In this document: piece by piece, positions 1 to 64,000 of the stretch
Position numbering within the stretch: position 1 is the stretch's first letter
Layout of the letters: each line of letters starts with the position of its first letter
From: an uncultured Gemmatimonadaceae bacterium
GTDB lineage: Bacteria; Gemmatimonadota; Gemmatimonadetes; Gemmatimonadales; Gemmatimonadaceae
Direction: 5' to 3'
Assembly (NCBI GenBank): GCA_963740355.1
Contig: CAVUDW010000003.1
Location: 2,464,001-2,528,000 of the forward strand
Length of the DNA stretch: 64,000 bases
Translations under genes and position numbers: made by a program
Notes under the pieces: model-generated
What the model saw: the letters and a program-made list of their open reading frames with translations, nothing else
Told to the model about the DNA's origin: nothing
The model's database searches: none

Positions 1-318
1 ACGACCACTCGCGACCAGATGATCGCCAGCACCCAGCGCGGCGTCCTGGTCACGCGCCTCTGGTACCTCCGCGAGACCGACCCGCGCACCATGAGCTACA
101 CCGGCCTCACCCGTGACGGCACCTTCCTGATCGAGAACGGCAAGATCTCGAAGTCGATCAAGAACATGCGCTTCAACGAAAGCCCCCTCTTCCTCCTCAA
201 CAACGTCGAAGCCCTCGGCCCCGTCCGCCGCACCGCCAGCGACGGCCCCGGCACCCAGATCATGCCCATCCTGAAAGCCCGCGACTTCAACTTCACATCG
301 CTCTCAGACGCCGTGTAG
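1..318 (+). CDS. TldD/PmbA family protein (PmbA/TldE-like), 3' part only, runs off the window
   Basis: C-terminus MIASTQRGVLVTRLWYLRE...MRFNESP...DFNFTSLSDAV closely parallels the end of the 2306..3697 protein; the frame is open back to base 1. Confidence 0.85.
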   Translation, partial: TTTRDQMIASTQRGVLVTRLWYLRETDPRTMSYTGLTRDGTFLIENGKISKSIKNMRFNESPLFLLNNVEALGPVRRTASDGPGTQIMPILKARDFNFTSLSDAV

Positions 319-393
319 ATCGAACAGCGTCGGCGCCAAAGCTGGCAGCAGGCGCCGACGCCTCGTCCGTTCCCAAATTCCCTGCAGTTGCCC

Positions 394-516
394 TTCCCCG
401 CGGCTCCGCGTCCCCCGCGGCTCCGCGTGATACGTGTGGACGCCTCGAATCCCTCTCTCGGGCAACGCAGAGCGACGAAGCCACTACACGACTCACGCGG
501 AGCCGCGGGGAACTGC
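394..516. repeat. REP-like inverted pair, family 2 (CGCGGAGCCGCGGGGGACGCGGAG)
   Basis: cccgcggctccgcgtcccccgcggctccgcgtga followed about 60 nt later by tcacgcggagccgcgggg; same motif recurs near 29.1, 29.3, 42.75, 55.3 and 55.6 kb. Confidence 0.8.
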
Positions 517-674
517 TTTGAGGGGTGCGATGGCGCGGGAATCGTGCATGGTGGCAACCCGTCGGCCCGTGCACGAATCCAAATTGTCCCGTCAGCGTAT
601 TCCTGAGCGTGTGCCGAGCCATGAAGTTCGGCCGCTGATTTTTGCACCAGCACAGCCACCCGAGCCCCACTCGC

Positions 675-2309
675 ATGACAACCCGCCGGGATTTTCTGGC
701 CACCAGCGCCCTGGCCGCCGGAGCGATGGCCGTCGCGTCGTTGCCGGCTGAAGCCGAAGCCGCCGCACGTCGCTTCGCACCACAGCATCGACCGCACGTG
801 CAGCCGCCGATGGACGCGCCCACCAAGGATCTCTTGATGGCCGCGCTCAACTCCGCCAAGATGTCGGGCGCGTCCTTCGCCGACGCACGCATCGGGCGAA
901 CGCGCCGCAACTTCGTCATCACGCGCGAACAGCAGATCATCGAGATCGTCGACACCGACACCATGGGCTGCGGCATTCGCGCGCTGGTCGATGGATGTTG
1001 GGGCTTCGCCGCCACGCGCACGCTGACCGCCGACGGTGTTGCTGCCGCTGCGAAGGAAGCCGCCGCCATCGCGAAAGCCAATCGTGTCGCACGTGACCGC
1101 TCGGTCGAACTCGCGCCCGCCCCATCACTCGGCGAACGCACCTGGTCGAATGGCTTCACCATCGACCCGTGGAGCATCCCGATCGAGCAGAAGGCCGACC
1201 TGCTGCTGAAGGCGAACGCCGAAGCGATGAAGGTCGCCGGCGTGAAGTACGTCGCCAGCCAGATGTTCTTCGTCAAGGAAGAGAAGAACTACGCCAACAG
1301 CGAAGGCACCATCACCACGCAGACCATCGTGCGCAGCTGGGCGCCGATGAGCATCACCGCCATCTCGTCCGACTTCACCGACTTCCAGAGTCGCAGCAAC
1401 ACCGTGCAGCCCGCCGGTCGTGGCTACGAACACATCGTCGAAGCCGACATCGTCGGCAACGCACGCAAGTGGGGTGAGGAAGCGGCCGAGAAATTGAAGG
1501 CGAAGGCCGTCGAGCCGGGTCGCTACGATCTCGTGCTGCATCCGTCGCATCTCTGGCTCACCATTCACGAATCCGTCGGCCATCCGACTGAGCTCGATCG
1601 CGCCAGCGGTTACGAGGCCAACTACGCCGGCACCAGCTTCGTCAGCCCGCCAGAGAAGATTCTCGGCGCGCTCAAGTACGGACCGCCGATGTTGAACGTG
1701 CAGGGCGATCGTTCACAGCCTGGCGCCTGCGCCACGGTTGGCTACGATGACGAGGGTGTCGTGCCAGAGGACTTCCTGATCATCAAGAACGGCATCGTCA
1801 ACGACTACCAGACCACGCGCGAGCAGGCCAACTGGCTCAAGTGGTGGTACGACAAGAACGGCAAGCCGACACGCAGCCATGGCTGCTCATATGGTGACAA
1901 CTGGAGCAGCGTGCAGTTCCAGCGGATGCCGAACGTGTCGGTATTGCCTGGTGCGAAGGAGCAGTCATACGAGGACATCATCGCCGCTACTGACAAGGGC
2001 ATCGCAATCGTTGGCGACGGCAGCTTCTCCATCGACCAGCAGCGCTACAACGCGCAGTTCGGCGGCCAGCTGTTCTACGAGATCAAGGGTGGCAAGGTGA
2101 CTGGCATGCTGAAGGACGTGGCCTACCAGATGCGCACGCCGGAATTCTGGAACGCGCTCGACATGCTCGGCGGAAAGAAGAGCTACATGCTCGGCGCCAG
2201 CTTCTTCGATGGCAAGGGTCAGCCTGGCCAGTCCAATTCCGTCAGCCATGGCTGTCCGCCAACGCGTCACCGCCAGATCAACGTCATCAACACGGGACGC
2301 AAGGCATGA
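675..2309 (+). CDS. tldD: TldD family metalloprotease with twin-arginine (Tat) signal peptide
   Basis: MTTRRDFLA plus hydrophobic stretch and AEA; HESVGH metal motif; RMPN motif; GKGQPGQ...SHG C-terminus; ATG at 675 preferred over TTG at 642. Confidence 0.9.
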   Translation: MTTRRDFLATSALAAGAMAVASLPAEAEAAARRFAPQHRPHVQPPMDAPTKDLLMAALNSAKMSGASFADARIGRTRRNFVITREQQIIEIVDTDTMGCGIRALVDGCWGFAATRTLTADGVAAAAKEAAAIAKANRVARDRSVELAPAPSLGERTWSNGFTIDPWSIPIEQKADLLLKANAEAMKVAGVKYVASQMFFVKEEKNYANSEGTITTQTIVRSWAPMSITAISSDFTDFQSRSNTVQPAGRGYEHIVEADIVGNARKWGEEAAEKLKAKAVEPGRYDLVLHPSHLWLTIHESVGHPTELDRASGYEANYAGTSFVSPPEKILGALKYGPPMLNVQGDRSQPGACATVGYDDEGVVPEDFLIIKNGIVNDYQTTREQANWLKWWYDKNGKPTRSHGCSYGDNWSSVQFQRMPNVSVLPGAKEQSYEDIIAATDKGIAIVGDGSFSIDQQRYNAQFGGQLFYEIKGGKVTGMLKDVAYQMRTPEFWNALDMLGGKKSYMLGASFFDGKGQPGQSNSVSHGCPPTRHRQINVINTGRKA

Positions 2310-3697
2310 CATCGAAATTTGATCCCCGCGCCCCGAAGCGGCTGCTCGACGCAGCCGACGAACTTGTCTCGCGCGACGAAGCACAGCGTGTCATCGAGAG
2401 CGCCGTCAAGCTCTCGAAGGCCGATGCGGTACAGGTGAATCTCGGTGGTGGACGCCAGCGCAACGTGCGCTTCGCGGCTAACCAGATGTCCACTGCCGGT
2501 ATGGTGACCGACCTCTCGCTGGTCGTGACATCGAGCTTCGGCCCCAAGCACGCGATCACGACCACCAACGATCTGTCGCCCGAAGGCATCGAGCGGGCAG
2601 TTCGTCAGTCGGAGGCGATCGCGAAGCTCGCACCCGATGATCCGGAAGCGATGCCGTACCTGCCGCAGCAGAATGTCACGCCGGTCACAGCGGCGTGGGA
2701 CGAAGCGACGGTCAACCTGACCGCCGACGAATGCGCCAAGGCAGCGCTCACCGCGCTCGGTCCGGCCCGCACCAAGGGCTCAATCCAGGCCGCCGGCTTC
2801 CTGCAGGTGGATGCCAACGTGAATGCGCTCGGCAATAGTGCTGGCATGTTCCTCTATCACCGCGGCACGAAGTCGAACTACACGTTGACCGTGCGGACGG
2901 CTGACGGCACCGGTTCCGGATGGGCCGGCGCTGAGCAGCCGCAATTCTCGGCGGTCGACTTCGCGGGACTCAGTGCGCGTGCCATCGAGAAGGCGGAGCT
3001 GTCGCGCAATCCGGTGGCGATCGAGCCCGGACGCTACACCGTCATCCTCGAGCCACAGGCCGTCGGCGACCTCGTGTCATTGGTCGCGTTCTACGCCGAT
3101 GCGCGTGCGGCGGACGAAGGACGGTCGCCATTCGTCAAGCAGGGCGGCGGCAACAAGCTGGGCGAAAAGATCGCCGATGAACGCGTTTCGTTGTACAGCG
3201 ATCCGTTCGACCCGAAGATCCTCACGGATCCCTTCGATGGTGAGGGCTTCCCGCTCACCCGTCGCAACTGGATCGACAAGGGCGTGCTGAAGGAGATGCA
3301 GTACGGTCGGTTCTGGGCCAAGAAGCAGAACAAGCAGCCGACCGGCGGCGCGAACAACATCGTGTTGAGTGGTGGCAGCACGACGCGTGAGCAGATGATC
3401 GCGAGCACCCAGCGTGGCATTCTCGTCACGCGCCTGTGGTATCTGCGCGAAGTCGATCCACGCACGCTGCTCTACACCGGCCTCACGCGCGACGGCACGT
3501 TCCTGATCGAGAATGGCAAGATCACGAAGGCGATCAAGAACATGCGCTTCAACGAGAGCCCGCTGTTCATGCTCAACAACATCGACGCACTCGGTCCCAC
3601 GGAGCGCGTTGCGGGCATCGAGGCAGGCATTCCCTGCGTCATGCCGTTGCTGAAGGCGAAAGACTTCAACTTCACGTCGCTCTCGGACGCCGTCTGA
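2306..3697 (+). CDS. TldD/PmbA family protein (PmbA/TldE-like partner)
   Basis: ATGA overlap with tldD; VRFAANQ, EPGRYTVILEP, DGEG and TGLTRDGTF motifs; no HExxxH. Confidence 0.88.
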   Translation: MTSKFDPRAPKRLLDAADELVSRDEAQRVIESAVKLSKADAVQVNLGGGRQRNVRFAANQMSTAGMVTDLSLVVTSSFGPKHAITTTNDLSPEGIERAVRQSEAIAKLAPDDPEAMPYLPQQNVTPVTAAWDEATVNLTADECAKAALTALGPARTKGSIQAAGFLQVDANVNALGNSAGMFLYHRGTKSNYTLTVRTADGTGSGWAGAEQPQFSAVDFAGLSARAIEKAELSRNPVAIEPGRYTVILEPQAVGDLVSLVAFYADARAADEGRSPFVKQGGGNKLGEKIADERVSLYSDPFDPKILTDPFDGEGFPLTRRNWIDKGVLKEMQYGRFWAKKQNKQPTGGANNIVLSGGSTTREQMIASTQRGILVTRLWYLREVDPRTLLYTGLTRDGTFLIENGKITKAIKNMRFNESPLFMLNNIDALGPTERVAGIEAGIPCVMPLLKAKDFNFTSLSDAV

Positions 3698-3742
3698 GGC
3701 GGAGCGCGGCTGGCAGAGTCGAACGAGCCGAGTCAAAACAGG

Positions 3743-3775
3743 AACGCCGCCCCGAGAATCTCGGAGCGGCGTTTC
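3743..3775. terminator. Probable intrinsic terminator hairpin between the convergent pmbA-like gene and tRNA
   Basis: aacgccgc(c)ccgag-aat-ctcgg(a)gcggcgtt followed by a short T tract. Confidence 0.6.
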
Positions 3776-3786
3776 TGCTTGCAGAG

Positions 3787-3858
3787 CTGGGGCGGCAGGA
3801 CTCGAACCTGCAACATCCCGGTTAACAGCCGGGTGGTCTGCCATTGACCTACACCCCA
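3787..3858 (-). tRNA. tRNA-Asn (GTT), CCA not encoded
   Basis: Minus strand reads TGGGGTG...CCCGG-CTGTTAA-CCGGG...GCAGG-TTCGAGT-CCTGC-CGCCCCA-G; cloverleaf stems pair; anticodon GTT. Confidence 0.95.
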
Positions 3859-3951
3859 TCACGGACTCACAACTTGTCAGCGCCAGGGAGAAAAGTGTAG
3901 GCCTTCGGACCAGAATGCTGCTGGACCGTGACCTCAGCCGAATCGTGACGA

Positions 3952-4236
3952 CTACTTCTTCTCAGGCGCCTTGGCTGCAGTATCGGCAGCAGGAGCCGCG
4001 GCAGGCGTGGCTGTCGAGTCCGCTGCCGGAGCTGCGGCCGCCTTCCCGTTGTTCGGATTCTTGTCCGCACCGGCGGCATTCAGGTAGCCCGGGGTGCTGC
4101 CGATCGAGCCATTGGCGCCAGCGCCGCCGTACGGGACGGCCGTATCGCCCTTTCCGGGGCTATCGGCGGTCTTCTCGCACGCCGTGGTCAGGACGACGGC
4201 GGCAATCAGCAGCGAGGCAAGGCGAACGGTCCGCAT
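3952..4236 (-). CDS. Small Ala/Pro-rich lipoprotein
   Basis: Signal peptide ending in lipobox-like LTTAC; low-complexity tail; GGAG RBS upstream. Confidence 0.75.
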   Translation of the reverse strand: MRTVRLASLLIAAVVLTTACEKTADSPGKGDTAVPYGGAGANGSIGSTPGYLNAAGADKNPNNGKAAAAPAADSTATPAAAPAADTAAKAPEKK

Positions 4237-4340
4237 TCAGGCTCCAGAAATCGTGGCAATGTTCGGGTGATGCGGAAAGTTAGTCAGGCCGCGCAACGGC
4301 GTGGACTGCAGGGGGGCAGGTCGCGTACGACTGGACCCCA

Positions 4341-4673
4341 TCACTTCCGGAGGAGCAGCTTCCGGCGCTGCCGGATCTCCGTCTCGAGCCGGGCGCACAT
4401 CAGGTCACACAGCTGGAAGACGCTCTTGTCGGCGAGGGCGTAGTACACGAACAACCCTTCCTTTCGCCGGACGACGAAGCCGAGGGAAAAGAGCATCTGC
4501 AGGTGCTTCGACACATTCGCCTGGCCGAAGCCAGTGGCATCGACCAGCTCGCCGACCGTACGCTCACCGCTGCGCAGCGTGTTGAGGATCTCGAGGCGCG
4601 CAGGCTCGGCCAGTGCCTTGAACTTGTCGGCGACCAACGCGAGCACTTCGGGCGTCATTTCGAGACTTGGCAT
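4341..4673 (-). CDS. ArsR/SmtB family transcriptional regulator
   Basis: FKALAEPARLEIL...QANVSKHL...RRKEG..VYY winged HTH; C-terminal CDLMC. Confidence 0.92.
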   Translation of the reverse strand: MPSLEMTPEVLALVADKFKALAEPARLEILNTLRSGERTVGELVDATGFGQANVSKHLQMLFSLGFVVRRKEGLFVYYALADKSVFQLCDLMCARLETEIRQRRKLLLRK

Positions 4674-4741
4674 TCAAACTCCATTCCCGGTTCGGGAGGT
4701 AGACAGCACGCGCGACAGCCGGCCGCGCGAGACAAGAGCGT

Positions 4742-6202
4742 TCAGTGAGCGGTGACCGACGCCGATGCGCCAACCGAATGTTCCACGGGAAGGTTTGCGG
4801 CTTCCCACGCTGCAAAGCCGCCTGACATGTTCATCACGTTCGTGAATCCATGTGCGCGCATCAGGCTCGCCCCGATCGCTGATCGCGCGCCGCCCTGACA
4901 GTGCAGCACCAGTGGACTCGAGGTCGGCAACTCGGCCAGATGATCGGTGAGGTAGCCGAGCGGAATGTTCGCGACGCCGGGCAGGTGACCCGCCTCCCAT
5001 TCCGTCGCGCCTCGCACATCCAGCACCGTCACTTCTCCGGCCTTGATTCGTTTCGCCACCTCGTCCGGCGACAGCTGCGGCATCGTGGCCAACATCCGGC
5101 CAGCGGCCGTTTCTGCACCGAGGGCGTCGATACCGAAGAATCCCGCAACGTGATCGAGGCCGATCATGGCGAGGTCACGCACCGCGGTGTCGATTGCGCT
5201 ACTGTCGCCGTCGTCATCGACCAGCAGGTAAAACGGCTGGTCGAAGGCCAGCATCCAACCCGCCCACGTGTTGAAGCTCTTGTTGAGCGGGATGTTGATC
5301 GTGCCCGGCACGAAGGCGTCCGCGTACGCCGTCGCCGATCGTGTATCGACCACGCTTGCGCCACTCGCCACCAGCTCTGCCAATCGTGATGGGGCGAGTC
5401 GTTCGGGACGCGTGAAGCCGTTCAGGATCGCTGGACCAATCTTGTTGATCCGCTTCATCTCGGCGAAGTATTTCGGCGGCTCGGGCTGGCCAGCCAATAC
5501 CGCGTCGACGAACTCCTGCTCATCGCTGATCACCAGTCCCCAGTTCGCGACCTTTTCATAGCCGATTGTCGTCATCGGTACTGCGCCCAGTGCCTTGCCG
5601 CACGCCGAACCCGCGCCGTGGCCGGGCCAGATCTGCAGGTGATCCGGCAGTTGCTTGAAGGCCTGCAGGCTGTGGAACAGTGTGCGGGCACCGGCCTCCA
5701 TCGTGCCCATCACCTTGGCGGCTTTCTCCAGCAGGTCGGGCCGACCGACATCGCCCACGAAAACGAAGTCACCAGTCAGCACGCCCATCGGGCCAGCCGA
5801 CGCCGGCGTGTCAGTGACCACGAACGACAGGTGCTCCGGTGTGTGACCTGGTGTGTGCAGGACTTCGAACTTGAGATTGCCAACCATGAACACATCGTGG
5901 TCATGCAGCAATGTCGCGTGCGACTGACTTGCGAAGGCGTATTTCCAGTCGGCATCACCTTCATCGGAGAGCAGCAATTGCGCGCCCGTGCGCTGCGCGA
6001 GCTCACGGCTTCCGGAGACGAAATCGGCGTGGATGTGTGTCTCGGTGACATGCGTCACGCGCAGCCCTTCCTCATCGGCCGCGTCGATGTACTGCGCCAC
6101 GTCGCGGTTGGCGTCCACGACCAGCGCTTCACCGGTGGCCTGGCAGCCGATCAGGTAGCTCGCCTGCGCGAGCTTGGTGTCATAGAATCGCTTGAGCAGC
6201 AC
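4742..6202 (-). CDS. MBL-fold persulfide dioxygenase-rhodanese fusion (CstB-like)
   Basis: THIHADF, HTPGHT, GDVGRPDL and PGHGAGSACG motifs; inactive rhodanese-like domain then catalytic rhodanese HCQGGARS. Confidence 0.88.
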   Translation of the reverse strand: MLLKRFYDTKLAQASYLIGCQATGEALVVDANRDVAQYIDAADEEGLRVTHVTETHIHADFVSGSRELAQRTGAQLLLSDEGDADWKYAFASQSHATLLHDHDVFMVGNLKFEVLHTPGHTPEHLSFVVTDTPASAGPMGVLTGDFVFVGDVGRPDLLEKAAKVMGTMEAGARTLFHSLQAFKQLPDHLQIWPGHGAGSACGKALGAVPMTTIGYEKVANWGLVISDEQEFVDAVLAGQPEPPKYFAEMKRINKIGPAILNGFTRPERLAPSRLAELVASGASVVDTRSATAYADAFVPGTINIPLNKSFNTWAGWMLAFDQPFYLLVDDDGDSSAIDTAVRDLAMIGLDHVAGFFGIDALGAETAAGRMLATMPQLSPDEVAKRIKAGEVTVLDVRGATEWEAGHLPGVANIPLGYLTDHLAELPTSSPLVLHCQGGARSAIGASLMRAHGFTNVMNMSGGFAAWEAANLPVEHSVGASASVTAH

Positions 6203-7058
6203 GGTCGCTGTCTCCCGCTCCGATGGAGCTGGTAAGTGTCACCGCGTCGTGGTCGCGCAGCGCTGACGCATGTCGCACGTCAGGCGGCGGGAAGAACACA
6301 CTGCGGTTCTTGTACAGGATGAACGAGCCCATCACGATCAGGAACAACGAGAACGCCTGCTTCAGCGCGCGCTGCGAGATGAATCGGACGAGGTACGCGC
6401 CGGCGAGGATGCCACTGACCGCGAAGGCCGTGAAGGTGGCCATGAACAACCATGGCACCTCGACTGCGCCGAGGTATCCGGCGAAGCCTGACGCCGAGTT
6501 CATGGCGATCACCAGCAGCGACGTGCCGACGGCCTGCTTCATTGGTGCTCTGGCGAGGATCACGAGGGCGGGCACCACCAGGAATCCGCCGCCGATCCCG
6601 ACCACACCCGTCATCACACCCACCGCCAACGCGACTGGAATCAGCAGCGCCAACGGCATCGTGCGCGACGGTTCGGTCGCGGTGTTCTGTGCCGACGGTG
6701 TCCGTCTCGCCGAGCGGAACATCAACACCGCCGCTACCACCATCACGACCGCCAGCAGCGACAGTTGCACCTGTCCGTTGAGCAGCACGGCGAGCTTGGC
6801 GCCGGCGAACGCACCGAGCATGGCGATCACGCCGAACATGCCGGCCGCCTTCAGGTCGACGTTGCCGGCCTTCCAGTGCCCCCACGCCCCAACGAGGCTG
6901 GTCACGCCGACGACCGGCAGGCTCATCGCAATGGCCAGCTTCGGGTCGTAGCCGAGCACGTAGACGAAGATGGGCACGGTCAAGATCGACCCGCCCCCGC
7001 CCATGACCCCGAGCGAGAGCCCCACCACCGTCGCCAGCACGTATCCCAGCACGATCAC
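6180..7058 (-). CDS. Sulfite exporter TauE/SafE family membrane protein
   Basis: Duplicated GxxGxGGG motifs (GVMGGGGSIL, GVVGIGGGF), AVGTSL, about 8 TM helices. Confidence 0.9.
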   Translation of the reverse strand: MIVLGYVLATVVGLSLGVMGGGGSILTVPIFVYVLGYDPKLAIAMSLPVVGVTSLVGAWGHWKAGNVDLKAAGMFGVIAMLGAFAGAKLAVLLNGQVQLSLLAVVMVVAAVLMFRSARRTPSAQNTATEPSRTMPLALLIPVALAVGVMTGVVGIGGGFLVVPALVILARAPMKQAVGTSLLVIAMNSASGFAGYLGAVEVPWLFMATFTAFAVSGILAGAYLVRFISQRALKQAFSLFLIVMGSFILYKNRSVFFPPPDVRHASALRDHDAVTLTSSIGAGDSDRAAQAIL

Positions 7059-7088
7059 GCCGCCCCCCTCACGCTAGATCCCGTCATC

Positions 7089-7117
7089 ATTATACAACCA
7101 TGTAGTTGTTTATGCAA
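7089..7117 (-). promoter_or_regulatory. sigma70-type promoter of tauE-cstB-arsR with overlapping palindrome (candidate ArsR operator)
   Basis: Minus strand TTGCAT-N17-TATAAT; ACAAC-N6-GTTGT palindrome at 7094..7109 covers the spacer. Confidence 0.75.
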
Positions 7118-7134
7118 CAAGAGAGGCTGTTACT

Positions 7135-7990
7135 TCAGGGGCAACGGCACAATGCAAAACGGAAATGCCGCAGAACGGAACAGCAAATCGCAGGGGCGCA
7201 AAGGCGCAGCGAACTTCACGAAAGACCGCGAACGGCCTTGTCGCAAAACAGAAAACGGCGATACGGCAAACAGCCGCCAAACTGCCAACAGCCGCAAAAC
7301 TGCGTGTGCCGGACCTGGCTCATCGAACGTCCAGAGTCCTTCTCTGGAGGGAACTGCTCTCCCATCCAGCGTCAGGCTCCCCCGGCCTCGTCCAGCCCCA
7401 CACCGTCCTCACCCCGCGCACCCATCCGAGTCAGTCGCTGTTGCCCTTCTGCGGCTGTTCTGTTCTGCGGCTGTTCACTTCTGCGTTAAAGCAGTTGCCG
7501 TTCGCCGTCGCCGTTCCAAAACGAGGTCGCAGTTTTGCGGCTGTCGCCCCACCCCGCGGCTGACGCTGTACCGCGGCTCTCAGTTCTGCGTCAAAGCAGT
7601 TCGTAGTTGCCGTTCGCCGTTGCCGTTCCAAAGCGCCGTTGAAGTTCTGCGGCTGTCGCCCCACCCCGCGGCCGTCGCTGTACCGCGGCTCTCAGTTCTG
7701 CGTCAAAGCAGTTCGTAGTTGCCGTTCGCCGTTGCCGTTCCAAAGCGCCGTTGCAGTTCTGCGGCTGTCGCCCCACCCCGCGGCCGTCGCTGTACCGCGG
7801 TTCTCAGTTCTGCGTCAAAGCAGTTCGTAGTTGCCGTTCGCCGTTGCCGTTCCAAAACGCCGTTGCAGTTTGGCGGCTGTCGCCCCACCCGCGGCTGTCG
7901 CTGTACCGCGGTTTTCAGTTCCGCGTCACGGCAGTTCGTAGTTGCAGTTCTCCGCGCCTCCGCGTCTCTGCGATTCGCAGTTTCGCAGAG
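7135..7990. repeat. Family 1 bipartite inverted-repeat element with a 4x112-bp tandem expansion
   Basis: A-rich arm (aatcgcaggggcgcaaaggcgcag, aacagccgcaaaactgcg) and T-rich arm (ctgcggctgttctgttctgcggctgttcacttctgcgttaaagcagttgc); tandem units start at 7493, 7605, 7717 and 7829. Confidence 0.88.
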
Positions 7991-8007
7991 ACGCAAAACA
8001 AGAGCAC

Positions 8008-9684
8008 TCAGACGCGAACGAGCTTCTTGTACCGCACCCGATGCGGCTGGTCGGCGTCCGAACCCTTACGCCGCTTCAGATCCTCGATGTAAGCCTGGTA
8101 GTTGCCTTCGAACCAGACCGTCTCGGAATCACCTTCGAACGCCAGGATGTGCGTCGCGATTCGGTCAAGGAACCAACGATCGTGGCTGATCACCACCGCG
8201 CAGCCGCTGAAGTCGAGCAGCGCGTCTTCGAGCGCGCGCAGCGTGTCGACATCGAGGTCGTTGGTTGGTTCGTCGAGGAGCAACAGGTTGCCGCCGCTCA
8301 TCAGCGTCTTCGCGAGGAAGAGGCGATTCCGTTCACCGCCTGACAAATTCGCCACCAGCTTCTGCTGGTCCGCGCCGCGGAAGCCGAAGCCGCTCACGTA
8401 GGCGCGCGAGTTCAGTTCGCGCGTGCCAACCGGGATCATCTCGCGACGACCACTCACCTCTTCCCACACTGTGCGTGCACCATCCAGCGTACGCGTCTGG
8501 TCGCCGTAGCCGATCTGTACCGTCGAACCCAGCGTCAGTGAACCACCGTCCGGCTGCTCGGTGCCCGTGATCATGCGGAAAAGCGTCGTCTTGCCAGCGC
8601 CGTTCGGGCCGATGATGCCCACGATGCCAGCGCGCGGCAGGTCGAACGAGAGCTGGTCGTACAACAGCACGTCGCCGTAGCCCTTCTTCAGGTTCTTCGC
8701 GATCACGACGTCGGCACCAAGGCGCGGTGCGGGCGGAATCACGATTTCGTGATTGTACGCGCGCTCCTGACCCAGCTCGCCGGCCAGGTCTTCGTACGCC
8801 TGCAAGCGGGCCTTGTTCTTCGCCTGGCGCGCTTTCGGCGCCATCCGCACCCATTCCAGCTCGCGATCGAGCGTCTTCTGCTTCTGGCTCGCCTGCTTCT
8901 CTTCCGTCTTCAGGCGTGCCGCCTTCTGCTCCAGCCAGCCCGTGTAGTTCCCTTCCCACGGAATGCCCTTGCCTCGATCCAGCTCGAGGATGTACTGCGC
9001 CACGTTGTCGAGGAAGTATCGATCATGCGTGATCGCGATGACCGTTCCTGCGAATTCAGCGAGGTATCGTTCCAGCCACGCCACACTTTCCGCGTCGAGA
9101 TGGTTCGTCGGTTCATCGAGCAGCAGCATGTCCGGCTGCTCCAGCAGCACACGACAGAGCGCCACGCGACGACGTTCACCACCCGACAACACCGTCACGT
9201 CGGCATCCGGCGGCGGGCAGCGCAGCGCGTCCATCGCGATCTCGACCTTGTTGTCCAGGTTCCAGAGATCCATCGTGTCGATCTGCTCCTGCACCTTCGC
9301 CTGCTCGGCCAGCAGCTTGTCCATCGCCGCGTCGTCCATCGGCTCGCCGAAGGCCATGCTGATCTCATTGAAGCGATCGAGCAGGGCACGCTGCGCCTTC
9401 ACCGCAACTTCGACGTTGCCGCGCACATCGAGCGTCGGATCGAGCTGTGGTTCCTGCGGCAGGTAGCCGATGCGCGTGCCCTTGTGGGCCCACGCTTCGC
9501 CCTGAAACTCGGTGTCCACGCCGGCCATGATCCGCAGCAGCGAGCTCTTGCCCGCGCCGTTGCCGCCGAGCACGCCGATTTTCGCGCCCGGGTAGAACGA
9601 GAGCCAGATGTCGTCGAGGATGACCTTCGAAGGCTGAACCACCTTCTTCAGGCCCTTCATGACGTAAATGAACTGTGGAGCCAC
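8008..9684 (-). CDS. ettA: Energy-dependent translational throttle protein EttA (ABC-F)
   Basis: QFIYVM...IWLSFYPGAKIGVLG.NGAGKS; two ABC domains; ELEWVR..PKARQAK linker; PHRVRYKKL end; GTG start at 9684. Confidence 0.95.
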   Translation of the reverse strand: MAPQFIYVMKGLKKVVQPSKVILDDIWLSFYPGAKIGVLGGNGAGKSSLLRIMAGVDTEFQGEAWAHKGTRIGYLPQEPQLDPTLDVRGNVEVAVKAQRALLDRFNEISMAFGEPMDDAAMDKLLAEQAKVQEQIDTMDLWNLDNKVEIAMDALRCPPPDADVTVLSGGERRRVALCRVLLEQPDMLLLDEPTNHLDAESVAWLERYLAEFAGTVIAITHDRYFLDNVAQYILELDRGKGIPWEGNYTGWLEQKAARLKTEEKQASQKQKTLDRELEWVRMAPKARQAKNKARLQAYEDLAGELGQERAYNHEIVIPPAPRLGADVVIAKNLKKGYGDVLLYDQLSFDLPRAGIVGIIGPNGAGKTTLFRMITGTEQPDGGSLTLGSTVQIGYGDQTRTLDGARTVWEEVSGRREMIPVGTRELNSRAYVSGFGFRGADQQKLVANLSGGERNRLFLAKTLMSGGNLLLLDEPTNDLDVDTLRALEDALLDFSGCAVVISHDRWFLDRIATHILAFEGDSETVWFEGNYQAYIEDLKRRKGSDADQPHRVRYKKLVRV

Positions 9685-9811
9685 GGGTCTCTTGGGAATG
9701 CGGAAATGGCATGGGGCGTCGGCGCCGGGGAGGGCGCGCTGCCACGAACCCACAAGTTAGCGCCCACGACCAGCGGGCAACGCGGCGCGCCCCGCCGATG
9801 GAGATCTCAAT

Positions 9812-10024
9812 CAGGATCTCGAGCAGGATCTCGAGCAGGATCTTGATCAAGACCTCTGACCCCTTGATCGGAGGCTAACCCCATGGCAGCAAACGGCTTC
9901 CGCCCACTATTCGCCCGATCAAGATCTCTGACCCCTTGATCGGAGCCTAAGTCCATACCCCCCAACACCTTCCGCGCCGCATCCGCCGTACACCCACCGA
10001 CCAAGATCTCTGACCCCTTGATCG
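9812..10024. repeat. Three spaced palindromic repeats GATCAAG-N11-CTTGATCG preceded by a 12-bp tandem
   Basis: gatcaaga(c/t)ctctgaccccttgatcg at 9845, 9917 and 9999 (third copy has one mismatch); caggatctcgag tandem at 9812..9847. Confidence 0.8.
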
Positions 10025-10114
10025 CCCGACCGCCACGGGCTCACGGATCTTGCCCCCGGCACCAGCAATCGGCCCCGGGCGTACGTACCTTCGGCTCACC
10101 TCTCCCGAACCCAA

Positions 10115-10837
10115 GTGTCCGTGGACTTCTCGAATATCCAGGCGCAGCTCGGCGGCTCGCCGCTGAGCGCGATCCCGATCGTTTTCCTCGCCGGCGTGCT
10201 GACCTCACTCACGCCCTGCATCTACCCGATGATCCCCATCACCGCGGCGATCGTGGGCGGGGCCCAGTCGGCCAGCGGCGGCGCCAGCAAGCGGCGGACC
10301 CTTGGACTGACAATGGCGTATGTGTTCGGGCTGGCTCTGGTGTACTCGGTCCTCGGACTGATCGCCGGCCTGTCTGGCAGCATGTTCGGAGAGATCAGCA
10401 CCAACCCGTGGCTCTACTTCGCCATGGCCAACGTCCTTCTGCTCGCCGCCCTGAGCATGCTGGACGTGTTGCCGATCCGGCTCCCGAACTGGCTCCTGAC
10501 CCGCGCCACCAACGCGGGACAGAACGGCGGCTTCATAGGCGCCTTCGTGATGGGCGCGATGTCCGGCCTGGTGGCAGCCCCCTGCGGCGCCCCGGTCATG
10601 GCCAGCGTCCTCACCTGGGTCGCCACCACCAAATCCGCCGTCCTCGGCTTCATCTACCTGTTCGTCTTTTCGCTCGGCATGTGCTCCCTGCTCGTCGTCG
10701 TCGGCCTCGCCTCCGGCGCCTCCAGTAAACTCCCCCGCAGCGGCGCGTGGATGCTGTGGGTGAAACGGATCTTCGCCGTGCTCATGATCGGCGTCGCCGA
10801 GTACTACCTGATCGAGATGGGCAAGCTGCTCTTCTAG
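10115..10837 (+). CDS. Cytochrome c biogenesis CcdA / DsbD transmembrane domain protein
   Basis: LTSLTPCIYPMIPI and LVAAPCGAP redox Cys motifs; multiple TM helices; PRSGAWM. Confidence 0.9.
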   Translation: MSVDFSNIQAQLGGSPLSAIPIVFLAGVLTSLTPCIYPMIPITAAIVGGAQSASGGASKRRTLGLTMAYVFGLALVYSVLGLIAGLSGSMFGEISTNPWLYFAMANVLLLAALSMLDVLPIRLPNWLLTRATNAGQNGGFIGAFVMGAMSGLVAAPCGAPVMASVLTWVATTKSAVLGFIYLFVFSLGMCSLLVVVGLASGASSKLPRSGAWMLWVKRIFAVLMIGVAEYYLIEMGKLLF

Positions 10838-10881
10838 CTTTTCGAATCTTGCTGTTCGAAGATCATCACACTCAACCACGA

Positions 10882-11385
10882 ATGACGATGTCCTTGCCCT
10901 TTGTCCGTCGACTGGCCCTCTCGGCAGCAATTGCAGCGCCGGCGTTGCTGCGCGCGCAGGAAGCGGGGATTCCGGTCGGGAACGTGGCACCGAATGCCAC
11001 CGTGCAGGCGCTCGACGGTCGACCGGTGCAGCTCTCGCAGTGGATCGGCAAGATGCCCGTGGTGCTCGAGTTCTGGGCCACCTGGTGCAGCAACTGCAAG
11101 GCGCTCGAGCCGGAGATGGTCAAGGTGTCGAAGACCTTCGGGCGCCAGGTGAAGTTCGTCGGTGTCGCGGTCAGCGCGAATCAGACCCCCGAGCGCGTGA
11201 AGCGCTACATGCAGGTGCATCCGACGGGCGTCGAGATGTTGTATGACCGCACTGGCACCGCCGTCGATGCGTATGACGTGCCGGCCACCAGCTACGTGGT
11301 CGTGATCGATCGCGCCGGCAAGGTTGTTTACACAGGGAGCGGTGGTACACAGGACCTGACGGCAGCGATTCGAAAGGCGTTGTGA
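10882..11385 (+). CDS. TlpA/ResA-like thiol-disulfide oxidoreductase
   Basis: Signal-like N-terminus; EFWATWCSNCK thioredoxin motif; adjacent to ccdA. Confidence 0.88.
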   Translation: MTMSLPFVRRLALSAAIAAPALLRAQEAGIPVGNVAPNATVQALDGRPVQLSQWIGKMPVVLEFWATWCSNCKALEPEMVKVSKTFGRQVKFVGVAVSANQTPERVKRYMQVHPTGVEMLYDRTGTAVDAYDVPATSYVVVIDRAGKVVYTGSGGTQDLTAAIRKAL

Positions 11386-11436
11386 TCGCATCTTGATCGG
11401 GCACACCTTCGCCGACGTCGCACAGATGGAATGACG

Positions 11437-11479
11437 AAAGACCGGCCCGCTCGATGTTCCGAGCGGGCCGGTCTTTTTT
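11437..11479. terminator. Intrinsic terminator, probably bidirectional
   Basis: aaagaccggcccgctcg-atgttc-cgagcgggccggtctttttt between convergent genes. Confidence 0.85.
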
Positions 11480-11554
11480 GCATTCGTTGCCCTGTTCTCA
11501 ACCTGCCGATTGGATCACCGCATCATCCTTCACGACGCGGTGACCCGACCATCA

Positions 11555-12997
11555 TCAGCAGCCCGGGCCCTTGAGCGTGGCATCGAGCGGAGCGCGGTAC
11601 AGGCACTCGGCCTGCGGCACCGGCTGCACCTTGATGCGGAAGTGACCCGGCACGTCGAGCGGCAACGTGTTCAGGCGACCGTACTTGCGCACGTCCACCC
11701 AACGGCTCCCTTCCCACAGCAGCGAGTAACGCTTCTCGTAGAGCAGCGCCGTCAGTGCAGCGTTGGCATCAGCAAAGGCGCCCAGTGGTGCCAGGCCGCC
11801 GCTGTTCACACGGATGTAGTTGATGTCCGTGAGTGCCGCGCCAAGGTTGCCGAGACCGATGTTTGCTTCCGCGCGAAGAAGGATGAGTTCTTCGTTACGG
11901 ATGATCGGCAGCGGCGTGACGTTGCTCGGGTACATCTTGAAGCCGACCGTCGTCGGCACACCAGCCGACGCGCCGCCCGGAGGTGACTTGGCCGGAATCG
12001 TCTGCGTCTTGGCACCGACGCGAAGATCGACGACTGCGCCGTTCGTCTGCGCATCAGCCACGATCGAGGCGTGGGCGACCTGGTCAGGCGAGACCGGGTT
12101 GCTCAAGCCGTTCAGTGCATCGCCCGCGGCGGACGAATACACATGGTACGCACCGGCGCGCAGATCGGCGCCAGCGGCCGAGTTCAGGAAGCTCGCGTTC
12201 AGGGCGGCCAGCGCCTCCGTGAAGCGCGCGCTGCCGCCACCAAGCACACCGTAGTTGATCAGGTAGCGTGCCGCGATCGCTCGGTTGAACTTGAGGAAGT
12301 TCGCCGGCGTGTTGAGCCCGGCGAATCCTGTCGTCAGCGTGAACGGGAACGCCGTGCCACCCGCAGCCAGGTCAGCGGCAGCGGAGTTGATCATCGCAAT
12401 GCCGAACTTGAAGGCGGAGTCGCGGCTGACGAACGGCTGTGGCTTGTTGGTCGAGTCGTCGATCGCGACCGGGATACCGATCGAATCGCGCTGCGACAAC
12501 AGGTAGAACACCTGCATCGCACGGAACGTGTTCGCAAAGCCACGCGCTGCGCTCTTCTCCGACGCCGTCAGGAACCCGGCATTGTCGGTGATTTTGATGA
12601 AGTTGATCGCGTTGCGCATGTTCACGAAACGGTTCGTCCAACCGCCGGCGGCGAAGCCGGCGTTGTCGATCTGCGCTGCGGCCAGGTAGTTGGACGTCGA
12701 GCGTCCGTCCGTCTGGAAGTAGTTGTACGACTCGCGACCGAAGATGCCCGCATCGCTGTAGTAGCCGGTGAGGCCCGCCCGCTCCTGGATCAGGATGCCG
12801 CTCGCCAGGTTCTGGACGAGGGCCTTGTCAGGGGTGGTGGTCGTCGCGACCGAGTTGTAGTTCGGAACGTTCAGCGCGTCGGCGTTACACCCTGCAAGCA
12901 GGACTACTGCAACGGCCGCAGCGACAGAGTGGCGAATCATGCCGTCACCGAGTCGGAAGGTTGAGCGCAGCGAAGCTGCGAAATGATGTGTCGTCAT
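11555..12997 (-). CDS. RagB/SusD family outer-membrane lipoprotein (copy 1)
   Basis: Lipobox LAGC; IIRNEELILLRAEA, INYIR and YEKRYSLLWEG.RW.D.R SusD motifs; downstream of susC. Confidence 0.9.
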   Translation of the reverse strand: MTTHHFAASLRSTFRLGDGMIRHSVAAAVAVVLLAGCNADALNVPNYNSVATTTTPDKALVQNLASGILIQERAGLTGYYSDAGIFGRESYNYFQTDGRSTSNYLAAAQIDNAGFAAGGWTNRFVNMRNAINFIKITDNAGFLTASEKSAARGFANTFRAMQVFYLLSQRDSIGIPVAIDDSTNKPQPFVSRDSAFKFGIAMINSAAADLAAGGTAFPFTLTTGFAGLNTPANFLKFNRAIAARYLINYGVLGGGSARFTEALAALNASFLNSAAGADLRAGAYHVYSSAAGDALNGLSNPVSPDQVAHASIVADAQTNGAVVDLRVGAKTQTIPAKSPPGGASAGVPTTVGFKMYPSNVTPLPIIRNEELILLRAEANIGLGNLGAALTDINYIRVNSGGLAPLGAFADANAALTALLYEKRYSLLWEGSRWVDVRKYGRLNTLPLDVPGHFRIKVQPVPQAECLYRAPLDATLKGPGC

Positions 12998-13000
12998 GGC

Positions 13001-16000
13001 TTAGAACCCGAAGTCCACGCCGAACGAGAAGTTCTTCGTCGGAGGGAATGGCGCCAGGTCGACGAAACGGCCGACGTTGTTGCTGCCGAAGTTGTTCACT
13101 TCGGGATCGGCGCCCCAGTACTTGGTCCAGGTGTGCAGGTTACGACCGGTCAGGTTCAGGCGCACATCGCTGAAGCGCGTACCGAGGTAGCGCTGCGTGA
13201 ACTTCGCCGGCACGGCGTAGGTCAGCGACACTTCGCGGAGCTTCACGAAGCTGCCATCCTGCACGTAGGACGTCGCATTGCGACCGCCATTCCACAAGTC
13301 GTAGCGGTACTCACCGAGGATCGCGGTCGCCGACGTGTCGACGTAGCTGATCAGGTTCGTGCCATTGCTCTTGCGGCACATGATCATCGTGCTCGAGCCA
13401 TTGCGGCACGGCGACGGCGCATCGTAGTCGCGCGAGTTTTGTCCTTCGTCAAACAGGTTGTTCGACAGGTTCGACAGGTCACCGCCCTTGCGCCAGTCGA
13501 GCTGGATGCCGAGCGAGAAGCGACCGACCGTGAAGTTGTTCGAGAAGAACATTTCATGGTCCGGCGTTGCTTCACCGACGATCGTGTCACGCGTGATGAC
13601 CGAGTCCGGCAGGCCCGTGCGGGCGATGAAGATCGGCTTGTTGCCCCAGATCGCCGTCGTGCTCACACCCTGTGCGATACGGGCGCGACCGAACGCAGCG
13701 CCGAAGCCCGTGCTGGCGGCGTTGAACGTTGCGATCGGCAACGATTCCACCTTGTTCTTGATCTTCTGGAACGAGGTGCGTGACACCCAGCTGAAGCCCT
13801 TGGTGCGAATCGGCTCGATCGTGACAGCGACTTCACTGCCCTTGTTACGCAGCAGGCCGCCGTTGAAGAACTCGGTCGAGATACCGCTCGAGAGGGCCAA
13901 CGGACGCTGCAGGAACTGATCCTTGATCTTGGCGTCGAAGTACGTGAATTCGACACCGACGCGACCATTGAAGCCGCGAGCATCGAAGCCGTACTCGGTC
14001 TCCTGCTTCCGCTCGGGGAAGATGTTCGGGTTGCCCAGCAAACCGTTCACACCGAGACCGTTGCCGCCATTGATCAGGCCCGTGCCCGAGAGCGTGATGA
14101 AACGGGCGCCGTACGTCGGACGGTTACCCGTCTCGCCCCAGGAGGCGCGGAGCTTGAATTCATCGAGGTGCGGCAGCGCATTCACGAAGCGATACGAACC
14201 CTGCACGGCCGGGTAGGTATAGAACTTCTTGAAGTCGCCGTTGTCGCTCGAGCGGTCGCCGCGAAGGCTGCCGGCGAGATACAGCTTCTCGTCGAACGCC
14301 AGGATCGACTGCTGCACGTACCAGGCCTGGTCGATTTCCTTCGACTTGCCCTGCGTCGTGGCCTGCGTGCCCTGGTTCACATTCGTGATGCCCGGGATCA
14401 GGCCGCGGGCCTGTACGCGATAGCTGTTCAAGCGCTGCTGTTCTTCCGTGATGCCAGCCACAGTGCTGAGCGAGAACGGCATGTTCGACGGCGTGAAGTC
14501 GTACGACAGGCTCAGGCGCTGGTTCAACTGGCGGCTGATTGCGTTCGACTGCACCGCGGTACCGAGCAGGCCGTCATTGCCTTCGTACTGCAGGAAGTTC
14601 GGGCTGTAGATCTGGTTGTCCTGATCGAAGCGATCGATTCCGGCCAGGTATTCAAAGCGGAGGCGGTTCGCCGCGCTCTGCAGGGCCTGGAACGACACCG
14701 AGCCGGCACCGATGAAGCGGTTCACGTCTTCGGTGTTCTTGATGTACGTGAAGGTCGCGAACGGGTTCGAGCCCGTCACACCACCACCACCGGCGTACGG
14801 ATTGACCGGGAAGTTCCCCTGGGCATCGCGCGTGCGCTGGTCGAAGAAGCTCGGCGTGTACCCGAAGTTGTAGCCCGGGCTGGTGTTCGAGTTGTCGTTG
14901 TTCGAGATCGCACGATTGGCATTGTTGCGCGTGATGCCAAGATCGAGCTTTGCCGACAAGCGGCTCGACACGTTGTGGTCGATGTTGATGCGGGCGTTGT
15001 CGCGGAGTGCGTTGGTGTTGATCGCAATGCCGCCTTCCAACTGCCGGCTCACCGACGCCAGGTAGCGCGTGCCACCATCGGCCGTGCCACCGCTCACAGA
15101 GAGGGCGGAGTTGTAGCCGAAGCCCTTCTCACCGAACAGCTGGGCCGAGAAGTCGTTGTACGGAATCGTGTTGCCATTCGCCGCGTAGATCTGACGGAAG
15201 ATCGCTTCGCCATTCGGGCCACCGAAGTTTCCGGCGGCTGCGAGGGCGGAGGTCGTGTCCGTGAAGCGACGCTGGCCAACCGTGCGCAAGGCGGTCGACT
15301 GCCCGACGCGCTGGCTGAACGACCACTTCGGCGCACCCGCCTTGCCGCGCTTGGTGGTGATCAGCACGACACCATTCGTTGCACGCGAGCCGTAGAGCGA
15401 GGCGGCCGCGGCGCCCTTCAGCACCTGGATATCCTCGATTTCCGACGGGTTCATGTCGGCCAGGCGGTTCGTCGGGTTGTCCTGGTTGGTGGCGATACCA
15501 CCACCGGCACCCGTGATCGAGTTGGCACCGCTCGAGATCGATGTGTTCGACATGATGACGCCGTCGATCACGAACAGCGGCTGGCCGTTGCCAAGGATCG
15601 ACGTCACGCCGCGAATCTGGATCTGACCACCGCCGCCTGGGGCGCCGGAGTTCAGATTGATGCGCGCACCGACCACCTTGCCCTGCAACGCCTGGTCGAG
15701 TGAGTTCGACGGCACCGCCGCCAACGCTTCACCGCCGACCGAGACCACGGCCGTGGCCGCGTTCTTCCGTTCCAGCGTACCCTGCTGGCCCGTCACCACG
15801 ATGCCTTCCAACTGCAGCACGTCCTTCTTCATCACCACATCGGCGCTGCTGCTCGCAGCAGGAACCAGCACCGTCTTCAGTGTGTACCCGATACGACGAA
15901 CACGCAGAGACACGGCGCCGTTCGGCACCATCAACGAGTAGACACCGGCATCATTCGTGTAGGCACCGATCGTGGTGCCGACGAGCTGCACGCTCACGTT

Positions 16001-16123
16001 GCTGAGCGGTGAACCGCTCCCTTCCTCTGTCACCTTGCCGCTGATGCGCCGCTGCGCCAGCAGCTCGCCTGCCGCTAGCGCCAACAGCGCTAGTACGGTG
16101 GCTCCCCGACGGATGAGACCCAC
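13001..16123 (-). CDS. SusC/RagA family TonB-dependent transporter (copy 1)
   Basis: N-terminal carboxypeptidase-regulatory-like domain; plug PLFVIDG...VLKGAAAASLYGSRATNGVVLITTKRG; terminal Phe; GTG at 16123 with GGAGGAGG RBS. Confidence 0.93.
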   Translation of the reverse strand: MGLIRRGATVLALLALAAGELLAQRRISGKVTEEGSGSPLSNVSVQLVGTTIGAYTNDAGVYSLMVPNGAVSLRVRRIGYTLKTVLVPAASSSADVVMKKDVLQLEGIVVTGQQGTLERKNAATAVVSVGGEALAAVPSNSLDQALQGKVVGARINLNSGAPGGGGQIQIRGVTSILGNGQPLFVIDGVIMSNTSISSGANSITGAGGGIATNQDNPTNRLADMNPSEIEDIQVLKGAAAASLYGSRATNGVVLITTKRGKAGAPKWSFSQRVGQSTALRTVGQRRFTDTTSALAAAGNFGGPNGEAIFRQIYAANGNTIPYNDFSAQLFGEKGFGYNSALSVSGGTADGGTRYLASVSRQLEGGIAINTNALRDNARINIDHNVSSRLSAKLDLGITRNNANRAISNNDNSNTSPGYNFGYTPSFFDQRTRDAQGNFPVNPYAGGGGVTGSNPFATFTYIKNTEDVNRFIGAGSVSFQALQSAANRLRFEYLAGIDRFDQDNQIYSPNFLQYEGNDGLLGTAVQSNAISRQLNQRLSLSYDFTPSNMPFSLSTVAGITEEQQRLNSYRVQARGLIPGITNVNQGTQATTQGKSKEIDQAWYVQQSILAFDEKLYLAGSLRGDRSSDNGDFKKFYTYPAVQGSYRFVNALPHLDEFKLRASWGETGNRPTYGARFITLSGTGLINGGNGLGVNGLLGNPNIFPERKQETEYGFDARGFNGRVGVEFTYFDAKIKDQFLQRPLALSSGISTEFFNGGLLRNKGSEVAVTIEPIRTKGFSWVSRTSFQKIKNKVESLPIATFNAASTGFGAAFGRARIAQGVSTTAIWGNKPIFIARTGLPDSVITRDTIVGEATPDHEMFFSNNFTVGRFSLGIQLDWRKGGDLSNLSNNLFDEGQNSRDYDAPSPCRNGSSTMIMCRKSNGTNLISYVDTSATAILGEYRYDLWNGGRNATSYVQDGSFVKLREVSLTYAVPAKFTQRYLGTRFSDVRLNLTGRNLHTWTKYWGADPEVNNFGSNNVGRFVDLAPFPPTKNFSFGVDFGF

Positions 16124-16213
16124 GGATCCTCCTCCCCAATTGATGTCTGGACTGCCGCCGCAACGATGCGGCACGGCCAGACGGCCGTGCTATATCAGAA
16201 GTGGCTGGGGGTG

Positions 16214-16242
16214 AGATTGGCGCGTGGCAATCGTCGTGTCAA
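16214..16242 (-). promoter_or_regulatory. Putative sigma70 promoter of susC copy 1
   Basis: TTGACA-N17-CAATCT with the -35 about 119 nt before the start; same layout upstream of copy 2. Confidence 0.6.
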
Positions 16243-16430
16243 CAAATTCGTGACCGTAAAGAGCTGTTATTACAGCCGCTTGCTCGCAGTCCCGTGACCT
16301 TTTCCCTCTAAGAAATATCACAGGCGGCACATTTTGCCGCCCGTGGTACTCAGGAATGGGCAGCGCAGAATCAAGGTCTCGGCCCTCCCGGCTGCCTCCC
16401 GTCGCCGGCTCGGCAGCCGGACTCTGGCGA

Positions 16431-16477
16431 AACGAGAGGCGGCCCTGACGTGTGATACGTCAGGACCGCCTCTCGTT
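16431..16477 (-). terminator. Long hairpin downstream of susD copy 2 (probable terminator)
   Basis: aacgagaggcggccctgacg...cgtcaggaccgcctctcgtt, near-perfect 20-bp stem. Confidence 0.6.
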
Positions 16478-16604
16478 CTTCCGTACGCACTGTCTTGCGA
16501 AATCGCAGCGATTTCAACGATCGAACCTGCCATCTCAAGACGACGAGACGTCCGCCGTCTCGCGCCACACCGGAATCAGGTCATCCGGTGTGGCACGAGA
16601 AACA

Positions 16605-18044
16605 TCAGCAGCCCGGTCCCTTCAGCGTCGCATCCAGCGGTGCCCGGAACAGGCACTCGGCCTGCGGAACCGGCTGCACCTTGATGCGGAAGTGACCCGC
16701 GACGTCGAGCGGCAGGGTGTTGAGGCGACCGTACTTGCGCACGTCCACCCAGCGACTGCCTTCCCACAGCAACGAGTAGCGCTTCTCGTAGAGCAACGCC
16801 GTCAATGCGGCGTTGGCATCGACGAACGGAGCCAGCGGCAACAGTCCGCCGCTGTTCACACGGACGTAGTTGATGTCCGTGAGTGCCGCGCCAAGGTTGC
16901 CGAGACCGATGTTTGCTTCCGCGCGCAGAAGGATCAGTTCTTCGTTGCGGATGATCGGCAGCGGCGTGACGTTGGTCGGATACATCTTGAAGCCGACCGT
17001 CGTCGGGATACCAGCCGTCGCGCCACCCGGCGGTGACTTCGCCGGAATGGTCTGTGTCTTCGCATCAACACGCAGGTCGCGGGTCAGCCCGTTCGACTGG
17101 GCGTCAGCCACGATCGACGGATGTGCCACCTGGTCAGGTGAGACCGGGTTGCTCAAGCCGTTCAATGCATCGCCGGCAGCCGATGAGAACACATGGTACG
17201 CACCGGCTCGCAGATCGGCGCCAGCGGCCGAGTTCAGGAAGCTCGCGTTCAGGGCGGCCAGCGCCTCCGTGAAGCGCGTGGTTCCACCACCGAGGACACC
17301 GTAGTTGATCAGGTATCGTGCGGCGATCGCCCGGTTGAACTTGAGGAAGTTCGCCGGCGTGTTGAGCCCAGCGAATCCTGTCGTCAACGTGAACGGGAAC
17401 GCCGTGCCACCCGCAGCCAGGTCTGCTGCAGCGGAGTTGATCAGGGCGATTCCATACTTGAATGCAGAATCGCGGCTGACGAACGGCTGCGCCGTGTTGA
17501 GGGTGTCATCGATTTCAACCGGGATGCCCACCGAGTCACGCGACGACAACAGGTAGAACACCTGCATCGCCCGGAACGTGTTGGCGAACCCGCGCGAGGC
17601 GCTCTTCTGCTCGGCGGTGAGGAAGCCCGCACCCTGCGTGATCTTGATGAAGTTGATCGCGTTTCGCATGTTCACGAAACGGCCCGTCCAGCCGCCGGCG
17701 GCGAAGCCGGCGTTGTCGATCTGGGCTGCCGCCAGGTAGTTGGACGTCGAGCGTCCGTCCGTCTGGAAGTAGTTGTACGACTCGCGACCGAAGATGCCGG
17801 CATCACTGTAGAAGCCGGGCAGGTTTGCACGCTCCTGGATCAGGATGCCGCTCGCCAGGTTCTGGACCAGTGCCAGGTCAGGCGTGGTCGTGGTCGCGAC
17901 CGAGTTGTAGTTCGGAACGTTCAGCGCATCGGCGTTGCACCCTGCAAGCAGGACAACTGCAACGGCCGCAGCGACAGAGTGGCGAATCATGCCGTCACCG
18001 AGTCGGAAGGTTGAGCGCAGCGAGGCTGCGAATTGGTTTGTCAT
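16605..18044 (-). CDS. RagB/SusD family outer-membrane lipoprotein (copy 2)
   Basis: Near-identical paralog of 11555..12997. Confidence 0.9.
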   Translation of the reverse strand: MTNQFAASLRSTFRLGDGMIRHSVAAAVAVVLLAGCNADALNVPNYNSVATTTTPDLALVQNLASGILIQERANLPGFYSDAGIFGRESYNYFQTDGRSTSNYLAAAQIDNAGFAAGGWTGRFVNMRNAINFIKITQGAGFLTAEQKSASRGFANTFRAMQVFYLLSSRDSVGIPVEIDDTLNTAQPFVSRDSAFKYGIALINSAAADLAAGGTAFPFTLTTGFAGLNTPANFLKFNRAIAARYLINYGVLGGGTTRFTEALAALNASFLNSAAGADLRAGAYHVFSSAAGDALNGLSNPVSPDQVAHPSIVADAQSNGLTRDLRVDAKTQTIPAKSPPGGATAGIPTTVGFKMYPTNVTPLPIIRNEELILLRAEANIGLGNLGAALTDINYVRVNSGGLLPLAPFVDANAALTALLYEKRYSLLWEGSRWVDVRKYGRLNTLPLDVAGHFRIKVQPVPQAECLFRAPLDATLKGPGC

Positions 18045-18047
18045 GGC

Positions 18048-21000
18048 TTAGAACCCGAAGTCCACGCCGAACGAGAAGTTCTTCGTCGGGGGGAACGGAG
18101 CCAGATCGACGAAACGACCGACGTTGTTGCTGCCGAAGTTGTTCACTTCGGGATCGGCGCCCCAGTACTTGGTCCAGGTGTGCAGGTTACGACCGGTCAG
18201 GTTCAGGCGCACATCGCTGAAGCGCGTACCGAGGTAGCGCTGCGTGAACTTCGCCGGCACGGCGTAGGTCAGCGACACTTCGCGGAGCTTCACGAAGCTG
18301 CCATCCTGCACGTAGGACGTCGCATTGCGACCGCCATTCCACAAGTCGTAGCGGTACTCACCGAGGATCGCGGTCGCCGACGTGTCGACGTAGCTGATCA
18401 GGTTCGTGCCATTGCTCTTGCGGCACATGATCATCGTGCTCGAGCCATTGCGGCACGGCGACGGCGCATCGTAGTCGCGCGAGTTTTGTCCTTCGTCAAA
18501 CAGGTTGTTCGACAGGTTCGACAGGTCACCGCCCTTGCGCCAGTCGAGCTGGATGCCGAGCGAGAAGCGACCGACCGTGAAGTTGTTCGAGAAGAACATT
18601 TCATGGTCTGGCGTCGCATCGCCGACGATCGTGTCGCGCGTGATGACCGAATCCGGCAGGCCAGTGCGCGCGATGAAGATCGGCTTGTTGCCCCAGATCG
18701 CCGTGGTGCTCACACCCTGCGCGATACGAGCGCGACCGAAGGCAGCACCGAAGCCAGTGCTGGCCGCGTTGAACGGCGCGATCGGGAGGCTCTCGACCTT
18801 ATTGCGAATGCGCTGGAACGAGGTGCGCGACACCCAGCTGAAGCCCTTTGCACGGATCGGCTCGATCGTCAGCGCGACTTCAGTGCCCTTGTTCCGCAAT
18901 GAACCACCATTGAAGAACTCCGTCGAAATGCCGCTCGAGAGTGCCAACGGGCGCTGCAGGAACTGGTCGACGATCTTGGCATCGAAGTAGGTGAACTCGA
19001 CACCGACGCGACCGTTGAAGCCGCGGGCATCGAAGCCATACTCGGTTTCCTTCTTCCGCTCAGGGAAGATGTTCGGATTGCCGAGCGAGCCGTTGACGCC
19101 AAGGCCGTTGCCACCGTTGATGAGGCCCGTACCGGAGAGCGTGATGAAACGCGCGCCGTACGTCGGACGGTTGCCTGTCTCACCCCACGAGGCGCGGAGC
19201 TTGAATTCATCGAGGTGCGGCAGCGCATTCACGAAGCGATACGAACCCTGCACGGCCGGGTAGGTATAGAACTTCTTGAAGTCGCCGTTGTCGCTCGAGC
19301 GGTCACCGCGAAGGCTACCTGACAGGTAGAGCTTTTCGTCGAAGGCCAGGATCGACTGCTGCACGTACCAGGCCTGGTCGATTTCCTTCTGCTTCGCCTG
19401 GATCGTGGCCTGCGTGCCCTGGTTCACGTTCGTGATGCCCGGGATCAGGCCGCGGGCCTGCACACGATACTGATTCAGGCGCTGCTGCTCTTCCGTGATA
19501 CCAGCAACGGTGCTGAGCGAGAACGGCATGTTCGACGGCGTGAAGTCATACGAGAGGCTCAGGCGCTGGTTCAACTGGCGGCTGATTGCGTTCGACTGCA
19601 CGGCCGTGCCGAGCAAGCCATCGTTCCCTTCGTACTGCAGGAAGTTCGGGCTGTAGATCTGGTTGTCCTGGTCGAACTGGTCGACACCCGCCAGGTATTC
19701 GAACCGGAGGCGATTGGCTGCCGACTGGATCGCCTGGTACGACAGCGAGCCGCTGCCGATGAAGCGGTTCACGTCTTCCGTGTTCTTGATGTACGTGTAT
19801 GTCGCGAACGGGTTGGAACCGGTGATGCCACCACCACCCGCGTACGGATTGACCGGGAAGTTCCCCTGGGCATCGCGCGTGCGCTGGTCGAAGAAGCTCG
19901 GCGTGTAGCCGAAGTTGTAGCCAGGGCTGGTGTTCGAGTTGTCGTTGTTCGAGATGGCGCGATTCGCGTTGTTGCGCGTGATGCCAAGATCGAGCTTCGC
20001 CGACAACCGGCTCGACACATTGTGGTCGATGTTGATGCGGGCATTATCGCGAAGTGCGTTGGTGTTGATCGCGATACCACCTTCCAACTGACGACCCACC
20101 GACGCCAGGTAGCGCGTGCCACCATCGGCCGTGCCACCGCTCACCGAGAGTGCGGTGTTGTAGCCGAAGCCCTTCTCACCGAACAGCTGGGCCGAGAAGT
20201 CGTTGTACGGAATCGTGTTGCCATTGGCCGCGTAGATCTGACGGAAGACCGCCTCACCATTCGGGCCACCGAACAAACCGGCAGCAGAGATCGCCGCGGT
20301 GGTGTCCTGGAAGCGACGCTGGCCGACCGTGCGCAGCGCGGTCGACTGGCCGACACGCTGGCTGAACGACCACTTCGGCGCACCGGCCTTGCCGCGCTTG
20401 GTGGTGATCAGGATCACGCCATTGGTGGCGCGTGAACCGTACAGCGAGGCCGCCGCGGCGCCCTTCAGCACCTGGATGTCCTCGATTTCCGACGGGTTCA
20501 TGTCCGCGAGGCGGTTCGTCGGGTTGTCCTGGTTGGTGGCGATACCGCCGCCGGCACCCGTGATCGAGTTGGCACCGCTGGCGATCGACGTATTCGACAT
20601 GATGACGCCGTCGATGACGAACAACGGCTGGCCGTTACCGAGGATCGAGGTCACGCCGCGAATCTGGATCTGACCACCGCCGCCTGGGGCGCCGGAGTTC
20701 AGGTTGATGCGCGCGCCAACCACCTTGCCCTGCAGGGCCTGGTCGAGTGAGTTCGACGGCACCGCCGCCAACGCTTCACCGCCGACCGAGACCACGGCCG
20801 TGGCCGCATTCTTCCGTTCCAGCGTACCCTGCTGGCCCGTCACCACGATGCCTTCCAGCTGCAACACGTCCTTCTTCAGCGAGACGTCCACCGACGAACC
20901 GCCCGCGGGTACGAGGACGGTCTTCAGGGTGTAGCCGATGCGACGGACACGCAACGAGACAGCGCCGTTCGGCACCATCAGCGAGAACGTGCCGGCATCG

Positions 21001-21170
21001 TTCGTGTAGGCACCAGTCGTGGTACCGACCAGCTGCACACTCACATTGCTGAGCGGTGCGCCGCTCCCTTCTTCTGTAACCTTGCCGCTGATGCGCCGTT
21101 GCGCGAGCAGCTCGCCTGCCGCTAGCGCCAACAGCGCCAGTACGGTGGCTCCCCGACGGATGAGACTCAC
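18048..21170 (-). CDS. SusC/RagA family TonB-dependent transporter (copy 2)
   Basis: Same length (1040 aa) as and near-identical to copy 1; GTG start with GGAG RBS. Confidence 0.93.
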   Translation of the reverse strand: MSLIRRGATVLALLALAAGELLAQRRISGKVTEEGSGAPLSNVSVQLVGTTTGAYTNDAGTFSLMVPNGAVSLRVRRIGYTLKTVLVPAGGSSVDVSLKKDVLQLEGIVVTGQQGTLERKNAATAVVSVGGEALAAVPSNSLDQALQGKVVGARINLNSGAPGGGGQIQIRGVTSILGNGQPLFVIDGVIMSNTSIASGANSITGAGGGIATNQDNPTNRLADMNPSEIEDIQVLKGAAAASLYGSRATNGVILITTKRGKAGAPKWSFSQRVGQSTALRTVGQRRFQDTTAAISAAGLFGGPNGEAVFRQIYAANGNTIPYNDFSAQLFGEKGFGYNTALSVSGGTADGGTRYLASVGRQLEGGIAINTNALRDNARINIDHNVSSRLSAKLDLGITRNNANRAISNNDNSNTSPGYNFGYTPSFFDQRTRDAQGNFPVNPYAGGGGITGSNPFATYTYIKNTEDVNRFIGSGSLSYQAIQSAANRLRFEYLAGVDQFDQDNQIYSPNFLQYEGNDGLLGTAVQSNAISRQLNQRLSLSYDFTPSNMPFSLSTVAGITEEQQRLNQYRVQARGLIPGITNVNQGTQATIQAKQKEIDQAWYVQQSILAFDEKLYLSGSLRGDRSSDNGDFKKFYTYPAVQGSYRFVNALPHLDEFKLRASWGETGNRPTYGARFITLSGTGLINGGNGLGVNGSLGNPNIFPERKKETEYGFDARGFNGRVGVEFTYFDAKIVDQFLQRPLALSSGISTEFFNGGSLRNKGTEVALTIEPIRAKGFSWVSRTSFQRIRNKVESLPIAPFNAASTGFGAAFGRARIAQGVSTTAIWGNKPIFIARTGLPDSVITRDTIVGDATPDHEMFFSNNFTVGRFSLGIQLDWRKGGDLSNLSNNLFDEGQNSRDYDAPSPCRNGSSTMIMCRKSNGTNLISYVDTSATAILGEYRYDLWNGGRNATSYVQDGSFVKLREVSLTYAVPAKFTQRYLGTRFSDVRLNLTGRNLHTWTKYWGADPEVNNFGSNNVGRFVDLAPFPPTKNFSFGVDFGF

Positions 21171-21256
21171 AGACTATTCTCCGGAGTTAGTGACACTTTC
21201 AACCAAACACACATGTCGACGCCAATCGACGTCGCTCGAGTGGTGCTGGCCGACAC

Positions 21257-21285
21257 AGATTCGTTGCCGTGTACTCGCGTGTCAA
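21257..21285 (-). promoter_or_regulatory. Putative sigma70 promoter of susC copy 2
   Basis: TTGACA-N17-GAATCT with the -35 about 115 nt before the start. Confidence 0.55.
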
Positions 21286-21631
21286 CGAGAGCGTTGACCA
21301 AAAAACCGAGCGATCAGGCCGCACATCGTAACGAGTGCTGATACATCGCTGATATATTTTCGCCTCAGCAATTCTGGCATATCAGCGAATGTGCTGTAGA
21401 CAATGCTGATGTATCAAAGGTCTGCCAAAATCGCGCAGAAATATCAGGTGCGGACGCAACAGTTTTCTTGCTGGTGATGTGTCAGGAACAACACGCGCCA
21501 CCCGCGAATTCCGGATAGCGGCCCGTGCCGTGCGCCACCTCGCTGATCATCACGCACTCCGCGGTGACTGTCGCGCCACCCGCCGAGCTTCGTCGCCACG
21601 CATCGCACCGCCGCATCGCGCGCAACGGCGA

Positions 21632-22156
21632 TCAACCGCGCAGCGTGACCTCGCACAACAGCGTCGCCGGCTGCGGCTCGCGTGTCGCATACGCCTGGAT
21701 CCGATCGATGCGAATCGGTGCCCGCACCCGAAAGCGACGCGCCGACTGCCACGCCTCGTCCGTCATCGTGCGAAAGAAGTGCACCGTGCAATGCGGCGTG
21801 AACGCGAACTTCGGGGCCGCGAATGGCAGGCCACAGGTTGCGATCCTGTCGTGCAACCAGCGCACCGAGCCATGCACCGGAAGCGGCAACATGATGATGT
21901 TCGTGGCGGGGAATCGCTCTGGCGCACCGAAGACGAAGTCCAGTGGTGCCACCGCATCGCCCACGCGAGTCAGCGCCTCGGTCAATTCCGCGACAGGCGT
22001 GCCAAGTGGCAGCGTGCCCACACCACTCGACCCGGCCAGCGTGACATGCGGCCGAAACAACGCCGCGAACTTCGGATCGAGCTTGCGCTGCAACGCCGCG
22101 ATCCGATCCGCCTCAGGCCCGAACAGGTCTGCGACGATGAAGATCCCGTCAGCCAT
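21632..22156 (-). CDS. 2H phosphoesterase (2'-5' RNA ligase/LigT-like family)
   Basis: Two HxT motifs, PHVTL and PHCTV. Confidence 0.85.
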   Translation of the reverse strand: MADGIFIVADLFGPEADRIAALQRKLDPKFAALFRPHVTLAGSSGVGTLPLGTPVAELTEALTRVGDAVAPLDFVFGAPERFPATNIIMLPLPVHGSVRWLHDRIATCGLPFAAPKFAFTPHCTVHFFRTMTDEAWQSARRFRVRAPIRIDRIQAYATREPQPATLLCEVTLRG

Positions 22157-22165
22157 CGCGCGGGC

Positions 22166-22987
22166 TCACTGCTTCAGAAATGTGCGATCGATCCGGCTGT
22201 TCGGGTGCGCATCATGCCAGCGGCGCACCACCACGGCGCTCAGCATGCCGACGGCCGCACCGCTCACCACGTCGGACATCCAGTGTTGTCGATCACGCAC
22301 ACGACTCGCCCCGGTCAGCGCGGCCAGCGAGTACACCAACGGCGGACCCACCGTCTTCCAGCCACTCATCCCTTGCCGACGCCACTCGGCCGCCAGCGAC
22401 ACAGCCGCCGCGGCCGACAGCGCCGTGTGCCCGCTGGCGAAACTCCGCGTGCTGTCGCTGCGGAATCCGCCGAACAGATCCCAGTGCGTCGGGCTGTGAT
22501 CGGCAGTGGCGAATGGACGCGTGCGGCCTGCGATCATCTTGATGGCCGAGATGGTGACGCCGCTGAGGATCACCGACTCGGTGGTGCGCAGTCCGAGGAC
22601 CGCAGTGCCTGAGTCACCGCGCACACGTCCCAGCAGCCACGTCGCTGGCCCAATCGCGACCGAGACCTTGCTGCCCATCACATCGCCGACATCCGAGAAG
22701 TGGCGCAGGGTGGCATCGCCGCTCACGCCTGGACGTCGCGCCCAGGCATCGCCGCGCCGATCGGCGGTGGCGACGATCAGGGCCAGTGCCGCCATGCCCC
22801 CCAGCTTCACGCCATCGGTGCGGCGAAGTCCGAGTGTGGCGTAGTGATACGTCGCACCGACGGGCGCGACCGCGGCGCCAAGCGGCTGCGCCATCACGCG
22901 TGTCCCCGTCACACCGCTCAACATGGCGACCAGGCCGAATCCCGCGGTCAGTGGTCGAGCCGCCGTGCGAGCGCATCGCAGCATCAT
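22166..22987 (-). CDS. PAP2 family phosphatase
   Basis: KMIAGRTRP, SF.SGH and SRVRDRQHWMSDV motifs; ATG at 22987 overlaps the SET gene stop (ATGA). Confidence 0.88.
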   Translation of the reverse strand: MMLRCARTAARPLTAGFGLVAMLSGVTGTRVMAQPLGAAVAPVGATYHYATLGLRRTDGVKLGGMAALALIVATADRRGDAWARRPGVSGDATLRHFSDVGDVMGSKVSVAIGPATWLLGRVRGDSGTAVLGLRTTESVILSGVTISAIKMIAGRTRPFATADHSPTHWDLFGGFRSDSTRSFASGHTALSAAAAVSLAAEWRRQGMSGWKTVGPPLVYSLAALTGASRVRDRQHWMSDVVSGAAVGMLSAVVVRRWHDAHPNSRIDRTFLKQ

Positions 22988-23802
22988 TTCTGGCCCTTCT
23001 TCCCCTGTGTACCGGCCTTCTTCGCGGCCCCCTTTTTCGCCCCGCCTTTCTTCGCCGCACCCTTCTTTGCGGCACCCTTCTTCGCTGACCCCTTCTCGGC
23101 GTGCTTCTTCGCGGCCTTCTTGGCAGCTTTTTTGTCCGCCTTTTTGGCCGAGTGCTTCGCGGCGTGCGCGGCTGGCAAATCGGTGTGGGTGTCTGCGTCC
23201 TGCTTCCGCGACGCTTCCTTTTCCTGCTGCTTCTCTTCGTCGCGATTCGCCTTGCCGTCCAGCTTTTCCTGCTTCGACTTCTTGTCCTTCTTGTTCTTCT
23301 TGTCCTTCTTCTTCTTGTCCTTCTTCGTCTCCTTCAGCGGCGCCATGATCGTGCCGCGACACTTCGGCGACCCGCAGCGACAGACGTACAGCTTGAGATC
23401 CGCCTCAGTGTGCTCCGGCGTCCGCTCGTAGGCGTAGTCGTAGAGCAATTCGGTGCCTTCCTCGATCGTCTTCAGCGCACCGATGAACACGCGGCCGTCT
23501 TCCTCCTCGACCGCTTCGCAATTCGGGTCGCAGGAGTGATTGATGTACTTCGCCGGCCAGTCGATCGGCCCTGCATCCAGCACTCGCGAACCATCGCCGA
23601 TCGAGAACAGGAAGGTGTGATGCCGCCCCATCTCGTCGTCCGGATACCGGATGTCGGATTCCGCCTCGTCAATGCACTCACCGAGATATTCGATGATACG
23701 TGCACCCTTTTTGATACGACGAGTGGCGAAGGCACCCTTACCTTGGATCTTGGAGGTCCGGATGGCGAAGGCGAGCTTGCGAGTTCCTGCGAAGTGAGCC
23801 AC
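22984..23802 (-). CDS. SET-domain protein-lysine methyltransferase with post-SET zinc motif and histone-H1-like Lys/Ala tail
   Basis: IQGKGAFA, EYLGE, YINHSCDPN, ELLYDY and CRCGSPKCRG motifs, then about 118 aa with about 42 Lys including GAAKK repeats. Confidence 0.92.
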   Translation of the reverse strand: MAHFAGTRKLAFAIRTSKIQGKGAFATRRIKKGARIIEYLGECIDEAESDIRYPDDEMGRHHTFLFSIGDGSRVLDAGPIDWPAKYINHSCDPNCEAVEEEDGRVFIGALKTIEEGTELLYDYAYERTPEHTEADLKLYVCRCGSPKCRGTIMAPLKETKKDKKKKDKKNKKDKKSKQEKLDGKANRDEEKQQEKEASRKQDADTHTDLPAAHAAKHSAKKADKKAAKKAAKKHAEKGSAKKGAAKKGAAKKGGAKKGAAKKAGTQGKKGQK

Positions 23803-24175
23803 GGATGGAAGACTGAAGTGATGACAAAAGTGCAGGCTGGAACAGCGACGATGGCGCGCTGACCGGCGTTGTCGTGGTCTGCGGCGACGTGCGGAGAATA
23901 GTCGCCTTCGCCATGTCGGTCACATGCCGGGCATATGTCCGCCAGCGGGACAGAACTACGAATTCTTGTTTGACAACCGTTTTCTCGCGCGATCCGCCGG
24001 CACCAACCGGTCCCCCAGAGCGCTTGCACCTCGTACGAGCAGCACACGCGAGCAACACACGCTTGCAACACACACGATCACGCAGCGCTACCTCGACATG
24101 CTACGTTCCTAACAGTGCCCGACTTGCGGTAAAGTCGAGCTCGTCAGCGCGACGATGCGCCCCCACGAGTCCCCC

Positions 24176-25186
24176 ATGCGTCTGTTTTCGCTCGACCCTG
24201 CCAGCCCCGATCCGGTCATCATCGCCGACGCCGCGGCACGTCTCCGCGCAGGAGAACTGGTCGCCTTCCCCACCGAGACGGTCTACGGCCTGGGCGCCAA
24301 CGCCCTCGATGCCGACGCGGTCGCCGGCATTTTCTCGGCCAAGGGACGCCCGTCGTACAACCCGGTGATCGTGCATGTGCCGCACACCGAGGCGGCGCGA
24401 CGGGTGGTGACGGAATGGCCGGACGCCGCCGCCAAGCTGGCCGCCGCCTTCTGGCCCGGACCACTCACCATGGTCCTCCCGAAGTCCCCGGATGTGCCAG
24501 ACAGCGTCTCGGCCGGCCTGCCGATGATCGGCGTTCGTGTCCCGGCGCACCCGATCGCCCTCGCGCTCCTCCGCGCCGCCGGTGTGCCGGTCGCCGCACC
24601 CAGCGCCAACAAGAGCAACCAGCTCTCCCCCACCTCCGCCGAACACGTAGCCCGCGGTCTGGCCGATGTCGAAGGCACGCTCCTCGACGGCGGCCCCTGC
24701 GAGGTGGGCATCGAAAGCACGGTGGTCGACCTCAGTACCGATCCGCCCACGCTGCTGCGCCCAGGTGGCCTCTCGGTCGCCGCCATGGAATCGGTGCTGG
24801 GCGTCAGGCTGCAGCGCCAGACCACGGTCGCCACAGGCGAGACTCCGCGCCGCTCACCCGGCGCCCTCGAACGGCATTACGCCCCGCGCGCAAAGGTGCG
24901 CATGGTCCCCGCCGCCGACGCGGTCGCCCTCGCCACCACCATAGACGCGCTCCGCGGCGACGGTGTCATCATCGGCGTGGTGGCCTACTCCGACTACGAC
25001 CTCCCCTTCCGCGAGGATGTCGTGGTCCGCCAGCTCCCAAGCCGCGCCGAACCGTACGCCAGCGTGCTCTTCGCCGCCTTGCACGAGCTGGATGACGTGG
25101 GCGTGACCGCGATCGTGGTCGAAGCGGTGCCGGATCTGCCGATCTGGGACGCCGTGCGCGACCGACTCAAGCGCGCATCGACATAA
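24176..25186 (+). CDS. tsaC: L-threonylcarbamoyladenylate synthase (Sua5-type, with C-terminal SUA5 domain)
   Basis: VAFPTETVYGLGA, KGRP..NP.IVH, FWPGPLT, APSAN, GIESTVVD and HYAP motifs; alternative start at 24155. Confidence 0.93.
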   Translation: MRLFSLDPASPDPVIIADAAARLRAGELVAFPTETVYGLGANALDADAVAGIFSAKGRPSYNPVIVHVPHTEAARRVVTEWPDAAAKLAAAFWPGPLTMVLPKSPDVPDSVSAGLPMIGVRVPAHPIALALLRAAGVPVAAPSANKSNQLSPTSAEHVARGLADVEGTLLDGGPCEVGIESTVVDLSTDPPTLLRPGGLSVAAMESVLGVRLQRQTTVATGETPRRSPGALERHYAPRAKVRMVPAADAVALATTIDALRGDGVIIGVVAYSDYDLPFREDVVVRQLPSRAEPYASVLFAALHELDDVGVTAIVVEAVPDLPIWDAVRDRLKRAST

Positions 25187-25240
25187 TCGACTCGACCTCC
25201 AGCATGCGGCGCCGGCCTCAGCGCACTTAGTTTGCTCCCC

Positions 25241-26140
25241 ATGCTGCCCATCAATCTCTCTGGCAAGCGCGCGCTGGTCGCCGGCGTCGCTGACGACAAC
25301 GGCTTCGGCTTCGCGATCGCGAAGGCCCTCGCCTCAGCCGGTGCCTCGGTCTGCGTGGCCACCTGGCCCCCCGCGCTCAACATCTTCCTCAACCTGATCG
25401 AACGCGGGAAGATGGACGATTCACGTCGCATGGCGGACGGATCGCTCCTCACCTTCGAGCGCATCTACCCGCTCGACGCGGTCTACGACTCGCTCGACCA
25501 GGCCCCCGAAGAGGTACGCGAGAACAAGCGCTACAAGGAGGTCGGCGACTTCAGCATCGATGGCCTCGTGAAGCGCTTCACCGACGACTTCGGCGAGAAG
25601 CCGATCGACATCCTGGTGCATTCACTCGCCAACGGCCCGGAAGTGAAGAAGCCGCTCCTCGAAGTCTCGCGGAACGGCTACCTCGCTGCTGTCAGCGCCA
25701 GCGCCTACTCGATGGTCAGCATGGTGCAGCGCTTCGGCCCGATCATGCGGGAAGGTGGCTCGTTCAACTCGCTCACCTACATGGCCAGCGAACGCGCGAT
25801 TCCAGGCTATGGCGGCGGCATGTCGAGCTCGAAGGCCGCGCTCGAATCCGACACTCGCCTGCTGGCCTTCGAGGCCGGACGGAAGTGGGGCGTGCGCGTG
25901 AACACGATCTCTGCCGGCCCCCTCGCGTCACGCGCAGCCAGCGCGATCGGCATCATCGAGAAGATGGTCGAGTACTGCGCTGAAAATTCGCCCCTGCCCG
26001 ATGCCTTGACGGCGATGGATGTCGGCAACACCGCGGCCTTCCTCGCCTCCGACCTCGCCAAGGGCATCACCGCCACGACGGTCTACGTCGACAAGGGCTA
26101 TCACTCGATGGGCATGGGCGCCAACGCCACCAAGCGCTGA
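25241..26140 (+). CDS. fabI: Enoyl-ACP reductase FabI, plastid/Chlamydia-type
   Basis: [46 protein letters not shown] and [11 protein letters not shown] motifs. Confidence 0.93.
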
Positions 26141-26328
26141 TGCACCGCATTACCCGACGGTAGAAACGTCGTACGCGCCCGGCCTGGATTCGTCCCGGCC
26201 GGGCGCGCTGCCATCTGCTCCACCGTCCGGCACATCGCCGGGCACCGAACAACGCTCCCGCACGCTTCAACGTATCGTTCGCCTGTGCCAGACCTGGCAC
26301 CATCGAATTTCTCCGCAGCCCCCGTTTC

Positions 26329-28906
26329 ATGTCCCGTTTCTCGTCCATTGCCGCACGTGGCGCCGCAGTTGTGGCGCTGGTGGGGTTCGCCGGCTGCAGC
26401 AAGCCGGCGCCGACCACCGCCCCGACGCCGGCACCGAGCACGCGCCCGACGACCCAGGCCCCCACCACGCCGACGCCCGGAGCACCGGGCGCGCCGACGA
26501 TCGGCAACCCGACCGCTGGTCAGGGTGGTGGCACACCCGCCGGTGCCAACGGCGATCCGACGCCACGCCCGTACGCGAACGTCATCACGCCACGCGCACG
26601 CACCCGAAAGGGCCTCTTCAGCACCCACGTGCTGGGCAGCCGCCTCTACTTCGAGATCCCGGCGAAGGAGATGGGCAAGGACATGATGCTGGTCGCGAGC
26701 CTCAAGGGCACGCCCGCCGGTATCGGCATTCGCGGCACACTGGGCAACAACGCGCTGCTCCGCTTCGAGCGGAAGGACAACCGCGTGCTGGTCCGCGCCG
26801 TCAACTACCGCAACGTCTCCAGCGACACCGCGAACCGCATCAATCGCGCGATGCCGATCATCCAGTACTACCCGGTGATCGCCGCCTTCAACATCGAAGC
26901 CTACGGCCAGGATAGCGCCGCCGTCATCGATGTGACGCGCATGTTCACCGGCGGCGTGCAGGAACTGACGGCCTTCGGTCAGCGGGTCGCGGTCGATCCG
27001 ACGCGTTCGTTCATCGAGCGCGCCGTGGCCTTCACCAACAACGTCGAAGTCGAAGCATCGCAGACGTTCACGCCTGCGGCCGCTCCGACCGCTGCCCCGC
27101 AGGGTTTCGGCGGCGGCGCCCCGGCCGGTGCCACGACCGAGCTCTATCACTTCTCAATCGTCAAGCTGCCGGATGACCCGATGCAGCCGCGCTTCTGGGA
27201 TGAACGCGTGATCTGGTTCCGCAGCGCAGCACAGGATTTCGGCTCGTCGCAGCAGCGCGTACCGGATCGTGTCTTCATCAACCGCTGGCGCCTGGTGAAG
27301 AAGGACCCGAACGCCGCCCTCAGCGAGCCGGTGAAGCCGATCACGTATTACGTCGATCCGGCCACGCCGCTCTGGCTGCAGCCGTGGGTGAAGAAGGGCA
27401 TCGAGGAATGGCAGGCAGCCTTCGAACAGGCTGGCTTCAAGAACGCGATCGTCGCCAAGGATGCCCCGAACGATCCTGATTTCAGCGGCGAAGACGCGAG
27501 CGTCTCGATGGTCCGCTGGTTGCCGACCCCGGTGCAGAACGCCGTCGGGCCAAGCACGGTCGATCCGCGCACCGGCGAGATCCTCGACGCCGATGTGCAG
27601 ATGTACCACAACATCATGTCGCTCCAGCGCACCTGGTACTTCTCACAGGTTGGTCACCTCGACCCGCGCTCGCAGTCGCTGCAGTTCCCCGACTCGCTCA
27701 TGGGCCGCCTGATCCAGTTCGTGGTCGCCCACGAAGTCGGCCACACGCTCGGCTTTCCGCACAACATGAAGGCGAGCTCGATGTACCCGCTCGACAGCAT
27801 CCGCAACGCGAGCTTCGTGAAGCGCATGGGCCACTCGCCCAGCATCATGGACTACGCGCGCTTCAACTACGTCGCGCAGCCGGAAGACAACATCGCGCTC
27901 GCCGACCTCGTCCCGCGCGTCGGTACCTACGACACCTTCGCCGTGAAGTGGGGCTACACGCCGATCCCCGGCGCCAAGACGCCGGAAGCAGAAAAGCCGA
28001 CGCTCGATGCCTGGGCCCGTCAGCAGGACACGATCCCATGGTTCCGCAGCGCCGACGACCGCGGCATTCAGGGCGCCGATCCAGGCGAAGTGAACGAGGC
28101 AGTCGGCGATGCCGACGCCGTGCGCGCCACGGAATACGGTATCCGCAATCTGAAGCGCCTCGCCCCGATGGTCGAGAAGATCGGCGAATCGATTTCGGGC
28201 GAGGATTTCAGTGACGTGGCCGAGGTGTACAACGGCATCGTCGGGTCAGTGGCGCACGGAACTGGGTCACGTCACGCGCATCATCGGTGGCGTGAACCAC
28301 ACGGCCAAGGCCACCAGCCAGAAGGGCGATGTCTACGTACCAGTCAGCGGCGCTCGTCAGCGCGCTGCGATGAAGTTCCTGCAGGAGAACGCCTTCGAGA
28401 CGCCGACCTGGCTGCTCGACCCGTCGGTCCTGCGCAAGATCGAAGCATCGGGCAGCATCGATCGCATCGGCAACGCACAGGCCTCTGTCCTGGCCGCGCT
28501 GGTGAGCAACGATCGCATGGTCCGCATGATCGAACTCGACGCACTGCCGACCACCGGCGATCGCTACACGCTGCCGACGATGCTGACGGACCTCCGTCGC
28601 GGTGTCTGGAGCGAGATCTACGCCGGCAAGTCGATCGACGCCTACCGTCGTCGCCTGCAGCGTGTCTACCTCGAAGCGATGGCGGCCAAGATCAATCCGC
28701 CGGCGCCAAATCCAGCGCTGGCAGCCTTCGGCCTCGCCGGTCCGTCGGTCCGCGCCCTCGCCGATTTCCGCGGCCTGCTTCGCACCGAGATGCAGGACCT
28801 CTCGCGCGACCTCGCCTCCGCCGCGTCGCGCACCTCCGACCGCACCACCCGCGCGCACCTCGAAGACGCGCGCGACCAGATCAAGAAGATGCTCGACCCG
28901 AAGTAA
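26329..28906 (+). CDS. Zinc-dependent metalloprotease lipoprotein (DUF5118/DUF5117/EcxA-like) with an apparent +1 frameshift near 28244
   Basis: Lipobox FAGC; DPRTGEIL, HEVGHTLGFPHN and SIMDY (Met-turn) motifs; removing one G from gtcgggtcag joins ORF 26329 to ORF 28211..28906 (GIVGQWRTEL...). Confidence 0.85.
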
Positions 28907-28926
28907 TCGTTCGCAGTCGCAGTCTC

Positions 28927-28969
28927 ACGCGCCGGCATCGCTCTTCGGAGCCGTGCCGGCGCGTTTTTT
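28927..28969 (+). terminator. Intrinsic terminator
   Basis: acgcgccggca...tgccggcgcg-tttttt just after the 28906 stop, which supports that stop as the true gene end. Confidence 0.8.
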
Positions 28970-28987
28970 CTGGCCTTTCTCTGTTTG

Positions 28988-29470
28988 CGTCGACGCTACG
29001 CTAACGCCAGTCGGTCCACACTCTGCCGGTTCTGCGGCGACGCTGCGCTTACGCCTGACGGTCCACACTCCCTCACGCGGAGCCGCGGGGGACGCGGAGA
29101 CGCGGAGGACTGCCAAAGCACCCACGGCGACGCTGCGCTTACGCCCGGCGGTCCACCGTATCACGCGTTCGGGCGTACATGGCCGCCTCCCGTGTCGTCC
29201 GGTAGGCCGATTTGTTGGGAACTGCGCGCACAAAGCGTGGCCACCCACACCCCCTTCAAAGGCAGTTGCTCCTTGTCGGGTGTGGACCGCCCCGCCGCCC
29301 CAGGCGTCCGGTGCTGTCCTCCGCGTCTCCGCGTCCCCCGCGGCTCCGCGGGTTTGACCGTGTGGACCGCCGGCGCGGCACGCGCGCTTGAGTGTGTGGA
29401 CCGCCGGCGCGGCACGCGCGCTTGAGTGTGTGGACCGCCAGCGCGGTACGCGCGGTTAAGTGTGGACCAA
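28988..29470. repeat. Family 2 REP-like inverted pair plus ~34-bp tandem GTGTGGACCGCC units
   Basis: gcgacgctgcgcttacgcc..cggtccacac..tcacgcggagccgcgggggacgcggagacgcggag with the inverted arm at about 29315..29351; three gtgtggaccgcc(g/a)gcgcgg units plus a partial fourth from 29360. Confidence 0.85.
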
Positions 29471-29583
29471 AGCCGCCGGAACACCGATCCCCAAGCCCGA
29501 CTGACGCGACGGGCTTTGAGGGGTAGTTTCAGCGGCTCGGTCCAGCCTGACAGGACTGCATTCTCACGCCGCACCCACACGCA

Positions 29584-30627
29584 GTGACCCCAAAGCGCTG
29601 GCTCCTCACCATCCTCTCGTTCGCGGCTGCCCTCGGCGCCTCGGCTTGGGTGGTATGGTCGAGCTGGCCAGCGGGACACGGGCGGCTCTCGCTCCCGCTC
29701 ATCGCACACCTCGTCGCGCTCAGCGGTGCCGTCGCCGAAGTCACACTCCGAGCCTTCAAGCTCACCTGGAGCGCCAAGGCACTGAACGTCCCGCTCACAC
29801 TCGGCACCGCCTTCCGCGTCTGCCTCGGCGGTGACTTCGGAGCCTCGGTGACACCCTCCAGATCCGGAGCGGAACCAGCGCGCTTCCTGATCATGGCCGA
29901 AGCGAAGACCCCGCTCGGTGGCATCGTTATGGTCCTCTGGGCCGAAATCGTGCTCGAGGTCCTGTCACTGGCCACCGTCGCGCTCCTCATCGCACTGCTC
30001 TTCCCCGGTACCGACCGCGCCGTCACCAGCGTCCTCGTCGTCATCGCCAGCTACGCGCTGACCGTGCTCGCCGTCTCGATCCTTGGACTTGTCCTCTCCC
30101 GAAAGAACGCCAACGGCCCGCCCCCAGCATGGGCGCCGAAGATTGGACTGAATGCTGGAAGATGGCGCGGAATACAGAAAGCATTGCGCCAGCTTCGAGA
30201 CAGTGTCGCGGCAATTCGACACGCCAAGATCGTTCCGATGATCGCGTCATTCGTGGCCTCGGCGCTCCACGTCATCGCTCGCCTCTGCATCCTTCCCGGC
30301 CTCGTGCTCTTCGTGGCGCCCGACACCAAGATCGCCCCATTGGTCGCCTGGCCGTTGGCGATGCAGTACGGTGCCGCGGTCGTGCCGGCCCCAGGCGGAG
30401 GCGGCGCGGTCGAGCTCGTCTTCAAGCAGACACTCGGCAATGTCATTCCTGCCGAAATCTTTGGTGCCAGCCTCGTCTGGTGGCGGTTCTACACCATCTA
30501 CCTCTACATCATCGTCGGCGCGCTCGTGGCCGGCAGCACGGTGATGCGCGCGCTCAAACCCAAGGACGCCGTCGGCGCGCCTGACCCCGACGCGCCCAGC
30601 CCGCCACCGCTTTCGATCGGCGACTGA
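29584..30627 (+). CDS. Lysylphosphatidylglycerol-synthase TM / flippase-like membrane protein (UPF0104)
   Basis: VTPSRSGAEP, PAPGGGGAVE and WWRFYT motifs; multiple TM helices. Confidence 0.8.
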   Translation: MTPKRWLLTILSFAAALGASAWVVWSSWPAGHGRLSLPLIAHLVALSGAVAEVTLRAFKLTWSAKALNVPLTLGTAFRVCLGGDFGASVTPSRSGAEPARFLIMAEAKTPLGGIVMVLWAEIVLEVLSLATVALLIALLFPGTDRAVTSVLVVIASYALTVLAVSILGLVLSRKNANGPPPAWAPKIGLNAGRWRGIQKALRQLRDSVAAIRHAKIVPMIASFVASALHVIARLCILPGLVLFVAPDTKIAPLVAWPLAMQYGAAVVPAPGGGGAVELVFKQTLGNVIPAEIFGASLVWWRFYTIYLYIIVGALVAGSTVMRALKPKDAVGAPDPDAPSPPPLSIGD

Positions 30628-31262
30628 TGACCGGTTCAATCCCTGCCTTCTCGACTGCATGGGCCGAAGCGCTGCTGCATGCCATCAACGCCGACGAGGC
30701 CTTCCGGGCCGCGGCCCGCGGGTGGACGAACGTCGTGGCGCTGGTCGTGGCGGAGGTCGCGGCCGTCACGACTGCCGTACAAGTGGACCTCAACGCCGGC
30801 ACCTGCCGCGCTGCGGCGGCGGTTCACCCTGACGAAGTGACTGCGCCCTTCGTCCTCGCCGCCGACCTCGCCATCTGGCGCGAGATCATCGGCGGCTCCG
30901 GTGACCCCATCCTCGCCGTCGCCGCCGGCAAGGTCAAACTCACCCGTGGCTCGCTCGGCACCCTCATGCTCCACTCCCGCGCCGCCAAAGCCCTCCTCGT
31001 CTGCGCCCGCCAGATCGACACCCTCTGGCCTAGCTCCGCGCCGACGCGGCGAAGAGCAACTGCCTTAACGCGCAGAACAGCACAGCCGCAGAACTGCCAC
31101 CGCAAAACGCGGAGACGCAGAGACGCAAAGAACGGCAACTGCTCAACTACTTTGACGCAAAACAGCTTTAAAGGATACGGCAACAGCCGCGAAACGGCAC
31201 ACAGCCGCAAAACTGCGTGTTCGTACCGGACGCTCGCGTACAAGTCGCCTCTGCTTTGTTGA
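30627..31262 (+). CDS. SCP2 sterol/lipid-binding domain protein; true end probably near 31033
   Basis: FSTAWAEAL..AIN...F..AA.GW and DPILAVAAGKVKL..GSL motifs; residues after IDTLWP are translated repeat DNA. Confidence 0.7.
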   Translation: MTGSIPAFSTAWAEALLHAINADEAFRAAARGWTNVVALVVAEVAAVTTAVQVDLNAGTCRAAAAVHPDEVTAPFVLAADLAIWREIIGGSGDPILAVAAGKVKLTRGSLGTLMLHSRAAKALLVCARQIDTLWPSSAPTRRRATALTRRTAQPQNCHRKTRRRRDAKNGNCSTTLTQNSFKGYGNSRETAHSRKTACSYRTLAYKSPLLC

Positions 31263-31517
31263 TGTAACTACTCGCCCAACGACTTTCCAAGTCCAAGGCC
31301 CTTTACCAAAGCAGTTGAAGTTGCACGTGCCGTTCTCTGCGACCTCTGCGCCTTTGCGCCTCTGCGTCCAGCTGTTGCAGTTTTGCGGCAGTAGCAGTTT
31401 TGCGGCTGTTGCCGTACCCGCCTGCCGTTTTGCGTCAAGGCAGTAGCGTTGCAGTTGCCCTTCCGCGGCTGTTCTGTTCTGCGGCTGTTCCGTTCTGCGT
31501 TAAAGCAGTTGCAGTTA
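31053..31517. repeat. Family 1 bipartite inverted-repeat element
   Basis: A-rich arm to about 31230, core on the minus strand at 31268..31317, T-rich arm to 31517. Confidence 0.88.
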
Positions 31518-31541
31518 ACGATCTCAAAAGATGACTCCGAA

Positions 31542-32501
31542 ATGAAGCTGCCGACGCTGAAAGAGCTGGATGATGCCGCGACGCTGATCGGAACGTCGTT
31601 TGCACCGACGCCGCAGTATCGCTGGCCGTTGCTCGAGCAGCGCCTCGGGACGAGATGCTGGGTGAAGCATGAGAACCACACGCCTGTCGGCGCCTTCAAG
31701 GTGCGCGGTGGGTTGGTGTATTTCGATTGGCTGCAGCGGGAGCATCCCGAGGTCGCCGGGGTGGTGAGTGCCACGCGCGGCAATCATGGACAGTCCGTCG
31801 GTTATGCCGCGCAGCGCACTGGGATGCGCACCTGCGTGGTCGTGCCGATGGGAAACAGCGTCGAGAAGAACGCGGCCATGCGGGCGCTTGGTGTGGAGTT
31901 GATCGAGGCCGGCGATGATTTCCAGGACAGTGTCGAAGTTGCCGACGCGCTGGCCATCGAACGCGGTTGGCATCGCATGCCGAGTTATCACGGTCACCTC
32001 GTGGCGGGCGTCGGGACGTATGCGATGGAGCTGTTGCGGGCCGCGCCGGAGCTGAAGACCGTCTATGTCCCCATCGGGCTTGGGTCGGGCGCCTGCGGTG
32101 TGATTGCCGCCAAGGCGGCGCTTGGTCATGGCTGTGAGATCGTCGGCGTCGTCTCGACCGAGGCGCCGGCGTATGCGCGGTCGCTCGAACTCGGCACTGC
32201 CGTCTCCGCCCCCGTCACCACACGAATCGCCGATGGCATGGCCTGTCGCACCCCCGTTCCTGCAGCGCTCGATGTGCTCGCCGTCGGACTCGCGCGCGTG
32301 GTGAGTGTCACCGATGACGAAGTCGAAGCCGCCATGCGCCACCTCTTTTCCGACACCCACAACGCCGCCGAAGGGGCGGGGGCGGCGGCGACGGCGGCCG
32401 CGTTGAAGGAACGCGAGACTCTCGCAGATGAAATCGCTGTAATCCTCTGTGGTGGAAACGTCGATCGCGATGTCTTTGCGCGGGTGCTCGCCGCCGGCTG
32501 A
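31542..32501 (+). CDS. Threonine/serine dehydratase family PLP enzyme (fold type II)
   Basis: KHENHTPVGAFKVRGG, ATRGNHG, PIGLGSG, IADG, EGAGAA and CGGNVD motifs. Confidence 0.9.
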   Translation: MKLPTLKELDDAATLIGTSFAPTPQYRWPLLEQRLGTRCWVKHENHTPVGAFKVRGGLVYFDWLQREHPEVAGVVSATRGNHGQSVGYAAQRTGMRTCVVVPMGNSVEKNAAMRALGVELIEAGDDFQDSVEVADALAIERGWHRMPSYHGHLVAGVGTYAMELLRAAPELKTVYVPIGLGSGACGVIAAKAALGHGCEIVGVVSTEAPAYARSLELGTAVSAPVTTRIADGMACRTPVPAALDVLAVGLARVVSVTDDEVEAAMRHLFSDTHNAAEGAGAAATAAALKERETLADEIAVILCGGNVDRDVFARVLAAG

Positions 32502-32605
32502 GCAGCGCACGCGTCAGACACGCCTTCGCGCCACGTACACTCCCACGTCCAGCCCGCTCGGACGCCTGCCGATACTGAAAGCCTGATCCGCTGCCCACTC
32601 AACCA

Positions 32606-34219
32606 GTGAGCGGCCTTCCAGGCATTTTCACGGCTGTTTCGCGGCGCTTTCCGGACGTTGTGACCACCCTTTCCCTGCGCGCACGCCTCTCCTTTGCCCT
32701 CGTCGCCTCGCTGATTGCGGGGGGCGTGGCGTTGGCAGTTGGTGCGCACCACCTCGAAGCGCTGCATCAGCAGCGGCTCACGGTCTCCGATCGTGCGTTC
32801 AGCCGAGCCGTGTGGGCGACGCTGGCGCTGGTCGCACTGGCCGCGAACGTGGGTGGATTGCTGGTGGTCGTGCTCACCACACGGACGCTCTCATCGCGCA
32901 TCCTGCGGGTGCGTGACGCCGTTCTCGCGCTCGCGCATTCACACGAGCTTCGCGACACGCAGACGCAACTGCAGCTGATCACCGGTGCCTCGACCGAGGA
33001 TGAGTTCATCCCGCTGCACAACGCGGTCGTCGAGGCTCGCGCCCAGCTCAAGGCCGCGCTGACGCGGGTGCGGATGGAAGCTGATCGCAATCGCGCCATC
33101 GTCGACACCGTCTTTGCCAGCGTCTTCGCGGTGGATGGTGGCGGGCGCATTCTCAGCGCCAACCCTGCCGCGGCGACGATGTTCGGACGGCCGCTGTCCG
33201 GCCTCGTTGGTGCGGTCCTCTCGGATCTGCTCGCGACCGACTCGCTGCACATGACCGTCGACGATCTCGGCACCGTCAGCTTCGCCGGCTCGGAAACCGA
33301 GCGTCGTTTCACCACCCGGGTGCGCCTCTATGGACAGAGCGCGTTCCCGGCCGAAGTCGCAGTCACGCCGCTTGCCCTCGACGGCCAGCGCGCCTGGGCC
33401 GTCTTCGTCTACGACCTCACGGCGCGCTATCAGGCGGATGCCGCATTGGTCGAGGCACGTCTCGCTGCCGAAGTCGCGAACCGGGCCAAGTCGGCGTTCC
33501 TTGCCCGCATGAGCCATGAGCTGCGCACGCCGCTCAACTCGATGATCGGGTTCACGAAGATCGTTCGCCGCAGCAAGAGTTCCGATCTCAGCGAACGGGA
33601 TCGCCACTACCTCGATCGCGTGCAGGTCAGTAGCGAGCACCTGCTGGTGCTGGTGAGCGACATTCTCGATCTGTCGCACATCGAGTCAGGCAAGATCGAT
33701 CTTCAGCCGACCACCACCGACGTCTCGCAGATCGTGACCGCGATCGTGGAGCAGTTCGAGCCGCAGGTGGCAGATCGGCCGGTGGTGCTCGAGGCCAAAC
33801 TCCCCGACGTGCCGGCCATCGTCACGATCGACGCAACCCGGCTGCGGCAGGTGATCACGAACCTCGTCGGCAACGCGATCAAGTTCACCGCCCGCGGTGA
33901 GATCACCGTCAGCGTGCAGCTCAATCACGAAACCGGCCTCGCCAGCGCCATCACGGTGCACGATACCGGCATTGGAATTCCACTCGAACGCCAGTCACAC
34001 ATCTTCGAGTCGTTCGAGCAGGGCGACCTCGAAACCAGCGTCCGATACGGCGGCACAGGACTTGGCCTCGCGCTTTCGTGGCGTATCGCGCAGCAGATGG
34101 GATGTATGCTGAGCGTCGAGAGTATGCCGGGCGCCGGCAGCACCTTCACGCTTGCGTTCGGTCAGGCCGTGTCGCAGGGCGCGACGCTGACGACGCTCTC
34201 GAACAACGACGCCGCCTGA
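32606..34219 (+). CDS. Membrane PAS-domain sensor histidine kinase
   Basis: Two TM helices, PAS domain, AKSAFLARMSHELRTPLN, NLVGNAIKFT, DTGIGI and GGTGLGL motifs. Confidence 0.92.
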   Translation: MSGLPGIFTAVSRRFPDVVTTLSLRARLSFALVASLIAGGVALAVGAHHLEALHQQRLTVSDRAFSRAVWATLALVALAANVGGLLVVVLTTRTLSSRILRVRDAVLALAHSHELRDTQTQLQLITGASTEDEFIPLHNAVVEARAQLKAALTRVRMEADRNRAIVDTVFASVFAVDGGGRILSANPAAATMFGRPLSGLVGAVLSDLLATDSLHMTVDDLGTVSFAGSETERRFTTRVRLYGQSAFPAEVAVTPLALDGQRAWAVFVYDLTARYQADAALVEARLAAEVANRAKSAFLARMSHELRTPLNSMIGFTKIVRRSKSSDLSERDRHYLDRVQVSSEHLLVLVSDILDLSHIESGKIDLQPTTTDVSQIVTAIVEQFEPQVADRPVVLEAKLPDVPAIVTIDATRLRQVITNLVGNAIKFTARGEITVSVQLNHETGLASAITVHDTGIGIPLERQSHIFESFEQGDLETSVRYGGTGLGLALSWRIAQQMGCMLSVESMPGAGSTFTLAFGQAVSQGATLTTLSNNDAA

Positions 34220-34274
34220 CGCGCGGGCCTGACAGCCGCGTCGCGCAGCCTGACGCTGGCGACCTGCAGGTGCT

Positions 34275-36401
34275 TTGTCGTATCGTGAGGCATGCCAATC
34301 GTCGAACGTGCAACACCGGCCACCGCAGCGCACCACTGAACTGCGCCGGTTCCTGCGCGACGACGAACGACGAACACTGACCGCCGCCACCCATCGCATC
34401 GTACTCGATCCGCCGCCGGATCTTGCCGCGAGGGTCGAGGATCGACTGGCCAGGCTGCCGTCCCACAAGATCGACGAAGTGCGCTCCGGCCTGCGGCTCT
34501 TTGGCGGCGCTGCTGCTGCGCTGGTCAGTGTGCAACGTCCCTCGCCATTTCACGCACTGTCCCCGGCGTTGCAGGATCGAATGCTGGCGGCATGGGGTGA
34601 GAGTTCGCTCGCGAAGGCTCGCACACTCTTCCAGCTGCTGCGTCGCGTGGTGCTCGTCACCCACTACGCGGACCCACGCACGCACGCAGCCATTGGCTAT
34701 CGCGGTGCCTTGCACACCCGCGATGTCGCGATGCCGTGGGAAGGCCCTGGACGCCCCCGCGCGACCGCGATATTCACAGAGGGCGACGAGCCAATCCTCC
34801 GCGCGCCGGCCCCCATTCCCGTGACCGCGGCCCGCGCCATCCCTGACGGCGTCGTGACCGCTGCCACCTTCCGCGACGCCGCGGTGATCACGGCTGACGC
34901 GATCGTGATCGGCTCCGGTGCCGGTGGTGGCGTCGCGGCCGCGCGGCTCGCCGAGGCGGGCAAGCGCGTCGTCATCCTCGAGTCGGGAGATTTTGTCCGC
35001 AGTGACGAATTTTCCGAGCTCGAAGGGCCGATGACCGAGCGGCTGTATGCCGATTGCGGGCTACGAGCGACCGATGACCTGGCCGTGTCGATGTTGCAGG
35101 GTACGGCGGTTGGTGGCGGGACGACGGTGAACTGGATGATCATGCTCCGCACCCCCGCGCATGTCCTCGACGAGTGGACGCGTCGCTTCGGACTCGAGGG
35201 CATGACCGGTGCACCGATGGCCGCCGAGTTTGCGCGGATCGAGGCTGAAGTGCACTCGCGGCGTGTGCCGGATGATGCACATTCGCCGAACAACCGCCTG
35301 CTCCTCGACGGTGCGCACATGCTCAACTGGCGTGTCGAGCCGGCGATGATCAACGCCCGCGGTTGCGTGCGGTCGGGGTTCTGCGGGATGGGTTGCCGAT
35401 ACGACGCCAAGCAGGGCACACAACAGACATACCTGCCGCGTGCACTCGCTCGGGGCGCCACGCTATATGCCAATACGCGCGCCGAGAAGATCGAGGTCGT
35501 GAAGGGACGCGACAGTGGTGCGAGGTCGATGCCCACGAAGCGGGTCACGGCGATCGTCAGCGATCCCCGGTCAGGGTCCAGCGGCCGCACCCTCATCCTC
35601 GAGGCACCGATCGTCATCGTCAGCGGTGGTGCGGTCGAGACGCCGTTGTTGCTGCAGCGATCCGGCATGGGCGGCGGCGGCGTGGGCAAGTATCTGCGCC
35701 TCCATCCGACCACCGCGGTGATCGGGGTGCACGACCTCGAGATCTACGGTGCTGCCGGCATCCCGCTCAGCGCGATGTGCGACGAGTTCCTGCGGCGTGA
35801 TGCCAACGGCTACGGCTTCTGGCTCGAGTGTCCACCGCTGCATCCATCCGTCGGCTCGGCCGCGATCTCCGGGTTTGGTGCGGCGCATGCTGCGATGATG
35901 CACCGTTTCCCGCATCTGTCATCCACGATCGCGCTCACGCGTGACGGCAGCGACATCGATCACTCGAGTGGCAGCGTCACGCTCGATGGGAAGGGTCGGC
36001 CGCGCATCCACTACGCGCTCGGTGACAGCGACACCGTCAACGTCATCTCGTCGATCGAAGCCGCGGTTCGGCTGCAGCTGGCGGCTGGTGCACGCGAGGT
36101 GCACACACTGCACAGCACACCGATCGTCATCCGGAACGTCAGTGAGCTCGATCAGATTCGCGCCCGTCGCGTGGATGCCAACCGACTGACGCTCTTCAGT
36201 GCACACGTCAACGGCACCGCACGCATCGGGACCGACCCTGATACCAGCGGCGTCACGCCCACCGGCGAGCGGCATGGCGTGCGCGGCGTGTATGTGTTCG
36301 ACGGGTCGATGCTCCCCACCGGCGTCGGCGTGAACCCGCAGGAAACCATCATGGCCATGACCAGCATGCTCACCGATCGACTCCTCGCGCGCTGGCCCTG
36401 A
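34275..36401 (+). CDS. GMC family oxidoreductase (long-chain alcohol oxidase-like); start uncertain (GTG 34308 possible)
   Basis: IGSGAGGG FAD motif, GGGTTVN, C..SGFCGMGC..DAKQ, SAH..GT.R and GVNPQ.TI motifs. Confidence 0.88.
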   Translation: MSYREACQSSNVQHRPPQRTTELRRFLRDDERRTLTAATHRIVLDPPPDLAARVEDRLARLPSHKIDEVRSGLRLFGGAAAALVSVQRPSPFHALSPALQDRMLAAWGESSLAKARTLFQLLRRVVLVTHYADPRTHAAIGYRGALHTRDVAMPWEGPGRPRATAIFTEGDEPILRAPAPIPVTAARAIPDGVVTAATFRDAAVITADAIVIGSGAGGGVAAARLAEAGKRVVILESGDFVRSDEFSELEGPMTERLYADCGLRATDDLAVSMLQGTAVGGGTTVNWMIMLRTPAHVLDEWTRRFGLEGMTGAPMAAEFARIEAEVHSRRVPDDAHSPNNRLLLDGAHMLNWRVEPAMINARGCVRSGFCGMGCRYDAKQGTQQTYLPRALARGATLYANTRAEKIEVVKGRDSGARSMPTKRVTAIVSDPRSGSSGRTLILEAPIVIVSGGAVETPLLLQRSGMGGGGVGKYLRLHPTTAVIGVHDLEIYGAAGIPLSAMCDEFLRRDANGYGFWLECPPLHPSVGSAAISGFGAAHAAMMHRFPHLSSTIALTRDGSDIDHSSGSVTLDGKGRPRIHYALGDSDTVNVISSIEAAVRLQLAAGAREVHTLHSTPIVIRNVSELDQIRARRVDANRLTLFSAHVNGTARIGTDPDTSGVTPTGERHGVRGVYVFDGSMLPTGVGVNPQETIMAMTSMLTDRLLARWP

Positions 36402-37363
36402 TGCCCAAGTCACGCCCTTCGGCGTACCTCACCCGCCGCCACACCGATGCCGTCGAAACCGCCTGGGCGGAGCATTTCGACGTCAGCCTCAACGTCGGCG
36501 ATGTGCCGCGCACGCAGGCGGAGCTGATCATCGCCATGAATCACTGCGATGTGATGGTGCCGATCGTCGGTGATCCGTTCGACGAACAGCTCTTTCATCA
36601 CGCGCCGTATCGCGCCACGCTGATTGCGAACGTTGGTGTCGGCGTCAATCACATCGACCTCAGCGCCGCAGCGCGCGCTGGCATCGCTGTCACCAACACC
36701 CCCGATGTGCTGACCGATGACACCGCCGACATCGCCATCGCGCTGATCCTGATGGCGTCGCGACGGTTGGGTGAGGGCGAGCGTCTCGTGCGCGCCAACC
36801 GCTGGCACGGACTCGCCCCCACGCACCACCTTGGCCACACGCTGCGCGGCAGGACGCTTGGCATCGTCGGTTACGGTCGCATCGGCCGGGCCGTGGCCGA
36901 TCGCGCACGTGCATTCGGACTGAAGGTCCAATGGGTCGGCCGCGCCGGCGGTTCGGTGCCTGCCGATCACGAGATGGCCGCCTCGCTCGACGAACTGCTG
37001 GCCACCAGCGATATCGTCTCGTTGCACGCGCCCGCCACGCCGGACTCCTACCATCTGCTGAATGCGGAGCGCCTGGCATCGATGAAGCCCGGGAGCATCC
37101 TGGTGAACACCGCGCGCGGGGCGCTGATCGATGAGCGCGCCCTGACCGAGGTCCTGCGTTCCGGCCACCTGTTTGCGGCCGGCCTCGATGTGCATGAGTT
37201 CGAGCCGAAGATCAATCAGGGCCTGATCGGCCTCGAGAATGTCGTCCTCCTGCCGCACCTCGGCAGCGCCACCGAGGAGACGCGGACGGCGATGGGACTG
37301 CGGGCGCTCGACAACGCGCTCCAGTGGGTGGCAGGTCGCCCGCCGCGGGATCGCGTCGTCTAG
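36401..37363 (+). CDS. D-2-hydroxyacid dehydrogenase (glyoxylate/hydroxypyruvate reductase-like)
   Basis: VTNTPDVLT, GIVGYGRIG, VNTARG, GLDV.E.EP and LPHLGSAT motifs. Confidence 0.92.
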   Translation: MPKSRPSAYLTRRHTDAVETAWAEHFDVSLNVGDVPRTQAELIIAMNHCDVMVPIVGDPFDEQLFHHAPYRATLIANVGVGVNHIDLSAAARAGIAVTNTPDVLTDDTADIAIALILMASRRLGEGERLVRANRWHGLAPTHHLGHTLRGRTLGIVGYGRIGRAVADRARAFGLKVQWVGRAGGSVPADHEMAASLDELLATSDIVSLHAPATPDSYHLLNAERLASMKPGSILVNTARGALIDERALTEVLRSGHLFAAGLDVHEFEPKINQGLIGLENVVLLPHLGSATEETRTAMGLRALDNALQWVAGRPPRDRVV

Positions 37364-37495
37364 CGCCATCACCGTGGGGGCGCTCCGCCACTCGGCAAAC
37401 TCGACCGTGGTATCAGAGCGGGCCGCGACCTCGTAACTTTCGAGGACTGCGCCGCGCTTTCTGCGCATTTCTGCGTCCTCGTCGCCTGCCATCCC

Positions 37496-39509
37496 GTGAC
37501 CGCCCTCGCCGCTCCAGCGTCGCTCGACCTGCTCGCCATCAACACCATTCGCACACTCGCCATGGACGCTGTGCAGCGCGCGGAGTCGGGACATCCCGGC
37601 ACTCCGATGGCGCTCGCGCCCCTGGTCTATCGTCTCTTCACGACGCACATGCGTCACGATCCCGAAGGCGCCGCATTGGCCCGATCGTGATCGCTTCGTG
37701 CTGTCGGTCGGTCACGCGTCGATGGTGCTGTACGGCGCACTGTACATGAGTGGCTACGGCGCTGACGCTCGACGACATCAAGAACTTCCGTCAGTGGGAA
37801 TCGCTGACACCGGGCATCCGGAAGTGGGTCACACGGTCGGCGTCGAGACGACCACGGGACCGCTCGGCCAGGGTGTGGCGAACGCCGTCGGCATGGCGAT
37901 GGCCGAGGCACATCTCGCCGCGGTCACGAACAGCGCTGATCACACTGTGGTCGATCACTACACCTATTTCATCGCAGGTGATGGCTGCCTGATGGAAGGC
38001 ATCAGTCACGAAGCGGCGTCGCTTGCGGGTCACCAGAAGCTGGGCAAGCTGATTGGCTTCTACGACGACAATCGCATCACGATCGATGGCAGCACCGACA
38101 TCGCATTGAGCGATGATGCGGCGCAGCGTTTCGCGTCCTACGGCTGGCAGGTGTTGCACATCTCGGATGTGAACGACCTCGCCGAGATCGATGCGGCGGT
38201 CGCTGCGGCAAAGGCGGAACATGGTCGTCCGACGATGATCATCACCCGCACCGTGATCGGCTTCGGCAGCCCCAATCGCGCTGGTACGGCAAAGGCCCAC
38301 GGCGAGCCGCTGGGCGCGGAAGAGATCATCAAGTCGAAGGATGCGCTGGGTTGGGTGTCACACGAACCGTTCTTCGTGCCGGAAGAGGCGCGTGCGCACT
38401 GGGCGTCGCTGATCGCCGAGCGCGCGACGACGCATGCCGATTGGGAGGCGCGGTTCGCTGCCTTCACGGCGGCCAATGCCGCGGCGTCGCAGGACTTCAT
38501 CCGTCGCATGTCCGGTGATTTGCCCGCAGGCTGGGACGTGTCGCTGCCGACGTTCACCGCGGAAACCGGCACGGTCGCCAGTCGTGCCGCATCTGGTGCG
38601 GTGCTCAACGCCATCGGTGGCAACATTCCGGAATTGATCGGCGGATCGGCCGACCTCTCCGGCTCGAACCTCACGCTGCGCAAGGGTGACCAGACGTACA
38701 GCGCCACCAATCGCGGCGCACGCTACATCCATTACGGTGTGCGTGAACATGCGATGGGCGCGATCATGAACGGGCTCGCGTTGCACGGTGGCGTGGTGCC
38801 GTACTCCGGCACCTTCCTCGTGTTCAGTGATTACATGCGCCCGGCCATTCGTCTCGCGGCGCTGATGAAGACGCGTGCGATCTATGTCTTCACGCACGAC
38901 TCGATCGGCCTTGGCGAGGATGGTCCGACGCACCAGCCCATCGAGCACCTGTCGGCGCTGCGTTCGATCCCGAACCTGCTCGTCTTCCGGCCGGCCGATG
39001 CGACCGAGGTGTCGGAGTGCTGGCGCGCCGCGATCGAACATCGCACCGGTCCCAGTGCCATCGCGCTGTCACGCCAGAAGCTTCCATTCCTCGACATCCC
39101 GGTCGAGACCGCACGGGCGGGCGTGGCACATGGCGCGTATGTGCTGGCCGATTCGCCGTCCGCTCCCAAGCTGGTGCTGCTGGCGACGGGCAGCGAAGTG
39201 AGCCTGGCGCTCAAGGTGCGTGATGCCCTCGCCACCGCAGGCGTGCCGGCGCGGGTCGTCAGTGTGCCGTCGATGGAGCGGTTCATGGCCACCGACGCCT
39301 CGTATCAGGCGAGTGTGCTTCCGGCCGGCGTTCCGCGCCTTGCCATCGAAGCTGGCCACTCCATGTCGTGGTGGCACCTGATCGCCGGTCAGGGCGATGT
39401 CGTGAGCATCGACCACTTCGGCGCCTCTGCACCCGCAGACAGGCTCTACAAGGAATTTGGGCTCAGCGTGGACGCCATTACGGCCCGCGCTGTTAAAATG
39501 GTCTCATAA
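37496..39509 (+). CDS. tkt: Transketolase with three apparent single-base indels (about 37662, 37758, 37813)
   Basis: AINTIRTLAMDAV..A.SGHPG; DRDRFVLS.GHASM; DIKNFRQW.S.TPG in a third frame; GHPE..TTGPLGQG, GDGCLMEG, GVREHAM and THDSIGLGEDGPTHQP motifs. Confidence 0.93.
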
Positions 39510-39665
39510 TTCACCAAAATTGCTGGGCTGTGGCGGAACGGGTAAAACGTTCCGCCACAGTGATTTACGGCGGGATGGGGTTGACGTTCGGTGGGTAGCT
39601 GATTCGTATTAGCAAGCAAGTCCGACGTCGGACGCCGACACCCGCCGCGCACGTTCCGATCCCCG

Positions 39666-40907
39666 ATGAACACGATCGCACTGGCAGTGCCCGCGGTTGT
39701 TGCGCTGGAGGTCCTGGCTGCCTGGGGACTGGCCTGGCTCTGTTGGCGACTCGGTACCCGTCGAAACCTGCTCGCGCTGCGCGATATATCACGTGCGTTC
39801 ATTGCGCTTGGTGCCGCAGCGCTGGTGCAGCTGATCGATATCGGCGGGCTGTCGAATGTCGAAATCGCCGCCCTCGACATCGCGCGATCAGCATCGATCT
39901 GGATGTACCTCGGCTTCATGGTGCTGGGCGCCGCCGAGCTCTCGACCAACAACTTCGTCACCGACAAGGTCAGGCGAGACGCGGTCTTCGGTGCCACGTT
40001 CGCTGGCTTGATGACTGCGGGCATCAGCCTGGTGGCGGCGCATGATGCGATTGCGCAGGACATGATCCGCAACGCACTGCGCGCCGGTGGTACGGGCGTG
40101 GCATGCCTGATCATTGCGCGAGTCGTGGCGCGGTCCCCATCGCCGCCACAGATGGTGTTGGGTGCGAGCGTAGTGCGTGTCGCACTGGCAATTGTCGCGG
40201 CGCTCGCGATCGTGCGCGCTGGCATCGCCATCTCGCACGGTTTCTCACCGACGGTCGATGGCATCGACTGGCGCCCGCTGCTCACGATTGAATTCCTCGC
40301 GCACTGCACACTCTGCGTGGGGCTCGTGATCTGGATGCTCGATCGTGACTGGGCGTTTGCCGATGCATCGATCATGTCCGCCGAGCATCGGGCCGCCAGT
40401 GATGCCCTCACCGGTCTGCCAAATCGCACGATCGTGATGGATCGACTCGACCAGGCGGTGAGCGCGGCGAAGCGGGCGGGCACCAATGTCGGCGTGTTGT
40501 ACATCGACCTCGATCAGTTCAAGGAAGTGAATGATCGTCATGGGCACCTGGCCGGCGATGATGTGCTGAAGGCGATTGGCGCGCGCCTACAGTCGCTGCT
40601 GCGTTCATCGGACACGGTAGGACGCATGGGTGGTGACGAATTCGTTGCCATCTCCCCATTCCTTCGCAGCAGCTCCGACCTCGAAGTCGTGATCAACAAG
40701 GTGCGCGAGGCTCTGCGGCACGTGGTCGTGCATGAGGGCGTCGAGATCGACGTCGATGGCAGCGTTGGCGCGGCCCTGTTCCCGCGTGACGGCGACACGC
40801 CCACCGCGTTGCTGGCGATCTCCGATAGTGAGCTCTATCGCGACAAGAGTGCCCGTCAGGTCGCGCGCCGATCCACCAGCGCTCGTCAGTCGATTCGACT
40901 GGCCTGA
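39666..40907 (+). CDS. Membrane-bound diguanylate cyclase (GGDEF)
   Basis: Hydrophobic N-terminal region; DALTGLPNR, DLDQFK.VND..GH..GD and RMGGDEF motifs. Confidence 0.92.
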   Translation: MNTIALAVPAVVALEVLAAWGLAWLCWRLGTRRNLLALRDISRAFIALGAAALVQLIDIGGLSNVEIAALDIARSASIWMYLGFMVLGAAELSTNNFVTDKVRRDAVFGATFAGLMTAGISLVAAHDAIAQDMIRNALRAGGTGVACLIIARVVARSPSPPQMVLGASVVRVALAIVAALAIVRAGIAISHGFSPTVDGIDWRPLLTIEFLAHCTLCVGLVIWMLDRDWAFADASIMSAEHRAASDALTGLPNRTIVMDRLDQAVSAAKRAGTNVGVLYIDLDQFKEVNDRHGHLAGDDVLKAIGARLQSLLRSSDTVGRMGGDEFVAISPFLRSSSDLEVVINKVREALRHVVVHEGVEIDVDGSVGAALFPRDGDTPTALLAISDSELYRDKSARQVARRSTSARQSIRLA

Positions 40908-40961
40908 CGAAACCTGGCGCGACGCAGGAACCGGCACTGCCTCGCGCGGTGTTGACCAGCT

Positions 40962-42581
40962 GTGACGAACGCACCTACCCGATCCACCCCATCATCGAGA
41001 CCTGCTCGCGACACCGGCGCCACGACACTGGTGTTCGTCGCGCCATGGGAGTGTTCTCGCGCCGTCGCACAGCTGCCGCGCACTCCTGACGACTCGATCA
41101 TCGTCTCCTTCATCGAGTCGGTGGACAAGGGGAGCGCGCTTCCCTGGCATCGACAGAAGCTGGTGCTGGTGCTGTCGGCGATGCGCCACTTCGCCGATGC
41201 GCTGATCGCCGCGGGATATCGCGTCGATTATCGCTCTGCGCCGAGTTATGAGGTTGGCATCGCGGCCGCGGCGGCGCAGCATGGCGTACAGCGCGTGGTT
41301 GCCACGGAAGGGCGCGAGCAACAGATGGCCGAAGAGCTGGAGCACGTCGGTTACGCGCTGCAGGCGCTCGGTGTGCCGCTCGAGCTGCGACCTGATCGCG
41401 GCTTCCTCGCCACCCGTGAGGAGTTTTCTCGGTGGTCGAAAGGCAAGAAGGAACTCCGCATGGAGTTCTTCTATCGTGAGATGCGTCGGAAGCATGGCAT
41501 CCTGATCGAGCCGGATGGCAAGCCGACCGGTGGCGAGTGGAATTTTGACGCCGACAACCGCAAGCCGTGGCCAAAGACGCTACCGGTGCCGGAGCGGATG
41601 ACCTTCACACCTGATCAGGTCACGCGCGACATCATGGCGCGGGTGAACGGTTGGAAGGGTCGCTGGGCCTCGAGCGAGGGTTTCTCGCTGCCCGTCACTC
41701 GCGCTGATGCCAAGCTGCTGCTCGAACGCTTCGTGACCGAGCGCCTGCCGCAGTTCGGCCCGTACGAAGACGCGATGCAGCATGGCCACAGCGACTTGCT
41801 GCACTCGACACTCGCGTCCGCGATCAACGTTGGACTGTTGCACCCACTCGAGGTGGTGCAGCGGGCGGAGCGCGCCTACCGCGAGGGCCACGTCGAGTTG
41901 CCGAGCGCGGAGGGATTCATTCGCCAGATCCTTGGCTGGCGCGAGTACGTACGCGGCATCTACTGGCACCAGATGCCCGGCCTGCGCGAGGCCAACGCCC
42001 TCGATGCCTGGCTGCCGTTACCGATGTGGTTCTGGGCACCGGATGGAGAAGCGGGTTACGACGACAAGCCCGCATCAGCGCCCTGCGAGATGCGTTGCCT
42101 CAACGACACGATCCGCTCCGTGCGCGACACGGGTCGAGTGCATCACATCCCGCGCCTGATGGTGCAGGCGAACTTCGCGACGCTGCTCGGTGTCACCCCG
42201 GCCGCCCTCAATCGCTGGTTCTGGGCGGGCTTCACCGACGCCTACGAGTGGGTCACCCTCCCCAACGTCGTCGGCATGGCCACCTGGGGCGACGGCGGCG
42301 TGATGGCCTCCAAGCCCTACGTCGCGAGTGGTGCGTACATCAACCGCATGAGCAACTACTGCGGCGAGTGTCGCTACGACGTGAAGAAGAAGGACGGTGA
42401 CGATGCCTGTCCAATGAACATCCTCTACTGGGACTTCCTCGCTCGTCACCGCGAACGTTTCGCGAATCATCCGCGGATGGCGATGATGATTCGCAACCTC
42501 GATCGCATTCCATCCGCCGAGCTAGTCCAACTCCGCCGCGCCGCAACCACCTTTCGCGACTCGATCAGCTACGACACGTAG
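40962..42581 (+). CDS. Cryptochrome/photolyase family protein, FeS-BCP ((6-4) photolyase PhrB/CryB-like)
   Basis: HRQKLVL.LSAMRHFA, MEFFYR.MR, P.GGEWNFD.DNR, EGFIRQILGWREY and HHIPRLM motifs; Cys set C..., YCGECRY and ACP. Confidence 0.9.
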   Translation: MTNAPTRSTPSSRPARDTGATTLVFVAPWECSRAVAQLPRTPDDSIIVSFIESVDKGSALPWHRQKLVLVLSAMRHFADALIAAGYRVDYRSAPSYEVGIAAAAAQHGVQRVVATEGREQQMAEELEHVGYALQALGVPLELRPDRGFLATREEFSRWSKGKKELRMEFFYREMRRKHGILIEPDGKPTGGEWNFDADNRKPWPKTLPVPERMTFTPDQVTRDIMARVNGWKGRWASSEGFSLPVTRADAKLLLERFVTERLPQFGPYEDAMQHGHSDLLHSTLASAINVGLLHPLEVVQRAERAYREGHVELPSAEGFIRQILGWREYVRGIYWHQMPGLREANALDAWLPLPMWFWAPDGEAGYDDKPASAPCEMRCLNDTIRSVRDTGRVHHIPRLMVQANFATLLGVTPAALNRWFWAGFTDAYEWVTLPNVVGMATWGDGGVMASKPYVASGAYINRMSNYCGECRYDVKKKDGDDACPMNILYWDFLARHRERFANHPRMAMMIRNLDRIPSAELVQLRRAATTFRDSISYDT

Positions 42582-42703
42582 TGCTGGATTGCGTGACGAG
42601 CAAGCGCTGGGAAGCACGACTGCTTTGATCTGGTGCAGTACTGCACCCCCGCGAGTGCATCATTTTCGTCCCGGATAACGCCACGACCGTGTGCAGTACA
42701 CTG

Positions 42704-42787
42704 GGCGAAAGCGCAGCGTCGCCGCGCCGATTGCTGCGCTACTCCGCGGCTCCGCGTCCCCCGCGGCTCCGCGTGAGGACGTGTGGA
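42704..42787. repeat. Family 2 REP-like single arm
   Basis: ggcgaaagcgcagcgtcgcc...ctccgcgtcccccgcggctccgcgtgagga matches 55538..55612. Confidence 0.8.
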
Positions 42788-42815
42788 AGTCACTCGCCGA
42801 CACGGCGCCAAGTCT

Positions 42816-44060
42816 TCAGTGCTCGGAGCCAGAACTGCGACGTAGCTCTTTCGGCAGCCGTTCCACGACGGAAGGCGAGTCGAGTGCGTCCGCGTTTGCT
42901 GGGCCCGCACCAAGATCGGTGAAGCGGCGCGCGGCGACGAGGACGCGGGCGTCGAACGAACCAACCGCCTTGTTGTAGCGTGTCACGGCTTGATCGAGTG
43001 AGGTGCCGACATCAGCCAGATGTGATGTGAACACGGCCAGTCGTTCCGACAATTCGCGGCCGAGTGCACTCACCTGTGCGGCGCTTTCGGCGACGCGCTC
43101 CTGGCGCCAGCCATAGGCCGCGGCGCGAAGGAGCGCGATCAGCGTGGTTGGTGACGCGATCAGGACACGTTGCGCGACGCCCGCTTCGAGCAGCGATGGA
43201 TCGCGTTCCAGCGCGGCGGCGTGGAAGGCTTCGCCGGGCAGGAACAGCACCACGAACTCCGGCGCATGTTCGAACTGCCGCCAGTAATTGCGATCGCTGA
43301 GCGCGTTGATGTGGCCGCGGAGCTGCTTCGCGTGCCGATCCAGTGCCGCGATGCGCGTCGGTTCGTCGGTCGCGTCCATCGCCGCCAGGTAGCCTTCCAG
43401 CGGGGCCTTTGCATCGACAACGATCGATGAGCCCCCTGGCAGGCGCACCACCATGTCGGGGCGCTGCACACCATCGTCGGTCTGCATCGTGAGCTGCGTC
43501 ACGAAGTCGCAGTACTCCAGCATTCCGGCCAATTCGACCACCCGCTGCAGCTGCAGTTCGCCCCACCGCCCGCGTGAAGACGGTGCACGCAGCGCCTGCA
43601 CCAAATCGCGCGTCTCGCGCCCCAGTCGATCGCTGACGCTGTGCACCTGCAGCAAGCGCTCGGCCACCTGCCCAAGTGCCTCGGTGCGATCGCGATCGAG
43701 TTGTGTCAGTCTCGTGTCATACGACGAAAGCAGCTCTCGCACCGGCTGCAGCAGCATCGCAATCGTCTGCTCACGCTGCTCGGCATGCGCCGCACCATCC
43801 GCCTGCAGCGCGGTGAGCTCGGCGCGCGTCGAGGTCAGAAACGCTTCCTGCGAGTGCCGCAGTGCATCGGCCGCGATCGTCTCGAACGTCGCCCGCATCG
43901 TCTGCTGCGCCTCACCCAGCGCGGCCACCTGCGCGCTATTCGTCGCCACCAACCCCGCCCGCTCCGCCGCCGCCACCCGTCGCGCTGCCACCCACATCAT
44001 CACGCCGCCGAGCACCAGCCCCGCGATGAACACTCCCAGCAGCATCAACGAATCAGTCAC
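42816..44060 (-). CDS. rmuC: DNA recombination protein RmuC
   Basis: N-terminal TM and coiled coil; RGRWGE.QL.RV.E.AG, RPD.VV.LP, VDAKAP, FVVLFLPGE and SPTTLIALL motifs. Confidence 0.93.
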   Translation of the reverse strand: MTDSLMLLGVFIAGLVLGGVMMWVAARRVAAAERAGLVATNSAQVAALGEAQQTMRATFETIAADALRHSQEAFLTSTRAELTALQADGAAHAEQREQTIAMLLQPVRELLSSYDTRLTQLDRDRTEALGQVAERLLQVHSVSDRLGRETRDLVQALRAPSSRGRWGELQLQRVVELAGMLEYCDFVTQLTMQTDDGVQRPDMVVRLPGGSSIVVDAKAPLEGYLAAMDATDEPTRIAALDRHAKQLRGHINALSDRNYWRQFEHAPEFVVLFLPGEAFHAAALERDPSLLEAGVAQRVLIASPTTLIALLRAAAYGWRQERVAESAAQVSALGRELSERLAVFTSHLADVGTSLDQAVTRYNKAVGSFDARVLVAARRFTDLGAGPANADALDSPSVVERLPKELRRSSGSEH

Positions 44061-44081
44061 ACATCACTCGGCCTTGAAGGC

Positions 44082-44577
44082 GACAGCGAATCGCAGAGGC
44101 GCAAAGGCGCAGAGAGACGCAGAGGAACTGCAACTGCATAACGCAGAACAGAACAGCCGCAGAAGGGAACCGTCGCAGAACCGCAACTGCAACTGCAACT
44201 GCGGAACTGCCTTGACGCAAAACAGCTTGGGGTGCGGCAACAACCGCAAAACTGCGAACAGCCGCAAAACTTCTCGCGTAGGGCGAATCGTCAGTGAGCG
44301 CGAGTCCCAGATTTTTTGGGGGAACAACGCGCCCACCGATCATCCGCTTCCGAAGCCCTTTACCAAAGCAGTGGCAGTTGCTCTTGCCGTTCCTCTGCGT
44401 CTCTGCGCCTTTGCGTTTCGCAGTTGCCGTTTTGCGGCAGTCGGAGTTCCCCGCGGCCGTCGCCGTACCGCAGTCTTCCGTTTTGCGTCAAAGCAGTTCG
44501 CAGGTGCGGTTGCAGTTCTGCGGCTGTTCCGTTCCGCGGCTGTTCAGTTCTGCGTTAAGGCAGTTGAAGATCTTGAA
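44082..44577. repeat. Family 1 bipartite inverted-repeat element
   Basis: A-rich arm 44082..44272, core on the minus strand at about 44308..44375, T-rich arm to 44577. Confidence 0.88.
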
Positions 44578-44593
44578 GCATTGTGGAACAGAA

Positions 44594-45376
44594 CTACTTG
44601 CCGATGTACGGAAGCAGTGCGCCGATCATTGGAACGGCTGCATAGCGACGCTTGCCGAGCACTCCGCCGATGGTCAGGCGGACGTAGGCGCCTTTGAGGC
44701 CGAGTTCGGGGGCGCCGACGACCTGTTCCGGGCCGGAGCGCCACTTCGTGTCGCCGAGCGTCGACATGTAGCCGGCGCGGAGACCGACGGACATCAGCAG
44801 GTTCGGCCACTGCGGCTGGAAGATGCGATCGAGGCCGACACCAACATGGCCTTGATAGCGGCGCGCGGTGATGTCGATGTTGCGGCCACCCACCGACGAG
44901 ATGTCACGGAAATTGGTGATGAAGTCCACCGCACCATTCCGTCGCAGCGTCACCGTCGTGTTGCTGAGGCCAACACCGGCCAGCGGGTAGATCAGCGTCT
45001 TCTTCGCCAGCACGATCGGGATGCCGAGGTCCAGTGCGCCGTAGGCACCGCTCGTCTCCGTCGTGTAGTTCGTCGCCGCGGCGCGGTTGGGGAAATACGT
45101 GTGGCTGCCCGCCAGCACCATGATGCGATCCCAGCGCATCCAGGTCTCGACGCCGAGTGTCAGCAGGTTCTTCTTCAGCAGCCCGCGACCTTGCAGTGAC
45201 AGCTGGTCGTTGAAGGCCTTGCTATCGAAGCCGATTTGGCCGAACTGAATGCTGATGCCAGAAACGGGCGGAAGCACCGAAGTGTCCGCAGAGATCCCCT
45301 GTGCCGCCAGGACACCGGCGGTCGCTGTGAGGGCGAGCACGGTGCCGACGGCGCGGCGGAGCGATGTGGCGATCAT
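44594..45376 (-). CDS. Exported hypothetical protein, probable outer-membrane beta-barrel
   Basis: Signal peptide (..LAAQ) and alternating amphipathic strands; ATG overlaps the VKOR stop. Confidence 0.65.
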   Translation of the reverse strand: MIATSLRRAVGTVLALTATAGVLAAQGISADTSVLPPVSGISIQFGQIGFDSKAFNDQLSLQGRGLLKKNLLTLGVETWMRWDRIMVLAGSHTYFPNRAAATNYTTETSGAYGALDLGIPIVLAKKTLIYPLAGVGLSNTTVTLRRNGAVDFITNFRDISSVGGRNIDITARRYQGHVGVGLDRIFQPQWPNLLMSVGLRAGYMSTLGDTKWRSGPEQVVGAPELGLKGAYVRLTIGGVLGKRRYAAVPMIGALLPYIGK

Positions 45377-45849
45377 GTCGGTTCTTGAATCGGTTCTTGA
45401 ATGGGGGATCCCGTCCTGGGCAGCGCTCGCACCCGACGCCAGTCGAGTGTGACGAGGATGGCGTCCAGCGTAATCGCCACCGCCGACACGGCACACCACG
45501 GACAGAATGACTTGAGGATGATGAATTCAGCGTACTTCAGCCGCAGCGTGAAAATCACTGCGCTGTAAATCAACACCATCAACACCGTCGTAGGCCACGT
45601 CGCATTCTCGAACGCTTCGGTCGTGCCCGCCAGCGCGACCACCACCACCGTGGCATAGCCGATCGCGCCGATGAGGGCGACGTCCACCCCCATGAACCAG
45701 CCGTAGCGACTGCCCTGCACGTATTCGCACCCATGGCTGTCGCCCACACAGCCCAGTCGGCCCATGTACCCCATCTTCCAGAGCGCCAGATACAGCGCCA
45801 CCATGCAGGAGGCGAGGCTGATGAGGGCGATCAGTCGGCGGTAACTCAT
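45373..45849 (-). CDS. Vitamin K epoxide reductase (VKOR) family disulfide-formation protein
   Basis: C....GC..V..S.Y loop, G+.VA..G and FCPWC motifs; 4 TM helices. Confidence 0.9.
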   Translation of the reverse strand: MSYRRLIALISLASCMVALYLALWKMGYMGRLGCVGDSHGCEYVQGSRYGWFMGVDVALIGAIGYATVVVVALAGTTEAFENATWPTTVLMVLIYSAVIFTLRLKYAEFIILKSFCPWCAVSAVAITLDAILVTLDWRRVRALPRTGSPIQEPIQEPT

Positions 45850-46104
45850 GTCGGGGGGCGGAGGGTCCGGAGGTCGGTCATCGGGGCATGATGTACCGTA
45901 CGAGGTGCGCCCGCTACTCCCGGGGCGTCGCCTGGCGTACCCTTCTGCTGTGGCAGGGATCGCCGGTGGCCTCTCGGATGTCACGTTGGAGGGCTGTAAC
46001 CGTCTTCCAATGGATGAGTCCGGACCCGATCAATAGGTTCGGGTTGGGGTATATCTGCCATCGGGGCCTGGCCCCGCGTTCTTCTCCCTGGAGTCTGAAT
46101 CTCG

Positions 46105-46857
46105 ATGCGCGCTACGAACCCAGTCCTGTCCCGCCTCGCCGAGGCGGCTCGCGACACCCTTTCGACCACCGCACGCGGCGACGCGATGACCCGGGCCGGC
46201 ACCGCCGGCAAGTCCATCGTCCTGCTCGCCTTGTGCGCCTTCTCGGCGTCCTTCACCTGGTCGCAGGTCGCTGCCGGCAACACCGGCATCGTCATGCCGG
46301 CCCTGCTGGTGGGTGGTCTCGGCGGCTTCATCATGGCGATGGTCGTCTCGTTCAAGCCCAACACCGCCCCGATCACGGCTCCCATCTACGCCGTGCTCGA
46401 AGGTCTCGTGCTGGGCGCGATCTCGGCACTCTACAACCTCAAGTACGCGGGCCTGCCACAGCAGGCCGTGCTGCTGACCTTTGCCGTCGCACTCGGTGTG
46501 TTCACGCTCTACCGCATGAACATCCTCAAGGCGACCGAGGGCTTCCGACGGATGGTCGTCGGTGCCACGATCGGCATCGCCGTGTTCTACCTGATCAACA
46601 TCGTGCTCTCGTTGTTCAACGTGAACATGGGTTACACGATGTCGTCGAGCCCGATTGCGATCGGCATCAACCTCGTCATCGCCGGCGTGGCCGCGATGAA
46701 CCTGGTGCTGAACTTCGACGACATCGATCAGGCCGTGCGGATGGGCGCGCCGAAGAAGATGGAGTGGTATGGCGCCTTCGGTCTGATGGTGACGCTGGTC
46801 TGGCTCTATCTCGAGTTGTTGCGACTGCTGTCTCGTATGCAGGGCGGCCGGAAGTAA
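46105..46857 (+). CDS. Bax inhibitor-1/YccA family membrane protein
   Basis: YAVLEGL.LG.IS, QAVLLT and GAPK.MEWY.AFGL.VTLVWLY.E.LRLL motifs. Confidence 0.88.
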   Translation: MRATNPVLSRLAEAARDTLSTTARGDAMTRAGTAGKSIVLLALCAFSASFTWSQVAAGNTGIVMPALLVGGLGGFIMAMVVSFKPNTAPITAPIYAVLEGLVLGAISALYNLKYAGLPQQAVLLTFAVALGVFTLYRMNILKATEGFRRMVVGATIGIAVFYLINIVLSLFNVNMGYTMSSSPIAIGINLVIAGVAAMNLVLNFDDIDQAVRMGAPKKMEWYGAFGLMVTLVWLYLELLRLLSRMQGGRK

Positions 46858-46889
46858 TCGCAAGCCGCTCACACGTAGTCGAGTACGGC

Positions 46890-46920
46890 AACGGGCGCTC
46901 CTTCGGGGGCGCCCGTTTTT
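46890..46920 (+). terminator. Intrinsic terminator
   Basis: aacgggcgctcc-ttcg-ggggcgcccg-ttttt. Confidence 0.85.
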
Positions 46921-47041
46921 CCGTGGGGTCTCTGCTTAAAACATCAGAGGTCTTCCGCACGCGACCAAATGGGCGCATCGTCGAAGAGGGCTACTCCGGA
47001 CAATAGGGTCCGAACGCCTGCCGCGCCGAAGCGGAGGACCA

Positions 47042-47515
47042 ATGAATCGTCGATCAATCACCCGGCTGAAGCCACTCCTGATGCCGGGATTCAGTGCCAT
47101 GCTCGCGTTGTTGTCTCTCACCTCCGCGCCGCTCACTGCGCGCGCGATGGGCCACGCACTCGCCAAATGGAGCGCCGAACTCGCGCCGCCCGGCGGTGTG
47201 ATGGGCCCCCATGGTTCGGTCGTCGTCGAACCAGGCAACAAGCCCAATCACACCCGTGTGCGCGTCGTGATCAGCGGTGACACACCCGGTGCGCTCAGAC
47301 CGTGGCACCTGCATTCCGGTGTCTGTGGTGAACAAGCCCCGATCGTCGGCCCCGAACAGTCGTACGCCCGCATCCGCATCAACGCCCGCGGCAACGGCGT
47401 CGCCGTCATCGACCTGCCCATTCCCTTCCCTGAAGCGGGCGCGTTGTTCGTCAACGTGCACGAATCATTGAAAGCGATGGAAAACATCGTGACCTGCGGG
47501 CAATTGGCGCGCTGA
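47042..47515 (+). CDS. Exported CHRD/Cu-Zn-SOD-like fold protein
   Basis: Signal peptide; PWHLHSGVC and FVNVH...CG.L motifs. Confidence 0.6.
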   Translation: MNRRSITRLKPLLMPGFSAMLALLSLTSAPLTARAMGHALAKWSAELAPPGGVMGPHGSVVVEPGNKPNHTRVRVVISGDTPGALRPWHLHSGVCGEQAPIVGPEQSYARIRINARGNGVAVIDLPIPFPEAGALFVNVHESLKAMENIVTCGQLAR

Positions 47516-47569
47516 TCTCCTCCGGGTTCTCCGCTGTTCCTCTCGCAGTTGCGGTTCGTGCTCGTCGCG

Positions 47570-48302
47570 AACTACAACTGCGAATCGTTTCTGGGTACTG
47601 AAGCGGCGAACTGCAACTGCGAACTGCAACTGCAACTGCAATGGGGGGGGAGGCCACGGAGCTCACGGAGTGCTCCGGTAGCAACCGTCGTACAACCGCT
47701 GCCTTCCTGGCATTGAAGGGAACTGCAACTGCGAACTGCAATGGGGGGGGAAGGCCACGGAGCTCACGGAGTGCTCCGGTAGCAACCGTCGTACAACCGC
47801 TGCCTTCCTGGCATTGAAGGGAACTGCAACTGCGAACTGCAATGGGGGGGAAGGCCACGGAGCTCACGGAGTGCTCAGGTAGCAACCGAGGTACACCTGC
47901 CGCCTTTCGGGCATTGAGGGGAACTACGAGGTGTGGGTCGGCGGCTGTGGCTGTTCCCTCAACAGCTATGCATCGCGAAGCACAAATGGTTGCCAGCCGA
48001 GCACTCCGTGAGCTCCGTGGCCTCCCCCCCATTGCAGTTGCAGTTGCTGTTCCTCAAAAACTCTCGCGAAGCACCAACGGCCGGAAGCCGAGCACTCCGT
48101 GAGCTCCGTGGCCTCCCCCCCATTGCAGTTGCAGTTGCTGTTCCTCAAAAACGCTCGCGAAGCACTGACGCTCGAATGCCGAGCACTCCGTGAGCTCCGT
48201 GGCCTCCCCCCCATTGCAGTTGCAGTTGCTCTTCCTGAAAATCGCTCGCGAAGCACCAACGGCCGGAAGCCGAGCACTCCGGAAAACCGAATTGCAGTTG
48301 CC
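47570..48302. repeat. Mirror-image tandem arrays: 3x~100 bp facing 3x91 bp, sharing an inverted ~45-nt core
   Basis: aactgcaatggggggg(a)aggccacggagctcacggagtgctc at about 47652, 47753 and 47853; reverse complement at 47999, 48090 and 48181, partial at 48272. Confidence 0.9.
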
Positions 48303-48373
48303 GTTTGGTCGCTCCGCTAACTTGAAGTGCGCTGCATCCGGCGCCACGAACCAGAGCCTACAACTGCAGCCGC

Positions 48374-49273
48374 GTGCGATCAGCGTCCCGTTTCGTCTTT
48401 TTGGTCAACGCCGCCGCCGGGACGGGGAAGGCGCCGAAGCGACTGGACGAATTGCTCGGCAAATATCCGGCGATCGCCGCCCGCGCGCGCATCGTCCGCA
48501 GCTCGTCGGCGGCCGAGCTGGATGCGACGCTGCGACTGGATGACGACGAGGTGCCGGTTGCGGTGGGTGGCGATGGGTCGATGAATGCGCTGGTCACACT
48601 GCTCGACCGACGCGGCGAGTTGCAGCGAACGCTGGCGCTGGTGCCATTCGGGACCGGCAATGCGACCGCACACACGCTCGGCCTGCGCTCGGCGGAGATC
48701 GCGTTCGGGGCGCTGGAACGCGGCGTCACCGGCTCGATCGACATCATGCGCACCTCGATCCCCGCAGCGCCGATCGCACTCGTCAGCTGCAGCACCGGCT
48801 TCGAGTCGAACTTCCTCAAGCGCTACGCCGCACTCCGGTACTCATCGAAGCAGTGGGCCGGCGTCAGCGCCTTGATGCTCAACGTGCCGAAGCGATTCAG
48901 CGGCGTGTCACTCTCGATCGACGGCACCGAGTGGGTGCACCCGACCGAGATGATGCACAACGTCGGCGTCTACAACATCCCGCACTACGCCTTCGGCAAG
49001 GTGATGTGGCGCGGCATGCTGGCTGACGATGGTCTCGCCATCGCCGCTGCTGTGACGTCGCCACTCTGGTACTGGAACCTGATGGCGCTCGGCGTCAACG
49101 CACCGCTCGAGCACAACACCTCCGAGACCCGACTGCCGGGGGTGCGCACCATTCGCTGGCACACCGCCGAACTCCGCTCGCCGCTGCGGCTGCAAATCGA
49201 TGGTGAATCGATCGATGCGAACGAAACGACACTGGTCGTCGACTCGCGCGCGGTGACCGCAATTCGCGCATAG
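48374..49273 (+). CDS. Diacylglycerol/lipid kinase family protein (YegS/DAGK)
   Basis: LVNAAAG, VGGDGS, PFGTGNA and QIDGE motifs. Confidence 0.85.
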   Translation: MRSASRFVFLVNAAAGTGKAPKRLDELLGKYPAIAARARIVRSSSAAELDATLRLDDDEVPVAVGGDGSMNALVTLLDRRGELQRTLALVPFGTGNATAHTLGLRSAEIAFGALERGVTGSIDIMRTSIPAAPIALVSCSTGFESNFLKRYAALRYSSKQWAGVSALMLNVPKRFSGVSLSIDGTEWVHPTEMMHNVGVYNIPHYAFGKVMWRGMLADDGLAIAAAVTSPLWYWNLMALGVNAPLEHNTSETRLPGVRTIRWHTAELRSPLRLQIDGESIDANETTLVVDSRAVTAIRA

Positions 49274-49280
49274 CTCGGTG

Positions 49281-50948
49281 CTATTTCATGTAGTCGAATG
49301 TGAAGCCTGTTCCGACCACGAAGAGCCAACCCGCAGGCTCACGATCGGTCTTGAACCGCCGCACCAGATCGAACCGTGACGCACCGATGTTCGCCGCCGA
49401 ACGAATCGGGGCAGTACGTAACCCGATGCCCGCATCCTTCCCATCGCGGCGCGGCGAGCCGTTGAACCACGCACCACCGGTCTCGGCGAAGAGCGCCACA
49501 CCGGCCGCGAAACTCTTCGCGATCTGCGGAAAGACCGTCCAGCGATACTCGACCACCGAATACCGCTGACGATCGCCCGTGAAGGCGTGCAGCTGGTAGC
49601 CACGCGGACCTCGCGACAATCCGAGGTCGAACTCTTCGCCAGGATATGGATTCTTGTCCCACCCCAGGCTGCTGAACGCCACCAGCAGATGTTGCGGGTG
49701 CGGCTGCAGCGCGACCGTTCCCGACACGACCGCCGTACCGCTGTCGATTGCGCCAGCACTCGCCAGTCCATTCACACGCGCCGTCAGTTGTGCGAAGCCC
49801 TTGGGAAATCGCAGCCCTGTCTGGGCCGAGATCTCCGGCCCCACGTACGACTTGTCGTAGCCAAAGACACTCGGCGCGACCGCGATGCCGAACCGGATCG
49901 TCGAACTGAGATTGACGTCCTCCGGCTGACCGAGCATGCGGTAGTTGCGAGTCAGCAGATAGTTCGCGCGACTCAGTTCGACGAATGGCGTCACCGCGCC
50001 GGTAACCGTGCGACCGATTGCCACCACGGTGTCTCGCCGCGGCGCGAAGTTGTCTCGACGGACCTGCGCGTCGGCGCCAATGCGCACATAGCCGAGCGGT
50101 GACGCACGTACCGCGTGTGAGATGCTCACCTCACCGAGTGTGTAGCGTCGATCCAGTGAATCGACAGCTCGCGGATCACCGTTGCGGAAGCGCAGGACAC
50201 GTCCGTCCGATGTCACGAATCCGATGCGGGCGGCGTTACGGGACGAGAGCGAGAAATACGGCTGCTCGACGACCGCGCCCGCACTGCTGCCGTCGGAGAG
50301 CCGATTGACGAAGAAGGCAGTCGAGATGCGATTGGAGAAGATGCGTGGTGCACCGAACGCGAGCCGCATCAACGAGCGATCGGGATCCTGCACGAACCGC
50401 GCGTCGAGCGTGGCAGCGAGACCGAGGAAGTTCGTCTCCAGCATGCCGATGCTGTAGAGCTTTTGCCGGCCCGTGCTGCGGTAGGTGGCGTACGGCTTGG
50501 TCGTCCAGCCGTCGCGCGTCGTCACGCGCAGTGTGGTGCGATCGGCGCTGGTATCGACCACCACATCGCGAAACACCTGCAGGCGGCGGAGGTTGCGTCC
50601 CGTCTCCGCCGCACGCGCCGAGTCGAGCGGATCGCCGGGGTGCAGCAACAGTTCACGTTCGACGACGGTGTTCAACGTGCGCACGTGCAGCTTGTTCGCG
50701 AGGCGCGTGTACCAGGAGGTCGCGTCGGTCGAGTCGAAGATGTCGTGACGAACGATGATCACCCGTCGCAGGCGGGGTCCTGAATCGACTGCCGCCTGCG
50801 CGGATGCTTGAGACACTGCCTGCGCGTGCACGGCGACAGGCAGCGCCACCGTGCAGGCGACGAGCATCGCGCGGACCAGCGGCACATGCGACGGCTGCGA
50901 CGGCAGCAAGGAACGAAGCGACGGTCTGGGCGAACGAATCGGCAGCAA
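49281..50948 (-). CDS. Omp85/BamA-TamA-like outer-membrane protein (POTRA plus beta-barrel); start uncertain
   Basis: T...VVERELL..PGD.....AETGRNLRRL..F POTRA pattern; PRGY..H.F.G lid motif; aromatic C-terminal strand. Confidence 0.75.
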   Translation of the reverse strand: MLPIRSPRPSLRSLLPSQPSHVPLVRAMLVACTVALPVAVHAQAVSQASAQAAVDSGPRLRRVIIVRHDIFDSTDATSWYTRLANKLHVRTLNTVVERELLLHPGDPLDSARAAETGRNLRRLQVFRDVVVDTSADRTTLRVTTRDGWTTKPYATYRSTGRQKLYSIGMLETNFLGLAATLDARFVQDPDRSLMRLAFGAPRIFSNRISTAFFVNRLSDGSSAGAVVEQPYFSLSSRNAARIGFVTSDGRVLRFRNGDPRAVDSLDRRYTLGEVSISHAVRASPLGYVRIGADAQVRRDNFAPRRDTVVAIGRTVTGAVTPFVELSRANYLLTRNYRMLGQPEDVNLSSTIRFGIAVAPSVFGYDKSYVGPEISAQTGLRFPKGFAQLTARVNGLASAGAIDSGTAVVSGTVALQPHPQHLLVAFSSLGWDKNPYPGEEFDLGLSRGPRGYQLHAFTGDRQRYSVVEYRWTVFPQIAKSFAAGVALFAETGGAWFNGSPRRDGKDAGIGLRTAPIRSAANIGASRFDLVRRFKTDREPAGWLFVVGTGFTFDYMK

Positions 50949-51157
50949 CGGATCGGGGAAAACGTGAGAGAACGGGACCTGCCCGCGCTCTGCGGTCAGT
51001 TCTAGCCGACGACCAAATCAGGACTGGCGTCAGCGGGTGAACAAGGCGAACGAGCGGGCCACGCGAAACGGGCGTCCGCGTCGGGGAGCGAAACCAGCCC
51101 TGCAACCCTCGCGTACCCCCTCGTGTCGTATAGCGCCACCACACACTGGAGTTCCCG

Positions 51158-52105
51158 ATGACGTCGCTCTCCCGCATCACCCGCCGGTTCACCTTCGGCC
51201 TGTCGATCGGCGCCCTCGCCGCGGCTTCGCTCAACGTCGGATCACTCGGTGCCCAGGTCGTGGGCCGTTCCGAGTCCACCTGGACGCTGCGCGAGCGTCT
51301 CTCGAGTGGCGACCGGCTCCGTCTCGTCTCGCCGAATGGTGCGATCACCATCGCCCAGGGCGGTGGGTCCGAGGTCGAGATCCGCGCCGAGAAGCGCGCC
51401 GACCGAGGTGCGCGGGTCGAGGACATCGGGTTCGTGGTGCGGAAGACCGCTCGGGGTCTCACGGTCTGCGCCGTCTACGATGACGAAGACGAGTGTGATG
51501 CCGAGGACGGCCAGTCGCGCCGCCGCAATCGCCGCAATCGCGATGGCTGGAACAGCCCGCGCGCCAGCTTCATCGTGCGTATCCCCGCCGGCGTGCTGGT
51601 GAAGGCGACGACCGGCAATGGTGATGTCTCGATCACCGGCGCTGGCAGCGAGGTGATCGCGCACACCGGCAACGGTCGAGTACTGGTCTCCGGCACCGGC
51701 GGCAGCGTGCAGGCGCATACTGGCAACGGCAAGGTGACGGTCGAAGATGCACGCGGCCCCGTCGAGGCGACCACCGGCAACGGTGACGTCCGCGTCGCCA
51801 CCAGCATTGGTCCAGTGACTGCGACCAGCGGCAATGGCGACATCGATGTCACCATGGACCGTATCGAGCGCGCCGAAGCGATGAAGTTCCACACCGGCAG
51901 CGGTCGCATCACGGTCGCGTTGCCGTCGGGTTACAACGCCGACCTCGAAGCCTCCTCGGGCAACGGCACGATCTCCAGCGACCTCCCCGTCCGCATCGAA
52001 GGCCGCCTCTCCCCGCGCCGCATGCGCGGCACCATCGGCTCCGGCGGCGACCTCATGGAGCTCTCCACTGGCAACGGCGACATCGAGATTCGGAAGTCTC
52101 GATAA
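51158..52105 (+). CDS. DUF4097-like beta-strand repeat (putative adhesin) protein
   Basis: Signal peptide; repeated (T/S)GNG(D/R/K)(V/I) units. Confidence 0.8.
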   Translation: MTSLSRITRRFTFGLSIGALAAASLNVGSLGAQVVGRSESTWTLRERLSSGDRLRLVSPNGAITIAQGGGSEVEIRAEKRADRGARVEDIGFVVRKTARGLTVCAVYDDEDECDAEDGQSRRRNRRNRDGWNSPRASFIVRIPAGVLVKATTGNGDVSITGAGSEVIAHTGNGRVLVSGTGGSVQAHTGNGKVTVEDARGPVEATTGNGDVRVATSIGPVTATSGNGDIDVTMDRIERAEAMKFHTGSGRITVALPSGYNADLEASSGNGTISSDLPVRIEGRLSPRRMRGTIGSGGDLMELSTGNGDIEIRKSR

Positions 52106-52109
52106 GTTG

Positions 52110-52203
52110 ACAGCGAATCGCAGCCTAGATCTGGCAGTTTTGCGGCCGTCGCTGTTCCCTGCGGCAGGTGCAGTACCCTGAGCAGTTTTGCGTCACGGCA
52201 GTT
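52110..52203. repeat. Truncated family 1 element
   Basis: acagcgaatcgcag followed by a T-rich arm that is the near reverse complement of 53569..53639. Confidence 0.75.
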
Positions 52204-52208
52204 ACGAA

Positions 52209-53534
52209 CTACTTGACCAAGATGATCCGCTGATTGATCGGATACGGCCATTCGACGCCACGGGATGTGATGGTGGCGTCGTCTTCGAGGGGGATGCGCA
52301 ACTTCTTGCCGCCCCATTCGGGGATCGGTGTGTAGGCGAAGAGTTCGATCGAGAAGAGATTGCCGCTGCGCATCTCGTAGGTCAGCCGGCCGGGATTGAA
52401 GAACGCCATCGATGGCCCGATGCCGTGGCCCCAGTCGCCGACGCTGTGGCAGCCGATGATGAACTCGACGCTGGAGTCGGCGCGCGGTTGGTTGAAGCCA
52501 CGCATCTGCAGGATGCCGGCGCGGACGATGGCTGCGTTGATCGTATCCATCATCACTTGTGCCGTGCGACCAGGGCGAGCGGTGCGATGGATCACGTCGC
52601 GCACGCGCACGGCGTTGTCGAAAGCACGCTGGTAACTCTCGGGCAACTTCGTTTCGCCCGGCTTCAGCACGTACGCAATGCGCTTTTGGTCGGTCCACAT
52701 CGTGAGGTAGCCGACGCCGAAGTCGAGCATGATCAGGTCGCCGCGCTGGATGATGCGGTCGTTGCTGGTGGCTTCGATGCCATTCGGGCCGGTGATGTAG
52801 ACCGACGGCACACCGAATGAACTGCCGAGGTGGTGCTCGTATTGCTGCTGCTCGATCCACCACGCCACATCGGCCAGTGTCGTCACCCCTGGGGTGATGA
52901 CCTCATTCGACAGCGCACGCTCGGCGATCTGCCGGCCCATCTCGCCAGCTTCACCGAAGGCGACGATCTCGCTGGCGGTACGGCGTGACGAGAAATCGCT
53001 GACCATCTTTTCGCCGCTCACCAATCGCGCCGCGAACTGGGGGCCAAGCGTCTTCACGATCTGGTCGTGGATCGTCTTCGTCAGGCCGTCGGCCAGGCCC
53101 ATCTCGGTCGACGTATTGATCGCGATCCGCTTCGGATTCCGCGCCTGGACGAACTTCAGCAGGTCGGTGTCACCGTCGGGGATGTCGTATGCGCCGCACA
53201 GTTCCCGGTGATGATCCTCGATCCCCAGCGCCGCCCGCTCGATGCGATCGCCGCCGCGATCCGTGAACACGAAATACCCTACGGTGCCCGTGTACCCGCC
53301 GCCCAGCAACGCCGCCAGCGGATCATCGTGCCCTTCCTTCTGCGCCACGATCCACATGTCGACCCCATTCTCCCGCATCGCCTCGGGCAGGATGTGATCG
53401 AATTTTTCCTTGCGCATCTGGCACATCCGATCCCACCGCACCTTCACCTCCGGCAACACTGCTCTCTGCGCACCTACGCTCAGGGTCAGTGTTAACGTGG
53501 CGATCAGCATCGTTGCAGTGCGCTTTGTCATCAT
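52209..53534 (-). CDS. M24 family (Xaa-Pro aminopeptidase-like) metallopeptidase, exported
   Basis: Signal peptide; GDLIMLDFG, TDQKR, H..G..GH..GP, SIE and LEDD motifs; ORF extension to 53879 is repeat DNA. Confidence 0.85.
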   Translation of the reverse strand: MMTKRTATMLIATLTLTLSVGAQRAVLPEVKVRWDRMCQMRKEKFDHILPEAMRENGVDMWIVAQKEGHDDPLAALLGGGYTGTVGYFVFTDRGGDRIERAALGIEDHHRELCGAYDIPDGDTDLLKFVQARNPKRIAINTSTEMGLADGLTKTIHDQIVKTLGPQFAARLVSGEKMVSDFSSRRTASEIVAFGEAGEMGRQIAERALSNEVITPGVTTLADVAWWIEQQQYEHHLGSSFGVPSVYITGPNGIEATSNDRIIQRGDLIMLDFGVGYLTMWTDQKRIAYVLKPGETKLPESYQRAFDNAVRVRDVIHRTARPGRTAQVMMDTINAAIVRAGILQMRGFNQPRADSSVEFIIGCHSVGDWGHGIGPSMAFFNPGRLTYEMRSGNLFSIELFAYTPIPEWGGKKLRIPLEDDATITSRGVEWPYPINQRIILVK

Positions 53535-53560
53535 TTTCGTCGGTGTCGTGGAAGGTCTTG

Positions 53561-54069
53561 AACTGCAAAACTGCCTTGACGCAAAACTGCTCAGGGGTAC
53601 TGCAACATTCGCAGGGAAAGGCGGCTGCCGCAAAACGGCAACAGCGAATCGCAGAGGCGCAAAGGCGCAGAGAACTGCAACTGCTGAACTGCAACTGCTG
53701 AACTGCCTTAACGCAGAACAGCTGAACTGCGATACTGCAACTGCCGCAGAACAGAACAGCCGCAGAACGGCAAGGGCAACTGCAACTGCTTTGGGAAAGG
53801 GCCTTGGAAGCGGAAGGTCGGTGGGCGAGCAGTTCCCACAAGAAATCAGGCTCTCGTGCCTATCGATCATCCGCTTCACGCGCGCAGTTTTGCGGCCGTA
53901 GGCAGTCTTGCGGCTGTTGCTGTATCCGTAAGCAGTTTTTGCGTCAAGGCAGTTCGCAGTTGCTCTGGCAGTTCTGCGGCAGTTCTGTTCTGCGGCTGTT
54001 CACTTCTGCGTTAAAGCAGTTGCAGTTCTCTGCGTCCCTATGCGCCTCTGCGTCTCTGCGATACGCTGT
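53561..54069. repeat. Family 1 bipartite inverted-repeat element
   Basis: A-rich arm 53561..53790, core on the plus strand at 53782..53850, T-rich arm 53884..54069 abutting the S9 stop. Confidence 0.9.
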
Positions 54070-55098
54070 TCAGGTTCCGGGCCGAAGATACTTGGCAAGG
54101 AACGCCCAGATTTCTTTTCGTGACTCGCGTGCAAGTCGAGTATCGATGCGATTGAATTCGTGGCCGCCGGGAGCTGCCTGGTAGACCTTGTATTCGAACT
54201 GCTTCCCCGCCGCCTTCAGCGCTTCGATCAGGTGTTCCACTTCCATCACGTTCACATCTTCGTCGATGGTGTTGGTGTGGACGAGCAGTGGGATGCGGAG
54301 TTTGGTGACGGAGTTGACCGGGCTGCGGCGACGGTATTCGTCGGGGTTGTCGACGGCGCTCTTGCCGATGAACTGGGTGAACGTTTCCTGGTAGCCAGGG
54401 CCTTTGTAGCCCATGCGCTGGATCAGGTCACTCACCGGCACGCCGGCGTAGGCGACCTTGTAGGCGTCGGGGTAGTTGAAGGCCTGGAACAGCGTCAGGT
54501 AGCCACCGTGGCTCCAGCCGAGCACACCGACGCGGGCGGCATCGACATTGGGGAGGTTCTCCACTGCCCAGTCGCGCGCAGCCTTCACGTCGTCGATCTC
54601 GCCACCACCGTAGTCGATCGCGTTGTACAGCTCCGAGCCGTAGCCCGTGCTGCCGCGATACTCCGGCGCCACCACCACGTAGCCCTGTTCGAGCAGTTCG
54701 CGCAGGATGTGTGAGTAGTAGCGATCGAACGAACCGTGCACGTAGCCGTGGATCAGGATCAGCAGCGGCGCCTTCTTCGTGCCCACGGACTTCGGCACGA
54801 ACGAATAGACCGGGAAACGCAGCGGTGTCCCCGATCCCTGCCCCGTCGGATTGTTGTTCCGCGCTGGCACCGGACTGGTGATCCACCACTTGTCCATCAC
54901 CGCGATGTCCTCCGTGCGTGCCCGCCACTCGAGGTCATCGACCTTCTTCTCCAACACCTCCATCTGCCGTGCCGAACCCTGCGCGATCTGCCGCGCCTGT
55001 GCCTCTGCGCTCGCCGGCGGCCCACCGCCGCCCTGCGCTCCCGCGCCCTCCGAGTACAACAGAACCGCACCAAGGAGCAACGACAATTTCAAGCGCAT
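54070..55098 (-). CDS. S9 family (prolyl oligopeptidase-like) serine peptidase, exported
   Basis: Signal peptide; LIHG, PEYRGSTGYG and GWSHGG motifs; catalytic Asp (DEDV) and His (GGHEF). Confidence 0.9.
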   Translation of the reverse strand: MRLKLSLLLGAVLLYSEGAGAQGGGGPPASAEAQARQIAQGSARQMEVLEKKVDDLEWRARTEDIAVMDKWWITSPVPARNNNPTGQGSGTPLRFPVYSFVPKSVGTKKAPLLILIHGYVHGSFDRYYSHILRELLEQGYVVVAPEYRGSTGYGSELYNAIDYGGGEIDDVKAARDWAVENLPNVDAARVGVLGWSHGGYLTLFQAFNYPDAYKVAYAGVPVSDLIQRMGYKGPGYQETFTQFIGKSAVDNPDEYRRRSPVNSVTKLRIPLLVHTNTIDEDVNVMEVEHLIEALKAAGKQFEYKVYQAAPGGHEFNRIDTRLARESRKEIWAFLAKYLRPGT

Positions 55099-55251
55099 GG
55101 ATTTGGCTGGCAAAGGCGAGACGAAATGGCGACCCACCATTCTCGCCACGCGCTGCGCGCCGCGAAAGCCTCTCTCCGATCACACATCCCTCCTACGCCT
55201 CGAACTTGGTTGCCCTTCAATCGCGCTCCGGACCTAGGCCGCACATGCTCG

Positions 55252-55612
55252 CTCGCGGCGACGCTGCGCTTTCGCCCTGCGGTCCACACTCCCTCACGCG
55301 GAGCCGCGGGGGACGCGGAGACGCGGGGGACAGCATCGGACGCCTATGGCGGCGGAGGGGTCAAGAGCGGAACAAGAGCAACAGCTCTTTAGGGGTTGGA
55401 TGCGCTCGCGACCTTCATGCCCACAGCCTGTGCAGTTCCCCAACAAAGCAGAGTTTCCGAGCGCCACGCGAACTCCCCTCCGCTGACGAGGAAGAATCAG
55501 CAACCACCTTGGCGAAAGGCGGGTTGCACGAACGCCGGGCGAAAGCGCAGCGTCGCCCCACAGGCCGTTGCTCTCCTCCGCGTCTCCGCGTCCCCCGCGG
55601 CTCCGCGTGAGG
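55252..55612. repeat. Family 2 REP-like inverted pair (REPIN-like)
   Basis: gcgacgctgcgctttcgccc..cggtccacactccctcacgcggagccgcgggggacgcggagacgcgg and inverted ggcgaaagcgcagcgtcgc..ctccgcgtctccgcgtcccccgcggctccgcgtgagg. Confidence 0.88.
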
Positions 55613-55864
55613 AAGTGCAGACCAGCAGGCGACGGATACGGAGCATCAGCAGCGCGGAGTTCCGGCAGTGCGTGCTGGAGGTTCCTCGTTGAGGTTCGCC
55701 AAGGCTGTTCGCGTCACCATCGCTCTTTCGATGTCGCAGGAACGAGCCACCCTTGCGCGCCAGTGACAGTCTTGAAATGAGCCAGATCAATTGACGCGCT
55801 GGGTTCAGTGGATTGATTCAGGGCAGGAGAGGGTTTCCACGACGCCGACCGACGCTGGCCCTGC

Positions 55865-58342
55865 ATGGATGCTACCGACCGACCAGCAAGCGATGTGATG
55901 CCTGCCGCGCATCTCGCGCTCGCAAACCAGATGGCCCTGCTCGAAACGGTCTTCGAGCGCGCGCCCGTCGGTCTCGGCGTGGTCGATTGCGACTTCCGCT
56001 ACCTGCACGTCAACAGCGCGCTCGCCGCCATCAATGGGCTGCCAGCCGCCGACCACATCGGGCGCCGGCCGAGCGAAGTCGTGCCGAAGCTCTGGCCGCA
56101 GATCCAGGCCGTATACAACGCCGTGCTGCGCGGCGAGACCGTCGTCAATCACGAGATCAGCGGTGTCATCGAAGCCGGGCCCGGCGGAAGGGAAACCCGG
56201 CACTGGCTCACCAGCTACTACCCCGTCCGGCAGGGCAACGCAATCATCGGGATCGGCATCGTCGTCAATGATGTGACCGAGATGCGTCGCTACCGCGATG
56301 CCCTGCGGATCCGGACCGATCTCTACGCCATGATCTCGCGCACCAGTCGCGCGGCCGTCGAACGACAGACGCCACTCGAGCTGTACGAGGACATCTGTCG
56401 CGTCGCCGTCGAGACTGGCCACTTCCGCTTCGCCTGGATCGGTGTGCCGGATGGTGATCGCGTAAGCATGATCGCGTCGGCCGGTGACGATCATGGGTAC
56501 ATGTCGGAGCTCGTCATCACACTCGACGAAAACGACCCACGGTCGCATGGTCCCACCGGCACTGCGGCGCGCACCGGCACGTCGTCGGTCGTGAATGTGT
56601 TCCATGCCGAAGATTCAACGCGGCCGTGGCACGACCTCGCCGAAGGCGCTGGCTTTGCGGCATCGGCCGCGTTCCCGCTGTTCGAACGCGGGAAGGTCGC
56701 ATCAGTCATCACGCTCTATGCGTCAACCGCCGGGTTCTTCACCCAGGAGCTCCTCGATACACTGGGCGAGATCAGCCCGATCGTGTCCTTCGGCCTCGAC
56801 TCGATGGCGGCCGAAGCCGCGAAGCGTCGGGACGATGCAGAGCTGCGGTTGCGCGACCGTGTGATCCGCGCCGTCTCATCCGGGATCTGCATCACCGACC
56901 CGACGCAGCGCGACAACCCGATGATCTTCGTCAGTCCCGGCTTCGAAAAGTTGACCGGCTACTCAGCAGCGGAAGTCATCGGACATAACTGTCGTTTGTT
57001 GCAGGGCCCGCAGACCGACGCCGAGGATGTCGCGAAGATTCGTGAGGCGGTGCGGGCCGGGCGTGGGTGCACGGTCGAATTGATGAACTACAAGAAGGAT
57101 GGCACGCCGTTCTGGAACGAGCTCACCATCTCGCCGGTCGCCGACGAACATGGCACGCTGACACACTTTGTCGGCGTGCAGTCCGATGTCACGGAACGCC
57201 GCGCGCTCGAAGCGCAGATGCGTCAGTCGCAGAAGATGGAAGCCGTCGGCCAACTCGCCAGCGGGGTCGCACACGACTTCAACAACCTGCTCACCGTCAT
57301 CGATGTCTGCAGCGAGATGCTGGCGCGCATGCTGCAGAAGCAGCCTGACGCCCTCGAGCTCTGCGTCGAGGTGCAGAAGGCTGGTGAACGTGCCGGCACG
57401 CTGACACGGCAATTGCTCACCTTCAGCCGCAAGCAGGTCGTTGCGCCACGCATTGTCGATGTGAACCTGTTGGTGCGCGATAGCGAGAAGATGCTGCGCC
57501 GCCTGATCGGTGAGCACATCCTGCTCGCGATCAAGCTCGGGCCGACGGTGGGTTCAGTGGTGGTCGATCCAGGCCAGCTTGAGCAGGTGCTGGTGAACCT
57601 CGCCGTCAATGCGCGAGACGCCATGCCGACCGGCGGACGTCTGGCGGTCACCACCAGCAATGTGTCACTCGACGAGGCGCTTGGCCCGCTCGATCCCGGC
57701 CAGTACATCATGCTCGAGGTGAGCGATACCGGCAACGGCATGGACTCGGCGATTCTCTCGCAGATATTCGAGCCGTTCTTCACCACCAAGCCCACCGGTC
57801 ATGGCACGGGCCTGGGCCTCGCCACGGTGCGATCGATCGTTGAACAGGCGCGCGGCCATGTGGTCGTCGAGAGTGCACCAGGACTCGGCACGAAGTTTCG
57901 CGTCTATCTCCCGCGCGACATGACGGAGATGGAAGAGACGACGATCCGTCTCCTACCGGGCAGCATGCCACGCGGCACAGAGACCATTCTCCTGGTCGAG
58001 GATGACGATGCGGTCCGCCTCCTCGGCCAGCGCGCGCTCGCGCAGTGTGGCTACATCGTGCTCCCCGCTGCCGATGGTCACGCCGCGCTCGAATTCGCCC
58101 GCGCCTATCCCAACGACATCGACCTGCTCGTCTCCGACGTCGTGATGCCCCACCTCGGCGGCCGCAAACTCGCCGAAGCCATCGCCAAGATCCGTCCCAG
58201 CACAAAGGTGATGTTCGTCTCCGGCTACACCGACGATCAGGTGCTGCTGCATGGCGTCGTGCACTCCGAAGTCACGATGCTGCAAAAGCCCTACTCCATC
58301 GCGACCCTCGCGCAGACCGTCCGTCGAGTGCTCGATACGTAG
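55865..58342 (+). CDS. Cytoplasmic hybrid histidine kinase PAS-GAF-LOV-HisKA-HATPase-REC (blue-light LOV sensor)
   Basis: DNPMIFVS.GF..LTGY...EVIGHNCRLLQG...NYKKDGTPFWN...FVGVQ LOV signature; GVAHDFNN, NARDAM, FFTTK and GTGLGL; receiver LLVEDD..SDVVMP..KPY. Confidence 0.93.
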   Translation: MDATDRPASDVMPAAHLALANQMALLETVFERAPVGLGVVDCDFRYLHVNSALAAINGLPAADHIGRRPSEVVPKLWPQIQAVYNAVLRGETVVNHEISGVIEAGPGGRETRHWLTSYYPVRQGNAIIGIGIVVNDVTEMRRYRDALRIRTDLYAMISRTSRAAVERQTPLELYEDICRVAVETGHFRFAWIGVPDGDRVSMIASAGDDHGYMSELVITLDENDPRSHGPTGTAARTGTSSVVNVFHAEDSTRPWHDLAEGAGFAASAAFPLFERGKVASVITLYASTAGFFTQELLDTLGEISPIVSFGLDSMAAEAAKRRDDAELRLRDRVIRAVSSGICITDPTQRDNPMIFVSPGFEKLTGYSAAEVIGHNCRLLQGPQTDAEDVAKIREAVRAGRGCTVELMNYKKDGTPFWNELTISPVADEHGTLTHFVGVQSDVTERRALEAQMRQSQKMEAVGQLASGVAHDFNNLLTVIDVCSEMLARMLQKQPDALELCVEVQKAGERAGTLTRQLLTFSRKQVVAPRIVDVNLLVRDSEKMLRRLIGEHILLAIKLGPTVGSVVVDPGQLEQVLVNLAVNARDAMPTGGRLAVTTSNVSLDEALGPLDPGQYIMLEVSDTGNGMDSAILSQIFEPFFTTKPTGHGTGLGLATVRSIVEQARGHVVVESAPGLGTKFRVYLPRDMTEMEETTIRLLPGSMPRGTETILLVEDDDAVRLLGQRALAQCGYIVLPAADGHAALEFARAYPNDIDLLVSDVVMPHLGGRKLAEAIAKIRPSTKVMFVSGYTDDQVLLHGVVHSEVTMLQKPYSIATLAQTVRRVLDT

Positions 58343-58355
58343 ATCCTTCGTGCTA

Positions 58356-58680
58356 CTGCAAATCGCAGAGACGCAGAGACGCAGAGAACTGCAACTGCCT
58401 TAACGCAGAACAGATGAACAGCGGTACTGCAACTGCCGCAGAACTGAACAGCCGCAGAACTGCAAGGGCAACTGCAACTGCTTTGGTAAAGGGCCTTGGA
58501 AGCGGAAGGTCGGTGGGCGAGTCGTTCCCTCAAAGAATCAGCCGCAACCCTCGACCAACCTTCCAGCATTCACACGCAGTTCTGCGGCTGTTCTGTTCTG
58601 CGGCTGTTCACTTCTGCGTTAAGGTAGTTGCAGTTCTCTGCGTCCCTCTGCGCCTCTGCGTTAAAGCAGTTGCAGTTCTC
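58356..58680. repeat. Family 1 bipartite inverted-repeat element filling a convergent intergenic gap
   Basis: A-rich arm, core on the plus strand at 58474..58541, T-rich arm ending one base before the glycosyltransferase stop. Confidence 0.9.
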
Positions 58681-59904
58681 TCAGCCGTGTAGAAAAGTCT
58701 CGAGTTTACGCCCGACCGCATCCGCACCGAATCTCGCTCGCACGCTCGCGTCAGCCGCGATACGCCGGGAGTCAGCCTGGGAGTCTGTCAGTGCGAGGGT
58801 GCGCTTGATGGCTGACGCGATGGAGTCGGCGTCGAAGGGATCACAGAGTTCGCCGATGGCACCGTCTTCGAGGATTTCGCGCGGGCCGCCGTGATTCGAG
58901 CCGACCATCAGCAAGCCGCGCGAGGCTGCTTCGGGGAAGACCATGCCGAAGGGTTCGTCCACCGGTGCGAAGGCGAACACGTCACACTCGGCGGACAAGA
59001 CATCCAGCTCCGCCGTCTGCAGGTAGCCGTGGAATTTCACGGCGCCCGGTGCCTCCGATGCGGCGAGTTTCTCCAGCGCCTTGCGACGCGCGCCACTGCC
59101 GACCACGTGCAGGATGGCCTGCTTGTGCACCTTGCGCACGATCGCGAACGCACGAATCAACGTGTCGATGTTCTTTGGAATGCCGAGTCGTGTCTGCACC
59201 AAGATCTGCGGTGCGCCACGACGCAGGCCGTGGCGTGGTGGTGCCGATTCGGCGAAGCGGACCATCGGGTACACCACTTCCGTGTCGGTGCGTCCCGTCG
59301 CTTCGCGCACACAGTCGGCACCGTATTGCGAGAGACTCGCCACCGCATCGAGTGAGCAGACGCCCCGACCGTCGAACGATCGCAGCTCCCGCTGCTGGCG
59401 TTCCTTCCAGGGCAGCATGCGCGCCATCAGGCCACGGCGCATCAGGCGTCGCGCCACCTGCTGCGTCGCGAAGTCGTTCGCTGCGTCGCCCATCATTTCG
59501 GCGTGATGCGCAGCTTTCGGATTTCCCTCGCGCACGTACAGCGAGCGGTACGGCTCGCAGGCGTACCAGACGCGGCGCGCATCGGCGGTGGCAGCCGTCA
59601 GCGGCGCACAGGGGTAGTTGTACGCCATGATCACGTCAGCGTCGCGCAGGAACGGGCGGGCGCGGTCGATCAGTTCCGGCATCATCGCGGTCGTCAGCGA
59701 TTCCATCTTCTTCACGCCCTTCGGCAGCCCGATCTCCTCGACCCTCAGTCCCTGCAGCTGCGTTGCGCACGCCGCCGTATCTGCCCGCAAGGCGACGATA
59801 CGCACCGTGTGCCCAGCGGCAGCCAGCCAGCGCGCCTGCGTCGCCAGCAGGACTTCTGCGCCGCCGAACGAGGTGAAGTGACTGTGGAAGATCGTGACAC
59901 GCAT
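58681..59904 (-). CDS. Glycosyltransferase family 4 (GT-B)
   Basis: GGAE, RL...KNI..LI.AF and EPFGMVFPEA...G....GGP.E motifs. Confidence 0.9.
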   Translation of the reverse strand: MRVTIFHSHFTSFGGAEVLLATQARWLAAAGHTVRIVALRADTAACATQLQGLRVEEIGLPKGVKKMESLTTAMMPELIDRARPFLRDADVIMAYNYPCAPLTAATADARRVWYACEPYRSLYVREGNPKAAHHAEMMGDAANDFATQQVARRLMRRGLMARMLPWKERQQRELRSFDGRGVCSLDAVASLSQYGADCVREATGRTDTEVVYPMVRFAESAPPRHGLRRGAPQILVQTRLGIPKNIDTLIRAFAIVRKVHKQAILHVVGSGARRKALEKLAASEAPGAVKFHGYLQTAELDVLSAECDVFAFAPVDEPFGMVFPEAASRGLLMVGSNHGGPREILEDGAIGELCDPFDADSIASAIKRTLALTDSQADSRRIAADASVRARFGADAVGRKLETFLHG

Positions 59905-60135
59905 GATCAAGCCTCGGTCCGGCGAAGAATCTTCGGGCGCTGCGCTACCCGCATGAGACAATCAGGAGTGATATATCTGAATGACAAGGCTTTCCTATTA
60001 TCTCCCGGTTCCGAACCGCGCGGAGCGCCGCAGGGTGCCAGACCGTATCCCATCACCAGAGCAGCAACCGTGCCCTCGTTCAGACGGACACCGATGAGCG
60101 CGTCTTCCCTACCAACCGTTCGGTCCAGCTGACTC

Positions 60136-60642
60136 GTGTGGCATGATCTGCTGGAGTTGCTCCGGAGCGGTACCACCCTCATCGAGCACTCGTCACCGGG
60201 TGTCGCGCTGTCGGTGGCGTTCGCGCTTGGCTTTTTCTTTGGTGCCATCCCCGCGGGCGCGGCCGAACTGCTGGCGCTGGCCGCCGGCACCGTCACGCAG
60301 CGCGAGCTGGTATTCCCTCTGTTGCTGCTGATCACCGCCGGTCACATCCTCGGCAAGCTGCTCTGGTACTGGCTCGGGACGTTCGAGGATCGGGTGACGA
60401 ACGCGAAGGCGCGGGCCTGGATCGAGAAGGCGAACGACCTGCAGGGCCGCCATCCTCGACTTGGCTTCGGCGTGATTCTCAGCTCGTCGTTCGCCAGCCT
60501 GCCCCCGTTTCACCTCTCGACCATCAGCGCCGGCGTCGTGCGGATGCCGCTCGCCAGTTACACAATCGCGGCATTTCTTGGCCGATTGGGTCGATTCGCG
60601 CTGGTAGCGATGGTTCCGGGGATGATGCGATACTTTTTCTGA
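60136..60642 (+). CDS. VTT-domain (DedA/YqaA-like) membrane protein
   Basis: GHILGKLLWYWLG and P....AG..RM....Y....F.GR..R motifs. Confidence 0.75.
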   Translation: MWHDLLELLRSGTTLIEHSSPGVALSVAFALGFFFGAIPAGAAELLALAAGTVTQRELVFPLLLLITAGHILGKLLWYWLGTFEDRVTNAKARAWIEKANDLQGRHPRLGFGVILSSSFASLPPFHLSTISAGVVRMPLASYTIAAFLGRLGRFALVAMVPGMMRYFF

Positions 60643-60697
60643 CGTCGTCCGCCCGAGTTCGCCTGAAGGTGTCCGCTCCCCATTCGTCAGCGACCCG

Positions 60698-61870
60698 ATG
60701 AGCTACACGCCCCCCACCCCCGGCTGGCTGACGCGCACCCTCTGGAAGGCCGCCGGCGCCGACGAGACGCTGCTCCGGCAGTGCAACTACAACGAACATG
60801 TGAAGTTCGTCGGCCTGGGCGGCATTGTCGCGGCGACCGGCGTGCTGGCCGGCCTCGCCGGCGGCTACGCATTCTGGACCATCTTCCGCCCGAAGGGCGA
60901 CACCGGCACCACCCTCGCCGTCGCACTGGCCGCACTCGGCTCGATCGTGATGGGCGCGTTGTGGGGCGCGATCATCTTCAACCTCGATCGCTACATCGTC
61001 GCCAGCACCGGCAAGGGTGACGGCACCGAAGCCATCACCCGCCGCGAGCTGACCAACGCACTCCCTCGCATGGTGCTCGGCGCGATCATCGGCCTGACGA
61101 TTTCGGCGCCGCTCGAAACACGCATCTTCGAGCCTGAGATCAACACCGCGTTGCGACGGGTGCGACAGGAAAAGATCGTCGAATACCGCACCACCACCGA
61201 AGCCAACTTCACCAAGACCTTCGGCGACCTGATCGAGCAGCAGAAGGTGTGGCAGCAAGAGGTGGATGCGCAGCGCCTGCGCGCCGATTCTGCGCAAGCT
61301 CGTGCCACCGCCGAGATGGACGGAAGCGGCGGCAGCAAGTTCCGCAGCCAAGGGCCCATCTATCGCGCGAAGCAGAAGATCGCCGATGACGAGAAGGCGA
61401 AACTCGAGGAAGTGCGCGCGCGGGTGAAGCCGCACATCGATGATCTCGAGACCACCCTCGCCACGCGTCGCGCCGAGCGTGACAAGGAACTCAAGTTCAA
61501 CGAAGAGACCATCGCACGGTTGGATGGTTTGCAGATCCGGATGAAGCTGGCCGAGGAAGTGGCAGGGCCGGGCGTGACCTGGATGATTCGCTTGTTGTTC
61601 CTCGCGATCGAGCTGACGCCGATCTTCTTCAAGCTGATGATCATCAAGGGTCCGTACGACTACCTCGAGGAGAACGCGAAGGAGTTCATCAAGGCCAGCC
61701 GCGGGATCAACACCAAGTATGAGTACGTGCAGGTCGAAGGCACACCGCTGATGTCAGAGCGGACGGTGTTCACGGAGGCCGAACGCGAGCGCGAGCGACT
61801 CGCCCCGCCGAAGCCTGTGGATCCAGTGCTAACGCGCGACGACACCGGATCGCAGCGTGCGCTCACCTGA
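60698..61870 (+). CDS. DUF4407-like membrane and coiled-coil protein
   Basis: W.AAGAD..LL..C, W..IIFNLDR.IV, ISAPLE..IF..EI, EMDG.GGS...GP and IELTPIF.K motifs. Confidence 0.75.
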   Translation: MSYTPPTPGWLTRTLWKAAGADETLLRQCNYNEHVKFVGLGGIVAATGVLAGLAGGYAFWTIFRPKGDTGTTLAVALAALGSIVMGALWGAIIFNLDRYIVASTGKGDGTEAITRRELTNALPRMVLGAIIGLTISAPLETRIFEPEINTALRRVRQEKIVEYRTTTEANFTKTFGDLIEQQKVWQQEVDAQRLRADSAQARATAEMDGSGGSKFRSQGPIYRAKQKIADDEKAKLEEVRARVKPHIDDLETTLATRRAERDKELKFNEETIARLDGLQIRMKLAEEVAGPGVTWMIRLLFLAIELTPIFFKLMIIKGPYDYLEENAKEFIKASRGINTKYEYVQVEGTPLMSERTVFTEAERERERLAPPKPVDPVLTRDDTGSQRALT

Positions 61871-62723
61871 TTCATCGGGCGGCGTGGACGCTTCGGATGC
61901 GCGAGGTGACCGGCTCGAGTTCCTGAGCGGCGTGCTGCGCGCGAAGTTCGAGTCGCGGAGCGAAGTCGGGAATCATTCCGCGCATGGCAAGCTGCGCGAC
62001 ATGCGGCTCGTCGAGCCCATTGTGCGCGAGGCTGTGTGGACTGACGAGCCCGTGGTGCGTGGTGATGACCTGTTCGACGACACGCTCGTCGACGGATTGT
62101 CGGCGGCACGCGTGTTGACCAACGACGGCATCGTGCGCGAGGTCGAGCGTCTCGAGGATGTGCGGCTGTCGCAGGTGTCGCTGACGAATGTGCACAAGCT
62201 CGGCGAGCGTCTGGTCGGTGATATCGAAGCGCGCGTGACCGCGGTACGCCGCATCGTTGTGCCGCCGCCTACGCCACCGCCTGTCGTTCTCGCGCCGTCG
62301 GTGCAGGTGCCCGTGCCGACGCTCACGGCCGAAGTGCAGGAATTTCCAGCGCGTGATTCCTGGAAGACACCGCCCTCGTTGCCCGCCGTCGATCGCGTCA
62401 ACAACTCGGCCCTCGACAATGGTGTCGGCTGCCTGACCAAGTCCACTGAAACCGTGATCGCGATGCTGATCTTCGGCGTCGTGGCACTGGCCGCTTTGTG
62501 GCTTGCGTCGGCCGTGTTTTCGTTCGTCTACGACATCCTCATCGCGGCGTGGGATCGGACTGGAATCGGGAGTGTATCGCCCGATGTCTTTCCGGCACCG
62601 GTGTCAGGTTGGGCGCGGTGGTGGGGGCAGCACATCCATCCGCTGGGGCAGATCCTGATCGTGGTGGTGGCGGCGTATGTGTTGTTCGGGTGGAAGAAGT
62701 TTTCGCGGTGGCGGTGGCGCTGA
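61857..62723 (+). CDS. Hypothetical membrane protein (start uncertain)
   Basis: Long ORF after the DUF4407-like gene, Pro-rich linker, two C-terminal TM segments. Confidence 0.55.
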   Translation: MRSPDSSGGVDASDARGDRLEFLSGVLRAKFESRSEVGNHSAHGKLRDMRLVEPIVREAVWTDEPVVRGDDLFDDTLVDGLSAARVLTNDGIVREVERLEDVRLSQVSLTNVHKLGERLVGDIEARVTAVRRIVVPPPTPPPVVLAPSVQVPVPTLTAEVQEFPARDSWKTPPSLPAVDRVNNSALDNGVGCLTKSTETVIAMLIFGVVALAALWLASAVFSFVYDILIAAWDRTGIGSVSPDVFPAPVSGWARWWGQHIHPLGQILIVVVAAYVLFGWKKFSRWRWR

Positions 62724-62757
62724 CAGCAGGAACGCATCTGCCGCGAACCGCGACTGT

Positions 62758-63240
62758 TCATTCCAACCGGAGCTCTCTCGGTTCATCGTTGCGCGGCGAC
62801 ACGACTGCCATGTCCAGTTCCGGTGCCAGCTCGTCGAGCTCGTGCTCGAGTATCGAGATCTGGAGCATCGAGTTCAGTTGCAACTGAACGACGCCACCGC
62901 TGATCAAGTTGGCTTCATTTGCGGCGGCGTCGAAGATCGCCGGAAACGTCTTGCGCAGCATGGCAATCCGCGAGCCGGTGAGCGGCAGTCGCAGCGATAC
63001 CAGCAGCGACACGTCGGTCACGTCAAACGCGATCAGTCCGCCGACCGTCATGTCTTCGAACAGGACCCTGCGTTCGGCGGCGCAGCGACCGAGTGCTGAT
63101 GCAACCACCATTTGGTCGCGGCCGTCGACGATGAAGACGTGTTTGTCACACTCGTTGCAGTGGCGGGCCCTCTCGGAGTTCGTGGGAGCGAGTTCATCCC
63201 AGTCTTTACCGCAAACGAAGTGAAAGTCGCAAAGGGCCAT
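62758..63240 (-). CDS. Hypothetical protein with Cys-rich (putative zinc-binding) N-terminus
   Basis: C...W..L..T.....RHC..C...V...C pattern; ATG with GGAG RBS. Confidence 0.65.
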   Translation of the reverse strand: MALCDFHFVCGKDWDELAPTNSERARHCNECDKHVFIVDGRDQMVVASALGRCAAERRVLFEDMTVGGLIAFDVTDVSLLVSLRLPLTGSRIAMLRKTFPAIFDAAANEANLISGGVVQLQLNSMLQISILEHELDELAPELDMAVVSPRNDEPRELRLE

Positions 63241-63409
63241 GGCTGTTTGCTCCGTTCGACGCAGTGGCTGTGACGCAGTGGTGAAGGAAATCTGTCTTCT
63301 GCCACCGACAGCCGAGGTCCGCCTCCCTCCCTCCCCCCGAACTCGCGCAGACTCGCGGCCGCTTCGCCCCTAAGTCTGCGTGAGCAAGGAGATTCAGCTT
63401 TCCGATCGA

Positions 63410-64000
63410 CTACGGATGAAACACCAACCCGAGTGACAACCCACCAGCGCCCAGCGTGTTGTCAGCCACGGCGACCGAATTGCCGTTCAGCTTCGCATCA
63501 TTGATCTTGCCGCCGGCGGCGCTCCAGACGATTTCAAGCGCGACGGCCTTGTTGAAGTGCACCTGTCCGCCGAGTGCGAGGGTCAGCATGCCGGCGCGCT
63601 GTTCGAAGCGGCCGCTGCCGAAGTCGGTGCGTTCGTTGTAGCCCGCGAAGCCCACGTCGAAGAAGGGACGGAACTGGTTCGAGCGGCGGCGGAACGTGTA
63701 GCGGTAGGTGAGGTCGACCTGTGCGAAGTTCGGCTTCGGTGCATCCAGGTCCAGCGTGCCGCCCTGCAGCCGCAGCGCGATGCCGGAATGTTCGTTGAAG
63801 CCGCCGTGCAGCACGATGCCGGCCGAGCTACCGTAGACCGCGTCGTTCTTCTGGCCTTCGACGGTGGACGTGAAGGCACGCGAAGCGCCGAAGACGCCGA
63901 TCGAGAAACCGTCGGCCGTGGACCTGGCCTGGGCGGAGGCGATCTGTGCGGTGGCGAGCGTTGCGAAGGCGTAGACGCCGGCGACGGCGAGCTTACGAAG
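63410..64000 (-). CDS. Outer-membrane beta-barrel protein, 5' end outside the window
   Basis: Frame open to 64000 (LRKLAVAG...ASAQ signal peptide); amphipathic strands, RPF and terminal LGLVFHP. Confidence 0.75.
   Translation of the reverse strand, partial: LRKLAVAGVYAFATLATAQIASAQARSTADGFSIGVFGASRAFTSTVEGQKNDAVYGSSAGIVLHGGFNEHSGIALRLQGGTLDLDAPKPNFAQVDLTYRYTFRRRSNQFRPFFDVGFAGYNERTDFGSGRFEQRAGMLTLALGGQVHFNKAVALEIVWSAAGGKINDAKLNGNSVAVADNTLGAGGLSLGLVFHP

Follow-up and report, generated by a model that had tools for sequence, protein, structure and literature searches.

A SET-domain lysine methyltransferase with a lysine-rich C-terminal tail in Gemmatimonadaceae, a possible nucleoid tether

Described SET enzymes and basic extensions

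According to the accounts given in PMC3980110, PMC6426960 and PMC10117894, the SET enzymes characterised in bacteria are mostly pathogen effectors, and the sole endogenous bacterial substrate reported there, Hc1, is disputed. In Chlamydia pneumoniae the small SET enzyme cpnSET is linked to the Lys-rich nucleoid proteins Hc1 and Hc2. It binds Hc1 and also methylates it, and for NUE of C. trachomatis automethylation is described (PMC3980110 and PMC10117894). NUE, a secreted protein, left Hc1 unmethylated in the experiments reported in PMC3980110 and PMC6426960, and the Hc1 results disagree. SET and SWIB proteins occur together in Chlamydia (according to PMC6426960) as well as in the genome described here, but the chlamydial enzyme and Lys-rich protein are encoded by separate genes, whereas both are fused in our case, and this in an environmental family. 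Go1-SET of Methanosarcina mazei is also a prokaryotic SET enzyme with a reported endogenous DNA-associated substrate, the chromatin protein MC1-alpha (Manzur and Zhou, 2005, as cited in PMC10117894), although it is archaeal, unlike the present enzyme.

Basic extensions are known from two further groups of proteins. NSD1, NSD2 and NSD3 (e.g. PDB 7CRO and 7E8D) likewise carry a Lys/Arg-rich disordered extension behind SET and post-SET domains, and residues 1209-1226 of NSD2 are described in PMC8593083 as required for nucleosome methylation and are expected to contact the DNA phosphates. Furthermore, Ala/Lys-type repeats similar to those reported below are found on unrelated DNA-binding proteins such as mycobacterial Hlp/HupB and Ku (PAKKA) and Pseudomonas AlgP (KPAA). 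For the Lys-rich PAKKA tail of mycobacterial Ku, interaction with DNA has been shown, and the authors propose a repeated evolution of such tails on unrelated DNA-binding proteins (PMC3553676).

The SET gene and its catalytic domains

The gene analysed here lies in a stretch of 64,000 nucleotides (the window) from a soil or sediment Gemmatimonadaceae bacterium with a 5.45-Mb genome that is 94.5% complete (Table 1). The open reading frame proposed by the first-pass annotation is a real gene: the database gene call P0002 consists of the same 272 amino acids (100% identity), and the start site is shared with the orthologs (M/V-A-H/T-F/I-A-G). The stop codon overlaps the start codon of a PAP2-family phosphatase gene, and both genes are probably co-transcribed. 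This adjacency is kept only within the genus, in one of 11 loci compared (L004). Gene context was rejected as a functional clue, because PAP2 and 2H phosphoesterase genes are located downstream only in the same genus (1/11 loci), and a chromatin link was not found in the neighbourhood, in which the neighbour with the stop/start overlap is the phosphatase. None of the sequencing runs contained as much as half of the words sampled from the sequence (at best 0.35 for DNA, and 0.05 for RNA), which bears neither on expression nor on habitat.

Table 1. Coordinates of the SET gene, its parts and the adjacent gene within the window.
Feature	Position	Strand	Basis
SET-domain protein-lysine methyltransferase gene with basic C-terminal tail	22984..23802	-	272 aa, GTG start, TGA stop
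SET domain, aa 21-123; GxG G21/G23, NHSC 88-91, ELLYDY 118-123	23434..23742	-	PF00856, invariant columns, AF2, Foldseek
Post-SET zinc motif CRCGSPKCRG, aa 141-150	23353..23382	-	Invariance, NSD2 post-SET alignment
Hinge TIMAPLKET, aa 151-159, conserved tail start	23326..23352	-	Relatives T-I/M-L/M-A-P-x-K
K/D/E/Q-rich segment, aa 160-202; 18 K, 2 R, 11 D/E, net +9	23197..23325	-	AF2, composition, repeats
Disordered Lys/Ala/Gly tail with AAKK and GAAKK repeats, aa 203-272	22987..23196	-	AF2, composition, repeats
HAAKH, aa 213-217, weak copy of clade His motif	23152..23166	-	Regex
ATGA overlap of SET stop TGA and ATG of downstream PAP2 gene	22984..22987	-	Sequence, ORF frames
PAP2-family phosphatase gene, downstream of SET gene	22166..22987	-	Pfam PF01569, E 6.9e-22

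The assignment to the PF00856 SET methyltransferases is backed by profile, motifs and fold. The profile matches with an E-value of 3.1e-20 and 73 bits (cut-off 22.4) and is covered from position 1 to 104 of 105. The conserved motifs of SET domains (NHxCxPN and ELxF/YDY, as listed in PMC3980110) are present as INHSCDPN (aa 87-94) and ELLYDY with the catalytic Tyr, together with the N-terminal GxG, and G21, G23, N88, H89, C91, N94, E118 and Y123 are invariant across an alignment of 95 sequences. A CxCx4C post-SET motif (C141-R-C143-GSPK-C148) directly follows the SET domain; its three cysteines and G150 are invariant in the same 95 sequences, the motif aligns with the post-SET of NSD2, and this zinc motif places the protein in the post-SET-bearing subgroup of the KMT2/NSD/ASH1/SETD2 type. 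AlphaFold2 (AF2) modelled the SET domain with a pLDDT above 90, and a Foldseek search with this model returned 376 PDB matches with E-values of 0.001 or less, headed by MLL1 (7w67_C, E 2.3e-13, 34% identity, TM 0.75 on the target); MLL3, NSD1/2, ASH1L and SETD2 are also among the best. Judged from its sequence, the protein is apparently a catalytically intact SET and post-SET lysine methyltransferase; the PF00856 match and the invariant catalytic motifs and cysteines bear out the intact domains that had been proposed for aa 1-150.

The module of the KMT2 enzymes (MLL1-4, Set1), the best structural match, has the same motifs and a post-SET at the end of the fold, and the matched MLL1-4 catalytic chains (about 150-165 residues) align through the post-SET with few residues left over. 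KMT2 proteins end at the post-SET and depend on WRAD partners for activity. The best PDB sequence match, by contrast, is NSD2 (phmmer, E 3.6e-20), and its alignment runs up to aa 190 of the query and thereby into the basic stretch of NSD2. The basic post-SET extension of the NSD enzymes has its equivalent in the tail from aa 151 onwards, a likeness of function and not proven common descent. There are also clear differences: the NSD extension comprises about 18 residues versus 122 with repeats and a predicted helix here; Pfam reports no AWS/pre-SET domain, and the protein has only about 11-20 residues ahead of its SET domain; and the NSD substrate is the nucleosome, whereas no histone-fold substrate (PF00808) was found in this 94.5% complete genome.

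The tail and its variation among relatives

The 122 residues after G150 contain 42 K, 24 A, 10 G, 2 R, 16 D/E and 2 P, i.e. 34% Lys and 20% Ala, close to the roughly 118 residues with about 42 Lys of the first-pass annotation; the described order of a KKDKK block, an acidic/polar linker and AAKK/GAAKK repeats also agrees with the composition. The tail starts with a conserved hinge, which in relatives reads TIMAPPK, TILAPKK or TMLAPKR, followed by a segment modelled as a single long charged helix (aa 160-202, AF2 pLDDT 81-89) and a part with a pLDDT of only 49-59 (aa 203-272; 23 K, 21 A, 9 G, net +19). Tandem DNA repeats of 9/18 nt at 23263-23335 fall into the K/D/E/Q segment, and the Lys/Ala/Gly part has a 15-nt unit repeated 5.4 times (23016-23096) and a 12-nt unit repeated 3.1 times (23114-23150). 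The tail frame is coding, with a GC3 of 0.83 versus 0.84 in neighbouring genes and 36 AAG and 6 AAA codons for Lys. Compared with HupB, Ku and AlgP, the carrier is a methyltransferase and not a DNA-binding protein, and the tail is Pro-poor and opens with a K/D/E helix.

The proposed likeness to histone H1 did not stand up in this form. The whole protein gave no match to Hc1, Hc2 or H1 profiles at E <= 1, and the tail alone none at E <= 10 to DNA-binding or H1-like profiles, including PF07382 and NF038052 (Hc2) and NF038053 (Burkholderia type). The globular domain of eukaryotic linker histones (PF00538) is not reported in the Pfam scan of the protein, and with only two Pro in 122 residues the tail is unlike the Lys/Ala/Pro-rich C-terminal domain of linker histones. 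A precomputed PF07382 label is found in three of 120 relatives. "H1-like" is, on these profile searches, a likeness of composition and not homology.

The Lys density is nevertheless far above chance, as only seven open frames in the whole 5.45 Mb reach 12 K in 40 amino acids. Three of the other six encode HU/IHF, SWIB and deoxyribonuclease IV (Nfo), and one a stand-alone AAKK protein; the tailed HU is encoded at C2:591705-592262, the SWIB protein at C3:2419335-2419859 and the stand-alone AAKK protein at C2:765751-766080. The N-terminal tail of Nfo hits PF07382 (E 1.2e-6) and NF038053 (E 6.4e-6), without reaching either cut-off. The gene of the stand-alone AAKK protein was rejected as a recent exchange partner, since the tail DNA is only 70-73% identical to it over 101-150 nt, and the similarity of the two fits a convergence of composition. 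A Lys-rich mini-gene beside the tail-less SET paralog, as expected for a split gene, was not found in this genome.

Gemmatimonadaceae possess two SET paralogs, one ending with ...TILAKKR and one, to which the present gene belongs, that is always extended further. The SET gene is near-universal in the family (67/69 genomes), and 62 of 67 genomes examined contain the tailed copy. All 62 members of the tailed clade continue for at least 10 residues past the post-SET (range 10-170, median 36.5), and their net charge has a median of +10.5. A survey of orthologs had been suggested as a check, and it revealed that the basic extension (K+R >= 25%) is kept in 56 of the 62 but varies in length. Among the nearest relatives, tail lengths vary freely at a SET identity of 80-93%, and the same-genus ortholog has 56 instead of 122 residues and is devoid of the AAKK block. 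At least three xxKK units occur in 38 of 95 close relatives, so that conservation does not extend to the AAKK block as such. Shorter versions of the tail are normal for the enzyme family, and the present one is, judged from its DNA repeats, an extreme case within the clade, grown by tandem repeats. A charge-based binder would be expected to vary in this way, with its composition kept and its sequence not.

The extension is bound neither to one terminus nor to this family. One relative (L007) has a non-basic C-terminal end of 10 residues and a basic extension at the N-terminus instead, and among 118 near-complete related representatives 48 have a basic C-terminal extension, 15 an N-terminal one and three both. 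The fusion is therefore not unusual, because roughly every second related bacterial SET protein (60/118) has a basic extension, and the 58 of 118 that lack a long one imply that enzymes of this family can function in its absence. Long Lys-rich tails of 70-170 residues are found in separate branches of the clade (L035, L098, L031 and a branch of 13 rows) and recur in Myxococcota and Burkholderiaceae relatives; Xenophilus is among the long-tailed cluster representatives. Many relatives have Arg-rich tails, for example with 1 K to 6 R (L011) or 2 K to 12 R (L043). A His motif, of which HAAKH is the weak copy, takes forms such as HHAASRH, HPHVAERHA and GHVEQHAAKHA in some clade tails, and its regular expression hits 16 of 62 tails of the clade versus none of 42 tails from the opposite side of the tree. 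It was rejected as methyl acceptor, as its central residue is mostly Arg and not Lys in most genera.

Possible functions of the tail

We assume with moderate confidence that the tail is a polycation that tethers the enzyme without sequence specificity, most likely on chromosomal DNA. Of all readings this one is best backed, because the basic extension is clade-wide, can switch the terminus, is also present on HU, SWIB and Nfo and has an analogue in the NSD enzymes. The enzyme would be cytoplasmic, and its extension would have three parts: the conserved basic hinge, a charged helix of about 43 residues that may serve as a spacer, and a disordered Lys/Ala/Gly repeat of about 70 residues. The tether would keep the catalytic domain, which is small, at the nucleoid and thereby among Lys-rich proteins bound to DNA, for instance the stand-alone AAKK protein or the tails of HU, SWIB and Nfo, and its own tail may be a further substrate; the tether would act like the basic post-SET extension of NSD1-3 in nucleosome methylation. 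DNA binding, substrates and enzyme activity are what we infer from these comparisons. The idea of a nucleoid-tethered enzyme thus holds in part: the fusion of SET to a polycationic tail is real and a tether is the function best backed by comparison, while the H1 likeness is one of composition. The roughly twofold difference in tail length within the genus (56 versus 122 residues) counts against a tether and indicates that much of the AAKK block could be dispensable. Further points against it are the profile searches in which the tail matched nothing DNA-binding, the gene neighbourhood with its lack of a chromatin link, the related representatives that do without a long basic extension, and the binding of Lys-rich tails to polyphosphate granules. 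Co-occurrence of SWIB and SET was discarded as a functional link, being not exclusive and confounded by relatedness; in 125 genomes of the sister family, 76 contain SWIB and 12 have SET matches, all of them weak.

The strongest alternative, which we consider unlikely, sees the tail chiefly as a substrate of its own enzyme or as an element of autoregulation, whose methylation in cis or trans would tune DNA affinity or activity. In its favour are the 42 tail lysines within reach of the active site, the automethylation of NUE and the methylation of the separate Lys-rich Hc1 by cpnSET (as described in PMC3980110). AF2, however, docks no part of the tail confidently (pLDDT 49-59 for aa 203-272), and many relatives have Arg-rich tails, while SET enzymes do not act on Arg. 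The Arg in the centre of the His motif, the sole conserved motif of the tail, points in the same direction, as does the occurrence of the basic extension at either terminus.

The Lys-rich tail could alternatively bind RNA, and it is conceivable, although quite improbable in our estimate, that it targets another polyanion, either RNA and ribosomes or polyphosphate granules, and that the substrates are located there. KKD/KKE runs like those of aa 160-180 are known from RNA-binding tails, which we count in favour of this explanation. A further Lys-tailed protein of the genome weakly resembles a polyphosphate-glucose phosphotransferase (E 6.8e-10, below cut-off), and the H1-like tail of the granule-associated AlgP is needed for the spacing of polyphosphate granules (according to the results cited from PMC9239181). 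On the other hand, three of the six other Lys-dense proteins have recognised DNA-related domains, and the substrates of the closest SET enzymes that have been characterised are bound to DNA.

Next in order, and improbable as well, is the assumption that only a short basic post-SET stretch is functional and that the long AAKK and KKDKK blocks arose by near-neutral replication slippage in a disordered region that tolerates such growth. This is in line with the 9-, 12-, 15- and 18-nt tandem repeats in the tail DNA, with the short same-genus ortholog and clade median and with the other paralog, which keeps only AKKR, but is difficult to combine with the recurrence of 70-170-residue Lys-rich tails in separate clade branches, Myxococcota and Burkholderiaceae and with the fully genome-typical codon bias of the tail. 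Finally, a secreted effector like NUE, RomA/LegAS4 and BaSET, with a nuclear-localisation-like tail and with the histones of eukaryotes, either host or prey, as its target, is hardly credible despite the predominance of such effectors among the characterised bacterial SET enzymes (according to PMC10117894) and the interpretation of the basic stretch near the C-terminus of NUE as a nuclear signal (in the account of PMC3980110), since the gene is near-universal in an environmental family, similar tails are present on housekeeping DNA proteins of the same genome, and the Legionella AnkI/LegAS4 (RomA) model NF043024 reaches only 33.4 bits, with the SET part only, versus a cut-off of 550.

If the tether does not hold, the tail would add just another low-complexity appendage to an enzyme family that has been annotated already. 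A more far-reaching version of the tether, which we regard as distinctly unlikely, is a small eukaryote-like "chromatin" system of the Gemmatimonadaceae consisting of the tethered SET writer, the tail-less paralog, SWIB and Lys/Ala-tailed DNA proteins, among them the stand-alone H1-tail-like one. Methylation of lysines in these tails, and in that of the writer as well, would adjust how compact or accessible the DNA is. In that case the fused tail would serve as an anchor and at the same time be a substrate under regulation, and the nucleoid proteins of free-living bacteria would bear an endogenous methyl-lysine code. In any case, the role of SET enzymes in free-living bacteria is a question that this family makes concretely testable, with tailed and tail-less paralogs in the same cells and Lys-rich candidate substrates in the genome. 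If the tail is indeed a tether, it would be the bacterial counterpart to the dependence of the NSD enzymes on their basic post-SET extension, and methylation of nucleoid proteins would be directly testable in culturable Gemmatimonas species.

Architecture of the SET gene and its tail

The first-pass annotation had described the gene as encoding a SET plus post-SET enzyme with a long lysine-rich tail, which was confirmed by the open reading frame, the Pfam match, the invariant motifs and the tail composition. The gene call of the protein collection (P0002) is identical to the 272-aa protein, and the start codon occupies the same position in the aligned orthologs. The SET domain covers aa 21-123 (Pfam; E 3.1e-20, 73 bits compared with a cut-off of 22.4), the motifs INHSCDPN (87-94), ELLYDY (118-123) and CRCGSPKCRG (141-150) are present, and G21, G23, N88, H89, C91, N94, E118, Y123, C141, C143, C148 and G150 are invariant in an alignment of 95 sequences. 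Judged from the sequence, all parts required for catalysis appear to be in place. The SET part of the AlphaFold2 model reaches a pLDDT >90; the closest structures are MLL1 and MLL3 (7w67_C, E 2.3e-13, 34% identity, TM 0.75 on target), followed by NSD1/2, ASH1L and SETD2, and the closest solved relatives by sequence are NSD2 (E 3.6e-20) and MLL1. The same-genus ortholog (L004:1501-2118) carries NHAC in place of the otherwise invariant NHSC.

The tail comprises 122 residues after G150 (42 K, 24 A, 10 G, 2 R and 16 D/E) and consists of four parts, with aa 203-272 as a whole containing 23 K, 21 A and 9 G (net +19, pLDDT 49-59). The codon bias of its frame is typical of the genome, with a GC3 of 0.83 compared with 0.84 in neighbouring genes and Lys encoded by 36 AAG and 6 AAA codons. 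The tail-coding DNA contains tandem repeats, which show that the tail grew by local duplication. Its earlier designation as H1-like holds for the composition only; in profile searches none of the H1, Hc1 and Hc2 profiles matched the SET tail.

The stop codon of the SET gene shares an ATGA (window 22984-22987, minus strand) with the start codon of a downstream PAP2-family gene, behind which a 2H phosphoesterase gene is located; this order is restricted to the same genus (1 of 11 loci). Genes for Sua5/TsaC and an enoyl-ACP reductase are located upstream and divergent. The gene neighbourhood gives no functional clue. A 398-aa frame over the tail (22166..23362, minus strand) was rejected as a separate gene, as it represents the PAP2 frame extended too far upstream; such an overlapping ORF could mislead a gene caller.

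Positions of the SET gene, its tail parts and repeats, and further genes of the same genome
Feature	Position	Strand	Remarks
SET-tail gene	window 22984-23802	-	single ORF, 272 codons, GTG start
Hinge TIMAPLKET	aa 151-159		first tail part
K/D/E/Q-rich stretch	aa 160-202		net +9; one long helix, pLDDT 81-89 (AlphaFold2)
HAAKH inside short polar link	aa 213-217, window 23152-23166
AAKK/GAAKK repeats	up to C-terminal end		fourth tail part
Tandem repeat, 15 nt x 5.4	window 23016-23096		tail-coding DNA
Tandem repeat, 12 nt x 3.1	window 23114-23150		tail-coding DNA
Tandem repeat, 9/18 nt	window 23263-23335		tail-coding DNA
Second SET gene	C3:1348763-1349212 = L001:1441-1908	+	tail-less, 155 aa, ends TMLARKR, in 29-row clade
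AAKKGAKK-type repeat protein	C2:765601-766080 = L015	+	stand-alone, ~108 aa, almost wholly repeats
HU/IHF-family protein	C2:591705-592262 = L017	+	Lys/Ala C-tail
SWIB/MDM2-domain protein	C3:2419335-2419859 = L019	-	N-terminal PAKKAAAKA-type repeat
Second SWIB/MDM2-domain gene	C3:2535370-2535588	-
Deoxyribonuclease IV (Nfo)	C2:1244976-1246187 = L018	-	TIGR00587, 255.7 bits, cut-off 129.65
Polyphosphate-glucose phosphotransferase-like protein			weak match; Lys-dense frame
Protein without family match			Lys-dense frame

Basic extensions among paralogs and relatives

By the names attached to close hits, the gene belongs to the Gemmatimonadaceae. SET matches were found in 92 of 301 species genomes sampled from the phylum: in 67/69 of the organism's own family, in 12/125 of the sister family, all weak, and in few of other families; these tallies count the unpublished genome G157, which matched, and without it the own family stands at 66/68. 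All matches at E <= 6.4e-19 except G157 were fetched and 106 loci scanned; two of them (L112 and L113, weak or truncated domains) were left out of the tree. The remaining 104 SET domains split into two sides of 42 and 62 rows. The 42-row side holds a 29-row clade (SH-aLRT 98), in all members of which the end is about seven residues long (typically TILAKKR). The gene studied here falls on the 62-row side, the tailed clade, where no member has an end of <=8 residues and the tails span 10-170 aa (median 36.5, n=62). Among the 67 family genomes examined, 62 carry one tailed-clade copy, 29 a TILAKKR copy and 27 both paralogs.

The first-pass annotation had named absence of the tail from close orthologs as a sign against its reading. 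Tails are found across them: an extension is present in all 62 members of the tailed clade and is basic in 56 (K+R >=25%; median net charge of the clade +10.5). The SET domain of the same-genus ortholog is 90% identical, yet its 56-aa tail has no AAKK block, and at least three xxKK units occur in only 38 of 95 near relatives; a basic extension, and not this particular tail, is the conserved feature. A His motif (HHAASRH, HHVAARH, HPHVAERHA, GHVEQHAAKHA) is found in 16/62 tailed-clade tails versus 0/42 on the other side, and HAAKH of the tail studied here is a weak copy of it; the otherwise unalignable tails of L014, L024, L025, L031, L037, L040, L052, L056, L071, L081, L085 and L089 carry it. 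A 13-row branch (L050, L056, L057, L065, L069, L071, L072, L078, L079, L081, L085, L089 and L103) stems largely from the genus that is best sampled for this family in the genomes searched. Its tails open with a conserved element that is not basic (RVPVYLRPTVREWLAGNDV) and probably forms an additional folded unit; the Lys-rich repeats come after it.

A search restricted to proteins of 149-476 aa yielded 3471 relatives at E <= 0.001, and all of the best 120 extend past the post-SET domain, by 12-219 aa; in P0097 this sequence runs into a second SET domain. Tandem two-SET proteins among the relatives are P0097 (365 aa) and P0125 (352 aa). Using a SET-only query, which has no bias toward the tail, against 1.84 billion cluster representatives, we obtained 9138 relatives (E <= 0.001); in 118 of the top 150, both SET and post-SET are nearly complete. 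A basic extension (>=15 aa, K+R >=25%, net charge >=+5) is present at one terminus or both in 60 of these 118 (C-terminal in 48 and N-terminal in 15, each including the three with both), and 20 of the other 58 nevertheless have a short basic stretch at their end. Close relatives with basic tails include those of Corallococcus praedator (84 aa), a Myxococcaceae isolate (60 aa), Burkholderiaceae, Steroidobacteraceae, Anaerolineales and Ignavibacteriales MAGs and a Xenophilus cluster. Non-basic C-ends of 10 aa occur in two members of the tailed clade. One of these, L007, carries a basic N-terminal extension instead, a pattern repeated in the related locus L118. These counts and terminus changes show that the extension is common, fast-evolving and free to sit at either end.

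Other lysine-dense proteins of the genome

Just seven open frames of the 5.45-Mb genome contain at least 12 Lys per 40 residues, six of them besides the SET gene. Three of these six encode DNA-related domains, namely HU/IHF, SWIB and deoxyribonuclease IV. The C-terminal tail of the HU/IHF protein resembles that of mycobacterial HupB. Nfo is a DNA repair enzyme with a like kind of Lys-rich tail, an N-terminal AKKVT repeat of ~100 aa with weak matches to Hc2 and H1-like models. Two SWIB genes lie on either side of the window, one 44 kb ahead of the window start and the other 7 kb past the window end; SWIB occurs in 68/69 genomes of the family and 76/125 of the sister family (tallies including the unpublished G157 and G057). 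The stand-alone repeat protein matches no family of Pfam or NCBIfam. It resembles an H1-type tail on its own and is a candidate nucleoid protein and possible SET substrate; its gene and the SET-tail DNA share only 70-73% identity. Next to the tail-less SET paralog of this genome, no Lys/Ala mini-gene was found. A search of the genome (94.5% complete) for histone-fold proteins (PF00808) gave no hit.

Possible function of the tail

Public databases carry the enzyme family under the name "SET domain-containing protein-lysine N-methyltransferase". Among the open-access full texts searched, none dealt with Gemmatimonadota SET enzymes or, for free-living bacteria, with the fusion of such an enzyme to an H1-like tail. 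For a gene with the architecture, conservation, repeats and genomic company described here, the best-supported reading is that the tail tethers the enzyme to a polyanion, which is most likely DNA. Such DNA binding would keep the small SET enzyme on the nucleoid, where it would sit among Lys-rich DNA-bound proteins as potential substrates. Among enzymes whose mechanism has been worked out, the NSD family comes closest, with a basic extension after its post-SET domain, and the phmmer alignment with NSD2 continues from the SET domain into this stretch. The NSD2-nucleosome paper, citing Allali-Hassani 2014, describes NSD2 residues 1209-1226 as needed for efficient nucleosome methylation, with contact to DNA phosphates expected (PMC8593083). 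For mycobacterial Ku, DNA interaction of Lys-rich repeat tails has been described, and the authors propose that such tails arose repeatedly on unrelated DNA-binding proteins (PMC3553676).

A fair alternative is another polyanion as target, polyP or RNA, for which AlgP offers a precedent (PMC9239181). It is also plausible that, apart from a short basic stretch that is needed, much of this tail arose by near-neutral expansion of repeats, in line with the tandem DNA repeats and the shorter, AAKK-free tail in the same genus. Furthermore, the tail may be the enzyme's own substrate or an autoregulatory element. In Chlamydia, cpnSET and Hc1 are a precedent for an endogenous Lys-rich substrate and NUE for automethylation (PMC3980110, PMC10117894); Hc1, however, is not methylated by NUE, and the Hc1 results have been termed discordant (PMC6426960). 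Self-methylation or autoregulation is weakened by the Arg-rich tails in many genera, an Arg as central residue of the one motif conserved among the tails, the switch of terminus among relatives and an AlphaFold2 model that docks the tail nowhere with confidence. A secreted effector with the tail as nuclear signal is unlikely, since the gene is near-universal in one environmental family and housekeeping proteins of the same genome carry like tails.

Compared with its relatives, the tail of this enzyme is an extreme, repeat-built form of a family-typical basic extension, and the gene is valuable as a test case more than as a surprise.
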